Source: Candidatus Kryptoniota bacterium (GTDB lineage Bacteria > Bacteroidota > Ignavibacteria > Kryptoniales > JAKASW01). Taken from it: DNA of 64,000 nucleotides. The notes under the pieces are model-generated. The model was not told where the DNA came from. It searched no databases and saw only the letters and a program-made list of their open reading frames with translations. Below, in pieces: positions 1-64,000 of this stretch. Position 1 is the first letter of the stretch, and each line of letters begins with the position of its first letter. The position numbers and the translations under genes were made by a program. The DNA is taken from assembly GCA_046706745.1 (NCBI GenBank), contig JBJKPC010000076.1, forward strand, positions 194,091 through 258,090. The letters run 5' to 3'.

Positions 1-1080
1 GACCGAAGCGTTGTACAGGACGGCCTTAGTTTCCTGATAGATGATCCCCGTCGCACCGAACGATACGTTTCTATCCAATACGCCGATCTTCTTCACGTGT
101 CCGGCAAGGGCGCGAATCTCTTCAACCGGGAATGGTCTGAAAGCCCGCACCTTCATGAGACCGACAGGGAATCCCATACTCCTCAATTCATCCACTGCAA
201 TTCGCGAAGTGCTCACTGCGGTTGCGGAAGTCATCAGGACAACTTCCGCGTCTTCAGTGCAGTATTCCTCGACAAGCCCGCCGTACGATCGCCCGAATCT
301 GGTGGCAAACTCACGGTCGACTTCCCTGATTACTTCCCTGGCTTCATCCATCCCCTGGTACAGCTTATATCGCATCTCCATATATGCTTCCGGTCCGATA
401 AGAGCGCCGAAAGCCTTGGGATCCGACGTGTCAACCTTAAACCCCGCTTTCCTCGCCGGAAGAAATTCGTCCACCAATTCCTGCTTAGGAAGCGCCACGG
501 GTTCGGAAGTATGGCTCAATACAAAGGCATCAAGGTTAATCATGACGGGAAGCGAAACAGCCTCCGCTATCTTGTAAGCCTGAAGAACGGTATCCGTCAC
601 CTCTTGATTGCTCTCGGCATAAAACTGAAGCCACCCTGTATCGCGCTGCGACAGACTATCGTTATGATCGACGTATATCGACCATGGCGGCGCCATCGCC
701 CGATTCACATTCACCATAACGATCGGAAGCCTGCCTCCGGCTGCCCAATGTAGGAGCTCATGCATCAGTGCGAGTCCCTGCGACGATGTCGCCGTGAAAG
801 CTCTCGCACCGCTTACGGAAGCGCCGATGCAGCACGCCATGGCGGAATGTTCCGATTCGACTTTTATGAATTTTGCATCAAGTTCTCCGTCGCTCACAAT
901 TTCCGAGAGCTTCTCGACTACGCTTGTCTGCGGAGTAATCGGGTAGGCGGCTATTACTTGCACGCGGGCGAGTTTCACCGCGTGGGAAGCCGCATGAGTC
1001 CCCTCGATGACCAATACTTTATCGATCGACGGGTGAAGCAACGCGCCGCTGTTGCTGTTTGTTCCGTTCTTGCCTGTCAT
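1..1080 (-). CDS. 2-oxoacid:ferredoxin oxidoreductase alpha subunit (PorA/VorA type), C-terminus cut by window edge
   Basis: Absent from the ORF track because it has no stop in the window. My translation from the ATG at 1080-1078 gives MTGKNGTNSNSGALLHPSIDKVLVIEGTHAASHAVKLARVQVIAAYPITPQTSVVEKL...ESEHSAMACCIGASVSGARAFTATSSQGLALMHE...VMVNVNRAM. The frame stays open for 360 codons down to base 1. The ATGA at 1077-1080 overlaps the upstream gene's stop. Confidence 0.85.
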   Translation of the reverse strand, partial: MTGKNGTNSNSGALLHPSIDKVLVIEGTHAASHAVKLARVQVIAAYPITPQTSVVEKLSEIVSDGELDAKFIKVESEHSAMACCIGASVSGARAFTATSSQGLALMHELLHWAAGGRLPIVMVNVNRAMAPPWSIYVDHNDSLSQRDTGWLQFYAESNQEVTDTVLQAYKIAEAVSLPVMINLDAFVLSHTSEPVALPKQELVDEFLPARKAGFKVDTSDPKAFGALIGPEAYMEMRYKLYQGMDEAREVIREVDREFATRFGRSYGGLVEEYCTEDAEVVLMTSATAVSTSRIAVDELRSMGFPVGLMKVRAFRPFPVEEIRALAGHVKKIGVLDRNVSFGATGIIYQETKAVLYNASV

Positions 1081-2780
1081 GCCTCTTCGACCTCCTCTGC
1101 CAGCTCGCGCGGTACCTCCGGCACCAGTTCCATCGCCTCGCGCGGACATTCGTTAACACAAATTCCGCATCCTTTACAATGGTCATAGTCTATTACGTAC
1201 TCACCGGTTTCGTTTCTGCTTATGGCAACATCGGGACAGAACGTCATACACACATCGCAATGCAGACAGGTGCCGCATGTGAAGCATCTGTCCGCCTCGG
1301 CAAGTGCCTGCGCCTCAGTGAAGGTCCTGTTTACCTCCGTGAAAGCGGTCTTACTCTTATCGACGGGGTTTCGCGGGACAGCCACTCGCGCCTGGTGCGG
1401 GAAATAGAAAGTGTTGATTCTTTCCGGGCGAACTACATCGCGGGACAGACCGTCAGATTTCGTTCGCCAACCGAGGAACTCGTCTATCGAAGCCGCCGCG
1501 TTCTTTCCGGCGCGAATCGCGTTCACCACTGTCCCGTTGGGGTTGGTTGCCGCGTCACCTCCGGCAAAGATACCGGGAACGCCTGTAGAGTGATCCTCGT
1601 CCACGAACAGCCGAACTCCCTTTTTCAGGAATGAGTAAGGAAGAAACGACAGGTCCGGCTCTTCACCGACTGCAGAAATGACCGTGTCGGCTCTCATTGA
1701 AAACCTAGAGCCTTTTACCGGGACGGGTTTCCTCCTTCCGCTTGAGTCCGGTTCGCCAAGCTTCATTTTCATAAGTTCGACTTCAATGACCCTGCCCTTT
1801 GTTCCCTTTACGCCGACCGGGGCCAATAGAAACTCGAAGTGTACCCCCTCTTTTTCCGCTTCTTCAATCTCCTCAGGAACGGCGGGCATCTCGTTTCTGG
1901 TACGCCGGTAGATTATAGTAGCCTTCCTGCCGAGCCGGAGCGCGCTTCTGGCCGCATCTACAGCGGTGTTGCCTCCGCCGATTACGAGAACGTTACGTCC
2001 GATCTTAGGTATGGATCCGGCGTTCAGCTGGCGCAGGAACTCGACACCGCTGTACACACCTTTCAGATCTTCACCGGGAACGTCCAACTGCCTGCTTCGA
2101 ACGGCGCCGACCGCAACATAGACCGCATCATACTTTTCCAGCTCGCTCCACGCTATGTTCCCGCCGATTCTGGAATCTGTTCTTATCTCCACGCCGAGAC
2201 TCTCGATGTCCTTTATTTCTTTGTCGAGTATTTTCTTCGGAAGCCTGTAGTCGGGAATTCCATACCTCAGCATGCCGCCGGCTTCGTGATCAGCTTCGTA
2301 TATGACCGAGCGGTATCCTCTTCGAGTAAGATGGTAAGCACACGAAAGTCCCGATGGGCCCGAGCCGATGACCGCGACCTTCTCGCTCTTTCTGGGCTCG
2401 ACCACGGTCAGAAGTTTGTGATTCCTAATGTTCCTATCCGCGACAAATCGTTCTATGTTGTGGACACCAACGGCCTCATCATATCCGGCACGGTTACATT
2501 CTCCTTCGCAGGGATGATAACAAACTCTCCCGGTTACCCCCGGAAGTGGGTTATCTTCGAGTATCTTGTGCCATGCCTCCTCATATTTCTTTTGCCTCAC
2601 GAGCTCGAAGTAGACGGGGATCTTTTCGCCGGCGGGACAACCTATCTGGCATGGTGACACCTTGTCCCTGTAAACGGGCCTTACATGCCGCCAGCTCCCC
2701 GTCGGGATTTCACGAGTAGATTCGAGCGAGAATGCCAGCGGCGGCATTTCTTCGACGGTGGTGTAATTGTATTTTGCCAT
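1077..2780 (-). CDS. GltD/SudA-like NAD(P)H flavoprotein fused to a PorD-type 2x[4Fe-4S] ferredoxin domain
   Basis: 567 aa. The N-terminus has a GltD-type Cys cluster (SPCQIGCPAGE, VCYHPCEGECN). Two dinucleotide folds follow (VAVIGSGPSGLSCAY, VLVIGGGNTAVDAA, GIFAGGD). The C-terminus reads CFTCGTCLHCDVCMTFCP...IDYDHCKGCGICVNECP, the POR delta-subunit signature. Confidence 0.85.
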   Translation of the reverse strand: MAKYNYTTVEEMPPLAFSLESTREIPTGSWRHVRPVYRDKVSPCQIGCPAGEKIPVYFELVRQKKYEEAWHKILEDNPLPGVTGRVCYHPCEGECNRAGYDEAVGVHNIERFVADRNIRNHKLLTVVEPRKSEKVAVIGSGPSGLSCAYHLTRRGYRSVIYEADHEAGGMLRYGIPDYRLPKKILDKEIKDIESLGVEIRTDSRIGGNIAWSELEKYDAVYVAVGAVRSRQLDVPGEDLKGVYSGVEFLRQLNAGSIPKIGRNVLVIGGGNTAVDAARSALRLGRKATIIYRRTRNEMPAVPEEIEEAEKEGVHFEFLLAPVGVKGTKGRVIEVELMKMKLGEPDSSGRRKPVPVKGSRFSMRADTVISAVGEEPDLSFLPYSFLKKGVRLFVDEDHSTGVPGIFAGGDAATNPNGTVVNAIRAGKNAAASIDEFLGWRTKSDGLSRDVVRPERINTFYFPHQARVAVPRNPVDKSKTAFTEVNRTFTEAQALAEADRCFTCGTCLHCDVCMTFCPDVAISRNETGEYVIDYDHCKGCGICVNECPREAMELVPEVPRELAEEVEEA

Positions 2781-2791
2781 AACAGCCGCCC

Positions 2792-3403
2792 TTATTTTAC
2801 GGTTATAGTTCCATTCTCTTCAGAAGGCAAATTCCCGCGGCCTGCGATTTCCGCCGATGTCTCGACAGTCTCATAGGCTTCCAGTGCCGCCGACGCATTT
2901 TCATCCTGCTTCAACGGTACACCTTCACGGACCGCCTCGACTATCGCATCAATCCCCACGATCCCTGAAAACTTTGCAAACGCCCCGAGTATCGCCGTGT
3001 TCACGATCGGCATTCCCTTTGTCCCCAACCCGTGTCTCACCGCTATGTCCGCAGCATCAACGGCAGCGGCCGGATATTCACCCGGGAAATTAAAGACACT
3101 CAGTCCGCTCGATGTGTTGACTAGAATCGTGCCGCCGGCTTTAAGACCGGAGAACACGTTTGTCGATTTGATAAGGGTGGCATCAAGAATAATAAGATGA
3201 TCGGGCTCGTAGATTGCCGTACGCAACCTGATGGGCTTGTTGTCGACCCGTGTGAAGGCAAGCACCGGGGCTCCTCTTCGCTCCACGCCGAAAGACGGAA
3301 ACGACTGTGCAAATCGTCCCTCCTTGAAGATCGCAGATGCAAGAATCTTTGCAGCAATTACCCCGCCCTGACCGCCTCTGCCGTGCATCCTGATTTCAAT
3401 CAT
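2792..3403 (-). CDS. 2-oxoacid:ferredoxin oxidoreductase gamma subunit
   Basis: MIEIRMHGRGGQGGVIAAKILA... is a typical PorG N-terminus. I moved the start to the ATG at 3403, which is preceded by GGAGGAG. The longer track ORF (to 3529) adds 42 non-homologous residues. Confidence 0.85.
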   Translation of the reverse strand: MIEIRMHGRGGQGGVIAAKILASAIFKEGRFAQSFPSFGVERRGAPVLAFTRVDNKPIRLRTAIYEPDHLIILDATLIKSTNVFSGLKAGGTILVNTSSGLSVFNFPGEYPAAAVDAADIAVRHGLGTKGMPIVNTAILGAFAKFSGIVGIDAIVEAVREGVPLKQDENASAALEAYETVETSAEIAGRGNLPSEENGTITVK

Positions 3404-3875
3404 AACTCGTTCTCCTCCCGCATTTTGTGCTAAGGGCAAACTGGTCCGCCGGGTTGTCCCGACATGCAGGATCCCTTCGTCGGCCCGCAGACTTGTTATG
3501 AACCATAGGATTCCTGAAAAATCCCTCAAATGCCGTGCCTACAATTAATTGGTAATCCGGTCAAATTAGGGCGGCAGTGTCAGATTCTTCCTCGCATAAG
3601 TGCGACAACTTGCCACACTTGTTCCATTGTCACGCGGGATCTCCCCACTTCCGTTCCGAACAGGTTTCGGGGAAATTTTCCCACATCAGCTTTCATCTTG
3701 TCGTGAATTTTTGGTCCGCTTTGACGAAATTAGAAAACATCCGGTGGAGGCAGGATCGTGGAGGCTTCTTCGCTTTCACAAGCCTTACGTACCCCGAAGA
3801 TGCAACGGAAGAGCACCGCTCCCTGACCTCAAGACCCGACCGTTTGCAGTTTCAAACGAAGGAAGATACCCAGGA

Positions 3876-5285
3876 ATGACTTATCTAGTTGACACACACG
3901 CACATCTCAATCACGAGAAATTCCCCGACCCCGGCGACACTATCGAAAGAGCGGCTAACGCCGGAATCAAATACGTCGTCGTACCCGGATGGGATATTCC
4001 CTCGAGCGAGAGGGCCATCGAGCTCTCCGAGAAATACGAGAACGTTTTTGCCGCCATCGGCATCCACCCGCACGAGGCTTCTCACGCCGACACAGCGGCA
4101 TTGGAAAAGATTGAAGACATGTCGTCTCATGATAGGGTTGTCGCAATCGGGGAGATTGGCCTCGATTATCATTATAACCTCTCGCCCCCGGAAATTCAGA
4201 AGAAGATATTCGAATCACAAATCGAAATCGCAAAATCGGTCAAGCTCCCGGTCTCCATCCATAATCGCGAATCAGATGTCGACCTGATGGAAATCCTGGA
4301 GAGACAGGTTGAAACCGGCTGGATCCTGCCCCGTCGGTTCGATTATCAGCTCAACCTCCAGCCGAGAGGGGTACTTCACAGTTTCAATTCGACTTACGAA
4401 ATTGCGTTCAGAGCGATCCGGCTCGGCTTCTATCTCGGCATCAGCGGCATGGTGACCTTCGGAAAATCGAAGGAGGCTGGGCTGCAGAAGGTCGTAAAAA
4501 CCATCGAACCTGAGCACTTCCTCGTCGAAACCGACGCGCCTTATCTTGCGCCTGTCCCTTACCGCGGACAAACAAATGAACCGGCGTACACCTCGCAAAT
4601 AGTCGAGAAAATTTCCTCGCTCCAGGATCTGACACCGGAAGATATTCGCCGGATAACTTCATACAACGCGTACAAACTCTTCGGCGTCGGGGAAAAGCCG
4701 CAGCCCAAGATAGCTTACCAGATCCGGAATTCGTTGTACCTCAACCTGACCATACGCTGTGACGCCGACTGTATTTTCTGCGACCGGAAAGGCGAGGCGA
4801 TGGTAAAGGGGCATAACCTTCATATTGCAAAAGAGCCGTCGGTAGAAGATCTAATAAAAGAAATAGGCGATCCGAATAAGTACAATGAAATTGTTTTCTG
4901 CGGGTACGGTGAACCCACGATCAGGTTGGATGTCCTGAAAGAAGTTGCCGTTTATGTCAAAGAAAAAGGGGGCAAGACCCGGCTTGATACCGACGGACAC
5001 GGCAACGTTATCAACCATCGCGACATTCTTCCGGAGTTGAAGGGCCTGATCGATTCCGTTTCGATCAGCCTGAACTCGACTGATCCAGACGAGTACGCGA
5101 AACTGATGGGAACACCGAACGGCAAACAATGGGAATCGATGATTGAATTCGCAAAAGGGGCCAAGAATTATATCCCTAAGGTTTATATGAGCGTAGTAGG
5201 CATAGAAGGACTTGATGTCGAATCTGCAAAAGACCTCGTGGAAAGGAAAATCGGAGCGGAGTTTAGATTCAGGCCGCTCTTCTGA
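3876..5285 (+). CDS. TatD-family metal-dependent hydrolase fused to a TatD-associated radical SAM domain
   Basis: The TatD part reads MTYLVDTHAHLNHEKF...AIGEIGLDY...VSIHNRES...LVETDAPYL. The C-terminal ~200 aa carry CDADCIFC (CX3CX2C, nt 4758-4781) and VFCGYGEPT. The start was set at ATG 3876 next to the DTHAHL motif. Confidence 0.8.
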   Translation: MTYLVDTHAHLNHEKFPDPGDTIERAANAGIKYVVVPGWDIPSSERAIELSEKYENVFAAIGIHPHEASHADTAALEKIEDMSSHDRVVAIGEIGLDYHYNLSPPEIQKKIFESQIEIAKSVKLPVSIHNRESDVDLMEILERQVETGWILPRRFDYQLNLQPRGVLHSFNSTYEIAFRAIRLGFYLGISGMVTFGKSKEAGLQKVVKTIEPEHFLVETDAPYLAPVPYRGQTNEPAYTSQIVEKISSLQDLTPEDIRRITSYNAYKLFGVGEKPQPKIAYQIRNSLYLNLTIRCDADCIFCDRKGEAMVKGHNLHIAKEPSVEDLIKEIGDPNKYNEIVFCGYGEPTIRLDVLKEVAVYVKEKGGKTRLDTDGHGNVINHRDILPELKGLIDSVSISLNSTDPDEYAKLMGTPNGKQWESMIEFAKGAKNYIPKVYMSVVGIEGLDVESAKDLVERKIGAEFRFRPLF

Positions 5286-5291
5286 AGTCCC

Positions 5292-6215
5292 ATGAAGAGA
5301 GAACACCGCAACGGCATCGGCAGACAGGTCTGGTGGCAACTCATGAGACCTCATACGTTGACTGCAGCGATAATGCCCGTACTAATGGGGACCTCGATGG
5401 CTTATGCCGAAGGCTCCACCTTCGATCTCTTTCTATTCGCAGCCATGATGTCAGCTTCTGTGCTTATCCAGGCGGCCGTAAACATGTTCAATGAGTATTT
5501 CGATTATAAACGTGGGCTCGACTCGATCGAATCGGTAGGGATCGGGGGAGCAATCGTGCGCAAGGAGTTGGAGGAAAAGACTGTTCTGGCGGCGGCGATT
5601 GTTTTTTTCTCCGTATCCGTCGTATTGGGTGCGTACATATGCCTGCGAACCAGCTGGTGGATAGCTGCGATCGGCTCGGTAAGTATGGCAGTCGGTTTCT
5701 TCTATTCGGCGGGACGCTCGCCGCTCGCATACACCCCTTTTGGAGAAGCTGCTTCCGGGTTTTTCATGGGGCCCGTGATTGTGTTGATTTCCTATTACAT
5801 CCAGAGGAAAACCCTAACAATGACGGCAGTCCTCATCGCAGTTCCCATCTCCATCCTCGTTGCGGCAATTCTGATGGCAAATAACATCAGAGATGCCGAG
5901 GGTGACGCGAGAAAGGGGAGGAAAACGCTTGCGATAATCTTCGGGCGCGACAGCGCAATCACGATCCTCGAGCGAATGCTGATGACAAGTTTTCTGTGGA
6001 CGGCAGGCCTGGTGCTGCTGAATTTCCTGACACCGTGGGTTCTCATCGTTCTTGTGGCGGTTCCCAAAGCCAACCGTGCGGTCAAGATCTTCCGCAGCGG
6101 CAAGACCGCGGTGGAAATGATGCCGGCGATGAAAGCCGTGTCCGTGGTCCATACTCAATTTGGGTTGCTGTTCTCAACTGCACTGCTCCTCGGCAGACTC
6201 GTCGCGGTAAGGTAG
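5292..6215 (+). CDS. menA: 1,4-dihydroxy-2-naphthoate polyprenyltransferase (UbiA family)
   Basis: Polytopic membrane protein with NEYFDYKRGLD and NNIRDAEGDARKGRKTLA, the two Asp-rich UbiA motifs in the MenA pattern. Confidence 0.8.
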   Translation: MKREHRNGIGRQVWWQLMRPHTLTAAIMPVLMGTSMAYAEGSTFDLFLFAAMMSASVLIQAAVNMFNEYFDYKRGLDSIESVGIGGAIVRKELEEKTVLAAAIVFFSVSVVLGAYICLRTSWWIAAIGSVSMAVGFFYSAGRSPLAYTPFGEAASGFFMGPVIVLISYYIQRKTLTMTAVLIAVPISILVAAILMANNIRDAEGDARKGRKTLAIIFGRDSAITILERMLMTSFLWTAGLVLLNFLTPWVLIVLVAVPKANRAVKIFRSGKTAVEMMPAMKAVSVVHTQFGLLFSTALLLGRLVAVR

Positions 6216-6313
6216 CGGCCGTACCTGTCGCATTTATCATGGATCACCGGATTTTGTATTTTGATGCGAATAGGGATAAATTCCCATAAAATGTTACCAT
6301 ATAGACTGGTAGG

Positions 6314-9300
6314 ATGAAAGAGCAAACCGTACGCAACGACAAGCCAAAGTGGAGCACGATCGATTCTCTCTTCGCGGCATTTGCAGACACTTGCGAATCG
6401 GTCTTGCAGGGTACGGATTTCACAAACGCGTCGTCCGAACTTCTGGCCGAGCTCAAACGGTTTACCGGGGCTGCTTCGATTTCCCTGCTCTTGACCGACG
6501 ACCCGCGTGGAAGACTTTCCCAGGTATCAAGCTCCGATAAGACTCGTGCGGCTGCGGAGATCGACATTTCTTCAGATCATGAAGCGGTTAGATTCCTCAG
6601 CAAATCGAAGCGACCGGTTCATCTGCATGCCGACTCCGAATACTATACGGAGTTAAAAGACATTATTTTCTCCGGCGCAGTCGTTGACTCGATAACCGGC
6701 TACCCACTAAGAGCAGGATCGGACTTCTTCGGCTTACTCCTCGCGGCGTTCTGGGAAACCGAGCATCCCGAGACGGGATCCGGAATACCCGAGAAGGTCC
6801 TCGGCGCGGCCGCTAAACAGTTTTCTGTGGTCCTGCAATCGGCGGAAATCAAGCGTCGGCATGCTCTCCTGGAACAAGAATATGCGCTGACGCTCAGCCA
6901 AATCAGTTCACCCGTGTTCGTGGTCGAGCTGTCAACCGGAAGGCTGCTTGAAGCCAACGATGCCTTCCTGAAATCGTTCGGATACGGGAGGTCGGAACTT
7001 CAAAAGCTCACTCTGTTCGACCTGGTGTTCGAGGCCAGAGAAGAACTTGAGGCTGGCATGAAATGTGCCGTCGAAACAGGGGTAATGCAACTCCCTTCAA
7101 AATCATACAAACACAAGAACGGATCCCCCATCGAGATGGAGGTGAAAGGCACAAACATAATTCACGGCGAAACCACTTATGCGGTGGTTACAGCTGTCGA
7201 CCTGACTGAGAAACGGAAGGCCGAAGTCGCGGCCGAACTGCAGCGGGTAAGATATGAGAATTTCATTAGAAACAGCGCGGAGGGAATCTGGCGGATAGAA
7301 TTTCCCGAACCATTGGAGATATCGGATGAACGCGACAAGATTGCGCGAAATATCGCGGAGAAGGGAATCATAGCGGAGTGCAACAATGCTCTTGCACGCA
7401 TGTACGGCTTCGAAGACCCGGAACAACTGATAGGAAGAAGGGCACTCGACTTCGTGGCCGACTTGGACGTCTATGCGGCATCGAAGCTTAGATTCACCGA
7501 GCAAAACTTCTCCATAACGAACGTCGAAACGGTAGAGAGAGACCGCCGCGGCAATATCCACTATTTCGAGAACTCGTATATAGGAGAAATCAAAGACCGC
7601 AGGCTCGTGAGGATGTGGGGAATCCAGCGCGATATCACGGAGAAGCGAAGGCTCGAGGAACAACTGAGGCTTTCCGAGTACAGGTACCGCAATCTGGTGG
7701 AACAAGCCAATGATATGGTCGTTTTGTTCGACATACACGGCGAATTCGTCTTCGCAAATCGAAAGTTCTTCGAGCTGACGGGGTACTCCGCCGACGAGAT
7801 TCGGGGAAGAACAATAGCCATCATTACCCACCCTGGCGACGCCGATGAACTGGCAGTACATATCACGGAGCAATTCCAATACCCCGAAAAGCACCTACGC
7901 CATACCCTGAGGCTTCTGACAAAGTACAACGACGAGCGGGTCGTCGAGCTGAGTATGACAACTCTCCGCTCGGGCGACCGCGCCGCAGGAATCCTTGCGA
8001 TCGGACGCGACGTCACGGACGAGCAGTCCGTCAAAAAAGCGCTCCATGAATCCGAGGAAAAATACCGAAGCCTCGTGGAACATTCTCTCCTGGCAGTACT
8101 GGTGGTCCAGGAAGATACTATCGTTTACACCAATCCGACAGCTGCCAACCTGTTCGAGACCGACTTGTCCTCCCTTCAAGGTGCACAATTAAGCACTTTC
8201 ATACATCCGATCGATTACCTCCAGATATTCGAGAGATTTGAGGAAGCTGCCGGGACGACAAACAGTGACATGCAATTTTCTGTACGAGCGGTGACTTCAA
8301 CTGGAAAGATCAAGTCGATAGAGGGCTGGGCCGCGGGCATAACTTACATGAGCAAACCCGCTATCCAGCTGGCCATGGTGGATATTACAGATACGAAGAA
8401 ACTTCAGGATCAGTTGTTCCAATCGCAGAAGATGGAGAGCATCGGCCAACTGGCAAGCGGCGTAGCTCATGATTTCAATAACCTTCTGGGATCAATCTAC
8501 GGTGCGATCGGCATACTCAGAAAGGATTTCGCTTCCCGTGAAGCCGGGCTGATAAAATATTTGGACGTGCTTGACGTTTCCGCAAAAAGAGCGGCTGAGC
8601 TAACCTCCCAGCTTCTCACGTTTTCCAGGCAGCGTGAAAGCAAGGTGATCCCCGTGCAGCTCAACGACACAATAAACAACGCAATGAAAATCCTGGTGAG
8701 AAGTATCGGCAAAAACATAAAGGTCGAATATTCCCTTGACCCCGCCCTCTACAACGTCGAGGCCGATCCTGGCCAGATCGAGGGAATAATCATCAACCTG
8801 AGCATCAATTCCAGGGATGCAATGCCCGACGGTGGAACATTACATATCAGGACTTCAAACGTGGACTTCGACAGCGAAATTACAAAACAGATCGCTGATG
8901 CAAAGCCCGGGCGATATGCATGTCTTTCCGTCACCGACAGCGGAGCAGGAATGGACGAAGCTACAAGACAAAGGATATTCGAGCCATTCTTTACGACGAA
9001 ACCGATAGGTAAAGGAACCGGCCTTGGGCTCTCAATCGTTTACGGGATCGTCAAGAATCATAAGGGATTCATCAACGTTTACAGCGAGCCTGGCCAGGGG
9101 ACAACCTTTAAAGTCTATCTCCCGGCAACCGACAAGACTCCGGTCGATGAGACCCGGAACGAAGTCAAGGAGGTACCTCGCGGGACCGAGACGGTTCTCG
9201 TAATCGACGATGAGCTCACGCTGCTCAAATTGACGAAAGAAATCCTAGAAGGACTGGGTTACACAGTGATAATCGCCCAGGGAGCGATGGAAGGAATAAG

Positions 9301-9571
9301 AATTTTCAAGGAACGGCATGCTGAGATTGACCTCGTTGTTCTGGACATGTTGATGCCGGAAATGACCGGGAACGAGGTCTACCCGGTCCTGAAGAACATC
9401 GAGCGCGAAGTCCGCGTCTTATTGGCAACGGGGCTGAGTGTGGGAGAGAAGGTCGATGATATGATATCTCTTGGGGTAGACGATGTTGTGGCGAAACCCT
9501 ATTCCGTCGACGATCTTGCGATCCACATGCGAAACGTCATAGACTCCGGAAAGAGCAGGCGCGCTAGTTGA
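6314..9571 (+). CDS. Multi-sensor hybrid histidine kinase (GAF-like, several PAS, HisKA, HATPase_c, receiver)
   Basis: H-box [16 protein letters not shown]-box [14 protein letters not shown]-boxes DSGAGMD and [10 protein letters not shown]-terminal receiver: VLVIDDE...[14 protein letters not shown]. Repeated PAS signatures ([16 protein letters not shown]). Confidence 0.9.
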
Positions 9572-11534
9572 GGAACTCCCAGTTGATCCCGATGCAGAAA
9601 CTATTGTCGAGAGCAGGATATACCGGGCTCATCACATAGTTTTCGCCTGTAATGTTGAAGATGGTGAAGTAAACGACCGCCTGCCCGATTCTCCCCCGAA
9701 CGATAAAATCGGTGCTTCCGGACGGCCCGAACTCCGCCGGAGCAAATGGATAGTAGACTAGAGCCGGAGGATAGAACCCATCTCCCCTGAAGACAGTCAG
9801 GAATCTTCCCCGCAACCCGACCTTCAAATTCAGATGCCCCGTGAACAGGATATTCTGGTAATAGAGTTCTCCTGCGCCGTAATACTCGGGGAGTGTCAAG
9901 ACAGCATTTCCATCCGTCGTCTCGTGGGTATAGTTGAAATTGCCGTCCAGTGTAAGATGCCACAGCGTCACTCGCATATCGGCATCCACTCCGTATATGT
10001 TCCGGGTACTGAGGTTAGTCACAGAAATCTTCGGGTAAACCGGCTGGCCGGAATAGTCGGTCCTGTAGTAGATGGGATTATCGATCATCCGGACGTACGG
10101 CTTCACATGTAGTGAAAAGTTGTTTCCGAGATTTACGGAACCTTTGACCTGAAGTATCTTGTCGGTCTCCGCCACGAGCTCAGGATTCCCTTTGAAGTCA
10201 GGGGTATTGAAATACATTTGAGACAGGCTGGGAAGATGGCGCGAAATGCTCCCCGCGGCTTCCACGTAGGCCAGCTCGTTGCCTAAGCCGAAAGATGCTC
10301 CCAATGCGGGGTAAAACTTCGAATTCACCTGATCTCCCCTGCCGAACACTCCTGCGTGGACAAAACCGAACAGAGAGAACTCCTCATCCCCGTATGCAGA
10401 CAGGCGGGTCCTCAACGGGACTCCCGCATAGGTGTTATAATAGTTTTCGTCGCGGACCGCCTCGGCGCCATAATCGAGCCTCGAACCGACGAGGACTGCG
10501 GTCCCGCGAAGGCTTACGCCGAAGCGTCTGCTGAGGTTGGTCATGAAGTACTGGATGCCGCCATCGCCGTAGTCAAGGTTGTAATAATCGAAGAAACCTG
10601 TAACCGTAAAATGGTCGATGGAATCTCGAGGCGCACTCTGCGAGTAAGCTACCTGCAGATGATGCTGAAGATACGTCATGGTCGCATACTGGCTCCGCAG
10701 CAGTCCACTTCCGAGCGTTTGGTCGAATATGGCCGAAGTGATATCGTACGGGAGCATACCCCCCGTCATCCCCCCTTTGGTACGGTAATATACGTCAGTG
10801 GCGGTGATCTGGCTTGTGGAGTCTATGCTGTAACGAATCTTCCCTCGAATGTTCACTCCGTCATAGCGGGAATTGGCGAACCTCCCGTCCGTGGTCTGAT
10901 GCTCGAATCCCAGATCGACATTGGTCCTATACCCGATGTTCTGCGAGTATACTCCGTCGGTTATCAGGTAATTATACGGTTCCTCGAGGTGCCTCACCTT
11001 CGAGTATGGAACGGCCTCATTGTAAAGATGCGTCTGAAAATTCACGAGAGCTCCCGTTGCATTGAATTCGTATATCGGAGCTCTTGGGGCATCTATGTAC
11101 TCAACATCTTTCACGAACTCCAGCGGAACATGATAGAGATTTAGCGTGGAGGTAGTCGGCTCGTTCATTTCGACCCCGTCGAGAAGATATCTTGTGTAGC
11201 CGCTGCCAAGTCCGTCGTAGTAGAGTTCCGAGGGATCTCCCGGCTGATACATGTTCGCAAGAAACGTCCCGGGGATTTTTTGCAGAAGTTCACCGGAATA
11301 CGTGTAGTCACTCCATCTTATAACTGAATCACCGATGGAATATGATGGATCGGCAGTTATCGCACCTGCGGTCGCCACAGGTTTGACGAGGAATTTGCGG
11401 GGAATCCCTGAAGTGTCCGCCTTCGCCGTTCCACGCGTATCTGGCTTTGAATAGGCAAAGGGTGTCGTTAATAGAACCACAGAAACTGTGAGGATAAGAT
11501 GATATCGAATTGAAATCGACATTCGCGCTGTCAT
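9564..11534 (-). CDS. TonB-dependent-receptor-like outer membrane protein (plug plus beta-barrel)
   Basis: Signal peptide MTARMSISIRYHLILTVSVVLLTTPFAYS. Plug-like region LLDGVEMNEP...VKDVEYIDAPRAPIYEFNATGALVNFQT. Long Tyr/Gly-rich alternating barrel region with an aromatic C-terminal end (INWEFLN). Confidence 0.6.
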   Translation of the reverse strand: MTARMSISIRYHLILTVSVVLLTTPFAYSKPDTRGTAKADTSGIPRKFLVKPVATAGAITADPSYSIGDSVIRWSDYTYSGELLQKIPGTFLANMYQPGDPSELYYDGLGSGYTRYLLDGVEMNEPTTSTLNLYHVPLEFVKDVEYIDAPRAPIYEFNATGALVNFQTHLYNEAVPYSKVRHLEEPYNYLITDGVYSQNIGYRTNVDLGFEHQTTDGRFANSRYDGVNIRGKIRYSIDSTSQITATDVYYRTKGGMTGGMLPYDITSAIFDQTLGSGLLRSQYATMTYLQHHLQVAYSQSAPRDSIDHFTVTGFFDYYNLDYGDGGIQYFMTNLSRRFGVSLRGTAVLVGSRLDYGAEAVRDENYYNTYAGVPLRTRLSAYGDEEFSLFGFVHAGVFGRGDQVNSKFYPALGASFGLGNELAYVEAAGSISRHLPSLSQMYFNTPDFKGNPELVAETDKILQVKGSVNLGNNFSLHVKPYVRMIDNPIYYRTDYSGQPVYPKISVTNLSTRNIYGVDADMRVTLWHLTLDGNFNYTHETTDGNAVLTLPEYYGAGELYYQNILFTGHLNLKVGLRGRFLTVFRGDGFYPPALVYYPFAPAEFGPSGSTDFIVRGRIGQAVVYFTIFNITGENYVMSPVYPALDNSFCIGINWEFLN

Positions 11535-11580
11535 TCAGCCCTGCCTGTTGAACCGCCCTTTACCGAGGAAGCATTCTGTT

Positions 11581-12816
11581 TCATCGATAAAGCAAATACT
11601 TTTTCCTCAATTGTTCAAATTTTCTGTCACCTTTTTGCCAGGACGCAAAAATAATCGAAGGGCTTTCCCCTGCTTCAATCATCAGCCTCAGGGCCCGAGT
11701 ACCCGCAAGCCTGTCGAAATACGAGGGGATGAACCTGAACTTCTCAGGGTACAGTTTATGGATCGCCCAGACTATCGTTACGCCCATCTCGACTGGACGA
11801 AACACGTTCCTGCGCGTGACGGTGATTTTTATTCCGTGACAAATCTCGCCGGCGTATTTCGGTTTCAGCGCCCATGGATAGGAACGCGGCGTGAAAGAAG
11901 CTGATTGAAACGACACCCCGCTTAGATGCTGTTCATTCAGGAGTGAGATCAACTTTTCCGAATCGATATACGGCGCACCGACGGTCTCGAAAGGATGTTT
12001 TGTCCCCCGCCCTTCCGATACATTTGTGGCTTCAAGTAGAACGCTGCCCGGATATACTTCAACGGAGTTCATGTCCGGAAGATTTGGCGACGGGGTAACC
12101 CATTTAAGTCCTGTCTGGTCGTACCACATGTCTCTTCTGTAATTTTCCATCCTGATCACGGTAAGATTGGCCTTTATTCCTCCCTTCAGCATCCCCGCGT
12201 CGTTAATCATAGTAGCGAATTCACCGGGTGTCATTCCGTAGACGCTGGGTATGGGCTGGATCCCGATAAATGATCTCATTGAATCCACCAAGACCGGACC
12301 ATCGACAAGATTCGCGCGAAGCATATCAGGCTTGTCGAGAACGATGAATTTCATGTGATGCACTGCGGCGGCTTCAAGGCAGTAGTCCAGGGTACTGATG
12401 TATGTGTAGAATCTCGCACCGACATCCTGTATGTCGTATATGAGCACGCTGATTCCCTTCAGCATCGTTGCTGTAGGCCTCCGCGTCTTTCCGTACAGGG
12501 AGTAAACCGGCACTCCGGTTTTCTTGTCTATTCCGCCGGAAAGTTCTTCTCCGGCCGAAGCCCTCCCTCTTATTCCGTGTTCCGGAGCGAAAATCGCCAC
12601 GAGTTTCACTCCGCGTGTCTTCGCAAGCACATCGACAATGTGCCTTCCGTCCTGGAGTCTTCCGCTCTGGTTGGTGATTACACCTACTGTTTTACCCTTG
12701 ATGAGGCCGAGATATTTTGATATGAAAACTTCGTCTCCAGTCTTGACCCTTTCGTGCGTCGGAGGTGCGAAAGAGCATGCAAACAAAACGAAGAATATAG
12801 CCGGGAGGTACTTCAT
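11581..12816 (-). CDS. namZ: DUF1343 / exo-beta-N-acetylmuramidase NamZ family lipoprotein
   Basis: GVITNQSGRLQDGRHIVDVL...VAIFAPEHGIRG...IYDIQDVGARFYTYIST is typical of DUF1343. The start was set at MKYLPAIFFVLFACSF (lipobox). Its ATG overlaps the nudix stop by 1 nt (TAATG at 12814-12818). Confidence 0.75.
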   Translation of the reverse strand: MKYLPAIFFVLFACSFAPPTHERVKTGDEVFISKYLGLIKGKTVGVITNQSGRLQDGRHIVDVLAKTRGVKLVAIFAPEHGIRGRASAGEELSGGIDKKTGVPVYSLYGKTRRPTATMLKGISVLIYDIQDVGARFYTYISTLDYCLEAAAVHHMKFIVLDKPDMLRANLVDGPVLVDSMRSFIGIQPIPSVYGMTPGEFATMINDAGMLKGGIKANLTVIRMENYRRDMWYDQTGLKWVTPSPNLPDMNSVEVYPGSVLLEATNVSEGRGTKHPFETVGAPYIDSEKLISLLNEQHLSGVSFQSASFTPRSYPWALKPKYAGEICHGIKITVTRRNVFRPVEMGVTIVWAIHKLYPEKFRFIPSYFDRLAGTRALRLMIEAGESPSIIFASWQKGDRKFEQLRKKYLLYR

Positions 12817-13370
12817 TACCCGTCGATATTTTGGGAATCGGATACGATCTTTTTCGAAAGCGCCCACGCAGCCAGCGTCATGCCGTCCCATATTTCGCCC
12901 CTCTCGATCAGTCTCTCAAACTCGACGGTGCTCATCTTCAATATCTCAAATTCTTCGGACGCATCCTTCTCCCGCATTGTCCCCGTCAGGCCGGTGGCAA
13001 GGTACACTCTGCAGACCTCGTCAGTTGCGCCGTTGAACGGATTAAACTCGGCAATCAGCTTGAGGTCTTTCGCCTTCAGACAGGCTTCTTCGGCAAGCTC
13101 CTTCCGGGCAGTTTCCAACGGGTTGCCATCCACCACCCCACCGCAGGCGAACTCTATGCTCTCCTTCTTCCAGAGATACCTGAATTGTTTAACAATTGTC
13201 ATAGTACCGTCATCATGGAGCGGAATAATCAGTGCGGCTCCCGGTGAGTGCACATAGTGGTACTCCCCGGCGCTTCCGTCGGGGAGCGTGTATCTATCGA
13301 GTTTGTATTCCCAGTATGGATTCTTGAAGAGTAGTTTGGAGGCGAGTGTTTCTAATCTCTTGAGGGTCAA
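12816..13370 (-). CDS. NUDIX hydrolase (ADP-ribose pyrophosphatase-like)
   Basis: Nudix box GGVVDGNPLETARKELAEEACL (GX5EX7REUXEEXGU pattern). Confidence 0.8.
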   Translation of the reverse strand: MTLKRLETLASKLLFKNPYWEYKLDRYTLPDGSAGEYHYVHSPGAALIIPLHDDGTMTIVKQFRYLWKKESIEFACGGVVDGNPLETARKELAEEACLKAKDLKLIAEFNPFNGATDEVCRVYLATGLTGTMREKDASEEFEILKMSTVEFERLIERGEIWDGMTLAAWALSKKIVSDSQNIDG

Positions 13371-13373
13371 GTC

Positions 13374-13796
13374 TTAATGAAGGTCAACGAGCTCTCGTTC
13401 CGAGAAGAAGAATCCTATTTCCCGCTCGGCATTTTCGGGAGAATCAGAACCGTGTACGATATTTTCACCTTTATTGTCGGCGAAATCCCGCCTTATGGTC
13501 CCGGCAACAGCTTCCTTCGGATCGGTCGCGCCGATGAGCTTCCTGAACTCTTCGAATGCATTTTCTTTCTCTAGTACTATGGGCACGCAGGGACCTGAGG
13601 TCATGAATTCGACAAGCCCTGCATAGAACGGGCGTTCCTTGTGAACCGCGTAGAACTCCCCGGCCGCTTCTTTCGTCAGCCTTACCATCTTCAGGCCGAC
13701 GATCTTGAAATTGGCCTTCTGAATTCTTGCAATGACTTCACCGACGAGGTTTTTCCTCACACAGTCCGGTTTCAATATCGCGAGTGTTCGGCTCAT
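13374..13796 (-). CDS. ndk: Nucleoside diphosphate kinase
   Basis: [22 protein letters not shown]...TIRRDFA...[16 protein letters not shown] is canonical Ndk, including the active-site His in the HGSD context. Confidence 0.95.
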
Positions 13797-13885
13797 ACAA
13801 TAACTGTTCGTCCTTTCAAATGTTTTTTGGAAAGCGTTCAGCGGCCGGATCTAAGCTCGGCCGGCTATGCCTTCTTTTTGGTTTC

Positions 13886-14848
13886 CTATCTTCTTTTTTT
13901 CGATCTTGCCGGACTCTTTTTCACCTTCGATTTTGCAGCGGGTTTTCTGACAGTAACCGTGGTCTTTTTCTTCGACCCGGATCCGAGAGCTTTGGAAACG
14001 GCTTGCCCGATGAGTGCAGGGCTTTCCACCACGATGATGCCGCCCTTCTTCAACGCTTTCATCTTCTCGTCCGCCGTTCCGTGGCCGCCCGAAATGATAG
14101 CGCCCGCGTGACCCATCCTTCTTCCCGGAGGAGCTGTGCGCCCGGCAATAAAGCCGACAACCGGCTTGTTGAAGTTCTTCTTTATGTATGCCGCCGCCTC
14201 TTCTTCCGCCGATCCGCCGATCTCTCCGATCATAACGACAGCTTCGGTCTGGTCGTCATCCTTGAACATCTCGAGTGCGTCGATGAACTTCGTTCCGATA
14301 ATCGGATCACCTCCGATGCCTACGCATGTCGATTGACCGTATCCCTGCGCCGTAACCTGAGCAACAGCCTCATAGGTAAGCGTTCCGCTCCTGGAAATCA
14401 CTCCGACTGTCCCCTTTCGGTGGATGAACCCCGGCATGATGCCGACTTTTGCCTTGCCCGGTGAAATAACGCCTGGGCAGTTCGGACCCACCATATGAAC
14501 GTTTCGCTTCTTCAAATAGTCGTAGACACCGACCATATCGCGAACAGGGATTCCTTCGGTGATACAAACCACCAGCTTCACCCCGGCGTCAGCCGCCTCG
14601 ACAATCGCATCTGGAGCGAAAGCGGCGGGGACAAATATTACCGATGTGTTTGCTCCTTCGTTCTCCACGGCTTCGGCGACCGTATTGAATACCGGGACGT
14701 TCAGGTGTTTCGTCCCGCCTTTTCCGGGTGTCACTCCGGCGACGACCTTTGTACCGTATTCGATCATTTGTTCGGTGTGGAATGAACCCTCGCCCCCGGT
14801 TATTCCCTGTACCACGAGACGAGTCGACTTGTCAACTAAGATGCTCAT
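13886..14848 (-). CDS. sucD: Succinyl-CoA synthetase alpha subunit with a Lys/Arg-rich C-terminal tail
   Basis: [25 protein letters not shown]...[12 protein letters not shown]...MGHAGAII (phosphohistidine loop). About 30 extra C-terminal residues: [32 protein letters not shown]. Confidence 0.9.
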
Positions 14849-14863
14849 TATTGTAGCTCTCTT

Positions 14864-16285
14864 TCAACTCTTCAAAGATTGTTCGATATGGTTTGCTAAT
14901 GTCAAAATCGTCTCCTCTTCGAACTGCCTTCCCAAAAGCTGGAGGCCGATCGGAAGGGAAGATGAATCCGTCCCCACGGGTACCGAGATACCGGGAATTC
15001 CGGCGAGGTTTGCGGAAACGGTAAATATATCTGAAAGATACATCCTTATGGGATCGGAAGTCTTCTCGCCGATCCCGAAAGCCGTCGTCGGGGCCGTCGG
15101 GGTAATGATCGCGTCGACGTCCCTAAAGGCACTGTCGAAGTCCTGCTTGATAAGCCGCCTTACCCGCTGCGCCTTTCGATAATAGGCGTCATAGTAACCG
15201 GATGACAGCACAAAAGTACCGAGCATGATTCTGCGCTTTACTTCCGGTCCGAATCCCTCGGTGCGCGATTCGACGTACATCTCTTCGAGATCCTCCACCT
15301 GTGGATGCCTGTGGCCGTAGCGCGCTCCGTCATATCTCTCCAGATTAGATGATGCTTCTGCTGTCGCGAGGATGTAGTAAGTCGGTATAGTGTAGTCCAG
15401 ATGCGACAGTGAAATCTCTTTTATCTCGACACCGGCAGAGCGAAGAGAATCTATTTGGTTTTCCACTGCCTGCCGTACCTCATTCGCTACTCCCGAGCTG
15501 AAAGATTCCTTCGCGACTCCGACCCTCAAGGCCTTCACTTCGCGGCCAAGCAGAGACGTATATGATGGCACAGGTCTCTCAGCGGAGGTCGAATCACGTT
15601 CGTCATGCCCCGCCAGCACTTCCAACGTGAGCGCGGCATCGTAAACCGAATTGGCAAGGGGTCCGATAACGTCAAAGGACGAAGCAAATGCGACAAGTCC
15701 GTATCTCGACACGCGTCCGTATGTCGGTTTTAGGCCGACAACGCCGCAGAACGATGCAGGCTGCCTGATTGACCCGCCGGTATCGGTGCCGAGTGCAACC
15801 TGGCACAATCCGGCTGCAACCGCAGAGGCGCTTCCGCCGCTCGATCCGCCGGGGACCCGCGACTCGTCGGCAGGATTGAGGACCGGGCCGAACCCGCTAA
15901 ATTCCGTTGATGACCCCATGGCGAATTCATCCATGTTCGTCTTACCGATAATCACGGCGTCTTCCCGCCTGAGTCTCTCGATTACAGTGGCATCGTAAGT
16001 TGAAGTGAAATTCTCGAGGATCTTCGACGCGCAGGTGAGTCTCTTGTCCTTGATAGAGATTATGTCTTTCACACCGAGAACAAGGCCTGCGAGCTTTCCG
16101 GCTTCGCCCGCCTTTACTTTCTCATCAACCTTCTCAGCCGCCTCAACCGATTCGTCGAAAAGCTGCAGGAAAGCATTGAGTTCAGTTCTGGACTTCGCAG
16201 CCCCGAGATACTCTTCAACGTTTCTTCTACAGGTGGTCTCGCCGCTGAGTAGTTTTTCTCTGAAATTCTGATATTTATCCGCCAA
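14864..16285 (-). CDS. gatA: Glu-tRNA(Gln)/Asp-tRNA(Asn) amidotransferase subunit A
   Basis: Amidase signature GGSSGGSASAVAAGLCQVALGTDTGGSIRQPASFCGVVGLKPTYGRVSRYG. Confidence 0.95.
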   Translation of the reverse strand: MADKYQNFREKLLSGETTCRRNVEEYLGAAKSRTELNAFLQLFDESVEAAEKVDEKVKAGEAGKLAGLVLGVKDIISIKDKRLTCASKILENFTSTYDATVIERLRREDAVIIGKTNMDEFAMGSSTEFSGFGPVLNPADESRVPGGSSGGSASAVAAGLCQVALGTDTGGSIRQPASFCGVVGLKPTYGRVSRYGLVAFASSFDVIGPLANSVYDAALTLEVLAGHDERDSTSAERPVPSYTSLLGREVKALRVGVAKESFSSGVANEVRQAVENQIDSLRSAGVEIKEISLSHLDYTIPTYYILATAEASSNLERYDGARYGHRHPQVEDLEEMYVESRTEGFGPEVKRRIMLGTFVLSSGYYDAYYRKAQRVRRLIKQDFDSAFRDVDAIITPTAPTTAFGIGEKTSDPIRMYLSDIFTVSANLAGIPGISVPVGTDSSSLPIGLQLLGRQFEEETILTLANHIEQSLKS

Positions 16286-16294
16286 AACCCATAG

Positions 16295-16561
16295 TTAGTT
16301 TAGTTCAGAATCTGATTTCGAATCGGCTTTGGTGCTACCCGAAGCTGATGCGCGCCCTGTTTCCGTGGACGATGAGTGAGAGGACGATTCCTCATTCACA
16401 GGTTTCTTGATTTCCGCAGAAACATCGCTCATCGCTTTCTTGAACTCCCTGATCCCTTTGCCGATTGACTGGGCAATATCCGGTATCTTTTTCGGACCAA
16501 AAATAATCAGGACGAAAAAGAGGATCAGTAGGACTTTGCCGATACTTAGATCGTCAAGCAT
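16295..16561 (-). CDS. tatA: Twin-arginine translocase TatA/E family protein (paralog 1)
   Basis: A single TM helix followed by FGPKKIPDIAQSIGKGIREFKKAM, the TatA hinge plus amphipathic helix. Confidence 0.85.
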   Translation of the reverse strand: MLDDLSIGKVLLILFFVLIIFGPKKIPDIAQSIGKGIREFKKAMSDVSAEIKKPVNEESSSHSSSTETGRASASGSTKADSKSDSELN

Positions 16562-16909
16562 ATGATTGAGCTCCGGAGTCGGTCTAGGACTCGCTCCATT
16601 TGAGTTTCGTGCATCTGAAACACAAAATTACGCCGGTGTACCTTCAGAACCTGGCACGCCGAAACGACTTAATTTAAAATCATCCCGCGTATCTTCAAAG
16701 CCACCGCAAAATCCGGAAATCTAAGTCGCCCGAAGGCAATTCGTCCCGCTTCCGCGTATCGCGCGTGCCGTAGTATTAGAATCGCCCACCGAAAATATGT
16801 AGGGACCACAATCTAGCAAAAAGACAACCCCCCGTGTCCTTCCGGAACATTTCCTGCACGAGCTTCATCATGGGGAGGTAAAATCGGGCGAGACCCTGAA
16901 ACTGGGAAG

Positions 16910-17185
16910 TTACTGCGGTTTTGCTTCGGTTTTCGATGGAGTGTCGTGCTCAATCATCTGATCTTTGGAAGGTCCTTTGATCTTCTCCGGTTCTTTCGGC
17001 GCGGGTTTGGGTTCATCACTCACCGACTTCGTAACCTCGTCCTGCACGTCCCTCATAGCTTTCTTGAACTCTCTGATACCCTTTCCGATCGATTGTGCAA
17101 TATCCGGTATCTTTTTGGGGCCGAAGAATATAAGGATCACAATCATGACCAGGAGTATTTCGCCAAATCCAAAATTCTCGAACAT
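16910..17185 (-). CDS. tatA: Twin-arginine translocase TatA/E family protein (paralog 2)
   Basis: MFENFGFGEILLVMIVILIFFGPKKIPDIAQSIGKGIREFKKAM. The core peptide is identical to paralog 1, but the DNA differs at synonymous sites. Confidence 0.85.
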   Translation of the reverse strand: MFENFGFGEILLVMIVILIFFGPKKIPDIAQSIGKGIREFKKAMRDVQDEVTKSVSDEPKPAPKEPEKIKGPSKDQMIEHDTPSKTEAKPQ

Positions 17186-17198
17186 TTCGCTTCGTCTT

Positions 17199-17387
17199 CT
17201 AACTCAGTTGATCTTTCTTCTGTTCTTCTTTTTCCTGATTCTCATCAGGCTCTTTCACCGATTTCTTGAATTCTTTTATCCCTTTGCCTATGCCTTGCGC
17301 CAGCTCAGGGATCTTCTTCCCTCCAAAGAGAAGCAACAATGCCGCAACGATAAGAATTATTTCAGTGGGGCCAATAGAATCAAACAT
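17199..17387 (-). CDS. tatA: Twin-arginine translocase TatA/E family protein (paralog 3)
   Basis: [44 protein letters not shown] followed by an acidic tail. Confidence 0.85.
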
Positions 17388-17405
17388 CTCAACCTCCGCT
17401 TTCCA

Positions 17406-18101
17406 TCAATTTACGCTCTCGATAACCGATTTCAAAACCATCGCTCCGCTCGCACTTCCCAAGATATGTTCGCTTGCGCGTTCCGGATGAGGCATCATTC
17501 CGAGCACGTTCCGCTTCTCGTTCACAATTCCGGCTATATTGAGGATCGACCCGTTCGGATTAGCCGCCGCCGTAATCTCTCCGTCTGAAGTGGAATACCT
17601 GAAAACAATCTGGTCGTTGTCCCGAAGCCTCTTCAGGGTGTCATCATCTGCATAGTAGTTGCCGTCTCCGTGAGCGATCGGGACCTTCAGGACCTGCCCT
17701 TGAACTAGTGCCGAGGTGAAGGGGGTTGCCGTCGTTTCCGTTCTCAGAAAAACCTGTTTGCAGACAAATTTGAGACCGGCATTTCTCAGCAACGCTCCGG
17801 GAAGAAGGCCGGCTTCGACGAGGACCTGGAATCCGTTGCAAATCCCGATCACGATTCCGCCTCGCCCGGCGAATTTTACAACTTCAGTCATGACTGGTGA
17901 GAATCGCGCAATTGCCCCGGCTCTCAGGTAATCCCCGTAAGAGAAACCACCCGGAAGGACCACAACATCGACATCGTCCAGGCTGGAATTCTTGTGCCAG
18001 AGGAGTTCGACCTTTTGATTCATTACTGTCCCGAATGCATTGTAGGCATCCATATCGCAGTTGGAACCGGGGAATACGACGATGCCTACTTTTCCTGCCA
18101 T
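17406..18101 (-). CDS. purQ: Phosphoribosylformylglycinamidine synthase, glutaminase subunit
   Basis: [23 protein letters not shown]...[14 protein letters not shown]...GICNGFQVL...MMPHPER. The start was set at ATG 18101, preceded by GGAGAAATC. The longer track ORF adds an Arg-rich non-homologous extension. Confidence 0.9.
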
Positions 18102-18412
18102 GATTTCTCCTTCGCTTCCGAAGCAAGTCCATCCTGACTGGAAAACCTGGCGACAGACTTGCCGGAGTCGTCGAAGAGCTCTCCTTCGTACTCTTCCGTG
18201 ACGGGATTTGCCAGAAGCTTGACGCATGCCGTGCGTGCAAGCGCGAGTGCGCGATCGAGATCGGATTCATTCACCACGACGTCAATGTTCTTTCCCGTTC
18301 TAACGCCACTGAGTTTGTCGAATCCCAGATTTCTAAGACTGCTCTCTATTGCCTTCCCCTGTGGGTCAAGGATCTTGCTCTTCAGAGTTACTTCTATTCT
18401 CGCCTTAAACAA
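18086..18412 (-). CDS. purS: Phosphoribosylformylglycinamidine synthase subunit PurS (C-terminally extended)
   Basis: [31 protein letters not shown]...V is the PurS fold signature. It sits directly upstream of purQ and overlaps it by 16 nt. Confidence 0.8.
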
Positions 18413-18421
18413 ATTACCTCC

Positions 18422-19216
18422 TCACATATCGAAACTGCTGAGCTCGACATCTTCCTCTTCCTCGCCGCGCTTGCGCGGTGAAAGTATCGATCTGATGTGC
18501 TCGAATAGCCAGCGGATCAGTCCGCCGATAATGTACAGCATGAATAACCAGAACAATGCCTTGCCAAGAGTCACCACGGTTATGATGACGCCGATGATGA
18601 AGGCCGAAAACTTCAGCGGGTGTAAACGGATACCCCTTCTGGTGAGCTTGGGCATGGTGTCGTATCTGATCGTGCTGACCATAAGGAACGACAAAAGGAT
18701 TGCCAGAGCCGGGAGAAACGGCTCCGCACCCGGATTCAACCAGCCGACGCTTCTGTCGTAGTAAAGGAGGACAAAAGCGCTCAGCGTGATCGCACTGGAA
18801 GGGATAGGAAGACCTTTGAAATACGACTTGTCGAACCCCACCAACTGAACGTTGAACCGGGCAAGCCGAAGCCCGCCGAACACCATTACCATCGCACTCG
18901 AGATCGTTCCGATCGGCCCGAGGCTATGGAGTCCGATTTTGTAAATCATGAACGACGGAGCGACTCCGAAAGAGACAAGATCGGAGAGCGAATCGAGCTC
19001 AACGCCAAACTCGCTGGAGCTCTTCGTCAACCTTGCCATGACACCATCCAGGCTGTCGAAAATGGCCGCAAGAACAATCAACCATGCCGCGGACACAAAA
19101 TTCCGGTCGGCGGCAGAGAGAATGGACATGAACCCCGAAAACATGTTCAGTATTGTAAAGAAGTTCGGAATTACCGCCCGGGATATGTGTATGTTATACT
19201 TTCTCTTCCTACTCAT
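18422..19216 (-). CDS. pssA: CDP-diacylglycerol--serine O-phosphatidyltransferase
   Basis: CDP-alcohol phosphatidyltransferase motif FDSLDGVMARLTKSSSEFGVELDSLSDLVSFG. Multi-TM protein adjacent to psd. Confidence 0.85.
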   Translation of the reverse strand: MSRKRKYNIHISRAVIPNFFTILNMFSGFMSILSAADRNFVSAAWLIVLAAIFDSLDGVMARLTKSSSEFGVELDSLSDLVSFGVAPSFMIYKIGLHSLGPIGTISSAMVMVFGGLRLARFNVQLVGFDKSYFKGLPIPSSAITLSAFVLLYYDRSVGWLNPGAEPFLPALAILLSFLMVSTIRYDTMPKLTRRGIRLHPLKFSAFIIGVIITVVTLGKALFWLFMLYIIGGLIRWLFEHIRSILSPRKRGEEEEDVELSSFDM

Positions 19217-19883
19217 TTTGCAGGACTCCGAGAACCGTGCTGCCGCCCAAGGTTTTGTCGCCCACTTTCACTTTCACGTCACAGTTGAGAGGAAGAAGTA
19301 CGTCGACACGGGAACCGAATTTAATCATTCCAAACCTGTCACCGGCATGGACCTTCTGGCCCTCCGATAGGTCACAGACAATCCTCCGCGCGATGAAACC
19401 CGCGATCTGTTTAAACAACAACCGCTGTCCCCTATTTTCAATGCCTATCAGCATCCGTTCATTTCTGTCGCTCGATTTCTCATCGAAAGCGACGATATAC
19501 TCGCCTTTAATGTATTTGAGGAATTTCACCTCTCCGTTCATCGGAATCCTGTTGACATGGACATTGGCCGGGGACATGAAAATGCTTACCAGCTTAGCTC
19601 TGCACCCGAGGAACTCTTTCTCGTCCATCTCGCCCATGAAGATGATTTTGCCGTCGGCGGGCGACATCACCATCTCGTCGCCCGAGAGGGGCGGAATGCG
19701 GTCCGGATCACGAAAGAAATAAACCGTAAACCCCGCAACAAGAAGTGCCAAAATGTCGATGACGATCTTTATGACAATTATCGGGACAAGGAATGAGATG
19801 AGGACAAGGACAATGCACGAAATCAGGACGACCGCTATTACGTCTGATCCGTAACGCGCCAACTTAGGAAACATTTCTGTCAA
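19209..19883 (-). CDS. psd: Phosphatidylserine decarboxylase proenzyme (short form)
   Basis: N-terminal TM helices and the self-cleavage motif FGSRVDVLLP near the C-terminus. Overlaps pssA by 8 nt. Confidence 0.85.
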   Translation of the reverse strand: MTEMFPKLARYGSDVIAVVLISCIVLVLISFLVPIIVIKIVIDILALLVAGFTVYFFRDPDRIPPLSGDEMVMSPADGKIIFMGEMDEKEFLGCRAKLVSIFMSPANVHVNRIPMNGEVKFLKYIKGEYIVAFDEKSSDRNERMLIGIENRGQRLLFKQIAGFIARRIVCDLSEGQKVHAGDRFGMIKFGSRVDVLLPLNCDVKVKVGDKTLGGSTVLGVLQNE

Positions 19884-20602
19884 GCCTTGCGCTTTGCAGA
19901 AGGAAGGATGCGACTATAAACGAGTTGATAGTGTTTTGAAGCTTCCCGCGAGTCTCGCGACGAAGCGATCGAAATTTCTTCGCCCGTTGAATTATCTATT
20001 ACAGTAATGTTCTCCGGCGATATCTCATCACCGAGCATTATCACACCCTTGTACTTCCCAAACTTCATCGTAATATCGACGAGAGTGAAACCTCGTCTCT
20101 CCATGAAACTCTTCATGACGGCATCGATCTTACTGGCAAGTCGATTCATCGTTCTGAATTCGTCAGGCATCACAAGCTGAAGTGCATATAAGTGAGTATC
20201 GTTTACAAAATGCTCCCCGGTTTCATCCTTCAGAAGATATTCGAAAATCGGGAAGTCCAGCCGATGTCTCCCCTTGAAATGCTTGAAACGTTTGGCAAAG
20301 GACTGCGACGCAAGATTTCTTACGGTCACTTCAACCGGAATGACATTCAGACGTTTGATCAGAAGCTCGCTGCCGTTCTGGCTGAAGAAATGCGTCGGTA
20401 TCTGGTAGGTCTCGAGGTAAGCAAATATAAACGCCTGCAACTCGGCGGCGATCTTCGGCCTGTCCTTGATCTTGAAAACCTTCTTCCCGTCAACCCCTAG
20501 CTCCGGTCGAAATTCAGCCAAAAGAATATCGTCCTGAGGGAGCGCATACAAAACCTTCGAACTCCCTTTGGAGAGTATCAGTCTTTTTTCCTTTTTTGCC
20601 AA
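19880..20602 (-). CDS. SAICAR synthetase (PurC)-like protein, divergent
   Basis: Collinear with PurC: GSSKVLY, IPTHF, IPVEVTVRN.A...AKR, LVDITMKFG, LGDEISP. Several PurC substrate-site positions differ (see findings). ATGA overlap with the psd start. Confidence 0.6.
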   Translation of the reverse strand: MAKKEKRLILSKGSSKVLYALPQDDILLAEFRPELGVDGKKVFKIKDRPKIAAELQAFIFAYLETYQIPTHFFSQNGSELLIKRLNVIPVEVTVRNLASQSFAKRFKHFKGRHRLDFPIFEYLLKDETGEHFVNDTHLYALQLVMPDEFRTMNRLASKIDAVMKSFMERRGFTLVDITMKFGKYKGVIMLGDEISPENITVIDNSTGEEISIASSRDSREASKHYQLVYSRILPSAKRKA

Positions 20603-20833
20603 TAAACCTCCGCTGAAATTCGTAAAATAATAACAAAAAGCTTCGGAAAAGTCAAGGCGCTAACTTCTTGATTTTGCGAAACTTATAATATTTTCCGCGG
20701 TGGCGTGATTTCACTAAAAATTTGATGGGATTATCTGTTCAAAAAGGGTCAGAACTGGTCGGATTGGATGCCAAAATGTAGAAAAACTCCACTTCTCGAT
20801 GTGAGAAATGTTGCCGAAATACAGATTCTTCGG

Positions 20834-21568
20834 TCAATCTGCGAGCGCGGCGGAATCCACCCAGAATTTCAGTCGTCCGGTTGCGGGCACTATCCCTTTT
20901 GCGGGATAAGTATGAAAGTCGCTTTCGTCACTAATGACTTTCCTGAGAGATGCATTCTTGTCACTACCACTCACAAGGAAGTAAACGACGGACGACTTGT
21001 TCAAGACGGGATATGTCAACGAGATGCGCTTCGACGGTGAGGCCGGAACTTCAACTGACAGCGCCCATCGCTGCCTCTCATCAAGCGCAGAATGCCCCGG
21101 GAAAAGAGATGCAGTATGACCTTCTTTTCCCATCCCCAGGAGCAGGAGGTCAAAGGTATTCTCTCCTTCACCAAAGGTACGGCGAAGCTCGGCTTCATAA
21201 GTCTCCGCTGCTTTTTCGGGATCCGGGAGAGCTGTCGGGATAGGATGAATATTCTCCGGGGGTACCGGAACGAAATTTAACAGAGTCTCCTTTGCCATTA
21301 GGTAGTTGCTCCGCTTGTCGGTATAGGGTACGTAACGCTCGTCTCCGAAGAATACCGACACATTTTCCCAGGGGACATTGTCCCTGTATCGCGTGGCGAG
21401 CAGACGGTGGAGCGTCCGTGGGGTGTTTCCGCCGGAAAGGGCAATTGTGAAGTGCCCATTCCGAGAGACGGTGTCGACTGCATAAGCGACCATTTCTGAG
21501 GCCGCGGCTTCGCTAAGTTCGTCGAGATTCCGGAATTTCTTTACTTCCGTCATCAGATCGTCGACCAC
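20834..21568 (-). CDS. pgl: 6-phosphogluconolactonase
   Basis: FTIALSGGNTPRTLHRLLA...FFGDERYVP...FDLLLLGMGKEGHTASLFPG. Confidence 0.9.
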   Translation of the reverse strand: MVDDLMTEVKKFRNLDELSEAAASEMVAYAVDTVSRNGHFTIALSGGNTPRTLHRLLATRYRDNVPWENVSVFFGDERYVPYTDKRSNYLMAKETLLNFVPVPPENIHPIPTALPDPEKAAETYEAELRRTFGEGENTFDLLLLGMGKEGHTASLFPGHSALDERQRWALSVEVPASPSKRISLTYPVLNKSSVVYFLVSGSDKNASLRKVISDESDFHTYPAKGIVPATGRLKFWVDSAALAD

Positions 21569-22995
21569 CTTTCGCCTTCAAGCAGCCGTTCGGCTTCAAC
21601 GGGTCCCCATGTCCCCGATGCATACTTATGGACGTCGAAGTTTTGCGATAGCAGCGGGGTATACAGTTCCCATGAAGTCTCTACCTCATCGGACCTTACA
21701 AACAGCGTCTGGTCGCCTTTCAACACATCCAGGAGAAGCGTTTCATACGCATCCGGAATTCTACCGAATACTTCCCCATACTGAAAATGGAGCCTCTGGG
21801 TCGAAAGCTTGTAAGAATCCCCGGGTTCTTTCACTTTAAAAGAGAGATCGAAGCCTTCGTTAGGCTGCAGCGTCATGATGAGTTTGTTCGGCTGGATGTC
21901 ATGTATGGAGAACTGCCGGAATATGGATACAGGGGGACGCCGGAATGTAATCGCTACTTCCGTAATTCCTTTGTACATTCGCTTTCCCGTACGCAAAACG
22001 AACGGGACTCCTTGCCAGCGCCAGTTTGAGATGTTGAGCTTCAGGGCCACGTACGTTTCAGTCTTCGAGTCGGGGCTTACTCTCTCTTCCTCGAGATAAC
22101 CCTCGACTTCGTTTCCCTGCACCGCGCCGCGCGTGTATTGCCCGAACACGACATTTTGCGGCGATATCGGGGAAATTGCCTTCAGTACCTTAACCTTTTC
22201 ATGACGCACTGCATCGGCTTCGAGCGCAGTGGGAATCTCCATCGCGGTTAACGTGGTAATCTGGGTCAGATGGTTTTGAATCATATCGCGCAACGCGCCG
22301 ACTCGATCGTAATAACCGCCCCTGTGCTCAGCACCTACTGTCTCCGCGACCGTGATCTCTACCCTCTCGATCCTGTCCCGGTTCCATAGTGACTCGAACA
22401 TCGCATTGCTGAATCGAAACGCGATTAGATTCTGCACTGTCTCCTTTCCGAGATAATGGTCGATACGGTAAATCTGAGATTCGTCGAAATACTTATGGAC
22501 CAAATCGTTTAAATTGCGCGCCGAGTCGAGATCCTGCCCGAAGGGTTTTTCAACGACCAGTTTGACCTTGCCTTTGCTCTTATTCAATCCCACCTCGCCG
22601 ATATTCTTTATGGCACCGGGAAAAACCGATGGCGGTACGGCAAGGTAGAAGACCCGATTCCCCGTGAAATTTGTCTGTTCCTCCAGCTCTTTGATCCGGT
22701 CAGCCAGTGTTTTGTACTCTTCCACCGAACCGCCTCCCACAGAGTGGTAGTAAGCCCAGTCGAATGATTCCCCGCCTACCCTTGCATCGATCCCTTCATC
22801 TTCGGCCGAACGAGCTACGAAGTCTCGGTAGGTCTCGTCGTTGTGTTTCTTCCCTGTGCCGGCCCCGATCAGCAGAAAGTTGGAGAGGTGCTTATCACGC
22901 AGTCGGCAAATGGCAGGAAGGAGCTTTCTCCTCGCCAGGTCTCCAGTCCCACCTACGATTACGAGAAGATAGGGAGGGATATTTCTGTCATTCAT
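21553..22995 (-). CDS. zwf: Glucose-6-phosphate 1-dehydrogenase
   Basis: VIVGGTGDLARRKLLPA, active-site RIDHYLGKE, NHLTQI. Confidence 0.95.
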   Translation of the reverse strand: MNDRNIPPYLLVIVGGTGDLARRKLLPAICRLRDKHLSNFLLIGAGTGKKHNDETYRDFVARSAEDEGIDARVGGESFDWAYYHSVGGGSVEEYKTLADRIKELEEQTNFTGNRVFYLAVPPSVFPGAIKNIGEVGLNKSKGKVKLVVEKPFGQDLDSARNLNDLVHKYFDESQIYRIDHYLGKETVQNLIAFRFSNAMFESLWNRDRIERVEITVAETVGAEHRGGYYDRVGALRDMIQNHLTQITTLTAMEIPTALEADAVRHEKVKVLKAISPISPQNVVFGQYTRGAVQGNEVEGYLEEERVSPDSKTETYVALKLNISNWRWQGVPFVLRTGKRMYKGITEVAITFRRPPVSIFRQFSIHDIQPNKLIMTLQPNEGFDLSFKVKEPGDSYKLSTQRLHFQYGEVFGRIPDAYETLLLDVLKGDQTLFVRSDEVETSWELYTPLLSQNFDVHKYASGTWGPVEAERLLEGERWSTI

Positions 22996-22996
22996 G

Positions 22997-23905
22997 TCAA
23001 ATCCCTTCCTTTACTGCGTGTCCGCCGAACTCATGCCTCATCATCGCCAGGAGACGCCCGCCGAACTCAACCGTATCCTGGCTCGAGAATCTCTCGTAAA
23101 GTGACTGAGTGATCACCGGCAGTGAGACCCCCAGCTCAATTGCCTCAAGGGCGGTCCAGCGACCTTCGCCAGAATCTGCGACGTACGGCGCGACCTTACT
23201 TAGATCCTGATCCGACTTCAATGCGTCCGACGTCAGATCGAGGAGCCAACTCCTGATAACGCTCCCGAATCTCCAAATCTCCGCGACCTGGTGAAGGTCG
23301 AGTTCAAACTCCTCCTTTTTCTTCAGGAGCTCAAAGCCTTCCGCGTAAGCCTCCATGAGGCCGTACTCGATTCCATTGTGCACCATCTTGACGAAATGCC
23401 CGGCACCGCAGGGCCCGACGTGCCCCCATCCCTCTACCTTCCCGGGGGCAAGTGTCTCGAAGATTGGCCTTACGTGTTCAACCGCCTTGTCATCGCCACC
23501 GATCATCATACTATAGCCTTCTTTCAACCCCCAAATACCTCCGCTCACACCGGCGTCAATCATGCTGATGCCGTGGTCGGCCAGCTTTTTCGACCGCCGA
23601 AGGGAATCCTTATAGTATGAATTGCCGCCGTCGATCAGTATATCGCCTTTCCTGAGCTTAGGTATTAGCATGTCGATGGTATCGTCGACTGGTTTGCCGG
23701 CAGGAACCATGATCCAGACGATTTTCGGCGTTTCGAGCTTTGCGATCAAATCGTCCACGGAAGTCGCGCCTTCGTTCCCGTCTTCCGTTATCTTGCTGAC
23801 GGCCTGACTGTCTCTGTCGAACCCGACGACTTTATGTCCGCCTAAAAGGAGCCTTTTTGCCATATTGGCTCCCATTTTACCCAGTCCAATCATTCCTATT
23901 TTCAA
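22997..23905 (-). CDS. gnd: 6-phosphogluconate dehydrogenase, decarboxylating (short ~300-aa form)
   Basis: MKIGMIGLGKMGANMAKRLL...GGNSYYKDS...GVSGG..G...HFVKMVHNGIEYG. Confidence 0.9.
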   Translation of the reverse strand: MKIGMIGLGKMGANMAKRLLLGGHKVVGFDRDSQAVSKITEDGNEGATSVDDLIAKLETPKIVWIMVPAGKPVDDTIDMLIPKLRKGDILIDGGNSYYKDSLRRSKKLADHGISMIDAGVSGGIWGLKEGYSMMIGGDDKAVEHVRPIFETLAPGKVEGWGHVGPCGAGHFVKMVHNGIEYGLMEAYAEGFELLKKKEEFELDLHQVAEIWRFGSVIRSWLLDLTSDALKSDQDLSKVAPYVADSGEGRWTALEAIELGVSLPVITQSLYERFSSQDTVEFGGRLLAMMRHEFGGHAVKEGI

Positions 23906-23916
23906 GTAATTTCTCC

Positions 23917-26304
23917 TTATTCGATCGAAACCGAAAAATTCGTTCCTTCCCAGTTCTCAGACTCCCTCCAATAGAATGTAAACAAAATTTCACGCCCTTC
24001 GTTCGCTTTCGAAACGTCGATATCTGCACAGTACATTCCGAGTCCTGTATCATAAGTTGGGGTATCGTGTACGCTGTTCCAATTGTCTTCCGACCAATGG
24101 ATCACCGCCCCGGCAAGAGTCTCTATTCTCAGCTTCAATCCCTTTTTCATGGATCTGATTTTGTGATTGAATCTCCATGACGCGTAAGCGGATGGATGTT
24201 CTTCTTTTATATACCTTTGAACGGTCTGCGGCGGCATGTCGAATACCGCTCTTTCCTCCAGGGATCTTACAAGTTTTACGTATTCGGCGTGCGCCCAAAC
24301 GAGCGGCATTGCGGAGCCCGACGGCTTTCCGAATAGCAACTCCTTCTCGGGGATGTCGGATGAATCCCAGACCTGTTCGGGGATAAGCCCGCCGTCTCCG
24401 GCGAAAGTCTCCATCGTCTCAAGGAGCTTGCGGGCCGCCTCGATATGTCCACCGGCAAGTTCGTAATGGGCGCGTTCCCCCGTCAGCAGCGGCCAGGCCC
24501 TTCCGATCCCGGTCCCGTCGAACGGGCTGCCATCTTCATGTTCGCCGTACCCGTCGTCGTTGTATCTGTGCCACGATGGCCCGGTGGGCGTGCCCACGCG
24601 CAGGAGCCCATCGATCACCTTGATCGTGTTCAGGATCCTCGGATCTTCCGCTTCCCTAAGCCCGAGTCTCACGAGCGCCAGAGCGTCAGGGCTTATGATG
24701 TGCGTCGCTTTGATGTTTGTATCAGCAGGAGGACGGTTCTTTATGGGTACGTATCCGTCCTTGGGCGAGCCGGATTCGGCAATGTCGATTGGAGATATTC
24801 GGACATAATAGCCGTCCACCCCAACCTCGCGAGCGATCCTCGTGTTCGAAACGTATATCCATCTCTCAATGCTTGAATTCCAAATATCGGCGGTCTCAAG
24901 CAGATAGTCTGCAAGGGATCCATCGTCAAATTTCCTAGCGAAAGATGCTGCGACGACCAACCCGGCAACTTCTGCGGCGAGAGTGAACGGGGTGTAACCG
25001 GGATCCTCCTCCCATCGGTCCTGTTGGCTGACAGGGCCGTTTCTAACGACGAAACCCGCGGCCCGTCTTATCATCGGCCAGAACCTTCTGAGGTCACCGG
25101 ATGTAATCGCACCTTTCCTGAAAGCCAGGTCAACGAGTAGAATGGGAAGCGCCGATTCATCAAGCTGGATTCCGCCCCAGTATGGTCTGCCGTCCATCCA
25201 CATATTCTGCGGCCAGTGGCCGTCGCTTTCCTGCGTCGCTTCCAGATAGGTGAGGGCCTGCCTGACTTCATCCTTCGCGCCGGCAGCCAGAAAAGCTCCT
25301 CCCGCTTCAACCATGTCACGTGGCCAGACCAGGTGATAGCCACCGAGATCATCGTCCCCCTTCGAAAAGCCCCATGGGATGGAAAGGCTCGCAATTATTC
25401 CGCCCGGCATATAGACACCGAGATGTGACTTCAATACCACCTTGCTGATTCCGTACAACGATGCATTCGATTTCGGCGACCAGTTCGACTTGTTCCAACC
25501 GTTCCAGAATTTCACATACCGTTCGGCAGAACTGTCGAAGCCATCATAGACAGAAGCGAGCGCATGATGCGCAGCTTCGTCAGGAGTGCGGCCGAATCCA
25601 AGGGAGAGAAGAAATTCGCCTTCAGTCGATGACATGTCGATCTCGGCAGTCAACGCGACGTTGCCGTTTTCAGCTCTTTCATAGATGGCCGTCAATCTCT
25701 TGTTCACTTTCAAATCCTGCCAGCCGTCAGAACTCCCGACGAAGCCAGCAGTTGCCTCTTTGAACGGGACGGAGGCGATCATCGCAAGCGCATAACCATC
25801 GCGGGAGGCCGCAAGTGCGAGCCTGCCCTTGAATTCACCCACCAAACCCGTGTTTCCTGCTCCGTGATTCGCCACGTGAGGAGACAGAATGACATAGACC
25901 CTGTAATCCGAAAGTTTACCGACAAGAGCTGTGAACTTCACCCGCTGCAAAACCACAGGTCGGCGCGGGTCTGTCAGAATGCTTTTCTCTATCGTGTATC
26001 GGTTTGACAAGCATCTGTTTTCGAGGACATATGCCGGGACATCGGGCCTCATGAAGGCAACCGAGTGTTTGGCATCTCTCTTCTCTTCAGAGAAAAATTC
26101 CGATCCGTCTGTGATTATCAGCTCCGAATCTCTGATCATCGCCTGATCCATTCGGGGATAATACACTTCGTTCAGAATGCCGTGTGATATCGTAAACCAT
26201 ACCGGACTGACGCCGGTGTAGGCGAAACCTATTCCATTTTTTGCGCTCGAGGTCCAGCGAGCGGGTATTCCCGGCCATCCAGGAGCGATCGTTTGGCGTG
26301 ACAT
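23917..26304 (-). CDS. GH15 glucoamylase / glucodextranase-like glycoside hydrolase
   Basis: 795 aa. N-terminal beta-sandwich, then an (alpha/alpha)6 domain with GYHLVWPRDMVEAGGAFLAAG and WEEDPG (GH15 catalytic region). Possible C-terminal carbohydrate-binding-like domain. Confidence 0.8.
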   Translation of the reverse strand: MSRQTIAPGWPGIPARWTSSAKNGIGFAYTGVSPVWFTISHGILNEVYYPRMDQAMIRDSELIITDGSEFFSEEKRDAKHSVAFMRPDVPAYVLENRCLSNRYTIEKSILTDPRRPVVLQRVKFTALVGKLSDYRVYVILSPHVANHGAGNTGLVGEFKGRLALAASRDGYALAMIASVPFKEATAGFVGSSDGWQDLKVNKRLTAIYERAENGNVALTAEIDMSSTEGEFLLSLGFGRTPDEAAHHALASVYDGFDSSAERYVKFWNGWNKSNWSPKSNASLYGISKVVLKSHLGVYMPGGIIASLSIPWGFSKGDDDLGGYHLVWPRDMVEAGGAFLAAGAKDEVRQALTYLEATQESDGHWPQNMWMDGRPYWGGIQLDESALPILLVDLAFRKGAITSGDLRRFWPMIRRAAGFVVRNGPVSQQDRWEEDPGYTPFTLAAEVAGLVVAASFARKFDDGSLADYLLETADIWNSSIERWIYVSNTRIAREVGVDGYYVRISPIDIAESGSPKDGYVPIKNRPPADTNIKATHIISPDALALVRLGLREAEDPRILNTIKVIDGLLRVGTPTGPSWHRYNDDGYGEHEDGSPFDGTGIGRAWPLLTGERAHYELAGGHIEAARKLLETMETFAGDGGLIPEQVWDSSDIPEKELLFGKPSGSAMPLVWAHAEYVKLVRSLEERAVFDMPPQTVQRYIKEEHPSAYASWRFNHKIRSMKKGLKLRIETLAGAVIHWSEDNWNSVHDTPTYDTGLGMYCADIDVSKANEGREILFTFYWRESENWEGTNFSVSIE

Positions 26305-26479
26305 AGTAATAATTTTCCTCTCTCTTTCCGCTGCTCCATTTTATCATACGGGATGGTCATTGGCAAGGAAGGCAGTGTGAAAACCAGATTAAAGTCTTTT
26401 CATGGGGTATTGCGTGAAGTGACGATTCTCGAAATGCCGACGCGGGACGAGACTGGTCGACGCAAGACCGCTTCTTGCG

Positions 26480-29400
26480 TCAGTCAGTCTTGCGATCGAG
26501 TATCTTTCTGACTTTGTCGGACAATTCGAATGCAGTGAAAGGCTTTTGCAGGAATTCCACCTTGTCGTCCAGGATGAAACTGTGGTGGACAGTAGTATCC
26601 GTATATCCGCTTATGAACAAGAATTTTTGTCCGGGACGCAGACCGTCAACAGCTTCTTTGAGTTCCTTGCCGCTCAATTTCGGCATAACGATATCCGATA
26701 TTACGAGCGAAATAGCCTGAACGTGCTGTTCGAAGACTCTTATACCGTCCTCACCTTCGCGAGCAGTGAGCACCGTGTAGCCGCTTTCTGAAAGCAGCGT
26801 ATCCATAAACTCACGCAGCTCGTCGTTGTCCTCGACCACGAGGATAGTCTCCTCACCCTTACTCAGATCTTTTAGACTTCCGCCTTGTGAGATCTCTTTG
26901 TCGACGGGTTTATTGACTGCGGGGAAGTAGACCTTGAACGTGGAGCCCCTCCCGACTTCGCTGTAGACATTTATCGTACCCCCGTGCTGCCTTATGATGC
27001 CGTGTACAACCGAAAGTCCCAATCCGGTTCCCTTCCCTATCTCTTTTGTAGTAAAGAAAGGCTCGAATATCCGCTCCAACACGGAAGCATCGATGCCGGC
27101 TCCAGTATCGCTGACTGCTATCTGAACATATTCTCCAGGTTTCACATTCGGATGAGACTTGCAGTAGAACTCGTCAAGGACAACATTGTTTGTTTCTATT
27201 GTAAGCGTTCCCCCGTGCGGCATGGCGTCGCCCGCATTTACGGCCAGGTTCAGGATAACCTGTTCCACCTGTGAGGGGTCAGCAAGTATTGTGCTCAAGT
27301 CGGGATTCGGCACAAATCTTAATTCGATCTGCTCACCGAGGACTCTTTCCAGCAATTCCAGGAGTTCACTCAGAAGTCCATTCACATCGAGGCTCTTAGG
27401 CATGAGTATCTGCCTGCGCGCGAACGCGAGGAGCTGCTTTGTGATTTTCGCCGCCCTGTCGGCAAGGCCATATATTCTGAGGAGGTAATTATTGACCGGA
27501 TGATCATCCCCGATCTTGGCAAGCGCAAGTTCGGTGAAGCCGATAATTCCGCCGAGGACGTTATTGAAATCGTGCGCTATCCCGCTTGTGAGTTGTCCGA
27601 GGCTTTCGAGCTTCTGCGATTGGAGAAGCTGCTCCTCGAGTTTTTTCTTCTCGGTAACATCCCTCAAAATACCGCGATATGCGACCACCTTCCCGTCGGA
27701 GTCACGCAGAACAGTGGCAGTGTCCTGTACTGTCAGCCGAGTTCCGTCTCTTCGCTTCACTGTTATTATTTTGTCGCGTATGAAACCATCCGCTTCCAGC
27801 CCCCGGTTAACCTCCTCGCGTTCCAGTGGGTTGTCGTAGAGCATATTGACGTTTTCAAGCGCCAGCATCTCTTCTTTCGATTCAAACCCGAATAACTTAA
27901 TGCCGGCACCGTTAATATCAACGAACTTACCCGCCGGAGTCGTTACGTAGATAGCATCGATGGATTCCTCGAATAGAGTCCTGTACCTTTCTTCGGAACG
28001 CCGAAGCAACTCTTCAGCGAGTTTCCTTTCGGTGATGTCTTCCAGCGTGCCTATGACGGCAGGGGCACCGTAAAACATCGTGCGCGATCCCAACACCTCG
28101 ACGCGAATTTTCCTTCCTGTTTTTGTCAGGCAACTGAAGTCATATTTGAGGGACTCGATCTCGCGGTCGACCCTTTTTCGAATATTCTCCCCCACAAGCG
28201 GGCGGTCTTCCTCTACGACAACATCAAGCACAGAAGACATCGTCAGAAGTTCTCTCTCGGTATAGCCATATATCTTCGCCATTGCCGGGTTAACGTAGAC
28301 GAATCTGCCGTCCTGGATGATGTATACGCCGACCAGGGACGTTTCGACGAGCGTGCGGAATTTCTCTTCACTTTCGCGAACGGTCGCCTCGGCTCTGGTC
28401 ATATCTGCAATGAGCTTCGCATTCTCCAGAGCGACTGCCGCGCTTGCCGCCAAGCCTTCGAGCATTTCGATATCATCGTCGGTAAAATCCGCTCCACCTT
28501 TGCGGTTGTGTATCGCAAAAGCACCAAGTACATCACCGTCCCGGCTCAGGATCGGTACATCTATGAGGTTGTAAATGCCGAAATTCTCGTGCAACTCCCT
28601 GTTTACCAACGGGTCTTTCTGCGAGTCATTGCTGATCCTTGAACGCTTGCTTGCTACCACACTGCCCGGAGTACCTTCCCCGGGGGCGAAGTGAACATCG
28701 ATCGGAGCGAATTTTCCCGATCTGTAGTATTCTCTGAAACTTAGGACGCCGTTTTCCAACAGCCCCACCGTGCCTGCCGTTGCACCTACCAGCTCGACCC
28801 CTGATATGACAAGCGTCCGCAGGATTTCCTCCACGTTCAAAACGGAGTTAATTTTCACCGTCGCCCTGGAAAGAATCTTCAACTGCCTATTCCGCTCACC
28901 TATAGCTTCTTCAGCTTTCTTCCGCTCTGTCAAGTCCCTGGCGGTCGAGAGAATCACCGGTTTGCCGGCAAACATGACAGTTTTGCTGCGGACTTCAACC
29001 GGGATGCGAGTACCGTCCTTCTTCATGTGCACGGATTCAAAAGTCACTGTCTTATCGCGGATCACCTGCTCCACGCGGTTCTCGGTTGTCCCGATCATTT
29101 CGGGTGCAAGAATTTTTGCTACAGGCTGACCGATTATTTCCTCCCTGGCATAGCCGAGCTTTTCACAACCCGCCTCGTTAACCTGCATGAATCTTCCGTT
29201 CTCGTCCATCATGAAGAAACCGTCTGCCAAACTTTCGAACAGAAAACGGTAGCGATTCTCGCTGGCCACGAGGGCCTCATTGGCAGCCGTTATTTCCGTC
29301 AAATCGACGAGAATCCCCCTGAGCCCGACGACCCGCGAGTCCCTGAGTATCGTGCTCGTTGAGACCAGGGCAGGGAATGTATATCCATCCTTCCCCATCG

Positions 29401-30841
29401 CCGTAAATCGCCCCGGTTCGTTCGGGGCCCCCATGAAGACCCTTTCTATTTCTTCAGCGGCTCTCTTGCGTTCGGACGGTATTATGAAATCTGTAAGGCT
29501 CGGTTTTGCGCCGCGCTCCCCGGCACTCACTCCGAAGATGTCGAGGCATGCACGGTTGGCGAAACTAATCTTGCGGGACTCGTCAATTTCAAAAACGGGC
29601 TGAGGAAGAAAGTCGGCCAGTTCCTTGAATCTGATTTCGCTCCTGCGTATCTCCTCGTCTCTCCTCTTTCGCTCAGTTGTGTCCTGAGCTGCACCATAGA
29701 TCTCCGTGACTCGTCCTGATGTCGATTCAATGACGGGCTTAGCCGAGTCCCTCAGCCACCGCAGCTCTCCGGAACGCGCAGCCACCCTGAACTCCGCGAC
29801 ATCAAATATCCCAGCTCTGACTTTCCTGAAATGCTCTCTCACGACGGGCAGATCCTGGTTGTACACACGGCTTTCAAAGCCGCCGCGCGGGTTAATTTCA
29901 TCCGGTGTCCGACCGAACATCTTTCCGAAAGTTTCCGAAACCCATTCCAACTTCAGCCCTCCGCCTTCAGTGACCCGAAAGACGTAAGCATAGTCGGAAA
30001 TCAGACTGGAAATGATCCGGTATCTTTCCTCGCTCTGCCTGAGAGCCTCCTGTTCACGCCGAAGTTCTCTCTTCTTCAGCGCATTTTCTAGAAGCGCCGG
30101 CAGCTTAAACTGATAGGACTCGGCCTTAAGAATATAATCGTCGGCACCGAGCTTCATCGCGAGTGCGGCTGTTTCCTGGTTGCCTTGATCAGCCAGAAAT
30201 ACTACCGGGATATCCAGCTGTCTGACAAGCCTCAGTTCTGTCATCAACTCCGGCATGTCCAAACCCGGAAGCTGGTAGTCGATCAGGAGAACATCGTAGG
30301 GGATGGTCTCACCAAAGACTTTTGATTTGAAATCCGCCGCCGAATTGACTACTTCACTCCGGATGTGATGTGCCTTTTCATCGAAGTACTCACTTACTAT
30401 CTTAACCGAATCCGCATCGTGGCTCGCAAAAAGGATTTCGAATCCGCCCCCGTTCTTCATTGAAGTTTTCCTGCGGGCTTCCAGGTTCTTCAACAATATG
30501 TTGGGCAGCTCTCTGTAATGTTTTCCGGACTTGACGACATAGTCGTCGGCACCGGCCTTCAGAGCGCCCACCGCAATTTCTTCATCTCCGAAGGCTGTCA
30601 GTATAACCACACAAATCGGAAGTTCCCGCTTCCTTATCTCAGCAAGAACTGACATACCCTGTCCGTCCGGTAGACGATAATCCACCAACGCCACATCATA
30701 TCTTACCCCATCCTTTAGCCTTTCCAAGGCTTCCCCGCAAGTCGATACGAGATCGATTTCGAATCCGGCATCGTTTTTTTCGAGTTCTCTCCGCGCCAAC
30801 TTCACATCAGCTTCGTTGTCCTCGACGTAGAGAATTCTCAT
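26480..30841 (-). CDS. Hybrid sensor kinase: REC-REC-multiple PAS-GAF-PAS-HisKA-HATPase_c-REC
   Basis: 1453 aa. REC1: MRILYVEDNE...VALVDYRLPDGQG. REC2: DVLLIDYQLPGLDM. H-box GQLTSGIAHDFNNVL, N-box ILNLAVNAGDAM, then DTGAGID and [10 protein letters not shown]-terminal REC: ILVVEDND...LVISDIVMPKLSG. Confidence 0.9.
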   Translation of the reverse strand: MRILYVEDNEADVKLARRELEKNDAGFEIDLVSTCGEALERLKDGVRYDVALVDYRLPDGQGMSVLAEIRKRELPICVVILTAFGDEEIAVGALKAGADDYVVKSGKHYRELPNILLKNLEARRKTSMKNGGGFEILFASHDADSVKIVSEYFDEKAHHIRSEVVNSAADFKSKVFGETIPYDVLLIDYQLPGLDMPELMTELRLVRQLDIPVVFLADQGNQETAALAMKLGADDYILKAESYQFKLPALLENALKKRELRREQEALRQSEERYRIISSLISDYAYVFRVTEGGGLKLEWVSETFGKMFGRTPDEINPRGGFESRVYNQDLPVVREHFRKVRAGIFDVAEFRVAARSGELRWLRDSAKPVIESTSGRVTEIYGAAQDTTERKRRDEEIRRSEIRFKELADFLPQPVFEIDESRKISFANRACLDIFGVSAGERGAKPSLTDFIIPSERKRAAEEIERVFMGAPNEPGRFTAMGKDGYTFPALVSTSTILRDSRVVGLRGILVDLTEITAANEALVASENRYRFLFESLADGFFMMDENGRFMQVNEAGCEKLGYAREEIIGQPVAKILAPEMIGTTENRVEQVIRDKTVTFESVHMKKDGTRIPVEVRSKTVMFAGKPVILSTARDLTERKKAEEAIGERNRQLKILSRATVKINSVLNVEEILRTLVISGVELVGATAGTVGLLENGVLSFREYYRSGKFAPIDVHFAPGEGTPGSVVASKRSRISNDSQKDPLVNRELHENFGIYNLIDVPILSRDGDVLGAFAIHNRKGGADFTDDDIEMLEGLAASAAVALENAKLIADMTRAEATVRESEEKFRTLVETSLVGVYIIQDGRFVYVNPAMAKIYGYTERELLTMSSVLDVVVEEDRPLVGENIRKRVDREIESLKYDFSCLTKTGRKIRVEVLGSRTMFYGAPAVIGTLEDITERKLAEELLRRSEERYRTLFEESIDAIYVTTPAGKFVDINGAGIKLFGFESKEEMLALENVNMLYDNPLEREEVNRGLEADGFIRDKIITVKRRDGTRLTVQDTATVLRDSDGKVVAYRGILRDVTEKKKLEEQLLQSQKLESLGQLTSGIAHDFNNVLGGIIGFTELALAKIGDDHPVNNYLLRIYGLADRAAKITKQLLAFARRQILMPKSLDVNGLLSELLELLERVLGEQIELRFVPNPDLSTILADPSQVEQVILNLAVNAGDAMPHGGTLTIETNNVVLDEFYCKSHPNVKPGEYVQIAVSDTGAGIDASVLERIFEPFFTTKEIGKGTGLGLSVVHGIIRQHGGTINVYSEVGRGSTFKVYFPAVNKPVDKEISQGGSLKDLSKGEETILVVEDNDELREFMDTLLSESGYTVLTAREGEDGIRVFEQHVQAISLVISDIVMPKLSGKELKEAVDGLRPGQKFLFISGYTDTTVHHSFILDDKVEFLQKPFTAFELSDKVRKILDRKTD

Positions 30842-31194
30842 CTGTCCGGCCTCACAGCCCTTCTATTTTCGTTTCAGGTTCCTTGAGAATGGAGCCTCGC
30901 CCTAATCGGTCTCCGTCCTCACGATTCGCTCACCTCTTTTCGAGCAACAGGGTCTACCAGTTGTCAGCGAATTCGGCGTTACCAGCAAGTTTCAGTTACA
31001 CGCTACGGGTCCCGTTCCCTAGACCGGGATACCTCCCGGCCCGGTCTCCCTTTGAATTCCGAAAGCGAACCGCCGAATGCTTCACTCCTATGACAACAAT
31101 TTTATGTAAATTCCCCGTGATTTTCAAACAAGGTTCACTATTTAAGGGTCAAGAGAAAAACCGGCACGGAGAGAAACCGTCAAAGTAGGCATAT

Positions 31195-31869
31195 CTATAT
31201 CGCGTAACGCCGCCTCCTGAAAATCCGAACCATCAGTATACCTGCAATAAATCCACCGACGTGCGCCCACCATGCAATTCCGCCGGACACGTCATGACCG
31301 ACAGACAGTATGCCGCTGAAAAATTGTATTGCAAACCAGAACCCGATGAAGAGGACCGCCGATATATCGATGATATCGAAGATGAAAAAGAGAGGGATGA
31401 GGGTGACGATTCTTGCCCGCGGAAACAATATCAGATATGCGCCGAGTACACCGGAAATAGCACCGCTTGCCCCAATCGTGGGAACCGATGATCCTGCAGA
31501 GAGATAAGTCTGGAGCGTTCCCGCCGCAAGCCCGCTGAGGACGTAGAATGCCAGATATTTCCTGTGACCGAGTTTGTCTTCTACATTGTCTCCGAAGATG
31601 AAGAGGAACCACATGTTTCCTATGATGTGGAGCCAGCCGCCGTGGATGAACATGGATGTGAAGAAAGGGATGTAACGTGCGATGACGTGAGTGTGGGTTG
31701 CGACGGCCTGGAAATAGCGGCTCGGCACAAGGCCGTACTTCACAAAGAATGTATCGAGCCCAGGACCGAGAGAGAGTTCATAGAAGAAAACCGCGACGTT
31801 TGCAGCGATGAGAAGGTAATTCACGAAGGGAAAACTGTGCGAGGGATTCTTGTCCTTTAGCGGGATCAT
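31195..31869 (-). CDS. Rhomboid family intramembrane serine protease
   Basis: HGGWLHIIGNMWFLFIFG (HxxxN) and the catalytic GASGAISGVLGAY, plus a later His in WAHVGGF. Six TM helices. Confidence 0.9.
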   Translation of the reverse strand: MIPLKDKNPSHSFPFVNYLLIAANVAVFFYELSLGPGLDTFFVKYGLVPSRYFQAVATHTHVIARYIPFFTSMFIHGGWLHIIGNMWFLFIFGDNVEDKLGHRKYLAFYVLSGLAAGTLQTYLSAGSSVPTIGASGAISGVLGAYLILFPRARIVTLIPLFFIFDIIDISAVLFIGFWFAIQFFSGILSVGHDVSGGIAWWAHVGGFIAGILMVRIFRRRRYAI

Positions 31870-31872
31870 ACG

Positions 31873-33201
31873 TTACCTCTCGCATTTGTACAGCCTGTTG
31901 AGTGCCGTCGCCAGATGGATTACTTCGATATTCAACCCGTCGTTCTTCGCCCCCGCGGCAATCTGTGCCAGACAACCCGGATTGCCCGTAATCACAGTCG
32001 AGGCGTCTGTCGCTTTTATGTTCGACAGTTTTCGTTCAAGAAGTTTCGACGCCTCGTCGTAGTGCACAATGTTATAAATGCCCGCACTTCCGCAGCACCA
32101 CGTCGCCTCCTCCATCTCCCGGTAGTTGTCTCCGGCTATTTCGCCGACAATCTTCTTCGGCTGCGAGCTTATCTTCTGTGTGTGGACAAGGTGACAGGGT
32201 TCATGATAAGTGACCTTCGTCCCGAATTTCGCTGCCGGCTTCCTGAAACCGGTCTCATATAGAAACTCGGAAAACTCCTTCACTTTCGAAGAAAACGCCT
32301 CAGCCCGCTTCGAATAAGCAGGATCATCAGAAAGCAGTCGTCCGTATTCCTTCATGAACGCAGAGCAGCCCGCCGAATTAACCACGTAATATTCAGCCCC
32401 GGTTTTTTCAAAGGCCGCTACGTTTCTCTTTGCGAGTGATTTCGGTAATTCATTATCGCCGATATGCCCGTTCACCGAGCCGCAGCACACCTGCTCATGC
32501 GGCACCGCGACGCGCCATCCGTTACGCGCGAGCACTTCGACGGTATCGATGTTTGCATCCGCAAACATTGCGTCCATCACGCAGCCGGTCAGCACCGCCA
32601 CGGTCCCGCGGCATTGCACCTCCGGCTCAGTGACTTCGGGAAGCACATCTATGGAAAACCTGTCGGACAATTTCGGCAGCAATCGCGCGCGCTTGAGAAC
32701 CCCCAGCGGAAACGCCTTCAGAAGGAGAAGGAGAATTTTCTCCAGGCCGGTCTTTTGGTATATGCGGAGGACAGAGGATGCGAAACGCAGTCCGCGTGTA
32801 CCGGCGAAATATTTCCGGAGCAAGAAGCGCTTCAGTTTGAATCCCTTCTTGTTCTCCTGAATGAACGCGCGTGCGGATTCAACCATTTCGCCGTACTGTA
32901 CTCCTGCCGGACAGGCAGTCTGGCAGGCCTGGCAGTCAAGACAGAAATTCATTTCGTACTCAAAAATGCCGGAAGCGGGGAGCGTCCCATCGATGACGCT
33001 CTTCATGAGACGGATACGTCCGCGCGGAGAGCTGCGCTCCATTCCGGTCAAGGCGTACGTGGGGCACACGGACAGGCAAAGACCACAGTGCATACACTGC
33101 GAGATCAGTTCATCGGAGATTCCAGGTACGAACGATTTGACGGGCTTTGCTGCTCTTGTCCGGACCGCATTTAGTTCAGAGTTGTGCCCGCTTACCCCCA
33201 T
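31873..33201 (-). CDS. glcF: Glycolate oxidase iron-sulfur subunit / (Fe-S)-binding CCG-domain protein
   Basis: CMHCGLCLSVCP and CLDCQACQTACP ferredoxin motifs, then two CCG-type Cys-rich domains (VCCGS, WCCGSAG). Confidence 0.8.
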   Translation of the reverse strand: MGVSGHNSELNAVRTRAAKPVKSFVPGISDELISQCMHCGLCLSVCPTYALTGMERSSPRGRIRLMKSVIDGTLPASGIFEYEMNFCLDCQACQTACPAGVQYGEMVESARAFIQENKKGFKLKRFLLRKYFAGTRGLRFASSVLRIYQKTGLEKILLLLLKAFPLGVLKRARLLPKLSDRFSIDVLPEVTEPEVQCRGTVAVLTGCVMDAMFADANIDTVEVLARNGWRVAVPHEQVCCGSVNGHIGDNELPKSLAKRNVAAFEKTGAEYYVVNSAGCSAFMKEYGRLLSDDPAYSKRAEAFSSKVKEFSEFLYETGFRKPAAKFGTKVTYHEPCHLVHTQKISSQPKKIVGEIAGDNYREMEEATWCCGSAGIYNIVHYDEASKLLERKLSNIKATDASTVITGNPGCLAQIAAGAKNDGLNIEVIHLATALNRLYKCER

Positions 33202-34676
33202 CAGAAATACGCCTCGGAAGGATCATTCATTTTCCCGGTGAATTTTTCGATTTGTTCCCTGCTCTTCGGGAGAGCGCCTTCGCAGCGCGGGCTCAGGGAA
33301 ATGATCTTACCCGGATTCAGTACGCAATTCGGATCGAGCATTTCTTTCGTCGTTTTCATGAGCCTAATGAACGGAGTGTCATACAGAGATTCCAGGAATT
33401 TCTTCTTTGCAAGGCCTACACCGTGCTCGCCCGTTATCGTACCGCCCAGGTCAACAGCCTTGCGGAATATTTCGTCGAACGCCTTTTCAATACGCCCGAT
33501 CTCCGCACGGTCGCGTTCGTCGGTAAGCCCGGTCGGATGAAGGTTGCCGTCGCCTGCATGGCCGAAGGTGCCGATGTTGATGTCGTTTTTCTTCGCCGTG
33601 ATGTTGATGAATTCCACCATCCTGGCCAGTTCACTTCGCGGGACAGTGGCATCTTCCAGGATCGTTGTCGGCCGGATCCTTGCAAGAGCGGCGAACGCGG
33701 ATTTTCTGGCGGCCTTCAGCTTAATCGCCTCCGCTTCATCCTTTGCCACCCTGACTTCTTTTGCTCCCGACTTTCTGCAAATTACTTCAATCGCCGCGGC
33801 ATCCTCCTCGACGGTAGAGCGCGCCCCGTCGACTTCGACAAGAAGGATTGCCCCCGTACTGGTCTCCAGGCCGAGGTGGGCGAAGTCTTCAACGGCACGG
33901 ATAGTGGAATTATCGAGAAACTCCAGCATAGCAGGCACTATTCGCGCAGCAGTTATTGCCTGGACAGTCCCGGCAGCGTCCGCTATCGAATCGTAAAACG
34001 CAAGAAGCGTCCTACTGGATTGAGGCAAAGGTATGAGCTTCAGAAGAATCCTGCTGAAAATTCCCAGCGTTCCCTCCGAACCGATGAGGACATCTTTCAG
34101 GTTGTAACCCGCAACATCCTTCATGTTCTTGCCGCCTACCCGCATCACTTCCCCGTTCGGAAGGACGACCTCAAATCCGAGCACATAATTCTTCGTGACA
34201 CCATACTTCAATCCACGGAGTCCTCCCGCATTCTCCGCAACGTTGCCGCCAAGAGTACATATTTGCGAGCTGCCCGGGTCGGGAGGATAGAACAGGCCTT
34301 GTGATTCGACCAATGCCTGAAACTTTCCGGTGACGACTCCCGGCTCGACCCATGCGGTGAGATTCTCTTTGTCGAGCTCGACAACTTTGTCCCACCGGTT
34401 CATTAGAAGGACAACCGAATTCTCGGAAGGTACTGATCCGCCGCTCAGCCCGGTCCCGGAGCCGCGCGGGATGACTGCGAACCTCTCGTTGTTTGCAAGC
34501 TGCATCAGCGACCGGAGCTGGTCTACCGACGAGGGGATAACGATTGCATCCGGAGGAGAGCTCAGCAGGGCCGTACCGTCATATGAATATGCAATCCGGT
34601 CCCCCATCGAATCGAGAAGGTTCGGTTTGCCGAAGATGTCCCTCAGTTTCTTCTTTACGGCGTCGCTGATCATCAT
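33201..34676 (-). CDS. glcD: FAD-linked oxidase, glycolate oxidase subunit D / D-lactate dehydrogenase family
   Basis: FAD-binding PCMH domain (VIPRGSGTGLSGGSVP) and C-terminal GTITGEHGVGLAKK. The start is probably one of the two ATGs at 34676/34673, just after AGGAGG. The stop overlaps the glcF start (TGATG). Confidence 0.85.
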   Translation of the reverse strand: MMISDAVKKKLRDIFGKPNLLDSMGDRIAYSYDGTALLSSPPDAIVIPSSVDQLRSLMQLANNERFAVIPRGSGTGLSGGSVPSENSVVLLMNRWDKVVELDKENLTAWVEPGVVTGKFQALVESQGLFYPPDPGSSQICTLGGNVAENAGGLRGLKYGVTKNYVLGFEVVLPNGEVMRVGGKNMKDVAGYNLKDVLIGSEGTLGIFSRILLKLIPLPQSSRTLLAFYDSIADAAGTVQAITAARIVPAMLEFLDNSTIRAVEDFAHLGLETSTGAILLVEVDGARSTVEEDAAAIEVICRKSGAKEVRVAKDEAEAIKLKAARKSAFAALARIRPTTILEDATVPRSELARMVEFINITAKKNDINIGTFGHAGDGNLHPTGLTDERDRAEIGRIEKAFDEIFRKAVDLGGTITGEHGVGLAKKKFLESLYDTPFIRLMKTTKEMLDPNCVLNPGKIISLSPRCEGALPKSREQIEKFTGKMNDPSEAYF

Positions 34677-35073
34677 TACCTCCTTCGTGAAATTTAAACA
34701 ATAGCGGGACAACTGAACACATCAAAAGAGGACACTCGTTCGAATTCTTCTAGAGAGAAGCCGTGGATTCCTCCGGTATTACACACACTGTATTCATGCT
34801 GTGCAGTTGTCCTGAAACGAGAGGCGGCACCCATTTGAACGAGAATGATGGCCGATTGCATATCGAGTGTCTATCCTCACCGCGCGTCGGTTGAGCAACC
34901 GCATTCGGGATTTGGCCGCACCTGACTAATTAAACTTCCATCTGTACAGGCCCCAGGGCCCGAGAGTTTAATGATGGGGATTGCCACGCCCGCCTTCGGC
35001 GGACTTGTCCGGTAGGACCCTCTGGGCAATGACGATAAGTTCTAGGTTTTAGCTAATGAGTCACTACCCCCTC

Positions 35074-35102
35074 TTGACAACGTCTCAGCCGATAGCTATA
35101 TT
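35074..35102 (+). promoter_or_regulatory. Sigma-70-type promoter candidate for the light-response operon
   Basis: TTGACA (35074-35079), a 17-nt spacer, then TATATT (35097-35102), located 39 nt upstream of the regulator ATG. Sequence-only prediction. Confidence 0.5.
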
Positions 35103-35105
35103 AAT

Positions 35106-35123
35106 CGTGCAAAACGTGCAAAA
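35106..35123 (+). promoter_or_regulatory. Tandem 9-nt direct repeat CGTGCAAAA x2, candidate operator
   Basis: Perfect tandem duplication immediately downstream of the -10 hexamer, between the promoter and the regulator start codon. Confidence 0.35.
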
Positions 35124-35140
35124 CAGGAATAACGCTTACA

Positions 35141-36031
35141 ATGAAAAACAACTATTCGACACGGGAACTGGCGGGAATGCTCTCGGTCAACGAATCCACG
35201 GTGAAGAGGTGGGCCGACAGCGGCTTTATCGAATGCGTCAAGACCAAAGGCGGGCACCGCAAATTTCCCATCAGGAGCGTACTGAAATTCGTCCACGAGA
35301 ACCGGATGAACGTACCGGACCTCTCCCTGGCCGAGTTCGACGAGAAGGATGTGCAGGCACATCTCAGTGCAGGTTTCGTAGATGTTCTCGTCTCCCCGCT
35401 CAAAACTGCCGCTCTCGAAGGAAACTCGGCAGAGGTGCAGCGAATCATGCGGACCGCCTTCGTGTCGCAGCCGGACGTCGTCACGCTCTACACACAGCTC
35501 CTCTTCCCTGCGCTCGTCGAGATAGGCAACGACTGGGCAGGCGGGAAGATCGGTGTGGACGGCGAGCATCTCGCCACCCAGGCGGTCAAGTCGGCGCTGC
35601 TTAGATTTCAATCGGAAATTCACGTAAAAGAGCCTATCGGGCTTTCGGCGGTCGTATCGTGCTTCGAAAGTGAAGCGCACGATATCGCTATAACGTGTAT
35701 AGCAAGTTTCCTTGTGTCCGAAGGATGGAATGTCTACCACCTCGGACAGGATATTCCCACCAAAGACCTCGCACTTTTCATCAAAGCGAAGAAGCCCAGG
35801 CTCGTAGCTTTGAGTGCCGATATCGTTCCCGATGAGCGGAAGTTCGTTTACGACGTGAACAACAGAATCGTCCCTTCCGCCAAAGCCGCGGGTGCAATGG
35901 TTGTCGTCGGAGGTTCACAAATACCGACGGGATTCAAAGGACGCCTCAAGTGCGATCTTCTCTCAGATAATATTTCCGACATCGTGCTCGTGCACGAGAA
36001 GCTTCTCGAAGAAAGGAGGATGCCTTCATGA
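35141..36031 (+). CDS. HTH (excisionase/MerR-superfamily) plus B12-binding transcriptional regulator, CarH/LitR-like photoreceptor candidate
   Basis: N-terminal HTH: YSTRELAGMLSVNESTVKRWADSG. W-x9-EH motif: NDWAGGKIGVDGEH. B12-binding pattern: EAHDIA (His ligand)...ALSAD...VVVGGS. Confidence 0.75.
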   Translation: MKNNYSTRELAGMLSVNESTVKRWADSGFIECVKTKGGHRKFPIRSVLKFVHENRMNVPDLSLAEFDEKDVQAHLSAGFVDVLVSPLKTAALEGNSAEVQRIMRTAFVSQPDVVTLYTQLLFPALVEIGNDWAGGKIGVDGEHLATQAVKSALLRFQSEIHVKEPIGLSAVVSCFESEAHDIAITCIASFLVSEGWNVYHLGQDIPTKDLALFIKAKKPRLVALSADIVPDERKFVYDVNNRIVPSAKAAGAMVVVGGSQIPTGFKGRLKCDLLSDNISDIVLVHEKLLEERRMPS

Positions 36032-36960
36032 TGAAGATAGCCGTAACAGGGGCAACCGGATTCATAGGACAGGGGCTAACGAGACTGCTCATAAGCCGGG
36101 GAAATGATGTTGCCGTCCTTTCCAGGAACGCGGCAAAGGCCCGCGCTATGTTCGACGGCAAAGTAAGGGCCTTCAGGTGGAGTCAGGACAATAAGGAGGA
36201 ACTCGTCCGGGAGCTCAACGGCACGGAGGCATTCGTAAACCTCGCCGGCGAAAACATCGGTTCTTCTCTATGGACTGAAGGCAAACGAAAAAGAATACTC
36301 GACAGCAGACTGGCTGCGGGCGCGCTTGCTACCGAGGTCATCATGTCGCTGTCAAGAAAGCCGGAAATACTCATACAGGCTTCAGCCGTCGGCTTCTACG
36401 GGTCGCGCGGCGATGAAAGCCTCGATGAGTCTTCGGCTGCAGGAGGCGGCTTTCTCGCGGAGGTTGTCCGCAAGTGGGAAGACTCCACGAAAGATGTCGA
36501 ATCCGCGGGCGTCAGACGGGCCGTCATAAGAAGCGGCGTCGTGCTCGCTTCTCACGGGGGAGCGCTGCCGAAACTCGCCATGCCATACACATTTTTCTTC
36601 GGAACGGTAATGGGCACCGGCAGGCAGTGGGTACCATGGATAGATTATTCCGACGAGCTTGAAGCGATCCGTTTCCTGCTCACCAACAACTTCGTGTCAG
36701 GCATTTACAACCTGACGGCGCCGAATCCGGCACAAATGGACGAGCTGTGCTCTGCGATCGGAGAAGCGCTTAGGAGACCGACCATCATGCACGTACCAGG
36801 CAGCGTGCTGAAGACGGTGATGGGCAAGATGGCCGAAGAGACGATCCTCCCGAGTCAGCGTGTCATTCCGGCGAGACTGGCTGAGGCGGGATTCAAGTTC
36901 AGCCGGGCCGGCATCAGGACGGCGATCGACGAAATCTTTTCACGCGGAGACGGAGACTGA
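36028..36960 (+). CDS. YfcH-like SDR-family NAD-binding protein (epimerase domain plus DUF1731-type C-terminus)
   Basis: MKIAVTGATGFIGQGL Rossmann motif; length and C-terminal region fit the YfcH family. ATGA overlap with the regulator stop. Confidence 0.65.
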   Translation: MMKIAVTGATGFIGQGLTRLLISRGNDVAVLSRNAAKARAMFDGKVRAFRWSQDNKEELVRELNGTEAFVNLAGENIGSSLWTEGKRKRILDSRLAAGALATEVIMSLSRKPEILIQASAVGFYGSRGDESLDESSAAGGGFLAEVVRKWEDSTKDVESAGVRRAVIRSGVVLASHGGALPKLAMPYTFFFGTVMGTGRQWVPWIDYSDELEAIRFLLTNNFVSGIYNLTAPNPAQMDELCSAIGEALRRPTIMHVPGSVLKTVMGKMAEETILPSQRVIPARLAEAGFKFSRAGIRTAIDEIFSRGDGD

Positions 36961-36967
36961 CAAACGC

Positions 36968-37279
36968 ATGCAGCACCTGATTTACCTGGCGGTCGATATG
37001 GTGATACTCCTTCCCTTCCTGGTGAAGTTGAAGGACCCAAGGCTCCGTCTGCTGCAACATCGTCGTTCAATTATTATCTCAACGCTCGTCGTCCTGACAG
37101 TATTTGTCGTCTGGGACATATTTGCGACACGAGCGGGAGTCTGGTCTTTCAATCCACGCTACATAGTCGGAATCGAAATCGCAGGCCTTCCCCTGGAAGA
37201 AATCTTGTTCTTCATCTCCGTACCCGTGACTTCCATTCTCGTGTGGGAGGCTACCGGCTTTTGGGGAGGGCGGAAATGA
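36968..37279 (+). CDS. crtYc: Lycopene cyclase domain protein (heterodimeric type, subunit 1)
   Basis: ~100-aa three-TM protein with GLPLEEILFF (PxEE motif). The start was set at MQHLIYLAVD. The track ORF start at 36860 overlaps the upstream gene. Confidence 0.7.
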   Translation: MQHLIYLAVDMVILLPFLVKLKDPRLRLLQHRRSIIISTLVVLTVFVVWDIFATRAGVWSFNPRYIVGIEIAGLPLEEILFFISVPVTSILVWEATGFWGGRK

Positions 37280-37575
37280 GTTACACACTAGCGGCAGTGC
37301 TTGCTGCAGCTGTCGCACTCATACTCGACCTGTTGGTGTTTCGGACGAAGATTATCAGAACCCGCCGCTACCTTCGGTTCATAGGCTTCATGACGATCGG
37401 ATTTCTTCTCTGCAATGGAATACTCACCGCCGTACCTGTCGTCACCTACAACCCGTCCGAGATGCTCGATGTCAGGTTTTTCACGATACCGATTGAAGAT
37501 TTCGTTTACGGTTTCGCATTGGTCACATCTACGATATCGATTTATGAGTTTATAAATAGAAAGGAATCGGAATGA
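37276..37575 (+). CDS. crtYd: Lycopene cyclase domain protein (heterodimeric type, subunit 2)
   Basis: ~100-aa TM protein with TIPIEDFVYGF (PxE[ED] motif). ATGA overlap with crtYc. Confidence 0.7.
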   Translation: MSYTLAAVLAAAVALILDLLVFRTKIIRTRRYLRFIGFMTIGFLLCNGILTAVPVVTYNPSEMLDVRFFTIPIEDFVYGFALVTSTISIYEFINRKESE

Positions 37576-39062
37576 AGAAAATCGCAGTTATCGGCGCGGG
37601 ACTCGCGGGACTTTCGGCGGCATCGCTGCTGGCGAAGAAAGGCTTCGACGTGACCGTGTTCGAGAAGAACGCAAATCCCGGCGGAAGAATGAACAGGCTG
37701 GTCACCCCCGGGGGATTCACTTTCGATACCGGCCCGACTCTCCTTTTGATGTTGAGCTCTCTGAGAAAGCTTTTCGGAAAACTCGACCGCAACATAGACG
37801 ACTACCTGGAGCTTAAACTCCTCCAACCGAGCTACCGTGCTTTCTACCCTGACGGTACGGAATTCGATTCGAGCACGAACATCGCCCTGATGACGAAAGA
37901 AATCAGGGATAAACTCGACGGCGAGGGCGAGATCGAAAGGTATCTGAGATTTTTCAGTTACCTCTCGAAGCTCTACAGACTGACAATACCAAACTTCGTC
38001 GACAGGAACTACAGGCGGCTGTCGGATTTCATTAATCCGAAATCGCTATACTACCTCGCTTCGCTGAAAATGCTCGGTTCCCTGTACGGCAAGGTCAGCA
38101 GCTTCTTCAAAGATGAGCGCCTGAGGATGCTGTTCAGTTTTCAAACGATGTACCTCGGCATTTCGCCTTTCGAGGCACCATCCGTGTACGGAGTCGTGAC
38201 GTACATGGAAAGCGGCGAAGGCGTCTACTTCCCAGTGGGCGGAATGTACAAGGTCGTGCAGAGTCTCGAGAAAGTGGGGGCGGAATACGGCGTGAAGTTC
38301 AGGTACAATTCGGAAGTAACAAAGATCGAGCGGGACGGGGCCCGCGCAACTTCGCTCGTTATCAATGGCTCGGAAAGAGAGACATTCGACAGCTATCTCG
38401 TCAATGCAGACCTCCCCTACGCATACGAGACGCTCCTGGGAGAAACGCCCCGGAAGAACGCTCTGCCGCAGAACGGTGCGTTGAAATCTTCGTCGTCCGC
38501 CTACTTGATGTACCTTGGCCTCGACAGGCAGTACAAACATCTCCCTCATCACAACGTGGTGTTCTCGGCGGATTACAAGCTGAACCTCGACGACATCTTC
38601 GAGAGACAGGTGCTCCCGGACGATCCGGCGTTCTACGTCTGCATACCCAACAGGACAGACGCATCGCTTGCTCCGGAGGGATGTGATTCCGTCTATGTTC
38701 TCGTGCCGGTTCCTCACCAGACAAGGAATGTAGACTGGCAAAAGGACGAGCCTGCGTTCAAGGAAAGGATCCTCAAGGGGATGTCGGACAGGCTCGGTAT
38801 GACTGACGTTCGTGAACATATTGTCTTTGAGAAAACCTTTACACCCGACGACTGGGCGAGTGAATATAATCTCTGGAAAGGATCGGCCTTCGGTCTCAGT
38901 CATTCTTTCTTTCAGTCCGCTTACTTCAGGCCACAGAACAAATCGAAAACGCTGGGCAACGTATACTTTGCGGGCGCAAGCACAATCCCGGGGAACGGAG
39001 TTCCAATGGTAATCATTTCCGGCTCGCTGGCGGCGGAGAGAATTGCGGAGGATGCGCTATGA
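37572..39062 (+). CDS. crtI: Phytoene desaturase
   Basis: [39 protein letters not shown]...GPT and C-terminal [16 protein letters not shown]. Confidence 0.9.
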   Translation: [496 protein letters not shown]

Positions 39063-40018
39063 ACTACACATCTCCGAATTCCGACAGACTCGCCCACCTG
39101 AGGCTGTCGCTGAAATGGTCGCGCGAGATGACGAGGGTATTCTCGAAGGGATTCTACCTCTCAACCTATCTCATGCCCGCCGGGTTGAGACGGGATGTTT
39201 TCGCACTTTACGGCTTCTGCCGGTACACAGACAATATCGGCGACTCGCCGAGGCAGCGCAGCATGGAAGAAATATTTCACGAGCTGAACCATTGGCGCGA
39301 CGAACTGCAGTCGGCATACAAGAGCGGCGAGTCGCAGAATCCGATAATGAACGCATTCGTCCATGTCGCGTTGGAGAAGAAAATCCCGATACATTTGCCG
39401 CTCGAACTTATCGACGGCGTTCAATCGGACATTCAAACAGACATCTACCCTGACTTCAATTCACTCAGGAAGTTCTGTTACCAGGTCGCCTCCGTTGTCG
39501 GCGTGATGATGACTTACGTTATAGGCTACAGAGACGAGGCGGCATTTCAGCATGCCGAAGCGCTCGGCATCGCCATGCAGCTGACGAACGTCCTGCGCGA
39601 CATAAACGAAGACTGGCAGCTCCATCAGAAAATCTTTCTGCCGGAAGATGACATGAAGCGATTTGAGGTCCGTCCCGACGATATCGCCGCCGGGAAGGTG
39701 ACTGACAGGTTTGTCAGTCTGATGAAGTTCGAAATTGAGCGCGCCCGCGGATATTATCAGGAGGCCAACGGAGGTATTTATTTACTCGCCAAAAAGGGGC
39801 GCCCGTCGATCAGGGCCGCCGCGGATATATACTCTTCCATTCTCACGGAAATCGAGCGGCGCCATTACGATGTCTTCAGCTCAAGGCCCGTAGTTACATT
39901 GCCAAGGAAGTTATCCATAATGTTGAAGAACAGATTCGTCATCGCCCTTTCACAGGAAAGAAAAGCGTACCGAGGCAAGGCTCAGCCCGAATCCACCGAC
40001 AAAATCGGCATCTACTAA
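39059..40018 (+). CDS. crtB: Phytoene synthase
   Basis: SKGFYLSTYLMP, ALYGFCRYTDNIGD and GIAMQLTNVLRDINEDW, the two Asp-rich squalene/phytoene synthase motifs. Confidence 0.9.
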   Translation: MNYTSPNSDRLAHLRLSLKWSREMTRVFSKGFYLSTYLMPAGLRRDVFALYGFCRYTDNIGDSPRQRSMEEIFHELNHWRDELQSAYKSGESQNPIMNAFVHVALEKKIPIHLPLELIDGVQSDIQTDIYPDFNSLRKFCYQVASVVGVMMTYVIGYRDEAAFQHAEALGIAMQLTNVLRDINEDWQLHQKIFLPEDDMKRFEVRPDDIAAGKVTDRFVSLMKFEIERARGYYQEANGGIYLLAKKGRPSIRAAADIYSSILTEIERRHYDVFSSRPVVTLPRKLSIMLKNRFVIALSQERKAYRGKAQPESTDKIGIY

Positions 40019-40032
40019 CGGAGGCATCGATC

Positions 40033-40491
40033 ATGACGTTAACCGATGTTCTAGTGAGACTTGCAATCGTCCTATTCTTCTTCGCGGTTATGGAGGTTGC
40101 TGCATGGGCAATGCATAAGCATGTGATGCACGGCTTCCTCTGGGTTCTACATAAAGATCACCATATGCCTGACCACAAGCGGCTGGAGAAGAACGACCTG
40201 TTTGCTCTCTTCTTTGCCCTGACGAGCATAATCCTTATAGCGATCGGTACCGCGGGAGGGTTCAATCTCCCGTTCTTTGCCGGGCTGGGGATCGCGCTTT
40301 ACGGCCTCGCATATTTCTGGTTTCACGACATGGTTGTCCACCAGCGGCTGAATATATTCAGTAGTTACAGGAATAGATACTTAAACTCGATAATTGCCGC
40401 ACACCTCGATCATCATCGAGGCAGGGGCAACTTCGGATTCTTGTTCCTGGTACCCACACGCTATTTTTCCAATCCCCCATCATCTAAATGA
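40033..40491 (+). CDS. crtZ: Beta-carotene hydroxylase
   Basis: Four histidine boxes in CrtZ spacing: HKHVMH, HKDHH, HDMVVH, HLDHH. 152-aa membrane protein. Confidence 0.8.
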   Translation: MTLTDVLVRLAIVLFFFAVMEVAAWAMHKHVMHGFLWVLHKDHHMPDHKRLEKNDLFALFFALTSIILIAIGTAGGFNLPFFAGLGIALYGLAYFWFHDMVVHQRLNIFSSYRNRYLNSIIAAHLDHHRGRGNFGFLFLVPTRYFSNPPSSK

Positions 40492-40526
40492 TTCATCTGC
40501 AATCTTGAGGAGGACAGGACAGAACT

Positions 40527-41987
40527 ATGGAGAGCAAGCGCCCCGTCGTCTGCTGGTTCAGGCGAGACCTGCGCGTCGAAGATAATCCCGCACTCTTCAA
40601 TGCTTCCGCCGGGGACCGCCCGGTAATACCACTCTTCGTCGTGGACGAGGATCTTGTAGCGCGAATACCGAGCGACGGTGCGGCATTCGACTTTCAGTCG
40701 GAATGCTTGCACGATTTATCAGACAATCTTGAGAAGCTGGGCACCGGCCTGGTGGTGAGAGGAGGAAAGCTCAAAACAGCCTTCGCACAGATAATCGAAG
40801 AAGCGAAGCCGGAAGCAGTCTATTTCAACCGCGATTACGACCCGGACGCACTCGACCGGGACAAGATGATCACCGATTTTCTCGAGTCGCAGAATGTCGG
40901 AGTCAAATCATTTGACGATGTGGTAATACATCCACCCGACGAAGTCACGAGTTCCCAGGGCGGACCATACACGGTCTTCACTCCTTATTCAGCAAAGTGG
41001 AAGAAGCTGCGCAAACCGGCACCGGTCGGGAAACCCAACCCGGTTTTACCGGCGCGGCTGCGGAGCGATCCAATCCCCGGCGCGAAAGACTTCGGACGAC
41101 AGACGACCATCTTCGACCGCAGCGTGCGCGGAGGAGAAACAGCGGCAAAGGAACAGTGGAGTTTGTTCCTAAGAGAAATCCTGCCGGGCTACGCAGATTC
41201 GCGCGATTATCCTGCCCGCAAGGGTACGAGCATGATGTCGGCCTATCTCCGCTTCGGATGCATTTCTCCCGTCAGGATGTATTCGGATCTCCGCGCACTG
41301 GAGTTTGAAGCGAGTTCACAGGAGAGAAATTCGGTGGAAAAATATGTCGGTGAGCTTGTCTGGAGAGAGTTTTACATCTCTGCTCTCTACTATTTCCCTT
41401 TTACAGCCTTGAGAAATTACCGACGGATGTTCGACGGAGTGAAGTGGCCGCTCAACGAGAGACTCTTCGCCGCATGGAAAGAGGGACGCACTGGATTCCC
41501 GCTCGTCGATGCCGCGATGCGCCAGCTCAACGCAACAGGATGGATGCATAATCGCGTCAGAATGGTCGTCGCATCATTCCTTACAAAGGATCTTCACATC
41601 GACTGGCGGTGGGGCGAGGAATATTTTGCGAGAAAACTCATCGACATCGAAAAAGCTTCAAACGTCGGGGGATGGCAGTGGTCTGCGTCGACTGGCGTAG
41701 ATCCTGCTCCCCTCAGGATATTCAACCCGGTTCTACAGTCCCGACGATTCGACGAAGACGGGCAATACATCAAAACATGGTTACCTGAGCTTGGAGCAGT
41801 TCCAGCCAGATACATTCATCAACCGGACAAGATGAACCCGGCCTTCCAGAAGGAGATCGGTGTCGTCATCGGGAAGAACTATCCCGCGCCGGTGGCCGAC
41901 CACCGTGAAGCGGCGGCCGTCTTCAAGCTGGCATACATTGCCGCAAAAGAGGATGAACGCAGGTCAAAATTTACTTCGCGGATATGA
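40527..41987 (+). CDS. phr: Deoxyribodipyrimidine photolyase / cryptochrome family protein
   Basis: VVCWFRRDLRVEDNPAL N-terminus and the FAD domain GWMHNRVRMVVASFLTKDL...DIEKASNVGGWQW. Confidence 0.9.
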   Translation: MESKRPVVCWFRRDLRVEDNPALFNASAGDRPVIPLFVVDEDLVARIPSDGAAFDFQSECLHDLSDNLEKLGTGLVVRGGKLKTAFAQIIEEAKPEAVYFNRDYDPDALDRDKMITDFLESQNVGVKSFDDVVIHPPDEVTSSQGGPYTVFTPYSAKWKKLRKPAPVGKPNPVLPARLRSDPIPGAKDFGRQTTIFDRSVRGGETAAKEQWSLFLREILPGYADSRDYPARKGTSMMSAYLRFGCISPVRMYSDLRALEFEASSQERNSVEKYVGELVWREFYISALYYFPFTALRNYRRMFDGVKWPLNERLFAAWKEGRTGFPLVDAAMRQLNATGWMHNRVRMVVASFLTKDLHIDWRWGEEYFARKLIDIEKASNVGGWQWSASTGVDPAPLRIFNPVLQSRRFDEDGQYIKTWLPELGAVPARYIHQPDKMNPAFQKEIGVVIGKNYPAPVADHREAAAVFKLAYIAAKEDERRSKFTSRI

Positions 41988-42179
41988 GGATCGGTAGTGG
42001 CGTTCGAAAAGACCATTTATCCAACTCCATCTCATTTGTTACCAGACATGGATTTGGTGCCGGTAGCGGTTGCAAATAGCTGACAGCCCGCATAAATTGC
42101 GTTGTCGATTCCTATCCATAATTGAGCAGCACCCTCCGTTTCATTCATTCAATCAGCATCAATTAAGGGAGCAGCAATC

Positions 42180-42941
42180 ATGAAGCAGTGGTATGAACTA
42201 CTATTCGAAAATTACGGCGAGAAATACGACAGCGAGCCGTTCACAGCGGGAACGACCGGCGAATGCAATTTCATTGAAGAGGAGATCGGTCATAAAAAGT
42301 CGCTGAAGATACTGGATATCGGATGTGGCACAGGACGCCACGCCATTGAACTTGCAAAACGCGGATACAAAGTAACGGGGGTAGACCTGTCCGAATCCAT
42401 GTTGAAAAGGGCGGAAGCGAAATCTATTGCCGCCGGAGTGCAAGTCAGTTTTTGCAGAGGAGATGCGAGGGCGCTTCCTTTTTCTGATGAGTTCGACTTT
42501 GCTATCATGCTCTGCGAAGGAGCGTTCTCTTTGATGGAGACCGATGAGATGAATTTCCAGATACTTGGGAATGCGGCAAAAGCGCTGAAGAAAGAGGGAA
42601 AGCTTATCTTCACGACGCTGAACGGCCTCTACCCGCTTTTTCATTCGGTCAAAGATTTCGTCGATTCCTCTTCGAAGGAGGGCTCGTCCCAGTGCGATAG
42701 GATGACCTTCGATGTGATGACCCTGCGGGACCGCAGCGTTGTGACGTTCGAAAACGATTCCGGAGAATCCAAGGAAATAGAATGTAACGAGCGATTCTAC
42801 CTTCCTTCGGAGATAACGTGGATGCTCAAATCACTCGGATTCTCAAAGGTGGAGATTTTCGGTGCGAAGCTCGGGAATTTCAGCAGGAACGACACGCTAA
42901 CTACGGAAGATTTCGAGATGCTGGTCATCGCGTGCAAATAG
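42180..42941 (+). CDS. Class I SAM-dependent methyltransferase
   Basis: Motif I ILDIGCGTGRHAIELAKRGYKVTGVDLSESML. Confidence 0.8.
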   Translation: MKQWYELLFENYGEKYDSEPFTAGTTGECNFIEEEIGHKKSLKILDIGCGTGRHAIELAKRGYKVTGVDLSESMLKRAEAKSIAAGVQVSFCRGDARALPFSDEFDFAIMLCEGAFSLMETDEMNFQILGNAAKALKKEGKLIFTTLNGLYPLFHSVKDFVDSSSKEGSSQCDRMTFDVMTLRDRSVVTFENDSGESKEIECNERFYLPSEITWMLKSLGFSKVEIFGAKLGNFSRNDTLTTEDFEMLVIACK

Positions 42942-43144
42942 GATGAGCGCAACGCCATCCGCAATTTCTTCGGTTTGAGGGCCGGATCTTGACCTGAAGT
43001 TTGGCAGCGGCTCACCTTCGTCCCTACGTTTGAAAATCATACCGTGAACGGAACACCTCACACTCAAGCTAATACAATTCCTCAAGATTTGTTTCGAAGT
43101 GCCGGGGCTTGTAAAATAGGAAAGAGGACGGAGCAGAAAATTCG

Positions 43145-43744
43145 ATGCTGACTATTACCACGATACTTTTTGAGAATTTCGAGACGCTGGACGTATTCGG
43201 GCCGATCGAAGTGTTCGGAAGATTCACGGATCACTTCACTCCTGAATTCTACTCGGTCACCGGCGGCGTCGTTATGAGTGCGCAGCGAGTTCCGGTCGTC
43301 ACCAAACTGCTTGAAGATGTGCCACGCAAGGATTACATCCTCTTCATACCGGGCGGAACCGGTACGAGAAACCTCATAAGAGATATCGGGTTCGTGGGCA
43401 AGCTGGCAGATCTGTCGGACAATGCCAGCTATGTAGTCACCGTCTGTACCGGCTCGGTGCTATTTTCCAAGACAGGACGGCTGGACGGAAAGCGAGCCAC
43501 ATCGAACAAAAGGGTCTTTACCTGGGCGTCCAAGGAGTCGCCGGACGTCAACTGGGTAAAGAAGAGCAGATGGGTTCGGGACGGCAACATTTACACCAGT
43601 TCAGGCGTGAGTGCCGGTATCGATATGGCATTCGGCTTCATCTCGGATTTTCTCGGACATGACATCGCGACGAAAGAAAGCATCGTGATCGAATATGATT
43701 GGAAAGACGATCCGGGGTGGGATCCGTTCGCAGATTTGTACTGA
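43145..43744 (+). CDS. DJ-1/PfpI family protein
   Basis: ILFIPGG...VVTVCTGSVLF (nucleophile-elbow Cys)...SSGVSAGIDMA. Confidence 0.8.
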   Translation: MLTITTILFENFETLDVFGPIEVFGRFTDHFTPEFYSVTGGVVMSAQRVPVVTKLLEDVPRKDYILFIPGGTGTRNLIRDIGFVGKLADLSDNASYVVTVCTGSVLFSKTGRLDGKRATSNKRVFTWASKESPDVNWVKKSRWVRDGNIYTSSGVSAGIDMAFGFISDFLGHDIATKESIVIEYDWKDDPGWDPFADLY

Positions 43745-43829
43745 GCAAGGCACCTTAGCGTCAGGTTCAAATCCGGATCGGATTACATTACACAATCCCA
43801 ACACAATACACGTGAACCGAGGAGCACAT

Positions 43830-44873
43830 ATGTTAGCGACAAAAGGATACGCTGCACATAAATCAACTTCAAAGCTGGTACCGTTCGAATTTCAAAGACG
43901 CGACGTGGGACCAGACGATGTCCTCGTTGAAATCATGTATTGCGGAGTATGCCATTCCGATATTCACCAGGTCAGGAACGAATGGAACAACGCCATGTAT
44001 CCTGTAATACCCGGGCATGAAATAGTCGGTTGCGTCAAACAAACCGGCAGGGACGCGGCCAGATTTAAAACTGATGACATCGTCGGGGTCGGAGTGATGG
44101 TCGACTCGTGCGGCAAATGTGAAAACTGCAAAAGAGGGCTGGAGCTATGCTGCTCGGAGCGGACGGTTCTTACATACAATTCCCTCGAGATGGATGGAAA
44201 GACGGTGACCTACGGCGGGTATTCCAATCAGATAGTGGTAAAAGAGCGATTTGTATACCGGGTATCCGAAGAACTGCCGTTGCACGGCGTAGCCCCACTC
44301 CTGTGTGCAGGTATTACAACTTACTCTCCCCTTCGTCGGTGGAAGGTCGGCAAAGGACACAAAGTCGGTGTGCTGGGGCTTGGCGGACTGGGTCACATGG
44401 CAGTCAAATTCGCCGCTTCTTTCGGCGCTGAAGTCACGATGCTCAGCCGTTCGTCATCCAAGGAAGCGGACGCAAAGAAGCTGGGTGCCCACAATTTTGT
44501 TCTCACCACCGATTCAAAACAGGTATCAAAATTGAAGAATCATTTCGATTTCATCGTGGATACGGTCTCTGCAACACACGACTATGGCTCGACGCTCGCT
44601 ATGTTGAACGTTTACGGAGTGCTTATAAACGTCGGATTGCCGCCTGCCGGCATCCATATTGACGGACATAGCCTCATCACCGGAGACCGGTCTGTCACCG
44701 GCTCCGCGATAGGCGGAGTCCCAGAGACTCAGGAAATGCTGGAGTACTGTGCCGAAAAAGGGATTGTGTCTGAGGTCGAAGTCATTCGCATGGACGAGGT
44801 AAACGAGGCATACGAGCGGGCATTGAAAGGCGATGTGCGGTACAGGTTTGTAATTGACATGAAGACTCTATAA
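43830..44873 (+). CDS. Zn-dependent NAD(P) alcohol dehydrogenase (cinnamyl-ADH/YahK-like)
   Basis: CGVCHSDIH, structural Zn loop CGKCENCKRGLELCC, GVLGLGGLGHMAVKFA. The start was set at MLATKGY (ATG 43830), preceded by GGAG. Confidence 0.85.
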   Translation: MLATKGYAAHKSTSKLVPFEFQRRDVGPDDVLVEIMYCGVCHSDIHQVRNEWNNAMYPVIPGHEIVGCVKQTGRDAARFKTDDIVGVGVMVDSCGKCENCKRGLELCCSERTVLTYNSLEMDGKTVTYGGYSNQIVVKERFVYRVSEELPLHGVAPLLCAGITTYSPLRRWKVGKGHKVGVLGLGGLGHMAVKFAASFGAEVTMLSRSSSKEADAKKLGAHNFVLTTDSKQVSKLKNHFDFIVDTVSATHDYGSTLAMLNVYGVLINVGLPPAGIHIDGHSLITGDRSVTGSAIGGVPETQEMLEYCAEKGIVSEVEVIRMDEVNEAYERALKGDVRYRFVIDMKTL

Positions 44874-45036
44874 TCATCCGGAATCCGCTGTTGCCTATCC
44901 AGGCGCGTGAATACTTCGTTGCCGGAGCATCCTCGGAGCTGCTCGACGGTGCTATCGGGTTATCGGTTGAAAACGAAATCGCTAAAGACAGTATAAATCT
45001 TTGGCGATTTCTTCAGGAGTTAGTCAAATACTCGAG

Positions 45037-45609
45037 CTATCTCTGTCGTGGCCTCGGTTCAGTCCGAGGGGTCTGCTCAGTTGTCCGCTCGCGAGTCGAA
45101 GTGTTGGCCGACTGCGTCTCCTGGCGGACGGGTGCGGCAGACTGAGCGGGGGCTGCAGGCGAGGGTGAAGATGTCCGCACCCTAACGGGATTTTCAGCCG
45201 CGGCCGGGTTGTCCGCACGAGTATCGCGTGACGATCCCTGGACGCGCGGCCTTGACTCGCTTGCATCAGCCGGCTGAGGCTTGTACGCCGGTGCAGGGGC
45301 GTTGGTCCTTAACCTCTCAGGACTCGCGTTCAAGGGCCGGACATCGACCGCGCCGCGCGTATCGCCGTCGGTACGCGGTCTGGCAGGTGCCTCCTCGACG
45401 AGCCCCGATGCCGGAGCGTAACTCTCAGGAGGAGGAGCCGGGATGTACGGACTGTGCGGCCGGTCGCGTATCGGCAATGAATTTGAAACCGGTGGGGAAT
45501 ACGTTTCATCGCCTGATTCCCAGTACTCGTCTGTTCTGTAGATTATCGTATAGCATGACTGCAGGAAAAAGGCTGTCAGAATCAGCAGAAGAGCTCTCAT
45601 GGCTGTCAC
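45037..45609 (-). CDS. Pro/Ala/Arg-rich low-complexity lipoprotein, function unknown
   Basis: Signal plus lipobox MTAMRALLLILTAFFLQSC. The rest is compositionally biased (P, A, R, S, T) with locally elevated GC. Confidence 0.5.
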   Translation of the reverse strand: MTAMRALLLILTAFFLQSCYTIIYRTDEYWESGDETYSPPVSNSLPIRDRPHSPYIPAPPPESYAPASGLVEEAPARPRTDGDTRGAVDVRPLNASPERLRTNAPAPAYKPQPADASESRPRVQGSSRDTRADNPAAAENPVRVRTSSPSPAAPAQSAAPVRQETQSANTSTRERTTEQTPRTEPRPRQR

Positions 45610-45776
45610 TCCTTTCTTCTCCGAGTCGTCGTTTGCTATCTAACATCTTTGACGGTTGAGACCATAAAGGGTTGCATCGATATGTCTCAATGGATTCATG
45701 CCATCAAATCCAAACCTTACAAAACAAGTTTGGGACAGTTACGGCCGGAAGGTAAATTGTCCAAAGATTATTTTCC

Positions 45777-46505
45777 GTGAAGAGACTTCACTACATTCAG
45801 CACGTCCCTTTCGAGACCCCGGGCAGCATTCTCGACTGGGCAACAACCGCAGGGGTTACACTCACCTCAACGCGAATGTTTAAGGACGAACCCCTTCCCC
45901 GTCTTGAATCCTTAGACTGCATTGTAGTTATGGGCGGGCCGATGGGCGTGAACGACATAACAAGATTCAAATGGTTGAAGGCGGAGAAAAATTTCATCGA
46001 AACTGCGGTAAAAATCGGGAAACCGGTTCTCGGTATTTGCCTTGGAGCTCAGCTGCTGGCAGATGTTCTTGGAGCCGGCGTCCGAAAGAACAGGTACAAG
46101 GAAATCGGCTGGTTTCCCCTGACTACCACCAAAGAGAACGAATCGATTGCTGCGACACAATTCCTGCCGAAACGTTTCACCGCATTTCACTGGCATGGCG
46201 ATACTTTCGACATTCCTGAGGGAGCGAGAAGGATAGCGATTTCAGAGGCGTGCGAGAATCAGGGCTTTGTCTACCACGATCGAGTGATTGCACTTCAGTT
46301 TCACCTCGAGGTCACAGAGCCTTCGCTCATTGAAATGGTGAATAACGGACGTAATGAACTCATTACGGATAGATATGTCCAGGGTCAGTTAGCGATCCTG
46401 GAAAACCGAGAGCACATAAGAACCAACAACGAGTTCATGTCGCGAATTATGACAAACTTGACGAGGAACTTATGCGGCGACCCATCATCTTCACAGCAGC
46501 CCTGA
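45777..46505 (+). CDS. Class I glutamine amidotransferase-like protein
   Basis: VLGICLGAQLLA (nucleophile Cys), HWHGD, QFHLE (His-Glu). Confidence 0.8.
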   Translation: MKRLHYIQHVPFETPGSILDWATTAGVTLTSTRMFKDEPLPRLESLDCIVVMGGPMGVNDITRFKWLKAEKNFIETAVKIGKPVLGICLGAQLLADVLGAGVRKNRYKEIGWFPLTTTKENESIAATQFLPKRFTAFHWHGDTFDIPEGARRIAISEACENQGFVYHDRVIALQFHLEVTEPSLIEMVNNGRNELITDRYVQGQLAILENREHIRTNNEFMSRIMTNLTRNLCGDPSSSQQP

Positions 46506-47221
46506 TATTACTATCTTCCGCAGCTTTGTCTGCACAGCAAGATCCAAAACGTGTATCAAAAGATATCGAGCTAGTCAAACTCTCCGACCATGCGTATGTC
46601 TACGTCTCGTATTCTGAGATTCCTCCATTCGGCAGAGTCGGATCAAACGGGTTGCTCCTGGTAGACGAACGGAAGGCTTTCCTCTTCGATACACCGGCAA
46701 CTGATACGCTGACGAAGATCCTCGTCACTTGGATCCAGGACACCATGGGTTTGAAGATAGCGGGCTTCGTTCCGAACCACTGGCACAACGACTGCATGGG
46801 AGGACTGGGGTACCTGAAGAGTGTCGGCATCCTATGTTATGCGAATGCGATGACGATCAAGATTGCGAAATCAAAACATCTCCCCGTACCCGATAGCGGT
46901 TTCAGTGATTCTCTTCTTCTGAAGCTGGGAGGCAAAGAGATTGTTTGCTGCTACCCCGGGCCGGCCCACACCGTCGACAATATTGTAGTATGGTTCCCTT
47001 CGGAGCGGATTTTGTTCGCCGGATGCATGGTGAAATCGATGGAATCCACAAACCTCGGCAATACAGCAGACGGAGACGAGATTGGATACTTTACGACGGT
47101 CAAACATGTTCTGGAAAAATACCGCGATGCCAGGTTAGTAATACCCGGGCACGGTGATTTCGGCGGTATCGAGCTATTGAAGCACACTCTCCGCCTTGCA
47201 GGCGGAGCTGAAGAGGACTGA
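46472..47221 (+). CDS. Subclass B1 metallo-beta-lactamase family protein
   Basis: Signal peptide. NHWHNDCMGG (HxHxD), GPAHTVDNIVVW (His196 context), FAGCMVKS (Cys221), IPGHGD (His263). Confidence 0.75.
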   Translation: MRRPIIFTAALILLSSAALSAQQDPKRVSKDIELVKLSDHAYVYVSYSEIPPFGRVGSNGLLLVDERKAFLFDTPATDTLTKILVTWIQDTMGLKIAGFVPNHWHNDCMGGLGYLKSVGILCYANAMTIKIAKSKHLPVPDSGFSDSLLLKLGGKEIVCCYPGPAHTVDNIVVWFPSERILFAGCMVKSMESTNLGNTADGDEIGYFTTVKHVLEKYRDARLVIPGHGDFGGIELLKHTLRLAGGAEED

Positions 47222-47312
47222 CCTTTGCCGCTTCGGAAGGGGCTCAATCCTCCTCAGCTATAGGAGTCGTGACTGCGATGAATCATAGCAGCAATCGGTC
47301 GCCGGATTCCAC

Positions 47313-49328
47313 TCACTTCTTGAAGAACAGCGCCGCGGATGGAATGACTTGCCTCTTCAAGCCCGGGCCCTCGTATTCGACCTTGAGTGCGTCACCTCCT
47401 CCCCCCTGGAAATAATCCACATGAATGGGATGGTAACCTCTAGCGAGTGCGATTCTACCTTCCTTCTCGGTTACAGCGTGCTGATAGTCATTGTTCACGA
47501 CCAGACTGTCGCCCACGTACAGGAGGCTGCCATCGTCCGAGCTTGTGTAGAAAGTATAAACTCCGTCCTCAGGAACTCTCAAGTATCCTGAATATTCGAC
47601 CCCGTAGTCTCGAAGAGCTCTTTTCTCCGGAAGTGCAATCTCCGGCATCACACCCGCTCGCTGAGGAGTTATCGTGCTGAAGTCCGGAACTCTAATCCAG
47701 CTTCCCACATAGTATTTATATGCCACACCGTTGGAAACGTCTTCCACATTCACGGCCGGTTCGGGCATAACTTTTCTGATCGTCTTGCTCGAGATACCGC
47801 TCACCGCAACGCCGTCGCGGAAGTACTGTGCCGACACCTCCGTAGTCCCGGATATTCTGACAGGCTTAGTATATAATGGAGAGGTTGGTGACGGACGGCT
47901 TCCATCAAGTGTGTAATGCACTTCTACTCCTGGAGTAGTACTGACGGCAATATCAGTGGAATTGACAAACGCAATCACCCCCGTACCGATCTCAGGAGGA
48001 TTATAGACGACCGGTTTCGTCGCGTAGTCAAGCTCGACGACGGTGCAGATCTCATCCGGCATAGTTTTCGGGACATCCACGACCAACGCATCTCCCTCTT
48101 TCTCGACATTCAGAGAAGACATCCCCTCGTCGGAAAGAATAAATGCACGTTCAGGCTTGTTGAAAAGACCGTGAACGACAAGCTTTCCGTCTGACGGCCA
48201 GTCGAAGACTTCCAGGAATAGTTTCCCGGTTTTCTGCGTGCAGCGGCCCCAAGCGAGCTGAGTGGTAAAAGGACTCGCGGTGGTACCGTAAATGGCGGGA
48301 CCGTTTGTCTTGAGCCACGTTCCGATAGTATCGAGACGGTCGGCCTCAGGTTTCGGAATAATGCCTTGCGCGGTCGGGCCGACGTTCAGGAGGTAGTTAC
48401 CTCCCTTGCTCACAATGTCGATGAGATTGCGGAGGAGAGTCTTCGAAGATTTGAAATCATGGTCGGCTGCATTGTATCCCCAGTCGTTGTTGATGGTCAT
48501 GCAGGTCTCCCAATAATGTCCGGGGAACCCGTTCGGCGGAATGTACTGCTCGGGAGTCTCGTAATCTCCGGCGCCCGTAAGTCTGTTGTTGATTATGAGT
48601 TTCGGATCGAGCTTGCGAAGATAGTCGTAGATATCTTTGCCGTCTTTAGGGGTCCATCCTTCCATCCACCCGCCGTCGAACCACATAACCTGAGGATGGT
48701 ACTGGGTAACCAGTTCTTTGAGCTGGGTCTTCATGTACCTGATGTAATCGCCCTTCTTACCCGGCTTGAAATGAGTGGGGTTATAAGTCGGATGTTCAGG
48801 GTTTGGGTCGCTGGCAACTTGGTAGGGGCTGTGCCAGTCCATTATGGAATAATATGTTCCGAAATGGACACCGTATTTCCGGCATGCCTCACTCAAGGCT
48901 TTGAGCGGATCCAGGTGCCATGGAGTGGCCTTCACGACGTTGTAGTTCGTAGCCTTCGTATTGAACATGCAGAAGCCGTCATGATGCTTCGATGTGATCA
49001 CCAGATATTTCATCCCTGCATTTTTTGCGAGCTTGACCCATCTGTCCGCATTGAACTCCGTCGGATCGAATTCCTTTGCGTACTTTTCATACACCGCGCG
49101 CGGTACATGACCATTGTTCATATACCACTCAGCATGTGCGGGAACCGCGTAGATGCCCCAGTGAATAAACATTCCAAACTTTGCGTTCGCCCACCATTCC
49201 ATGCGGACGCTGTCCCGGTGGGTTGCCGTTTGCGCGAGCGACGCGCGCATTCCGAGCGGCTGAAGAAGGAGGGCGGTAGCCAGCAATAAGGCTGCAATAA
49301 ATCTTACCGTAAAAATGTTCTTCATCAT
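47313..49328 (-). CDS. GH29 alpha-L-fucosidase with C-terminal PA14 domain
   Basis: FGMFIHWGIYAVPA...YLVITSKHHDGFCMF...MWFDGGW (GH29). C-terminus: GVEYSGYLRVPEDGVYTFYTSSDDGSLLYVGD (PA14). The start was set at MMKNIF after GGAG. Confidence 0.85.
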   Translation of the reverse strand: MMKNIFTVRFIAALLLATALLLQPLGMRASLAQTATHRDSVRMEWWANAKFGMFIHWGIYAVPAHAEWYMNNGHVPRAVYEKYAKEFDPTEFNADRWVKLAKNAGMKYLVITSKHHDGFCMFNTKATNYNVVKATPWHLDPLKALSEACRKYGVHFGTYYSIMDWHSPYQVASDPNPEHPTYNPTHFKPGKKGDYIRYMKTQLKELVTQYHPQVMWFDGGWMEGWTPKDGKDIYDYLRKLDPKLIINNRLTGAGDYETPEQYIPPNGFPGHYWETCMTINNDWGYNAADHDFKSSKTLLRNLIDIVSKGGNYLLNVGPTAQGIIPKPEADRLDTIGTWLKTNGPAIYGTTASPFTTQLAWGRCTQKTGKLFLEVFDWPSDGKLVVHGLFNKPERAFILSDEGMSSLNVEKEGDALVVDVPKTMPDEICTVVELDYATKPVVYNPPEIGTGVIAFVNSTDIAVSTTPGVEVHYTLDGSRPSPTSPLYTKPVRISGTTEVSAQYFRDGVAVSGISSKTIRKVMPEPAVNVEDVSNGVAYKYYVGSWIRVPDFSTITPQRAGVMPEIALPEKRALRDYGVEYSGYLRVPEDGVYTFYTSSDDGSLLYVGDSLVVNNDYQHAVTEKEGRIALARGYHPIHVDYFQGGGGDALKVEYEGPGLKRQVIPSAALFFKK

Positions 49329-49643
49329 TTCTCCCGGATTAGTTGTTTCGATATAGGGCCGGCTTCCTAGTGAATCCAGCACGCGAAGATCCCTGGAAAC
49401 CGGCCGGATTAAATCCGGCTAAATTCTAACGTATCAATGTCTCTTTATCAACTACGGCAGCACACTTAAGAGGGTGTCACAAATTTGATTTTTGAGCCGA
49501 CTGGCTGTAGATTTGCTCTGTCACGGGTTATACCGTTCCACCAACAACCGCCAACACCACCTGTAGTTTGAAACCACCTCGCGTTTCAGCCGCACCTCCA
49601 TTTCCGGGAAAAATCCGTGAAGCGTTTAAGCGAAATTTAAAAA

Positions 49644-50153
49644 ATGGAGGAAACAATGACCGAGAACGCAAATCAGACCACGAACTGCTGCCCTAAATTC
49701 GACACCACCCCATGGGACGAAAAGGCACACCGATGGACCGACAAGCACTTTATCAGGGACACAATCCCGCAGTTTATGCATATTCCCCTGCCCGGCACTA
49801 TCAAGAAAACTATGGGACGGATGTGGAAGATGGCGCAGGACTCACAGGCCGCACCGGAAATCGAGGAGTTTATCGCGATGGCATATGACCCGTCGCCGTG
49901 GAAATCGGAATTCTATATGGCCGTAACCAAAGATGTACCGGGAGCGGATAACGTAAAATTGTCCGGGACATTTCTCACGAAGGTCTTCGACGGTCCCTAC
50001 AACGCCGTTCCGAAATGGCTTAAAGAAATGGAAGGCTATGTCGAGTCGCAGGGAAAAAGAACAAAGAAGTACTATTTCTACTACACTACCTGTCCTAAGT
50101 GCGCGAAGAAGTACGGGCACAACTACGTCGTAGCTTTTGCGGAGGTATTGTAG
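49644..50153 (+). CDS. Conserved hypothetical Cys-containing protein (GyrI-like C-terminal half?)
   Basis: NCCPKFD near the N-terminus, FDGPYNAVPKWLKEMEGYVESQG (GyrI-like pattern), and YYTTCPKCAKKYGHNY at the C-terminus. No confident family assignment. Confidence 0.5.
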   Translation: MEETMTENANQTTNCCPKFDTTPWDEKAHRWTDKHFIRDTIPQFMHIPLPGTIKKTMGRMWKMAQDSQAAPEIEEFIAMAYDPSPWKSEFYMAVTKDVPGADNVKLSGTFLTKVFDGPYNAVPKWLKEMEGYVESQGKRTKKYYFYYTTCPKCAKKYGHNYVVAFAEVL

Positions 50154-50309
50154 TCCCGTACTTTCGGAAGAAAACGCCGGCGCGCGTGCAGAAGCCGTTG
50201 CTCGCCTGTCGCTTCGTTCAGGACGGGTGGAGATGCCGGCAATCGACAAGAAATCCACTTGCAGCCCGACTAGAACCGGGAGATTCTCAACTATTACTGG
50301 AGAGCGCCA

Positions 50310-50891
50310 ATGAATAGAAAAACATTTCTAAGGGTCTGCGGGATTTTCGGAATGGGATCGTACCTCTACCCATACGCAATTGACAAAGCGGCCAGATCGG
50401 TTGAGGACCCTTCCAGAACCACCCCGTGCGAGGAGAAGCAGGAGTTTGCCCAGAAGTGGGTAAAGAGATTATTCGACAACTTCGACGGGAATCTCGATGA
50501 AGCGAAGAGAAAGGAAATAATGGAGGGATGCGGGGAAGCGTGCTTCCAGGGAAGCATCAAAGGTAAACGAATCTCCGCGATGGACATCGACACTTTCATA
50601 AATGCGATAAACAAGAGCACCGGCGAAGTTGCTGCAATGCGCGAGGGCAATATCGTGGACTTCCGTTTCATCGGCGAAGCAAAGGGGCTGAAGACCGAAG
50701 ACAGCCGCTGTCTTTGCCCTCTCGTCGAATCGGGCCCGGAGGGACTCTCGGGAACATATTGCTATTGTTCGCTCGGCTACGTTCGCGAAATGTTTAGGAC
50801 TTATACCGGGAGGGACAATTCAGTCGAGCTTATTGAATCGTTGAAGCGCGGCGGGAAGGCTTGTAGATTCAGAATAATTCTGACGAGTTAG
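50310..50891 (+). CDS. Cys-rich hypothetical protein with N-terminal signal-like segment
   Basis: MNRKTFLRVCGIFGMGS..., then CGEACF, CLCPLV and YCYCSLGY. No confident family assignment. Confidence 0.5.
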   Translation: MNRKTFLRVCGIFGMGSYLYPYAIDKAARSVEDPSRTTPCEEKQEFAQKWVKRLFDNFDGNLDEAKRKEIMEGCGEACFQGSIKGKRISAMDIDTFINAINKSTGEVAAMREGNIVDFRFIGEAKGLKTEDSRCLCPLVESGPEGLSGTYCYCSLGYVREMFRTYTGRDNSVELIESLKRGGKACRFRIILTS

Positions 50892-50988
50892 GATAACTCG
50901 GTGGACGCAGTCGGGCTTAAACGTCTCAAGCCGGCGGTCGTCCTCCTATGGAGAACTTTTGAAGGGAAATTCCTGCGGAGGGTATCTG

Positions 50989-51062
50989 TAGCGGAGGAGG
51001 GATTCGAACCCCCGACACGCGGATTATGATTCCGCTGCTCTAACCGACTGAGCTACTCCGCC
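50989..51062 (-). tRNA. tRNA with CAT anticodon (elongator Met, or Ile2 if lysidine-modified)
   Basis: 74-nt cloverleaf folded by hand: GGCGGAG TA GCTC AGTCGGTTA GAGC A GCGGA ATCATAA TCCGC GTGTC GGGGG TTCGAAT CCCTC CTCCGCT A. The GTTCGAATC T-loop is present. It lacks initiator features (no C1xA72 mismatch; the anticodon stem has only two of the three G:C pairs). CCA is not encoded. Confidence 0.9.
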
Positions 51063-51240
51063 TCGACTGCATAATTTAGCTGATGGAGGGAAAGTTTCCA
51101 AGAAAGCGGGGGTGATCCAGGCGGTGCTCAACTGCAGAAGTTGAATACGGACGAAGTGCGTCAGGATCGGAACGGTAAGAGCCTTTCCTTGACGCACTTC
51201 GCTCGGTTGCTAAACCACAAAAGAGCGAACAAAGGCCGGG

Positions 51241-52002
51241 CTACGCCCGGGTCTTGATCTCGTTGTAGACCCTGATAGCGTTGGTGTGGTACCTGACCCG
51301 GTTAGCGAGAAGCGCGGCGAATCCGGAGTCTCGTGTCTTTCCTTCCAGTACCACCGTCCCCTCGACCGCGATCACGTGGATCGGCGGATTGAACCGCAGC
51401 AAAGAGCCGGGGAACAGGTCGCCGTCGCGGTAAATCAGTCTCACCGCTCTCCATGCAAGACGCCTGTACCGGAAAACATATCTCAGGCGATTTACCACTT
51501 TCTTAACTCCGACCACGCGTTCCGCCTGCCTCTGATACTCCTTGAGGTATTTCATGTTGTGTACCCAGCCCGTCAGCGTCACGATTCCATTATGCGAATT
51601 CACCATCGCCCAATCGAGAACCGTATACGGCACACGTGTTTGGATACGCTGCAGTACTTTAGCCTCGATCAGCGTGTCTGCGACGTTCGGGGAGGATATT
51701 TTCAAATCGTTTACGACGGCATATCCGTGGGCCATTTTGCGCGCCAACTTTGCCGCCTCCTCTTTCTGAAAAAGGGTCCGTACCGTCCCCGACAAGACGA
51801 TGTCCTTCTTCCCTACGACGACACACATGATCTTGTGAGGCAGAATCAGATCCTTCGCAAGACGATATTCCACACGGGTATTCAATGTTCCGGCGGGGTC
51901 ATTCGTTTTGCGGGCGAACGCCGAAGTCGCCCCGGCTCCGACAATGAAAGCGACTGAAACCAAGAGCGCCGTCAGTGACGAGATGAGATTATGGATTCTC
52001 AT
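51241..52002 (-). CDS. BON-domain periplasmic protein (three BON-like repeats)
   Basis: Signal peptide MRIHNLISSLTALLVSVAFIVGAGATSAFA. Repeated pattern ...V..G.V.L.G.V.......A......V.GV..V.N.L. The start was set at ATG 52002 after GGAG. Confidence 0.65.
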   Translation of the reverse strand: MRIHNLISSLTALLVSVAFIVGAGATSAFARKTNDPAGTLNTRVEYRLAKDLILPHKIMCVVVGKKDIVLSGTVRTLFQKEEAAKLARKMAHGYAVVNDLKISSPNVADTLIEAKVLQRIQTRVPYTVLDWAMVNSHNGIVTLTGWVHNMKYLKEYQRQAERVVGVKKVVNRLRYVFRYRRLAWRAVRLIYRDGDLFPGSLLRFNPPIHVIAVEGTVVLEGKTRDSGFAALLANRVRYHTNAIRVYNEIKTRA

Positions 52003-52259
52003 TTTCTTTCTCCAAGATTTGAGTTTTGCCATGTCACCGTGTATTGACAACCGGTGCCACTCCCCGCGGCTTAGTGCCTACTTCATTCGACGCTTGAGGG
52101 CCGAAACAAGTTCCTCGAATGATGGTACACAGCTTCGAGTTGGAGCGAAAATCGAACAATGAAAGGAATTTAATCAGCGAAGGGGGCTGCAAGTGATAGA
52201 GAAACCACCCGGCAGCAGCGGACAATCCGAAGTGCCGGGTGAAGTTGTGACATTATTAC

Positions 52260-52871
52260 TTATTCCAGATATTTCTTGCCGACAATTTTTGCTCCGTCGA
52301 ACTCATAGACGAGAGGCACGCCCGTGGGTATGTTGAGCTCGAGGACCTGCTCCTTCGTCATGTTGTCCAGAAACATCACCAGGGAGCGAAGACTGTTGCC
52401 GTGCGCCACAACGAGCACTTCCTTCCCCGACTTGACGTCGGGCTCGATCTTGAACCTCCAGTACGGAAGAACTCTTGCGGCGGTATCTTTAAGGCTTTCC
52501 CCGTTAGGCGGCGGGACGTCGTAACTTCGGCGCCATATGTGGACCTGTTCGTCGCCGTACTTCTTTGCGGTCTCTGCCTTGTTGAGTCCCTGCAGATCTC
52601 CGTAGTGCCTCTCGTTCAACGCCGTATCGTATTCGACCGGGAGATCCGTCTGCCCGGTCTTCTTAAGGACTATCTTCAACGTGTCGATGGCTCTTATCAG
52701 TTTCGAGCAGTAACCCAAATCGAATCTGTAGTCCTTCAGCTTCTCGCCGGCGGATTCCGCTTCTTTTATTCCGCGTTCGGAAAGGGGGACGTCCGTCCAG
52801 CCTGTAAAACGGTTCTCAAGGTTCCATTGCGATTCGCCGTGGCGAATCAAGACTAACTTAGACATTTGCAC
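52260..52871 (-). CDS. gpmA: 2,3-bisphosphoglycerate-dependent phosphoglycerate mutase
   Basis: [29 protein letters not shown] and [11 protein letters not shown]. Confidence 0.9.
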
Positions 52872-52901
52872 TCCAGTAACATTTAGATTGTTGTATTGCC
52901 C

Positions 52902-53177
52902 TTATTTAGAAGGTCCCAGAACCACGTCGAAAGCCTCGACATGGATCTCGTTGTCCGATATAAATTTGACTATTCCGTGCTTCGCACGCAAGCCCGACAG
53001 AGCCGTGAGCGACTCATCGATATTTGAATTGGGCCTCACGACCTCCATGAAGAGGCCGGGCTCATCGACTTTTTGCATGATCTTTTCCAAACCGTACGCC
53101 CGTCCTTCTTCGAAGTACGAATCGATTCTTGCCCGGAATTCCGACGGCGAGGAGACACGATAGTACAAGTAAATCAC
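52902..53177 (-). CDS. Small hypothetical protein (91 aa)
   Basis: The ORF packs tightly into the minus-strand operon between the O-methyltransferase and gpmA. No motif recognised. Confidence 0.45.
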   Translation of the reverse strand: MIYLYYRVSSPSEFRARIDSYFEEGRAYGLEKIMQKVDEPGLFMEVVRPNSNIDESLTALSGLRAKHGIVKFISDNEIHVEAFDVVLGPSK

Positions 53178-53187
53178 GTGCCGCTCT

Positions 53188-53811
53188 CTACATTCTGTAC
53201 GCCACAGCTACGCCGTCTCTCACAGGGACGATCGACGCTGCAAAATCTTTTCTTGAAAATAGCCGCCGGTTGAATTCCTTTATTCCTTCGGTGGAAGCGT
53301 CGCCTTTTTTTGCGGTGACTTTCCCCGACCAGAGGACGTTGTCCGCCACGAGAAGTCCTCCCACCTTAATCCTAGGTGCAGCTTTTTCCAGCGCATCCGG
53401 ATAATTCTGTTTTTCGATATCTATAAATACTATGTCGAAAAGCCCATCCACTTCGTCGATAATATCCATTGCATTGCCGACATGGTATTTCACCCGATGC
53501 AGGAGTCCCGCCTCCCTCAGATAGGTCTCCCCTTTTTTCCTGTTTGATTCTTTGCCTTCGGTACAATGGATCTCTCCGCCGTCAACGGCGAGTGCCCACC
53601 AGAAAGCCGAGTATCCATAGCCGGACCCCATCTCGAAGACGCGCCGGGCGTCGATCATTTTCGCAAGCTGGTACAAAAGCTTCCCGACAAGCGGCCCGAC
53701 TATCGGGAAATCCATTTCATCTGCTTCCGCTTCCATCCTGGTAAGGACTTCGCTTCGGACTCCGTAGAGGCCGCCCAGGTAGCTTTCTATTTTCGGGTTC
53801 AATATCTCCAT
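53188..53811 (-). CDS. Class I SAM-dependent O-methyltransferase (caffeoyl-CoA OMT/YrrM-like)
   Basis: VFEMGSGYGYSAFWWA (motif I), FDIVFIDIEKQNYP, GGLLVADNVLWSG. The start was set at MEILNPK (ATG 53811) after GGGAGGAG. Confidence 0.8.
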   Translation of the reverse strand: MEILNPKIESYLGGLYGVRSEVLTRMEAEADEMDFPIVGPLVGKLLYQLAKMIDARRVFEMGSGYGYSAFWWALAVDGGEIHCTEGKESNRKKGETYLREAGLLHRVKYHVGNAMDIIDEVDGLFDIVFIDIEKQNYPDALEKAAPRIKVGGLLVADNVLWSGKVTAKKGDASTEGIKEFNRRLFSRKDFAASIVPVRDGVAVAYRM

Positions 53812-53953
53812 CGAATTCTCCTCCCTTTTGAACGCACGGTCGACTGTGTTCGCTCGGCTCCGGATCAAGGGACCCGGCGGCAGTTCCCACGACAGGGCCG
53901 AAGCCCCATCGGGGCGTAACGCTGCACCGATGTTTGAAGGACATTTCGGCGGT

Positions 53954-55408
53954 CTAGTTGACGATGAACTGCATCTTCTTGAAGTTAACCACCCTGACGG
54001 ATTTCGTAAGGAGGGCTACTCCACCGAACACAACAGCGAATACTAAACACTCAACGATGAACCTGTAATATACATTCCCCAACATAGTCCGGACGCCCAA
54101 CAGAGGTAATACTCCGACCGCGGAAATCAGGAGCAGCTTGAATATTTTCCTCCACGGAAACATCTGTGTAATGTTCGACTTGAGAAGATAGGTAAGCATG
54201 CCGACCAGAACGAAGACCTGGATATAGGTCACTAGTACCTTTCCCACAGCCGCTCCTTCGAGCCCGTAGACACGGAGCAGGAAATAGGAGGCCAAACCGC
54301 TCAAGAACATCTCCGCGACCGAAACGTACATATAAAACTTCTGTTTGCCGAGCGAGAACAGAGCCTGACTGTAGAACGCGAGCCTCAGCGGAAGCATGAG
54401 GAGAAATATCCTGAATATTCCCGCGCTTACTATGTACTTTCGTCCGAAAAAGAATTCCATGAAATCCCCCGCGGCAAAAAGAAGAAAAACCATGAGGGGG
54501 AGGAGAAAGAATCCGGTCTTCGAGATGGAGTTGCGCCAGATCTCCACAAACTTTCCACGCCCTCCTGGAGTATTCAGCTCGCTGAACACCGGAAAAAGGA
54601 TTGCAGATGCCGAACCTGTAATGACGGCGATCATCGGCAGCTCTTTGGAACCGATCGCGTACACGGCAAATTTCTCCGGAGTAAGAAGTAACGACACTAG
54701 ATACCGGTCGACCTGCTTGCTGATGGTTCCGGCTATCGTGCTCACAAAGATCGGAAATGCGTAAAGGAGCTGAGTCTTCATCGCAGGCGAGACGCTTTTC
54801 CCGGTGAACTTCCCGGAGCGAAGCATATACACCACAAGATAGAGTGATTTCAATCCGCCGACGAATGCAATGCAGACGAAAACTATCGTCAGGCTATGAT
54901 AAAGGAATGCCGCGATGAAAATCGATCCCGCGAATAGAACAGCAAGCATCAAATTCCCCGTGAGAAGGAGTCCCACTCTCCGCTCCGTGACGAAAATCGA
55001 TTCGAACATCAGAGAAGGAGAAGCGAGTACGGTGTATACCGCAAAGATACGGATATATGCGGCAAGAGAGGCAGCTCCGAACCATCGTGCTATGAGCGGT
55101 GCAAACAGGGCGAGAGTTATACCGGCAAGAACGCCGACTATCGCAGAAACGGCTACTGCCGAAGAATAGACAGTCTTCTTATCTTCCCTGGCAGAGAAGA
55201 AGTATACCGAACTGCTGAGTCCATACCCGGCGAGGGGAAGAAAAGAATTGTAGACCAGCCAGACCTGCTCGTAGTTACCGTACTCCGAACGGCTGAGTAC
55301 GCGCGTCAGTATCATCGAAGCCGCGAGAAGGCCGAGTATGTTGACGAGCTTGGAAATGCCGACGATACCGGCGTTCTGCGTGAGTGAAAACTCCTCCGTT
55401 CTTTCCAT
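53954..55408 (-). CDS. Polysaccharide/oligosaccharide flippase (MOP/Wzx superfamily)
   Basis: 484 aa with about 12-14 TM helices. N-terminal pattern NAGIVGISKLVNILGLLAASMILTRVLS..EYG is typical of Wzx/MurJ-like exporters. Confidence 0.7.
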   Translation of the reverse strand: MERTEEFSLTQNAGIVGISKLVNILGLLAASMILTRVLSRSEYGNYEQVWLVYNSFLPLAGYGLSSSVYFFSAREDKKTVYSSAVAVSAIVGVLAGITLALFAPLIARWFGAASLAAYIRIFAVYTVLASPSLMFESIFVTERRVGLLLTGNLMLAVLFAGSIFIAAFLYHSLTIVFVCIAFVGGLKSLYLVVYMLRSGKFTGKSVSPAMKTQLLYAFPIFVSTIAGTISKQVDRYLVSLLLTPEKFAVYAIGSKELPMIAVITGSASAILFPVFSELNTPGGRGKFVEIWRNSISKTGFFLLPLMVFLLFAAGDFMEFFFGRKYIVSAGIFRIFLLMLPLRLAFYSQALFSLGKQKFYMYVSVAEMFLSGLASYFLLRVYGLEGAAVGKVLVTYIQVFVLVGMLTYLLKSNITQMFPWRKIFKLLLISAVGVLPLLGVRTMLGNVYYRFIVECLVFAVVFGGVALLTKSVRVVNFKKMQFIVN

Positions 55409-56376
55409 CAGACTCTCTTCACGGCGGAGGCGAGCCTGGCGGCAATTCCGTTAGCACGCCACACTCTGAAATAGATCTCAAGCTTCGGTCCGAAAGACGA
55501 CTTGAAAAGGCTGATGGAGGGTGTATTGGCTCCGACAAAATCGACAAACGCTCGACCCGATTTCTTCTCGGAGTTCAAAATCTCGTTATACAGGAAATGT
55601 GTCGCCCCTTTTTCGGCTTCTGCGTCGGTACCGCCCGCGTACATGTATAAGCCGCGAGCACCGCGGAGAGAGGCAATTCCCGCGACGATGTCTCCGTTGC
55701 GGTTCCTGGCACATTTTTTTTGGAGCAGACCGGCCCGGTCCAGCCTTCCCAGAAGTCCGCCCAATTTTTCCTGAGCCACCGGCGGCTTCCGTCCGTGTCT
55801 GCCGTAGCTCTTCTCTGTGAACGAGAGAAGATCCTCGACCGCACACTCCCCTACCGTGAGTTCTTCGCTCTCGGCCGATTTCAAAACCCTGCGAAGAGAC
55901 CTTGTGTAATTCTCCTCCGTGAATTCCTCCAGGTAAACGACATATGTGTACTGCGGTACTACGTGGGCTCCTGCCCACTGAAAGGCCCTGATGTCCTTCG
56001 TGCCGGGCTGGAAAACCAACTGGTAGAATGCGTATTCCCGATGAAGGAATTCCTCAAACAGCTGAAGAGCCATCAATTTGTCGTATTCCTGCTTCTGACT
56101 CTTTGAATCCCCCAGCGGGCGGAAGTGAACGCCGTCGTAGGCCCTGATCGGCATGAGCTTCACCATCGGTCTGCCGAATCTTGTTCCGACAAACAGTGCA
56201 CATGAAGCTATCGGAGTTTCGTTTCTCAGGATTTGCAGGAACTCGACATTGCGGGAGAATACTTCTTTGTACGCGTCGACTATGGGAGGGAGTGAATAAG
56301 GATCGTCGGGCGGATTATCTGCCAGAAATTTTGCGTGCTCGGCGGAATCTACTCTCTCGACTTTCAGTTCGGCCAT
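55408..56376 (-). CDS. FemAB-like / GNAT-fold acyl(aminoacyl)transferase family protein
   Basis: 322 aa. The two-lobed layout and C-terminal G.THFLYNEIL....G....DFVGAN resemble the FemAB/BioF2-like acetyltransferase families. The stop overlaps the flippase start. Medium-low certainty. Confidence 0.45.
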   Translation of the reverse strand: MAELKVERVDSAEHAKFLADNPPDDPYSLPPIVDAYKEVFSRNVEFLQILRNETPIASCALFVGTRFGRPMVKLMPIRAYDGVHFRPLGDSKSQKQEYDKLMALQLFEEFLHREYAFYQLVFQPGTKDIRAFQWAGAHVVPQYTYVVYLEEFTEENYTRSLRRVLKSAESEELTVGECAVEDLLSFTEKSYGRHGRKPPVAQEKLGGLLGRLDRAGLLQKKCARNRNGDIVAGIASLRGARGLYMYAGGTDAEAEKGATHFLYNEILNSEKKSGRAFVDFVGANTPSISLFKSSFGPKLEIYFRVWRANGIAARLASAVKRV

Positions 56377-56519
56377 CTCAATGATTACGAGTCGTGGATT
56401 TGAAAATCCAAATTACCTGCACACCGAGCCTGGAAAAATAACGGCGGGGATGTCCCATGCAAGCCGTTTTTGAATTTTGAAACGAATTATAACTCCAGCC
56501 CGGAGATCATAATAATCCG

Positions 56520-57917
56520 CTAAAGTATATACTTGCTCAAGTCGCGATCTCTGACGATTCTGCTCAGCCTGTCGCGGACCATGCCGCTTGTAATCTCGAT
56601 CTTGTCCGATTCGATCTTGTCAGGGACATCGAACAGGATTTCTTCCAGCAGCGTAGTCATTATAGTGTGCAGCCGCCGTGCTCCGATATTCTCCACCTGT
56701 TCATTCACTTCGGCAGCCACTTTGGCGATCTCGCTGATGGCGTCGTCCGCAAACTTAATCTTGACGCCTTCTGTGGCAAGAAGCGCGGTGTATTGCTTGA
56801 TGAGAGCGTTCTCAGGCATCGTGAGTATCTTGTAAAAATCGTCCTCGTTGAGACTGTTGAGTTCAACTCTTATCGGAAATCTTCCCTGAAGCTCAGGTAT
56901 GAGGTCTGAAGGTTTAGCGGTATGAAATGCTCCGCTGGCAATGAAGAGAATGTGATCCGTCTTGATTGTCCCGTACTTGGTCATTACCGTCGAACCTTCG
57001 ACAATTGGGAGAAGATCTTTTTGCACTCCCTCCCGGGATACGTCGGGTCCTCTTCCATCTGAACCTGTGGTCGCGATCTTGTCTATTTCGTCTATGAAAA
57101 CGATCCCGTTGTTCTCGACTCTACTTACCGCTTCTTTGACGACGCTATCCATGTCGACAAGTTTCTGAGCTTCTTCCTGTTCGAATATCTTGAGTGCTTC
57201 CGGGATCGGGACGCGGCGGGATTTAGTCTTTTTGGGCATTATGTTGCTGAGCAGGTCCTGGAAATTGGCCCCGAGGTCTTCTCCGCCGAGAGGGCCGAAG
57301 ACCTGCATTATCGGCATCGCTTCGGCAGTAACCTGGACCTCGATCGTTCGCTTGTCCATATCTCCGTCGCGAAGCATCTTTCTGAGCTTCTCCCTGGTCT
57401 GCCGCCTTTCCTCCTCATCGTCCACTTCGTCGGTCCCCTGCGGATTAATTCGCCGGGTGGGTTTCATGGGGATAAGCTCATCGAGGACACGTTCCTCAGC
57501 GAGAGCCTTTGCCCGTTCCGCGACCTCCGCGGTCTTCTCCGATCTGACGCTGGCGACGGCAATCTCTGCAAGATCGCGGATCATCGACTCGACATCCCGG
57601 CCGACATAGCCGACCTCGGTGAACTTCGATGCTTCCACTTTCACAAAAGGGGCGTTAGAAAGTTTTGCGAGACGGCGCGCAATCTCCGTCTTTCCGACTC
57701 CGGTCGGCCCGATAAGTATTATGTTGTTCGGCATAATTTCTTCGCGAAGATCGGGAGGCACCTGCTGCCGCCTCCACCGGTTGCGAAGCGCAATGGACAC
57801 CGACTTCTTGGCAGCGTCCTGGCCGATTATGTATTTGTCGAGCTCGGAGACAATTGCCCGCGGAGTAAGCTCGCGTTTAGACGGATCACTCTTTATGATT
57901 TTGGATGACTTTGCCAT
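56520..57917 (-). CDS. hslU: ATP-dependent protease ATPase subunit HslU
   Basis: [34 protein letters not shown], Walker [29 protein letters not shown]. The start was set at MAKSSK (ATG 57917), 1 nt after the hslV stop. Confidence 0.95.
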
Positions 57918-57918
57918 A

Positions 57919-58449
57919 TCAAATTTCTTCGACTGAAAAATGCTTGTTGGTATATATACAGATATCCGAAGCCGCATCGAGCGACTCCAGCACTATATCT
58001 TTTGCGGTAAGGTCGGTGTGTTTGATGAGAACCCTGGCTGCAGCGAGGGCATAGTTTCCGCCCGAGCCGATTGCAACTATCTTATCGTCGGGTTCCACGA
58101 CATCCCCGTTACCGGAAATGAGTAGCGCAGTCTCCTTGTCCATGACGGCGAGCAGTGCCTCCAGACGGCGCAGGTACTTGTCAAGCCTCCAGTCTTTGGT
58201 GAGCTCCACGGCGGCTCTCGTCAGGTTGCCGTGGTATTGCTGCAGTTTGTCTTCAAAGCGCTCGAAGAGCGTGAACGCGTCTGCCGAAGCCCCCGCAAAG
58301 CCCGCCAGGACCGTATCGTTGTAAAGCTTCCGAACTTTCCTGGAGTTATTCTTCATCACCGACTGCCCTATAGTGACTTGCCCGTCGCTTCCTATAGCAC
58401 ACTTGCCGTCTTTGATGACGCCGATTACAGTTGTTCCGTGAATCTGCAT
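57919..58449 (-). CDS. hslV: ATP-dependent protease subunit HslV
   Basis: [16 protein letters not shown] (N-terminal Thr nucleophile), [31 protein letters not shown]. Confidence 0.95.
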
Positions 58450-58521
58450 TCCAATCCTCTGAATAATGGATAACCCGATCGGGGCTGCGTTGCAAAAGCC
58501 TACCCCGCCCGGACTACGAAA

Positions 58522-58758
58522 TCAGCCGGGTCTGTCCATCTCGCCCAGCACCCGCTCATATACACTCAACATCAGAAGCGCCTCTTTCCAGTCCAGGAGA
58601 TCGTCCTCCATTTCAGGACTGACTTCCCTGACCGCAGCCGTCTTTTGCAGTTCCTCATACGAAACCGAGTATTTTTTTTCATATTGCTGCACGACACCGT
58701 GATAATGCCGGATTTTTCCCTCTACGATGTCCCGGTCGAGGGTACCTATTATTCCCAT
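58522..58758 (-). CDS. Small hypothetical protein (78 aa) between rpoN and hslV
   Basis: The ATG lies 1 nt after the rpoN stop codon (tight coupling). Helical, acidic C-terminal half (SPEMEDDLLDWKEALLML). No family recognised. Confidence 0.45.
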   Translation of the reverse strand: MGIIGTLDRDIVEGKIRHYHGVVQQYEKKYSVSYEELQKTAAVREVSPEMEDDLLDWKEALLMLSVYERVLGEMDRPG

Positions 58759-58761
58759 CGT

Positions 58762-60213
58762 CTAGGCCTCACGGCGCATTCGCGCCGGCGGGATGCGCAG
58801 CTGCTCACGATACTTCGTGACGGTCCTGCGTGCCACCCTGTAACCTTGTTGATTGAGCAGTTCGGTTATCTTCTCGTCATTGAGCGGAGATGTCTTCACT
58901 TCAACTTCTATCATGTTCTTGATTTTGTTCTTTATCTCCCTTGTGGCCACCTCTTCGCCGTCGGAGGTCTTCAGCCCTTCGCTGAACAGATCCCTCAGCC
59001 TGAAAACGCCGAAATCGGTTTGTACATACTTGGCGCTTACCACGCGGCTGATCGTCGAAATGTCGAACCCTGTTCGCTCGGCAATGTCGCGGTAAATGAG
59101 CGGACGAATATTGTCGGGACCCTCGGTGAAGAATTCGCGCTGGGTTTCCACAAGGGCCTGCATTACTCTGGTCATCGTCTGGCGGCGCTGGAGAAGGGCG
59201 TTTACGAACCATTTTGCGGATTCGAGCTTTCTCTTCAGAAAATCTTTCGTCTGAGCGTCAGTCTTTTTGCCGCGAGCCTGTTTCATCATGTCGAGATATT
59301 TCGGACTTATACGAACCTGCGGCATGTCGCGCTCGTTCAGCGTGATCACCAATTCACCGTTTTCATCCTCGAAAACCACGAAATCCGGCACTACTATCGA
59401 GGTCTCAAGCGGAAGAAGGAATCCTTCGCCCGGTTTGGGATTCAGTTTCTTTATCGTCGCATCCGCAATCTTCAACTCTTCAGGAGTGATGGCAAGCTTC
59501 TTCGCCAGCTGGTCGTACCGGTGATTCGAGTAGTCTTCGAAGTCCTCTTCGACCACGCGGAGGGCAATTGCCCTGTCGGCCTGGTCGATATCCGTCCGCG
59601 ACTTCAACTGCACCAACAAGCACTCTCGAAGGTTGCGTGCGCCGACGCCGAGCGGATCGAGAGTCTGAATCCCGGCCAGTACTCTCTCGGCATCTTCAAC
59701 TGTCATCTCGAGGTGGAATGAAAGGTTTGCGTCCTCGACTATCTTCGCCAGATCTTCCCGCAGGTACCCGTCGTCGTCTATGTTACCGATAATTTCTTCT
59801 CCGAGCTGTTTCTCCTTCTCGTTGAAATCGAGAAGCTGGAGCTGCTGCAAGAGGTGATCGTACATGTTCTCGACGGCAGGCGGGGCGAATTCAAATTCCT
59901 CATCGTCCGCCGACCGCTTCCTGAGTTTAATGTCGGCATCGTCGTTCCGAAACTCGTCCAGATCGACATCGCTGAACTCAGGCTCGTCTATCGGATCCTC
60001 ACCTTTTTCATCGGCTTCCTTGAGCTCCATCTCCGGCTCCTCGATGATTTCCTCCGCTTCCTCAAGCTCGAGCACGGGGTTCTCATCGAGTTCAGTACGC
60101 AGCCGCTGTTGAAGCGCAAAGATAGGCTGCTGCAACAGGTCGTAGTAGAGAATCTGCTGCGGTTGTAGTCTTAATTCCTGACTTAGTCTCTGCGTTTGTC
60201 CAAATTTCAGCAT
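58762..60213 (-). CDS. rpoN: RNA polymerase sigma-54 factor
   Basis: N-terminal Gln/Leu-rich region I (LRLQPQQILYYDLLQ), an acidic region II, and the RpoN box ARRTVTKYRE near the C-terminus. Confidence 0.95.
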   Translation of the reverse strand: MLKFGQTQRLSQELRLQPQQILYYDLLQQPIFALQQRLRTELDENPVLELEEAEEIIEEPEMELKEADEKGEDPIDEPEFSDVDLDEFRNDDADIKLRKRSADDEEFEFAPPAVENMYDHLLQQLQLLDFNEKEKQLGEEIIGNIDDDGYLREDLAKIVEDANLSFHLEMTVEDAERVLAGIQTLDPLGVGARNLRECLLVQLKSRTDIDQADRAIALRVVEEDFEDYSNHRYDQLAKKLAITPEELKIADATIKKLNPKPGEGFLLPLETSIVVPDFVVFEDENGELVITLNERDMPQVRISPKYLDMMKQARGKKTDAQTKDFLKRKLESAKWFVNALLQRRQTMTRVMQALVETQREFFTEGPDNIRPLIYRDIAERTGFDISTISRVVSAKYVQTDFGVFRLRDLFSEGLKTSDGEEVATREIKNKIKNMIEVEVKTSPLNDEKITELLNQQGYRVARRTVTKYREQLRIPPARMRREA

Positions 60214-60228
60214 ACAGCCACGGCTCCC

Positions 60229-60813
60229 CTAGCGATTTTTCACGACCGGCTTGAGGCCCGCGTAGACTTCTAATTTGTTGTACCACTCCTCACCATACAT
60301 CCGGGTGAGGGCTGTCTTCAAGAATTCAATAACGCTCACGTTCTCCGATTCACCTTTCTCTACGGCGGGATCGCATTCAGAAAGCTCGTGGTAGCGAAGA
60401 ATGTCTCCGCCGAATCTGCTGACCCGAATCGGGTACATGTGACACGAAATAGGTTTCCTGAATCCGATCTTGCCGTCATTGAAAGCACGTTCTATGGCAC
60501 ACTTAGCAATCCCGTTCTCCCGGTATACGAAAACGCAGTCCTCATCATCGACGCAAGTGGTCGCATAATCGCCTTCGGGTCCTTCATAGAAACCCGAATT
60601 CTCGATCATTTTGCGTTTTTCTTGGGATAGGATGGGAAGGACTTCGGGAAGTGCAGCCTCAATCTCCGGGACTTCCGAATCGAGGAGCGGCGCTCCCCTT
60701 CCCCCGGGGAGGCTGCAACAGGCACCCTTGCACTTGAAGAGGTCGCATGCAAATCGCCTCGTGGTAAGCGTGCTGTCGACGGCCACATCGTCTATAACAA
60801 ACAATTCCCTCAT
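60229..60813 (-). CDS. DUF3109 family Cys-rich protein
   Basis: FACDLFKCKGACCSLPGGRGAPL near the N-terminus is typical of DUF3109 as I recall it. Confidence 0.65.
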   Translation of the reverse strand: MRELFVIDDVAVDSTLTTRRFACDLFKCKGACCSLPGGRGAPLLDSEVPEIEAALPEVLPILSQEKRKMIENSGFYEGPEGDYATTCVDDEDCVFVYRENGIAKCAIERAFNDGKIGFRKPISCHMYPIRVSRFGGDILRYHELSECDPAVEKGESENVSVIEFLKTALTRMYGEEWYNKLEVYAGLKPVVKNR

Positions 60814-60907
60814 GTCGCATTAAGTTAACAACTCGACCACTAAGTTGAAACAAAGATGGAACAAAAGTTGCAGTCAGAAGTTTGAAAAACCGGAATATCG
60901 GGAGATT

Positions 60908-61294
60908 TCAGAGGGGTGGATCGAGAAACTCTGTGTTCCTAATCAACATCAGGATGGATGACTGTGCGACGATGTAGTACTTGTCGCCCTCATACTCTAT
61001 TTCTACCGCCTGATCTCGAAGAAAAAGCGCGAAGTCTCCTGTTTCGGCCTGTAAAGGTATATACTTGACAGGCTCCTTCGGGGATGTGGACCAGGGCTCC
61101 TGATCAATGAAGTTCGGGTTGGCAACCGCGTAACCGGGTCCCGCCTGCACAACAATTCCTCCCTGCACTCGTTCTTTGTCCTTGACACCCGGTGGAAGGT
61201 ACAGACCATGCTCGGTTCTTTCCTGGTTCTTGTCGGGAGCGATCAAAACCTTGTCTCCAACGAGAACGATCTTTCGTCGAGTCTTGATATCCAT
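60908..61294 (-). CDS. GroES/Cpn10-like family protein
   Basis: IVLVGDKVLIAPDKNQERTEHGLYLPPGVKDKERVQGGIVVQAGPG follows the Cpn10 pattern (mobile-loop-like segment, GxVVAVG-like strand), with an extended C-terminus. Confidence 0.55.
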   Translation of the reverse strand: MDIKTRRKIVLVGDKVLIAPDKNQERTEHGLYLPPGVKDKERVQGGIVVQAGPGYAVANPNFIDQEPWSTSPKEPVKYIPLQAETGDFALFLRDQAVEIEYEGDKYYIVAQSSILMLIRNTEFLDPPL

Positions 61295-61493
61295 TTGATT
61301 CCATAGAATATAAGAATTTCATCCCTAACAAAATCACTTCAATGGACCTCGGGGAGGCTATGAACCATTTTCAGCCTTAGCAGACGAGAGTCGATTTAAG
61401 TCTATGAAATTCGTTTGATAGTGTGGTGCGCTTTCCCTAGAATTAGATCGTGCTTTGCGATTAAATCAAAATAACTAAGAAAATGGAGGAAAA

Positions 61494-61922
61494 ATGGGAC
61501 GGAAGTTTTGGCTCGGGTTCCTGGTCGTCTTCGTGGTCCTCGAAATCCTCATGAATGTGGTGGACGGCTGGATACTCGCGGGGGCGTACTTGTCTGTAAA
61601 AGTCTGGCGGCCCGACATGATGTCGCTCATGTGGGTTTATCATGTCCTGACCGTTATCGAGGCATTCTTCTTCACGCTGGTGTTCTCAAAGGGGTACGAG
61701 AGCAAAGGATTGATGGAAGGTCTCCGGTATGGTTTCTACATCGGGGTTTGGCTGAGCTCGGGGATGGCATACGGCACATATGCGATGATACAGATCCCGT
61801 ATTCGCTTGCGCTGCAGTGGTTCATCTACGGAATCATCGAGTACATGATAGCCGGTCTGGTACTCGCGGCCGTATATAAGGGAGCGAAACCGAAGGAGGT
61901 TGCTGCTGCGGCCCAGGGATGA
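61494..61922 (+). CDS. Four-TM membrane protein, function unknown
   Basis: 142 aa, four hydrophobic segments, preceded by GGAGGAAAAATG. Its stop codon abuts the left repeat module. Confidence 0.55.
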   Translation: MGRKFWLGFLVVFVVLEILMNVVDGWILAGAYLSVKVWRPDMMSLMWVYHVLTVIEAFFFTLVFSKGYESKGLMEGLRYGFYIGVWLSSGMAYGTYAMIQIPYSLALQWFIYGIIEYMIAGLVLAAVYKGAKPKEVAAAAQG

Positions 61923-61923
61923 T

Positions 61924-62276
61924 CGGGCTGAAGCCCGGCTTGGGGTGGGAATTTGTTGCCCCGAACTGAAGTTCGGGGCAACAGCTGAAGTTCAGGACAA
62001 CAGCTGAAGTTCCGGGCAATAGCCAAAGTCCGAGGCAACAGCTGAAGTTCCGGGGCAACAGCTGAAGTTCGGGGCAACAGCTGAAGTTCAGGACAACAGC
62101 TGAAGTTCCGGGCAATAGCCAAAGTCCGAGGCAACAGCTGAAGTTCCGGGCAACAGCTGAAGTTCAGGACAACAGCTGAAGTTCCGGGGCAATAGCCGAA
62201 GTCCGAGGCAACAGCTGAGGTTCAGGACAACAGCTGAAATTCCGGGCAATAACCAAGGTCCGAGGCAACAACAGAC
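61924..62276 (+). repeat. Left repeat module: hairpin leader plus 16 head-to-tail units of a 19-20-nt repeat
   Basis: CGGGC-TGAA-GCCCG (61924-61938). Hairpin TTGCCCCGAAC-TGAA-GTTCGGGGCAA (61956-61981). Units GTTCnGGrCAACAGCTGAA counted by hand from 61971 to 62276, with higher-order pattern A B C D E A B C D E B C D B C D. Confidence 0.95.
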
Positions 62277-62320
62277 TCACAGAAAGAAGAATCTCTTTGT
62301 AAAACGGAAGGAGGGGCGGA

Positions 62321-62728
62321 ATGCCTTACGTCAAAATTTGGATACACCTGAACTGGACGACATACCGAAGAGAACGGTTAATAACTCCAGAGCTGAAAAA
62401 GCAGCTACTACCACACATCGTCGAAAATGCCAAGCTGAAGAGCATTTATATCGACACCTTGAACTGTATCGAGGACCATATACATTTGCTTATCTCTCTC
62501 AAAGCAAATCAGAGCGTCAGCGCGGTTATGCAGCTGATAAAGGGCGAATCGTCTCACTGGGTAAACCAGCTCGGCTTGCTGCACAGGAAGTTCGGATGGC
62601 AAGATGATTTCTATGGCGAGTCAGTAAGTGAATCCGCCCTGGGCAGTGTTAGGCGATATATAGAGGGACAAGAAGAGCATCACCGCAGGAAGAGCTACGA
62701 GGAAGAATGCTCGGAATCTCATTTCTAG
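62321..62728 (+). CDS. REP-associated tyrosine transposase (RAYT) / IS200-like Y1 HUH protein
   Basis: 135 aa: VKIWIHLNWTT, HUH motif EDHIHLLISL, KGESSHWVN, FGWQDDFYGESVS, and the catalytic Tyr context VRRYIEGQEEHH. RBS GGAAGGAGGGG lies upstream. Confidence 0.85.
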   Translation: MPYVKIWIHLNWTTYRRERLITPELKKQLLPHIVENAKLKSIYIDTLNCIEDHIHLLISLKANQSVSAVMQLIKGESSHWVNQLGLLHRKFGWQDDFYGESVSESALGSVRRYIEGQEEHHRRKSYEEECSESHF

Positions 62729-62746
62729 ATATCCATGGACTCTCGC

Positions 62747-63002
62747 CGGGCTAAAGTCCGGCTTGGGGTGGGAATTTGTTGCCCCGAACTGAAGTTCGGG
62801 GCAACAGCTAATGTTCGGGGCAACAACCGGAGTTCGGGGCAACAGCTAATGTTCGGGACAACAGCTAGAGTTCAGGACAACAGCTAGAGTTCAGGGCAAC
62901 AGCTAGAGTTCAGGACAACAGCTAGAGTTCAGGACAACAGCTAGAGTTCAGGACAACAGCTAGCCTCCGGGGCAACAGCCGGAGGTCAGGGCAACAATTG
63001 AC
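62747..63002 (+). repeat. Right repeat module: same leader plus 11 head-to-tail units of a strict 19-nt repeat
   Basis: Hairpin at 62779-62804 identical to the left one. Units GTTCrGGrCAACAGCTAnn run from 62794; four units are identical (GTTCAGGACAACAGCTAGA). A terminal inverted repeat CCTCCGG-N8-CCGGAGG (62964-62985) is present. The last unit touches the trxB stop. Confidence 0.95.
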
Positions 63003-63946
63003 TAGTCGCCTCCCTTGTGATACAGGGTCTCAAGATATTTCTCGGCATCTATCGCTGCCATGCAACCGGTACCGGCCGCCGTCACCGCCTGCCGGTATTT
63101 CTTGTCCGCGACATCTCCTGCGGCAAAGACCCCCGACACACTTGTCTCTGTAGATCCGGGCTTCGTAACTAGGTAGCCGACGCTGTCGGTCTCCAGCTGC
63201 CCCTTGAATATTGACGTGTTGGGCCGGTGCCCGATCGCAATGAACAGGCCCTGACAACTCATTTCTGATTTTTCGCCGGTCTTCACATTCTTCAATATGA
63301 CGCCGCGAACTCTCTTCTCCTGCACACCAAGCACCTCATCCACCACCGAGTCCCATACAAACTTAATCTTCGGATTGGCGAACGCGCGCTCCTGCATTAT
63401 CTTCGATGCGCGGAGCGAATCCCTCCGGTGAACAATCGTAACTTTGCTTGCGAACTTTGTCAGGAAAGTAGCTTCCTCCATCGCGGTGTCGCCGCCTCCG
63501 ACAACCAGGACTTCCTGATCCTTGAAGAAGAAGCCGTCGCAGGTGGCACACGCGGATACACCGTATCCCATCAGCGCTTTCTCCGATTCAATCCCGAGAA
63601 GCCTTGCGGAAGCGCCGGTGGATATAATAATCGAGTCGGCAGTATACGTTTCACCTCCGCTCCTGAGCGTGAAGGGCTTCTTAGACAAGTCGACTTCGGA
63701 GACATCCTTGAAAAGTGTCTTCGTGCCGAACTTCTCGGCCTGCTTCTTCATTATATCCATCAGTTCCGGCCCCATAATGCCGTCCGGGAATCCGGGATAG
63801 TTTTCAACTTCTGTAGTTATTGTCAGCTGCCCGCCCGGCTGGCTCCCCTCGAAGAGAAGAGGCTCCAGGTTTGCGCGCCCCGTGTAAATGGCAGCGGTCA
63901 ACCCGGCCGGACCCGATCCTACTATGATGACTTTCCTGTGATTCAT
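63002..63946 (-). CDS. trxB: Thioredoxin-disulfide reductase
   Basis: [16 protein letters not shown], redox-active [29 protein letters not shown]. Confidence 0.95.
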
Positions 63947-64000
63947 ACTTTCTCCCTTACTTTCGGCCCGCGAAAGAGATCGGGCTCGATTATCTCTTTG

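Follow-up and report, generated by a model that had tools for sequence, protein, structure and literature searches.

A solitary TnpA-Y1 subclass 1.2 gene with composite hairpin modules and polar half-hairpin arrays in a Candidatus Kryptoniota genome

Between a membrane-protein gene and trxB, the 64,000-nucleotide stretch of Candidatus Kryptoniota DNA analyzed here (hereafter the window) carries a single gene, tnpA, whose product is a Y1 HUH nuclease that belongs by its motifs to TnpA-Y1 subclass 1.2 and is not a classical RAYT. The gene is flanked by two composite hairpin modules, and beside each of them one arm of the hairpin is repeated in tandem. Comparison with 83 homologous loci shows that the hairpin module is family-wide and that its stems covary, that tnpA is a resident gene which has been inherited vertically and lost in some lineages, and that the duplication pattern across the family is polar with respect to the hairpin. 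The explanation put forward here, to which we give about an even chance, is that a resident (domesticated or immobilized) IS200-like nuclease is paired with cognate hairpins and that the arrays were seeded by a hairpin-polar event and then extended by slippage. Within the Y1 transposase superfamily, subclass 1.2 forms a large orphan branch with no known substrate or function.

The nuclease and its neighbors

The tnpA gene (62321-62728, + strand) encodes 135 amino acids, and profile, motif, and structure evidence together bear out an earlier reading of the product as an HUH/Y1 protein with a DHIHLL motif. The protein scores 81.8 bits against Pfam Y1_Tnp (PF01797; cut-off 23) and passes the NCBIfam IS200 model (NF033573) marginally, with 58.8 bits against a cut-off of 55, whereas its 34 bits against NCBIfam REP_Tyr_transpos (NF047646) fall below the cut-off of 80. 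The HuH motif is D52-H-I-H55 and the W motif is W93-Q94; H53, H55, W93, and Q94 are invariant in an alignment of 35 homologs, as are the Y, Q, H, and H of the tyrosine motif, which in the window reads Y113-IEG-Q117-EE-H120-H121 (within VRRYIEGQEEHH). A profile of the family, searched against PDB sequences, matched the TnpA proteins of IS608 and ISDra2 but not the E. coli RAYT (PDB 4er8). When an AlphaFold model of the window protein (pLDDT 87.4) was ranked against the PDB with Foldseek, TnpA structures of ISDra2, IS608, and IS200 filled the first 29 places and 4er8 came 30th. Published subclass 1.2 proteins carry DH[IV]H, WQ, and Y-x3-Q-x2-HH motifs (consensus YIKNQKEHH) and a subclass-specific conserved C-terminal domain, have a median length of 148 amino acids, and are found at low genomic copy number in Bacteroidetes-related phyla (PMC6006769). 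The window protein and its homologs resemble them in motifs, in a short core close to IS200 TnpA, and in phyla, and the single copy in the 64-kb window is compatible with a low copy number. The suggestion in the earlier note that the protein is RAYT-like is not upheld in the strict sense: the tyrosine motif is Y-x3-Q-x2-HH instead of Y-x3-NP, and the REP_Tyr_transpos score is less than half of that required. The subclass is large, with more than 2,000 homologs at E <= 1e-5 and more than 577 confirmed metagenome loci.

It should be noted that the C-terminus of the window protein reads EEECSESHF*, and that the family tail, F-x-K-x-(Y/H)-G-(F/I/L), is legible only in another frame (FLDIHGL). The last 10 or so residues of this tail were probably lost by a frameshift near 62705-62715. 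Since the C-terminus seems truncated, the enzyme encoded in the window may have lost its activity.

As first described, tnpA lies between convergent genes. Upstream, on the + strand, is a gene for a 142-amino-acid membrane protein (61494-61922) that matches no Pfam family and has orthologs at the same position in loci L017, L019, L107, L109, L110, and L111; the left module begins within reach of this gene, overlapping its stop codon (61920-61922). Downstream, on the - strand and convergent with tnpA, is trxB (63002-63946), which encodes thioredoxin-disulfide reductase (TIGR01292, 423.7 bits) and whose orthologs in related loci are 81-93% identical. Searches for identical products gave no match for the TnpA or TrxB of the window; the membrane protein alone led to an independent contig, L001.

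Composite hairpin modules in the window and in the family

The two modules share a perfect direct repeat of exactly 52 bp (61935-61986 and 62758-62809, + strand), as had been claimed, and both lie on the + strand and thus in the same orientation. Within each copy is a large hairpin with a TGAA loop, TGTTGCCCCGAAC-TGAA-GTTCGGGGCAACA (61954-61983 and 62777-62806); the hairpin had been recognized before, but its stem is 13 bp long rather than 11 bp. Upstream of the 52 bp the similarity of the two modules continues imperfectly into a second, small hairpin. The left module (61919-61986) accordingly consists of a small hairpin (CGGGC-TGAA-GCCCG, 61924-61937), a GGGAAT box (61947-61952), the large hairpin, and a tail, CAACAGC, and the right module (62742-62809) of a small hairpin (GCCGGGC-TAAA-GTCCGGC, 62745-62762), a GGGAAT box (62770-62775), and the large hairpin. 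A covariance model built from the other loci only, with the window excluded, recovered the left module with 48.3 bits (E 3e-10) and the right module with 39.4 bits (E 6e-8), and in the 64-kb window it found these two and no third. The right module has the position and orientation that are canonical for the family, whereas the left module lies upstream of tnpA and yet has the orientation typical of downstream modules.

Across the family, 71 modules align to GGCTAAAGCC-N22-25-CCN6-TRAA-N6GG-CAATT. The conserved composite consists of a small GGC-TRAA-GCC hairpin, a spacer of 22-25 nt, and a covarying 8-bp stem that has TRAA as its loop and is followed by the tag CAATT. Changes on both sides were seen in all eight pairs of the large stem and in 4 of the 5 pairs of the small stem, which had not been selected for. 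Scanned with the covariance model, the 83 loci yielded 281 matches. Counted over 84 loci, hairpins whose loop is TGAA, TAAA, TTCA, or TTTA attain a density of 5.4-5.6 per kb in the stretch up to 100 bp from the gene, which falls to 0.01-0.08 per kb beyond 1 kb. The loop nearest to the gene is TTYA on the upstream side in 44 of 57 loci and TRAA on the downstream side in 44 of 57; the family norm is a gene bracketed by an inverted pair of modules, at fixed distances of about 48 nt from the start codon and about 30 nt from the stop codon, and the bracket of the window, in which both modules share one orientation, is a minority state. Quentin et al. (2018) reported subclass 1.2 without REPs or end hairpins (PMC6006769); here, by comparison, nearly every locus has a composite module at both ends of the gene, and many have polar arrays. 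The earlier note had regarded a direct bracket as an unfamiliar architecture. The shared orientation is real, but the ends of IS200/IS605 elements carry similar hairpins on a single strand, so a direct arrangement is not exotic in itself.

A classical REP/RAYT system (REPtron), in which the hairpin would be a REP dispersed as REPIN-like doublets and mobilized by the nuclease, and in which the arrays would be BIME-like clusters of REPs, is an improbable account of these data. The family does resemble the REPtrons of E. coli (TnpA-REP), Pseudomonas, and Stenotrophomonas in having a single-copy, syntenic, vertically inherited Y1 gene, flanked as a rule by inverted hairpins with a conserved tag 5' of the stem, and hairpin stems that co-vary with lineage. 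In some genomes gene-less inverted module dimers occur 1-3 kb from the gene (L056, L100, L087, and L050), and TTCA and TTTA loops are common to Haemophilus REPs. Moreover, tandem reiteration of whole REPs is known (PMC3733652, PMC2817692), and the tandem 230-bp units of L017 are alike. Against this, the protein is of class 1 and not class 2 and lacks the NP of the RAYT tyrosine motif, and the tag is GTTG in the window and ATTG in the family consensus, with no GT[AG]G tag. The modules also include an additional small hairpin and a GGGAAT box, and the window units are half-hairpins and not REPs. Unlike the REPs that flank RAYT genes, the two window modules are not inverted, and unlike a REPIN they form no inverted doublet. 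Further, motif, hairpin, and covariance-model searches, including searches with filters off, detected no further module in the 62 kb that flank the locus in the window, and hairpin density beyond 1 kb from the gene is about 0.04 per kb across loci. As the 64 kb available contain no dispersed copies of the hairpin, the proposal that it represents a new REP class is not borne out for this genome. A hairpin scan of 185,579 species genomes, a collection that does not include the source genome, returned 15 unrelated, single, terminator-like hairpins and one orthologous locus, L014, from the same organism as L019.

The fixed module distances, and the frequent overlap of the small hairpin with the stop codon in family loci, would also suit hairpins that act in RNA, as stabilizers of 5' or 3' untranslated regions, terminators, or regulators of tnpA and its convergent neighbors, with neutral arrays; the right hairpin and array lie in the path of trxB transcription. 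This reading is nevertheless very unlikely. Searches for intrinsic terminators and sigma-70 promoters gave none that account for the hairpins, and T-tract terminators are absent. No Rfam family matches the module, weak matches to miRNA and sRNA families being repeat artifacts. Loops and tags are conserved symmetrically with respect to strand, TTYA upstream and TRAA downstream, so that an mRNA would bear two different loops, and intact gene-less dimers occur away from any such gene.

Residence and loss of tnpA

The gene lies between the same two neighbors in the window, L017, L019, and L110, and a second synteny group comprises L039, L048, L049, L070, and L086. It has been lost in L107 and L109, each of which is, by trxB identity, the sister of a tnpA-bearing genome, and both retain decayed loops and a decayed GGGAAT box at the site where tnpA is missing. 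In L107 the left module is still present, orthologous but decayed, in keeping with the earlier idea that direct repeats permit loss of the segment between them. Comparison of the junction in relatives, which had been proposed as a check, gave two outcomes: a clean empty site in the outgroup L111, and in L107 and L109 a loss of the gene with decayed hairpins left behind.

The clean site in L111 would be expected if tnpA were an ordinary mobile IS200/IS605 insertion sequence, with end hairpins on one strand, that had inserted by chance between the two genes. The class 1 protein, its IS200 score just above the cut-off, and the shared orientation of the window hairpins fit such an element, and the family is indeed like IS608 and ISDra2 in fold, catalytic residues, and the guide position 5' of the stem. 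Additionally, the TnpA proteins of the syntenic genomes are 62-79% identical, compared with 82-95% for the neighbors, and are incongruent with the trxB tree, which is why replacement or re-insertion of tnpA at the same site may have occurred. Even so, a mobile element is highly improbable here. Four genomes carry tnpA at one and the same site although their TnpA proteins share only 62-79% identity, and synteny is conserved in a second lineage too. There is one tnpA copy in the 64-kb window, and there is no tnpB; the description of the gene as solitary, with cognate flanking hairpins, is supported. Only two weak matches to the family were found in 72,556 plasmids and none in phages, the IS200 score is marginal, and the canonical arrangement of the family is an inverted pair, unlike that of IS200/IS605.

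Half-hairpin arrays and their possible origin

The left array (61967-62272, + strand) comprises 16 units of 19-20 nt, each consisting of the loop (TGAA), the 3' arm, and GC, and the right array (62790-62998, + strand) comprises 11 units of 19 nt; both counts agree with those first given for this contig and, since they come from one assembled metagenome contig, are provisional. In the left array the order of units is A B C D E A B C D E' B C' D' B' C'' D'', with a higher-order period of about 96 nt in which units 1-4 equal units 6-9; divergence is greatest in the most distal units, and the array ends 48 nt before the tnpA ATG. When folded as single-stranded DNA, this array has z scores of -6.7 (+ strand) and -4.7 (- strand). 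The ORFs of 93-102 amino acids on its - strand, considered as a possible coding reading, are a mechanical outcome of the 19-nt period. In the right array, which abuts the trxB stop codon, loop positions have diverged (TAAT, CGGA, and TAGA), and four of the five central units are identical. The earlier note had counted these four as consecutive; only three strictly are (62904, 62923, and 62942), the fourth, at 62866, being set apart by a one-base variant. With up to 2 mismatches, GTTCGGGGCAACA occurs 27 times in the window, always within 61954-62996, compared with a mean of 1.4 and a maximum of 6 in shuffled sequences; one arm of the hairpin has genuinely been amplified in tandem, and the pattern is beyond chance. 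An assembly artifact was rejected as the origin of the arrays because the same architecture recurs in many independent assemblies.

Across the family, 34 hairpins, spread over 24 loci, have additional copies of the 3' arm, and read on the TRAA strand these copies lie 3' of the hairpin, whereas copies of the 5' arm on the 5' side were seen at only 3 hairpins. The polarity is the same for hairpins of both orientations within single loci, and therefore holds in both replication directions at the same locus; it is also seen at the gene-less dimer of L100. In the window and about 20 other loci the repeated unit is the loop, one arm, and the tag only, with a length of 12-35 nt and a position always to one and the same side of the hairpin, which distinguishes these arrays from BIME-2 and other tandem REP clusters (PMC2817692, PMC3733652). 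The latter are similar in that hairpin-containing units are amplified locally, beside or away from a Y1 gene, and units of the BIME-2-like kind are present in L017 (230 bp) and in L066 and L096 (191-353 bp). The literature searched, which offered only the 2018 classification and general REP papers, contained no description of polar half-hairpin arrays.

How could such one-sided arrays arise? HUH enzymes form a 5'-phosphotyrosine link, leave a free 3'-OH, and carry out strand transfer, and the guide tetranucleotides of their substrates are located 5' of palindromes (PMC8266576). By analogy, we infer single-stranded DNA binding, the cleavage sites, the active strand, and an enzymatic origin of the first duplication for the nuclease described here. 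The enzyme would recognize each module as folded single-stranded DNA. On the TTYA-loop strand, the conserved tag (AATTG in the family, GTTG in the window) lies directly 5' of the 8-bp stem, a position that corresponds to that of the guide tetranucleotide in IS200/IS605 ends and of GTAG in REPs. Two cuts by the nuclease, the first within or beside the loop and the second past the tag, are proposed as the most likely cause of the duplication: the 3'-OH of one copy would attack the 5'-phosphotyrosine intermediate on the sister copy, and strand transfer would duplicate the loop, distal arm, and tag. Once seeded, the repeats could grow by replication slippage or unequal recombination, and this later expansion would explain why the left array has higher-order blocks of 96 nt and the right array a run of nearly identical units. 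In the window, the shared orientation of the two modules would be due to a copy of the downstream-type module that sits upstream of tnpA and that may recently have been homogenized over 52 bp with its right-hand counterpart; direct repeats formed in this way would make tnpA prone to deletion.

The steps after seeding are shared with a reading that keeps the same identity for the locus but dispenses with the enzyme: the arrays would be minisatellites generated by slippage or unequal crossover, one-sided owing to selection on the spacing of small hairpin, GGGAAT box, and large hairpin. We consider this rather unlikely. Slippage or unequal exchange typically leaves higher-order blocks and identical units in a row, as seen here, and the length of the units and their boundaries depend on the locus, with the unit of L053 lacking the loop altogether. 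Read on the TRAA strand, the conserved part of the module is what lies to the 5' side of its large hairpin, and the polarity could instead reflect selection that removes any insertion separating the large hairpin from the small one. On the other hand, the unit borders offer no obvious microhomology on which a first duplication of 16-21 nt could have slipped, the 34-to-3 polarity applies to both hairpin orientations within the same locus, and the density of short-period arrays in the 600 bp around the gene is about 3 times that found beyond 1 kb.

A broader proposal, made here only tentatively, is that subclass 1.2 nucleases and their composite TRAA-loop modules constitute a distinct and widespread resident Y1 class in Ignavibacteria, Kryptoniota, and Bacteroidota-type bacteria, undescribed in the literature searched, with arrays that would be direct footprints in the genome, left as the HUH enzyme repeatedly cut and transferred strands at its own sites. 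If the arrays are enzymatic footprints, a domesticated HUH nuclease would be active at its own locus in nature, and this would be a natural case of local sequence amplification driven by a nuclease and possibly a source of the gene-less doublets. The window and its relatives provide a precise candidate substrate, two hairpins with a fixed loop, a tag, and defined spacing, with which binding and cleavage assays become feasible, and the strict polarity of the arrays yields a testable prediction of the enzyme's sites of cutting and joining. The left junction is confirmed by L001, an independent contig that was assembled from short reads of the same organism and stops inside the left hairpin; such arrays break short-read assemblies and are therefore perhaps under-reported.

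A subclass 1.2 nuclease gene bracketed by hairpin modules

The 135-aa product of tnpA (62321-62728, + strand), which lies between a membrane-protein gene (61494-61922, + strand) and trxB (63002-63946, - strand), scored 81.8 bits against Pfam Y1_Tnp, just above the cut-off of the NCBIfam IS200 model (58.8 versus 55) and far below that of the RAYT model (34 versus 80). The protein carries the motifs DHIH, WQ, and Y-IEG-Q-EE-HH, and the signature residues of the DHIH, WQ, and Tyr motifs are unchanged across 35 homologues. Quentin et al. 2018 (PMC6006769) define TnpA-Y1 subclass 1.2 by the signature DHIH, WQ, Y-x3-Q-x2-HH, and the motifs of the window TnpA place it there. PDB sequence and profile searches matched the IS608, ISDra2, and IS200 TnpA and returned no match to the E. 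coli RAYT; these same three proteins were the first structural matches of an AlphaFold model (pLDDT 87.4), with RAYT 4er8 at rank 30. Model scores, motifs, and PDB matches thus argue against classing the RAYT-like protein of the earlier note as a RAYT in the strict sense. Within 62690-62775, the tnpA frame terminates as EEECSESHF* at 62728, and a two-base shift of frame yields FLDIHGLSPG*, which matches the conserved C-terminal tail of the family (EEECRDFMKRHGI in the syntenic locus L110); a frameshift that cost tnpA about 10 residues, or an assembly indel at this position, is probable.

Among 83 homologous loci (TnpA 43-64% identical to that of the window), perfect hairpins with the 4-nt loops TGAA or TAAA (TRAA), or their complements TTCA or TTTA (TTYA), adjoin the gene in nearly all cases. 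Within 100 bp of the gene, on either flank, there are 5.4-5.6 such hairpins per kb, versus 0.01-0.08 per kb more than 1 kb away. TTYA is the loop closest to the gene on the upstream side in 44 of 57 loci, and TRAA that on the downstream side, likewise in 44 of 57. Aligned on the TRAA strand, 71 modules consist of a small hairpin GGCTAAAGCC, 22-25 nt, a large hairpin CCNNNNNN-TRAA-NNNNNNGG, and a CAATT tail. Taken together, loop orientation and alignment indicate a canonical locus in which two modules are inverted with their small hairpins on the gene side. Compensatory changes were found in 8 of 8 pairs of the large stem, the pairing of which was a criterion for selecting the set; the small stem, which was not selected, is 87% paired, with double changes in 4 of 5 pairs. 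The module matched no Rfam family, and no terminator T-tracts were found at the hairpins.

As the earlier note claimed, the window contains a perfect direct repeat of exactly 52 bp (61935-61986 and 62758-62809), each copy of which holds one large hairpin, TGTTGCCCCGAAC-TGAA-GTTCGGGGCAACA. A covariance model trained on loci other than the window gave two matches in the 64 kb, each on the + strand (61919-61986, 48.3 bits; 62742-62809, 39.4 bits), in keeping with the same orientation described previously; with filters off it detected no further module there. Because a model built without the window matches exactly those two sites, both are judged to be genuine members of the family. By position and orientation the right module is classed as canonical and the left as a downstream-type module sitting upstream, a minority arrangement in the family. 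Between the end of the left array and the ATG lie exactly 48 nt (62273-62320), the modal end distance of the family's upstream hairpin. Most other loci have a small GGCTTTAGCC hairpin roughly 20 nt ahead of the start codon; the window, L017, L019, and L110 do not.

The CAATT tail is far more conserved than its complement across the stem and, on the TTYA strand, forms a tag directly 5' of the stem. This is the same position that holds the guide tetranucleotide in IS200/IS605 ends and GTAG in REPs (PMC8266576). The evidence best supports a nuclease that would recognize the modules as folded single-stranded DNA, the tag occupying the place of the guide. The same TTCA/TTTA loops occur in Haemophilus influenzae REPs (GTAGGGTGGGCTT[c/t]AGCCCACC), one Thioalkalivibrio REP, and the family hairpins (PMC2817692), which hints at a loop preference common to distant Y1 branches.

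In other genomes, the covariance model identified intact gene-less inverted doublets 1-3 kb from tnpA homologues (L056, 1845-1982; L100, 2809-2940 and 5804-5935; L087, 19-155; L050, 1080-1252). Each comprises a - strand module, about 10 nt, and a + strand module, that is, the flanks of the gene with about 10 nt replacing it, and they look like REPINs or miniature element derivatives.

Polar arrays of half-hairpins

From each window hairpin extends an array of 19-nt units. Parsed in register, the left array (61967-62272) has 16 units and the right (62790-62998) has 11, the counts reported earlier, both from one metagenome assembly; Tandem Repeats Finder delimited two 19-nt arrays, 61966-62249 and 62793-62996, the first overlaid by periods of 96 and 134 nt. 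When up to 2 mismatches are allowed, the window contains 27 copies of the 13-mer GTTCGGGGCAACA, all inside the tnpA locus (1.4 expected). The left junction is also present in L001, an independent short-read contig of this organism, which breaks off within the hairpin, as a repeat would lead one to expect. In the right array only three strictly consecutive units are identical, rather than the four previously counted. Units 1-4 of the left array recur unchanged as units 6-9, a sign of recent block duplication, and the most diverged units of both arrays are the distal ones, which fits arrays that grow next to the hairpin.

Many further loci have arrays of 12-35-nt units that share an arm with the neighbouring hairpin, including L038 (16 nt x 3), L052 (18 nt x 4), and L062 (19 nt x 5 and x 3.5), with further examples in L094, L096, L105, L047, L053, L097, L110, and L100. 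Among arrays of this arm-sharing kind, those of the window are the largest observed (16 and 11 units versus 2-5.5 elsewhere). The frequency of such arrays is probably underestimated, since short-read contigs tend to end at them. When extra arm copies were sought symmetrically at 176 hairpins, 34 hairpins, spread over 24 loci, had extra 3'-arm copies no more than 60 nt to their 3' side (TRAA strand), and only 3 hairpins had extra 5'-arm copies on the 5' side. This polarity is seen at hairpins of both orientations in the same locus and is therefore tied to the hairpin and not to replication direction or gene position; it is also present at a gene-less doublet.

The main rival explanation for these arrays is slippage by itself, made one-sided by constraint on the opposite flank of the hairpin. 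HUH enzymes form a 5'-phosphotyrosine link, leave a free 3'-OH, and have recombined substrates in vitro (PMC8266576). In the mechanism proposed here, an array would start with a hairpin-polar duplication, most plausibly the product of HUH cleavage with strand transfer from one sister copy to another. Once seeded, it would expand through slippage. Support for the identity of the locus is good; that the arrays may have an enzymatic origin is what we infer. The protein subclass (PMC6006769), REPtron-like brackets, and tandem REP clusters (PMC3733652, PMC2817692) were already known. Relative to the literature searched, the composite module for subclass 1.2, the half-hairpin arrays, and their strict polarity are new.

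Large short-unit arrays also lie 1.4-1.6 kb from tnpA homologues in L032 (2632-2859, 21 nt x 11), L056 (2384-2595, 21/42 nt x 10), and L053 (2355-2591, 14 nt x 17); the L032 unit, TGTCCGAAACTGTTGTTTGCC, is similar to the reverse complement of the window unit. In the syntenic relative L017, a 230-bp unit is tandemly repeated 4.7 times downstream of tnpA (3436-4518), each repeat with several hairpins (GGCTAAAGCC; CCCCGACA-TnAA-TGTCGGGG; TTGCCGCGAGC-TTCA-GCTCGCGGCAA), so the amplified unit is wholly different between close relatives.

Residence and loss of tnpA

The order membrane-protein gene, tnpA, trxB is also found in L017, L019, and L110, and a second synteny group of five loci occupies another neighbourhood (TnpA 62-70% and neighbours 45-77% identical). 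A search of 72,556 plasmids for the tnpA family gave two matches at about 30% identity, and none was found in phages; by these distributions tnpA is judged resident rather than mobile.

As the earlier note had suggested, the junction was compared in relatives without the insert. By trxB identity, the closest pairs are the window and L107 (93%) and L017 and L109 (95%), and tnpA is missing from both L107 and L109. Between the membrane-protein gene and trxB, L107 (3938-4206) lacks tnpA and keeps the orthologous left module, in which CAAT and TAGA have replaced the two TGAA loops and no GGGAAT box is left, together with 2-3 degenerate array units and a decayed minus-strand module beside trxB. L109 keeps one weak module (18 bits), and the outgroup L111/L112, to which its source gives the name Candidatus Kryptonia, shows only a clean spacer of 47 bp. 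This distribution fits one ancient gain, long residence, and at least two losses, with conserved module features decaying after gene loss. Recombination between the direct repeats of the window would produce a loss like that seen in L107, which fits the excision via the 52-bp repeats suggested earlier.

TnpA of the window is 62-64% identical to those of the syntenic L017, L019, and L110, with neighbours at 82-89%, and TnpA identity is 79% for L019-L110 and 64% for L017-L110. Because these values are far below those of the neighbours and out of step with the trxB tree, they suggest fast evolution or replacement of tnpA at a fixed site. In L034, an Acido-Lenti-1 RNA at 1594-1639 (Rfam RF01687, 51 bits), located 2.4 kb upstream of a tnpA homologue, is probably unrelated.
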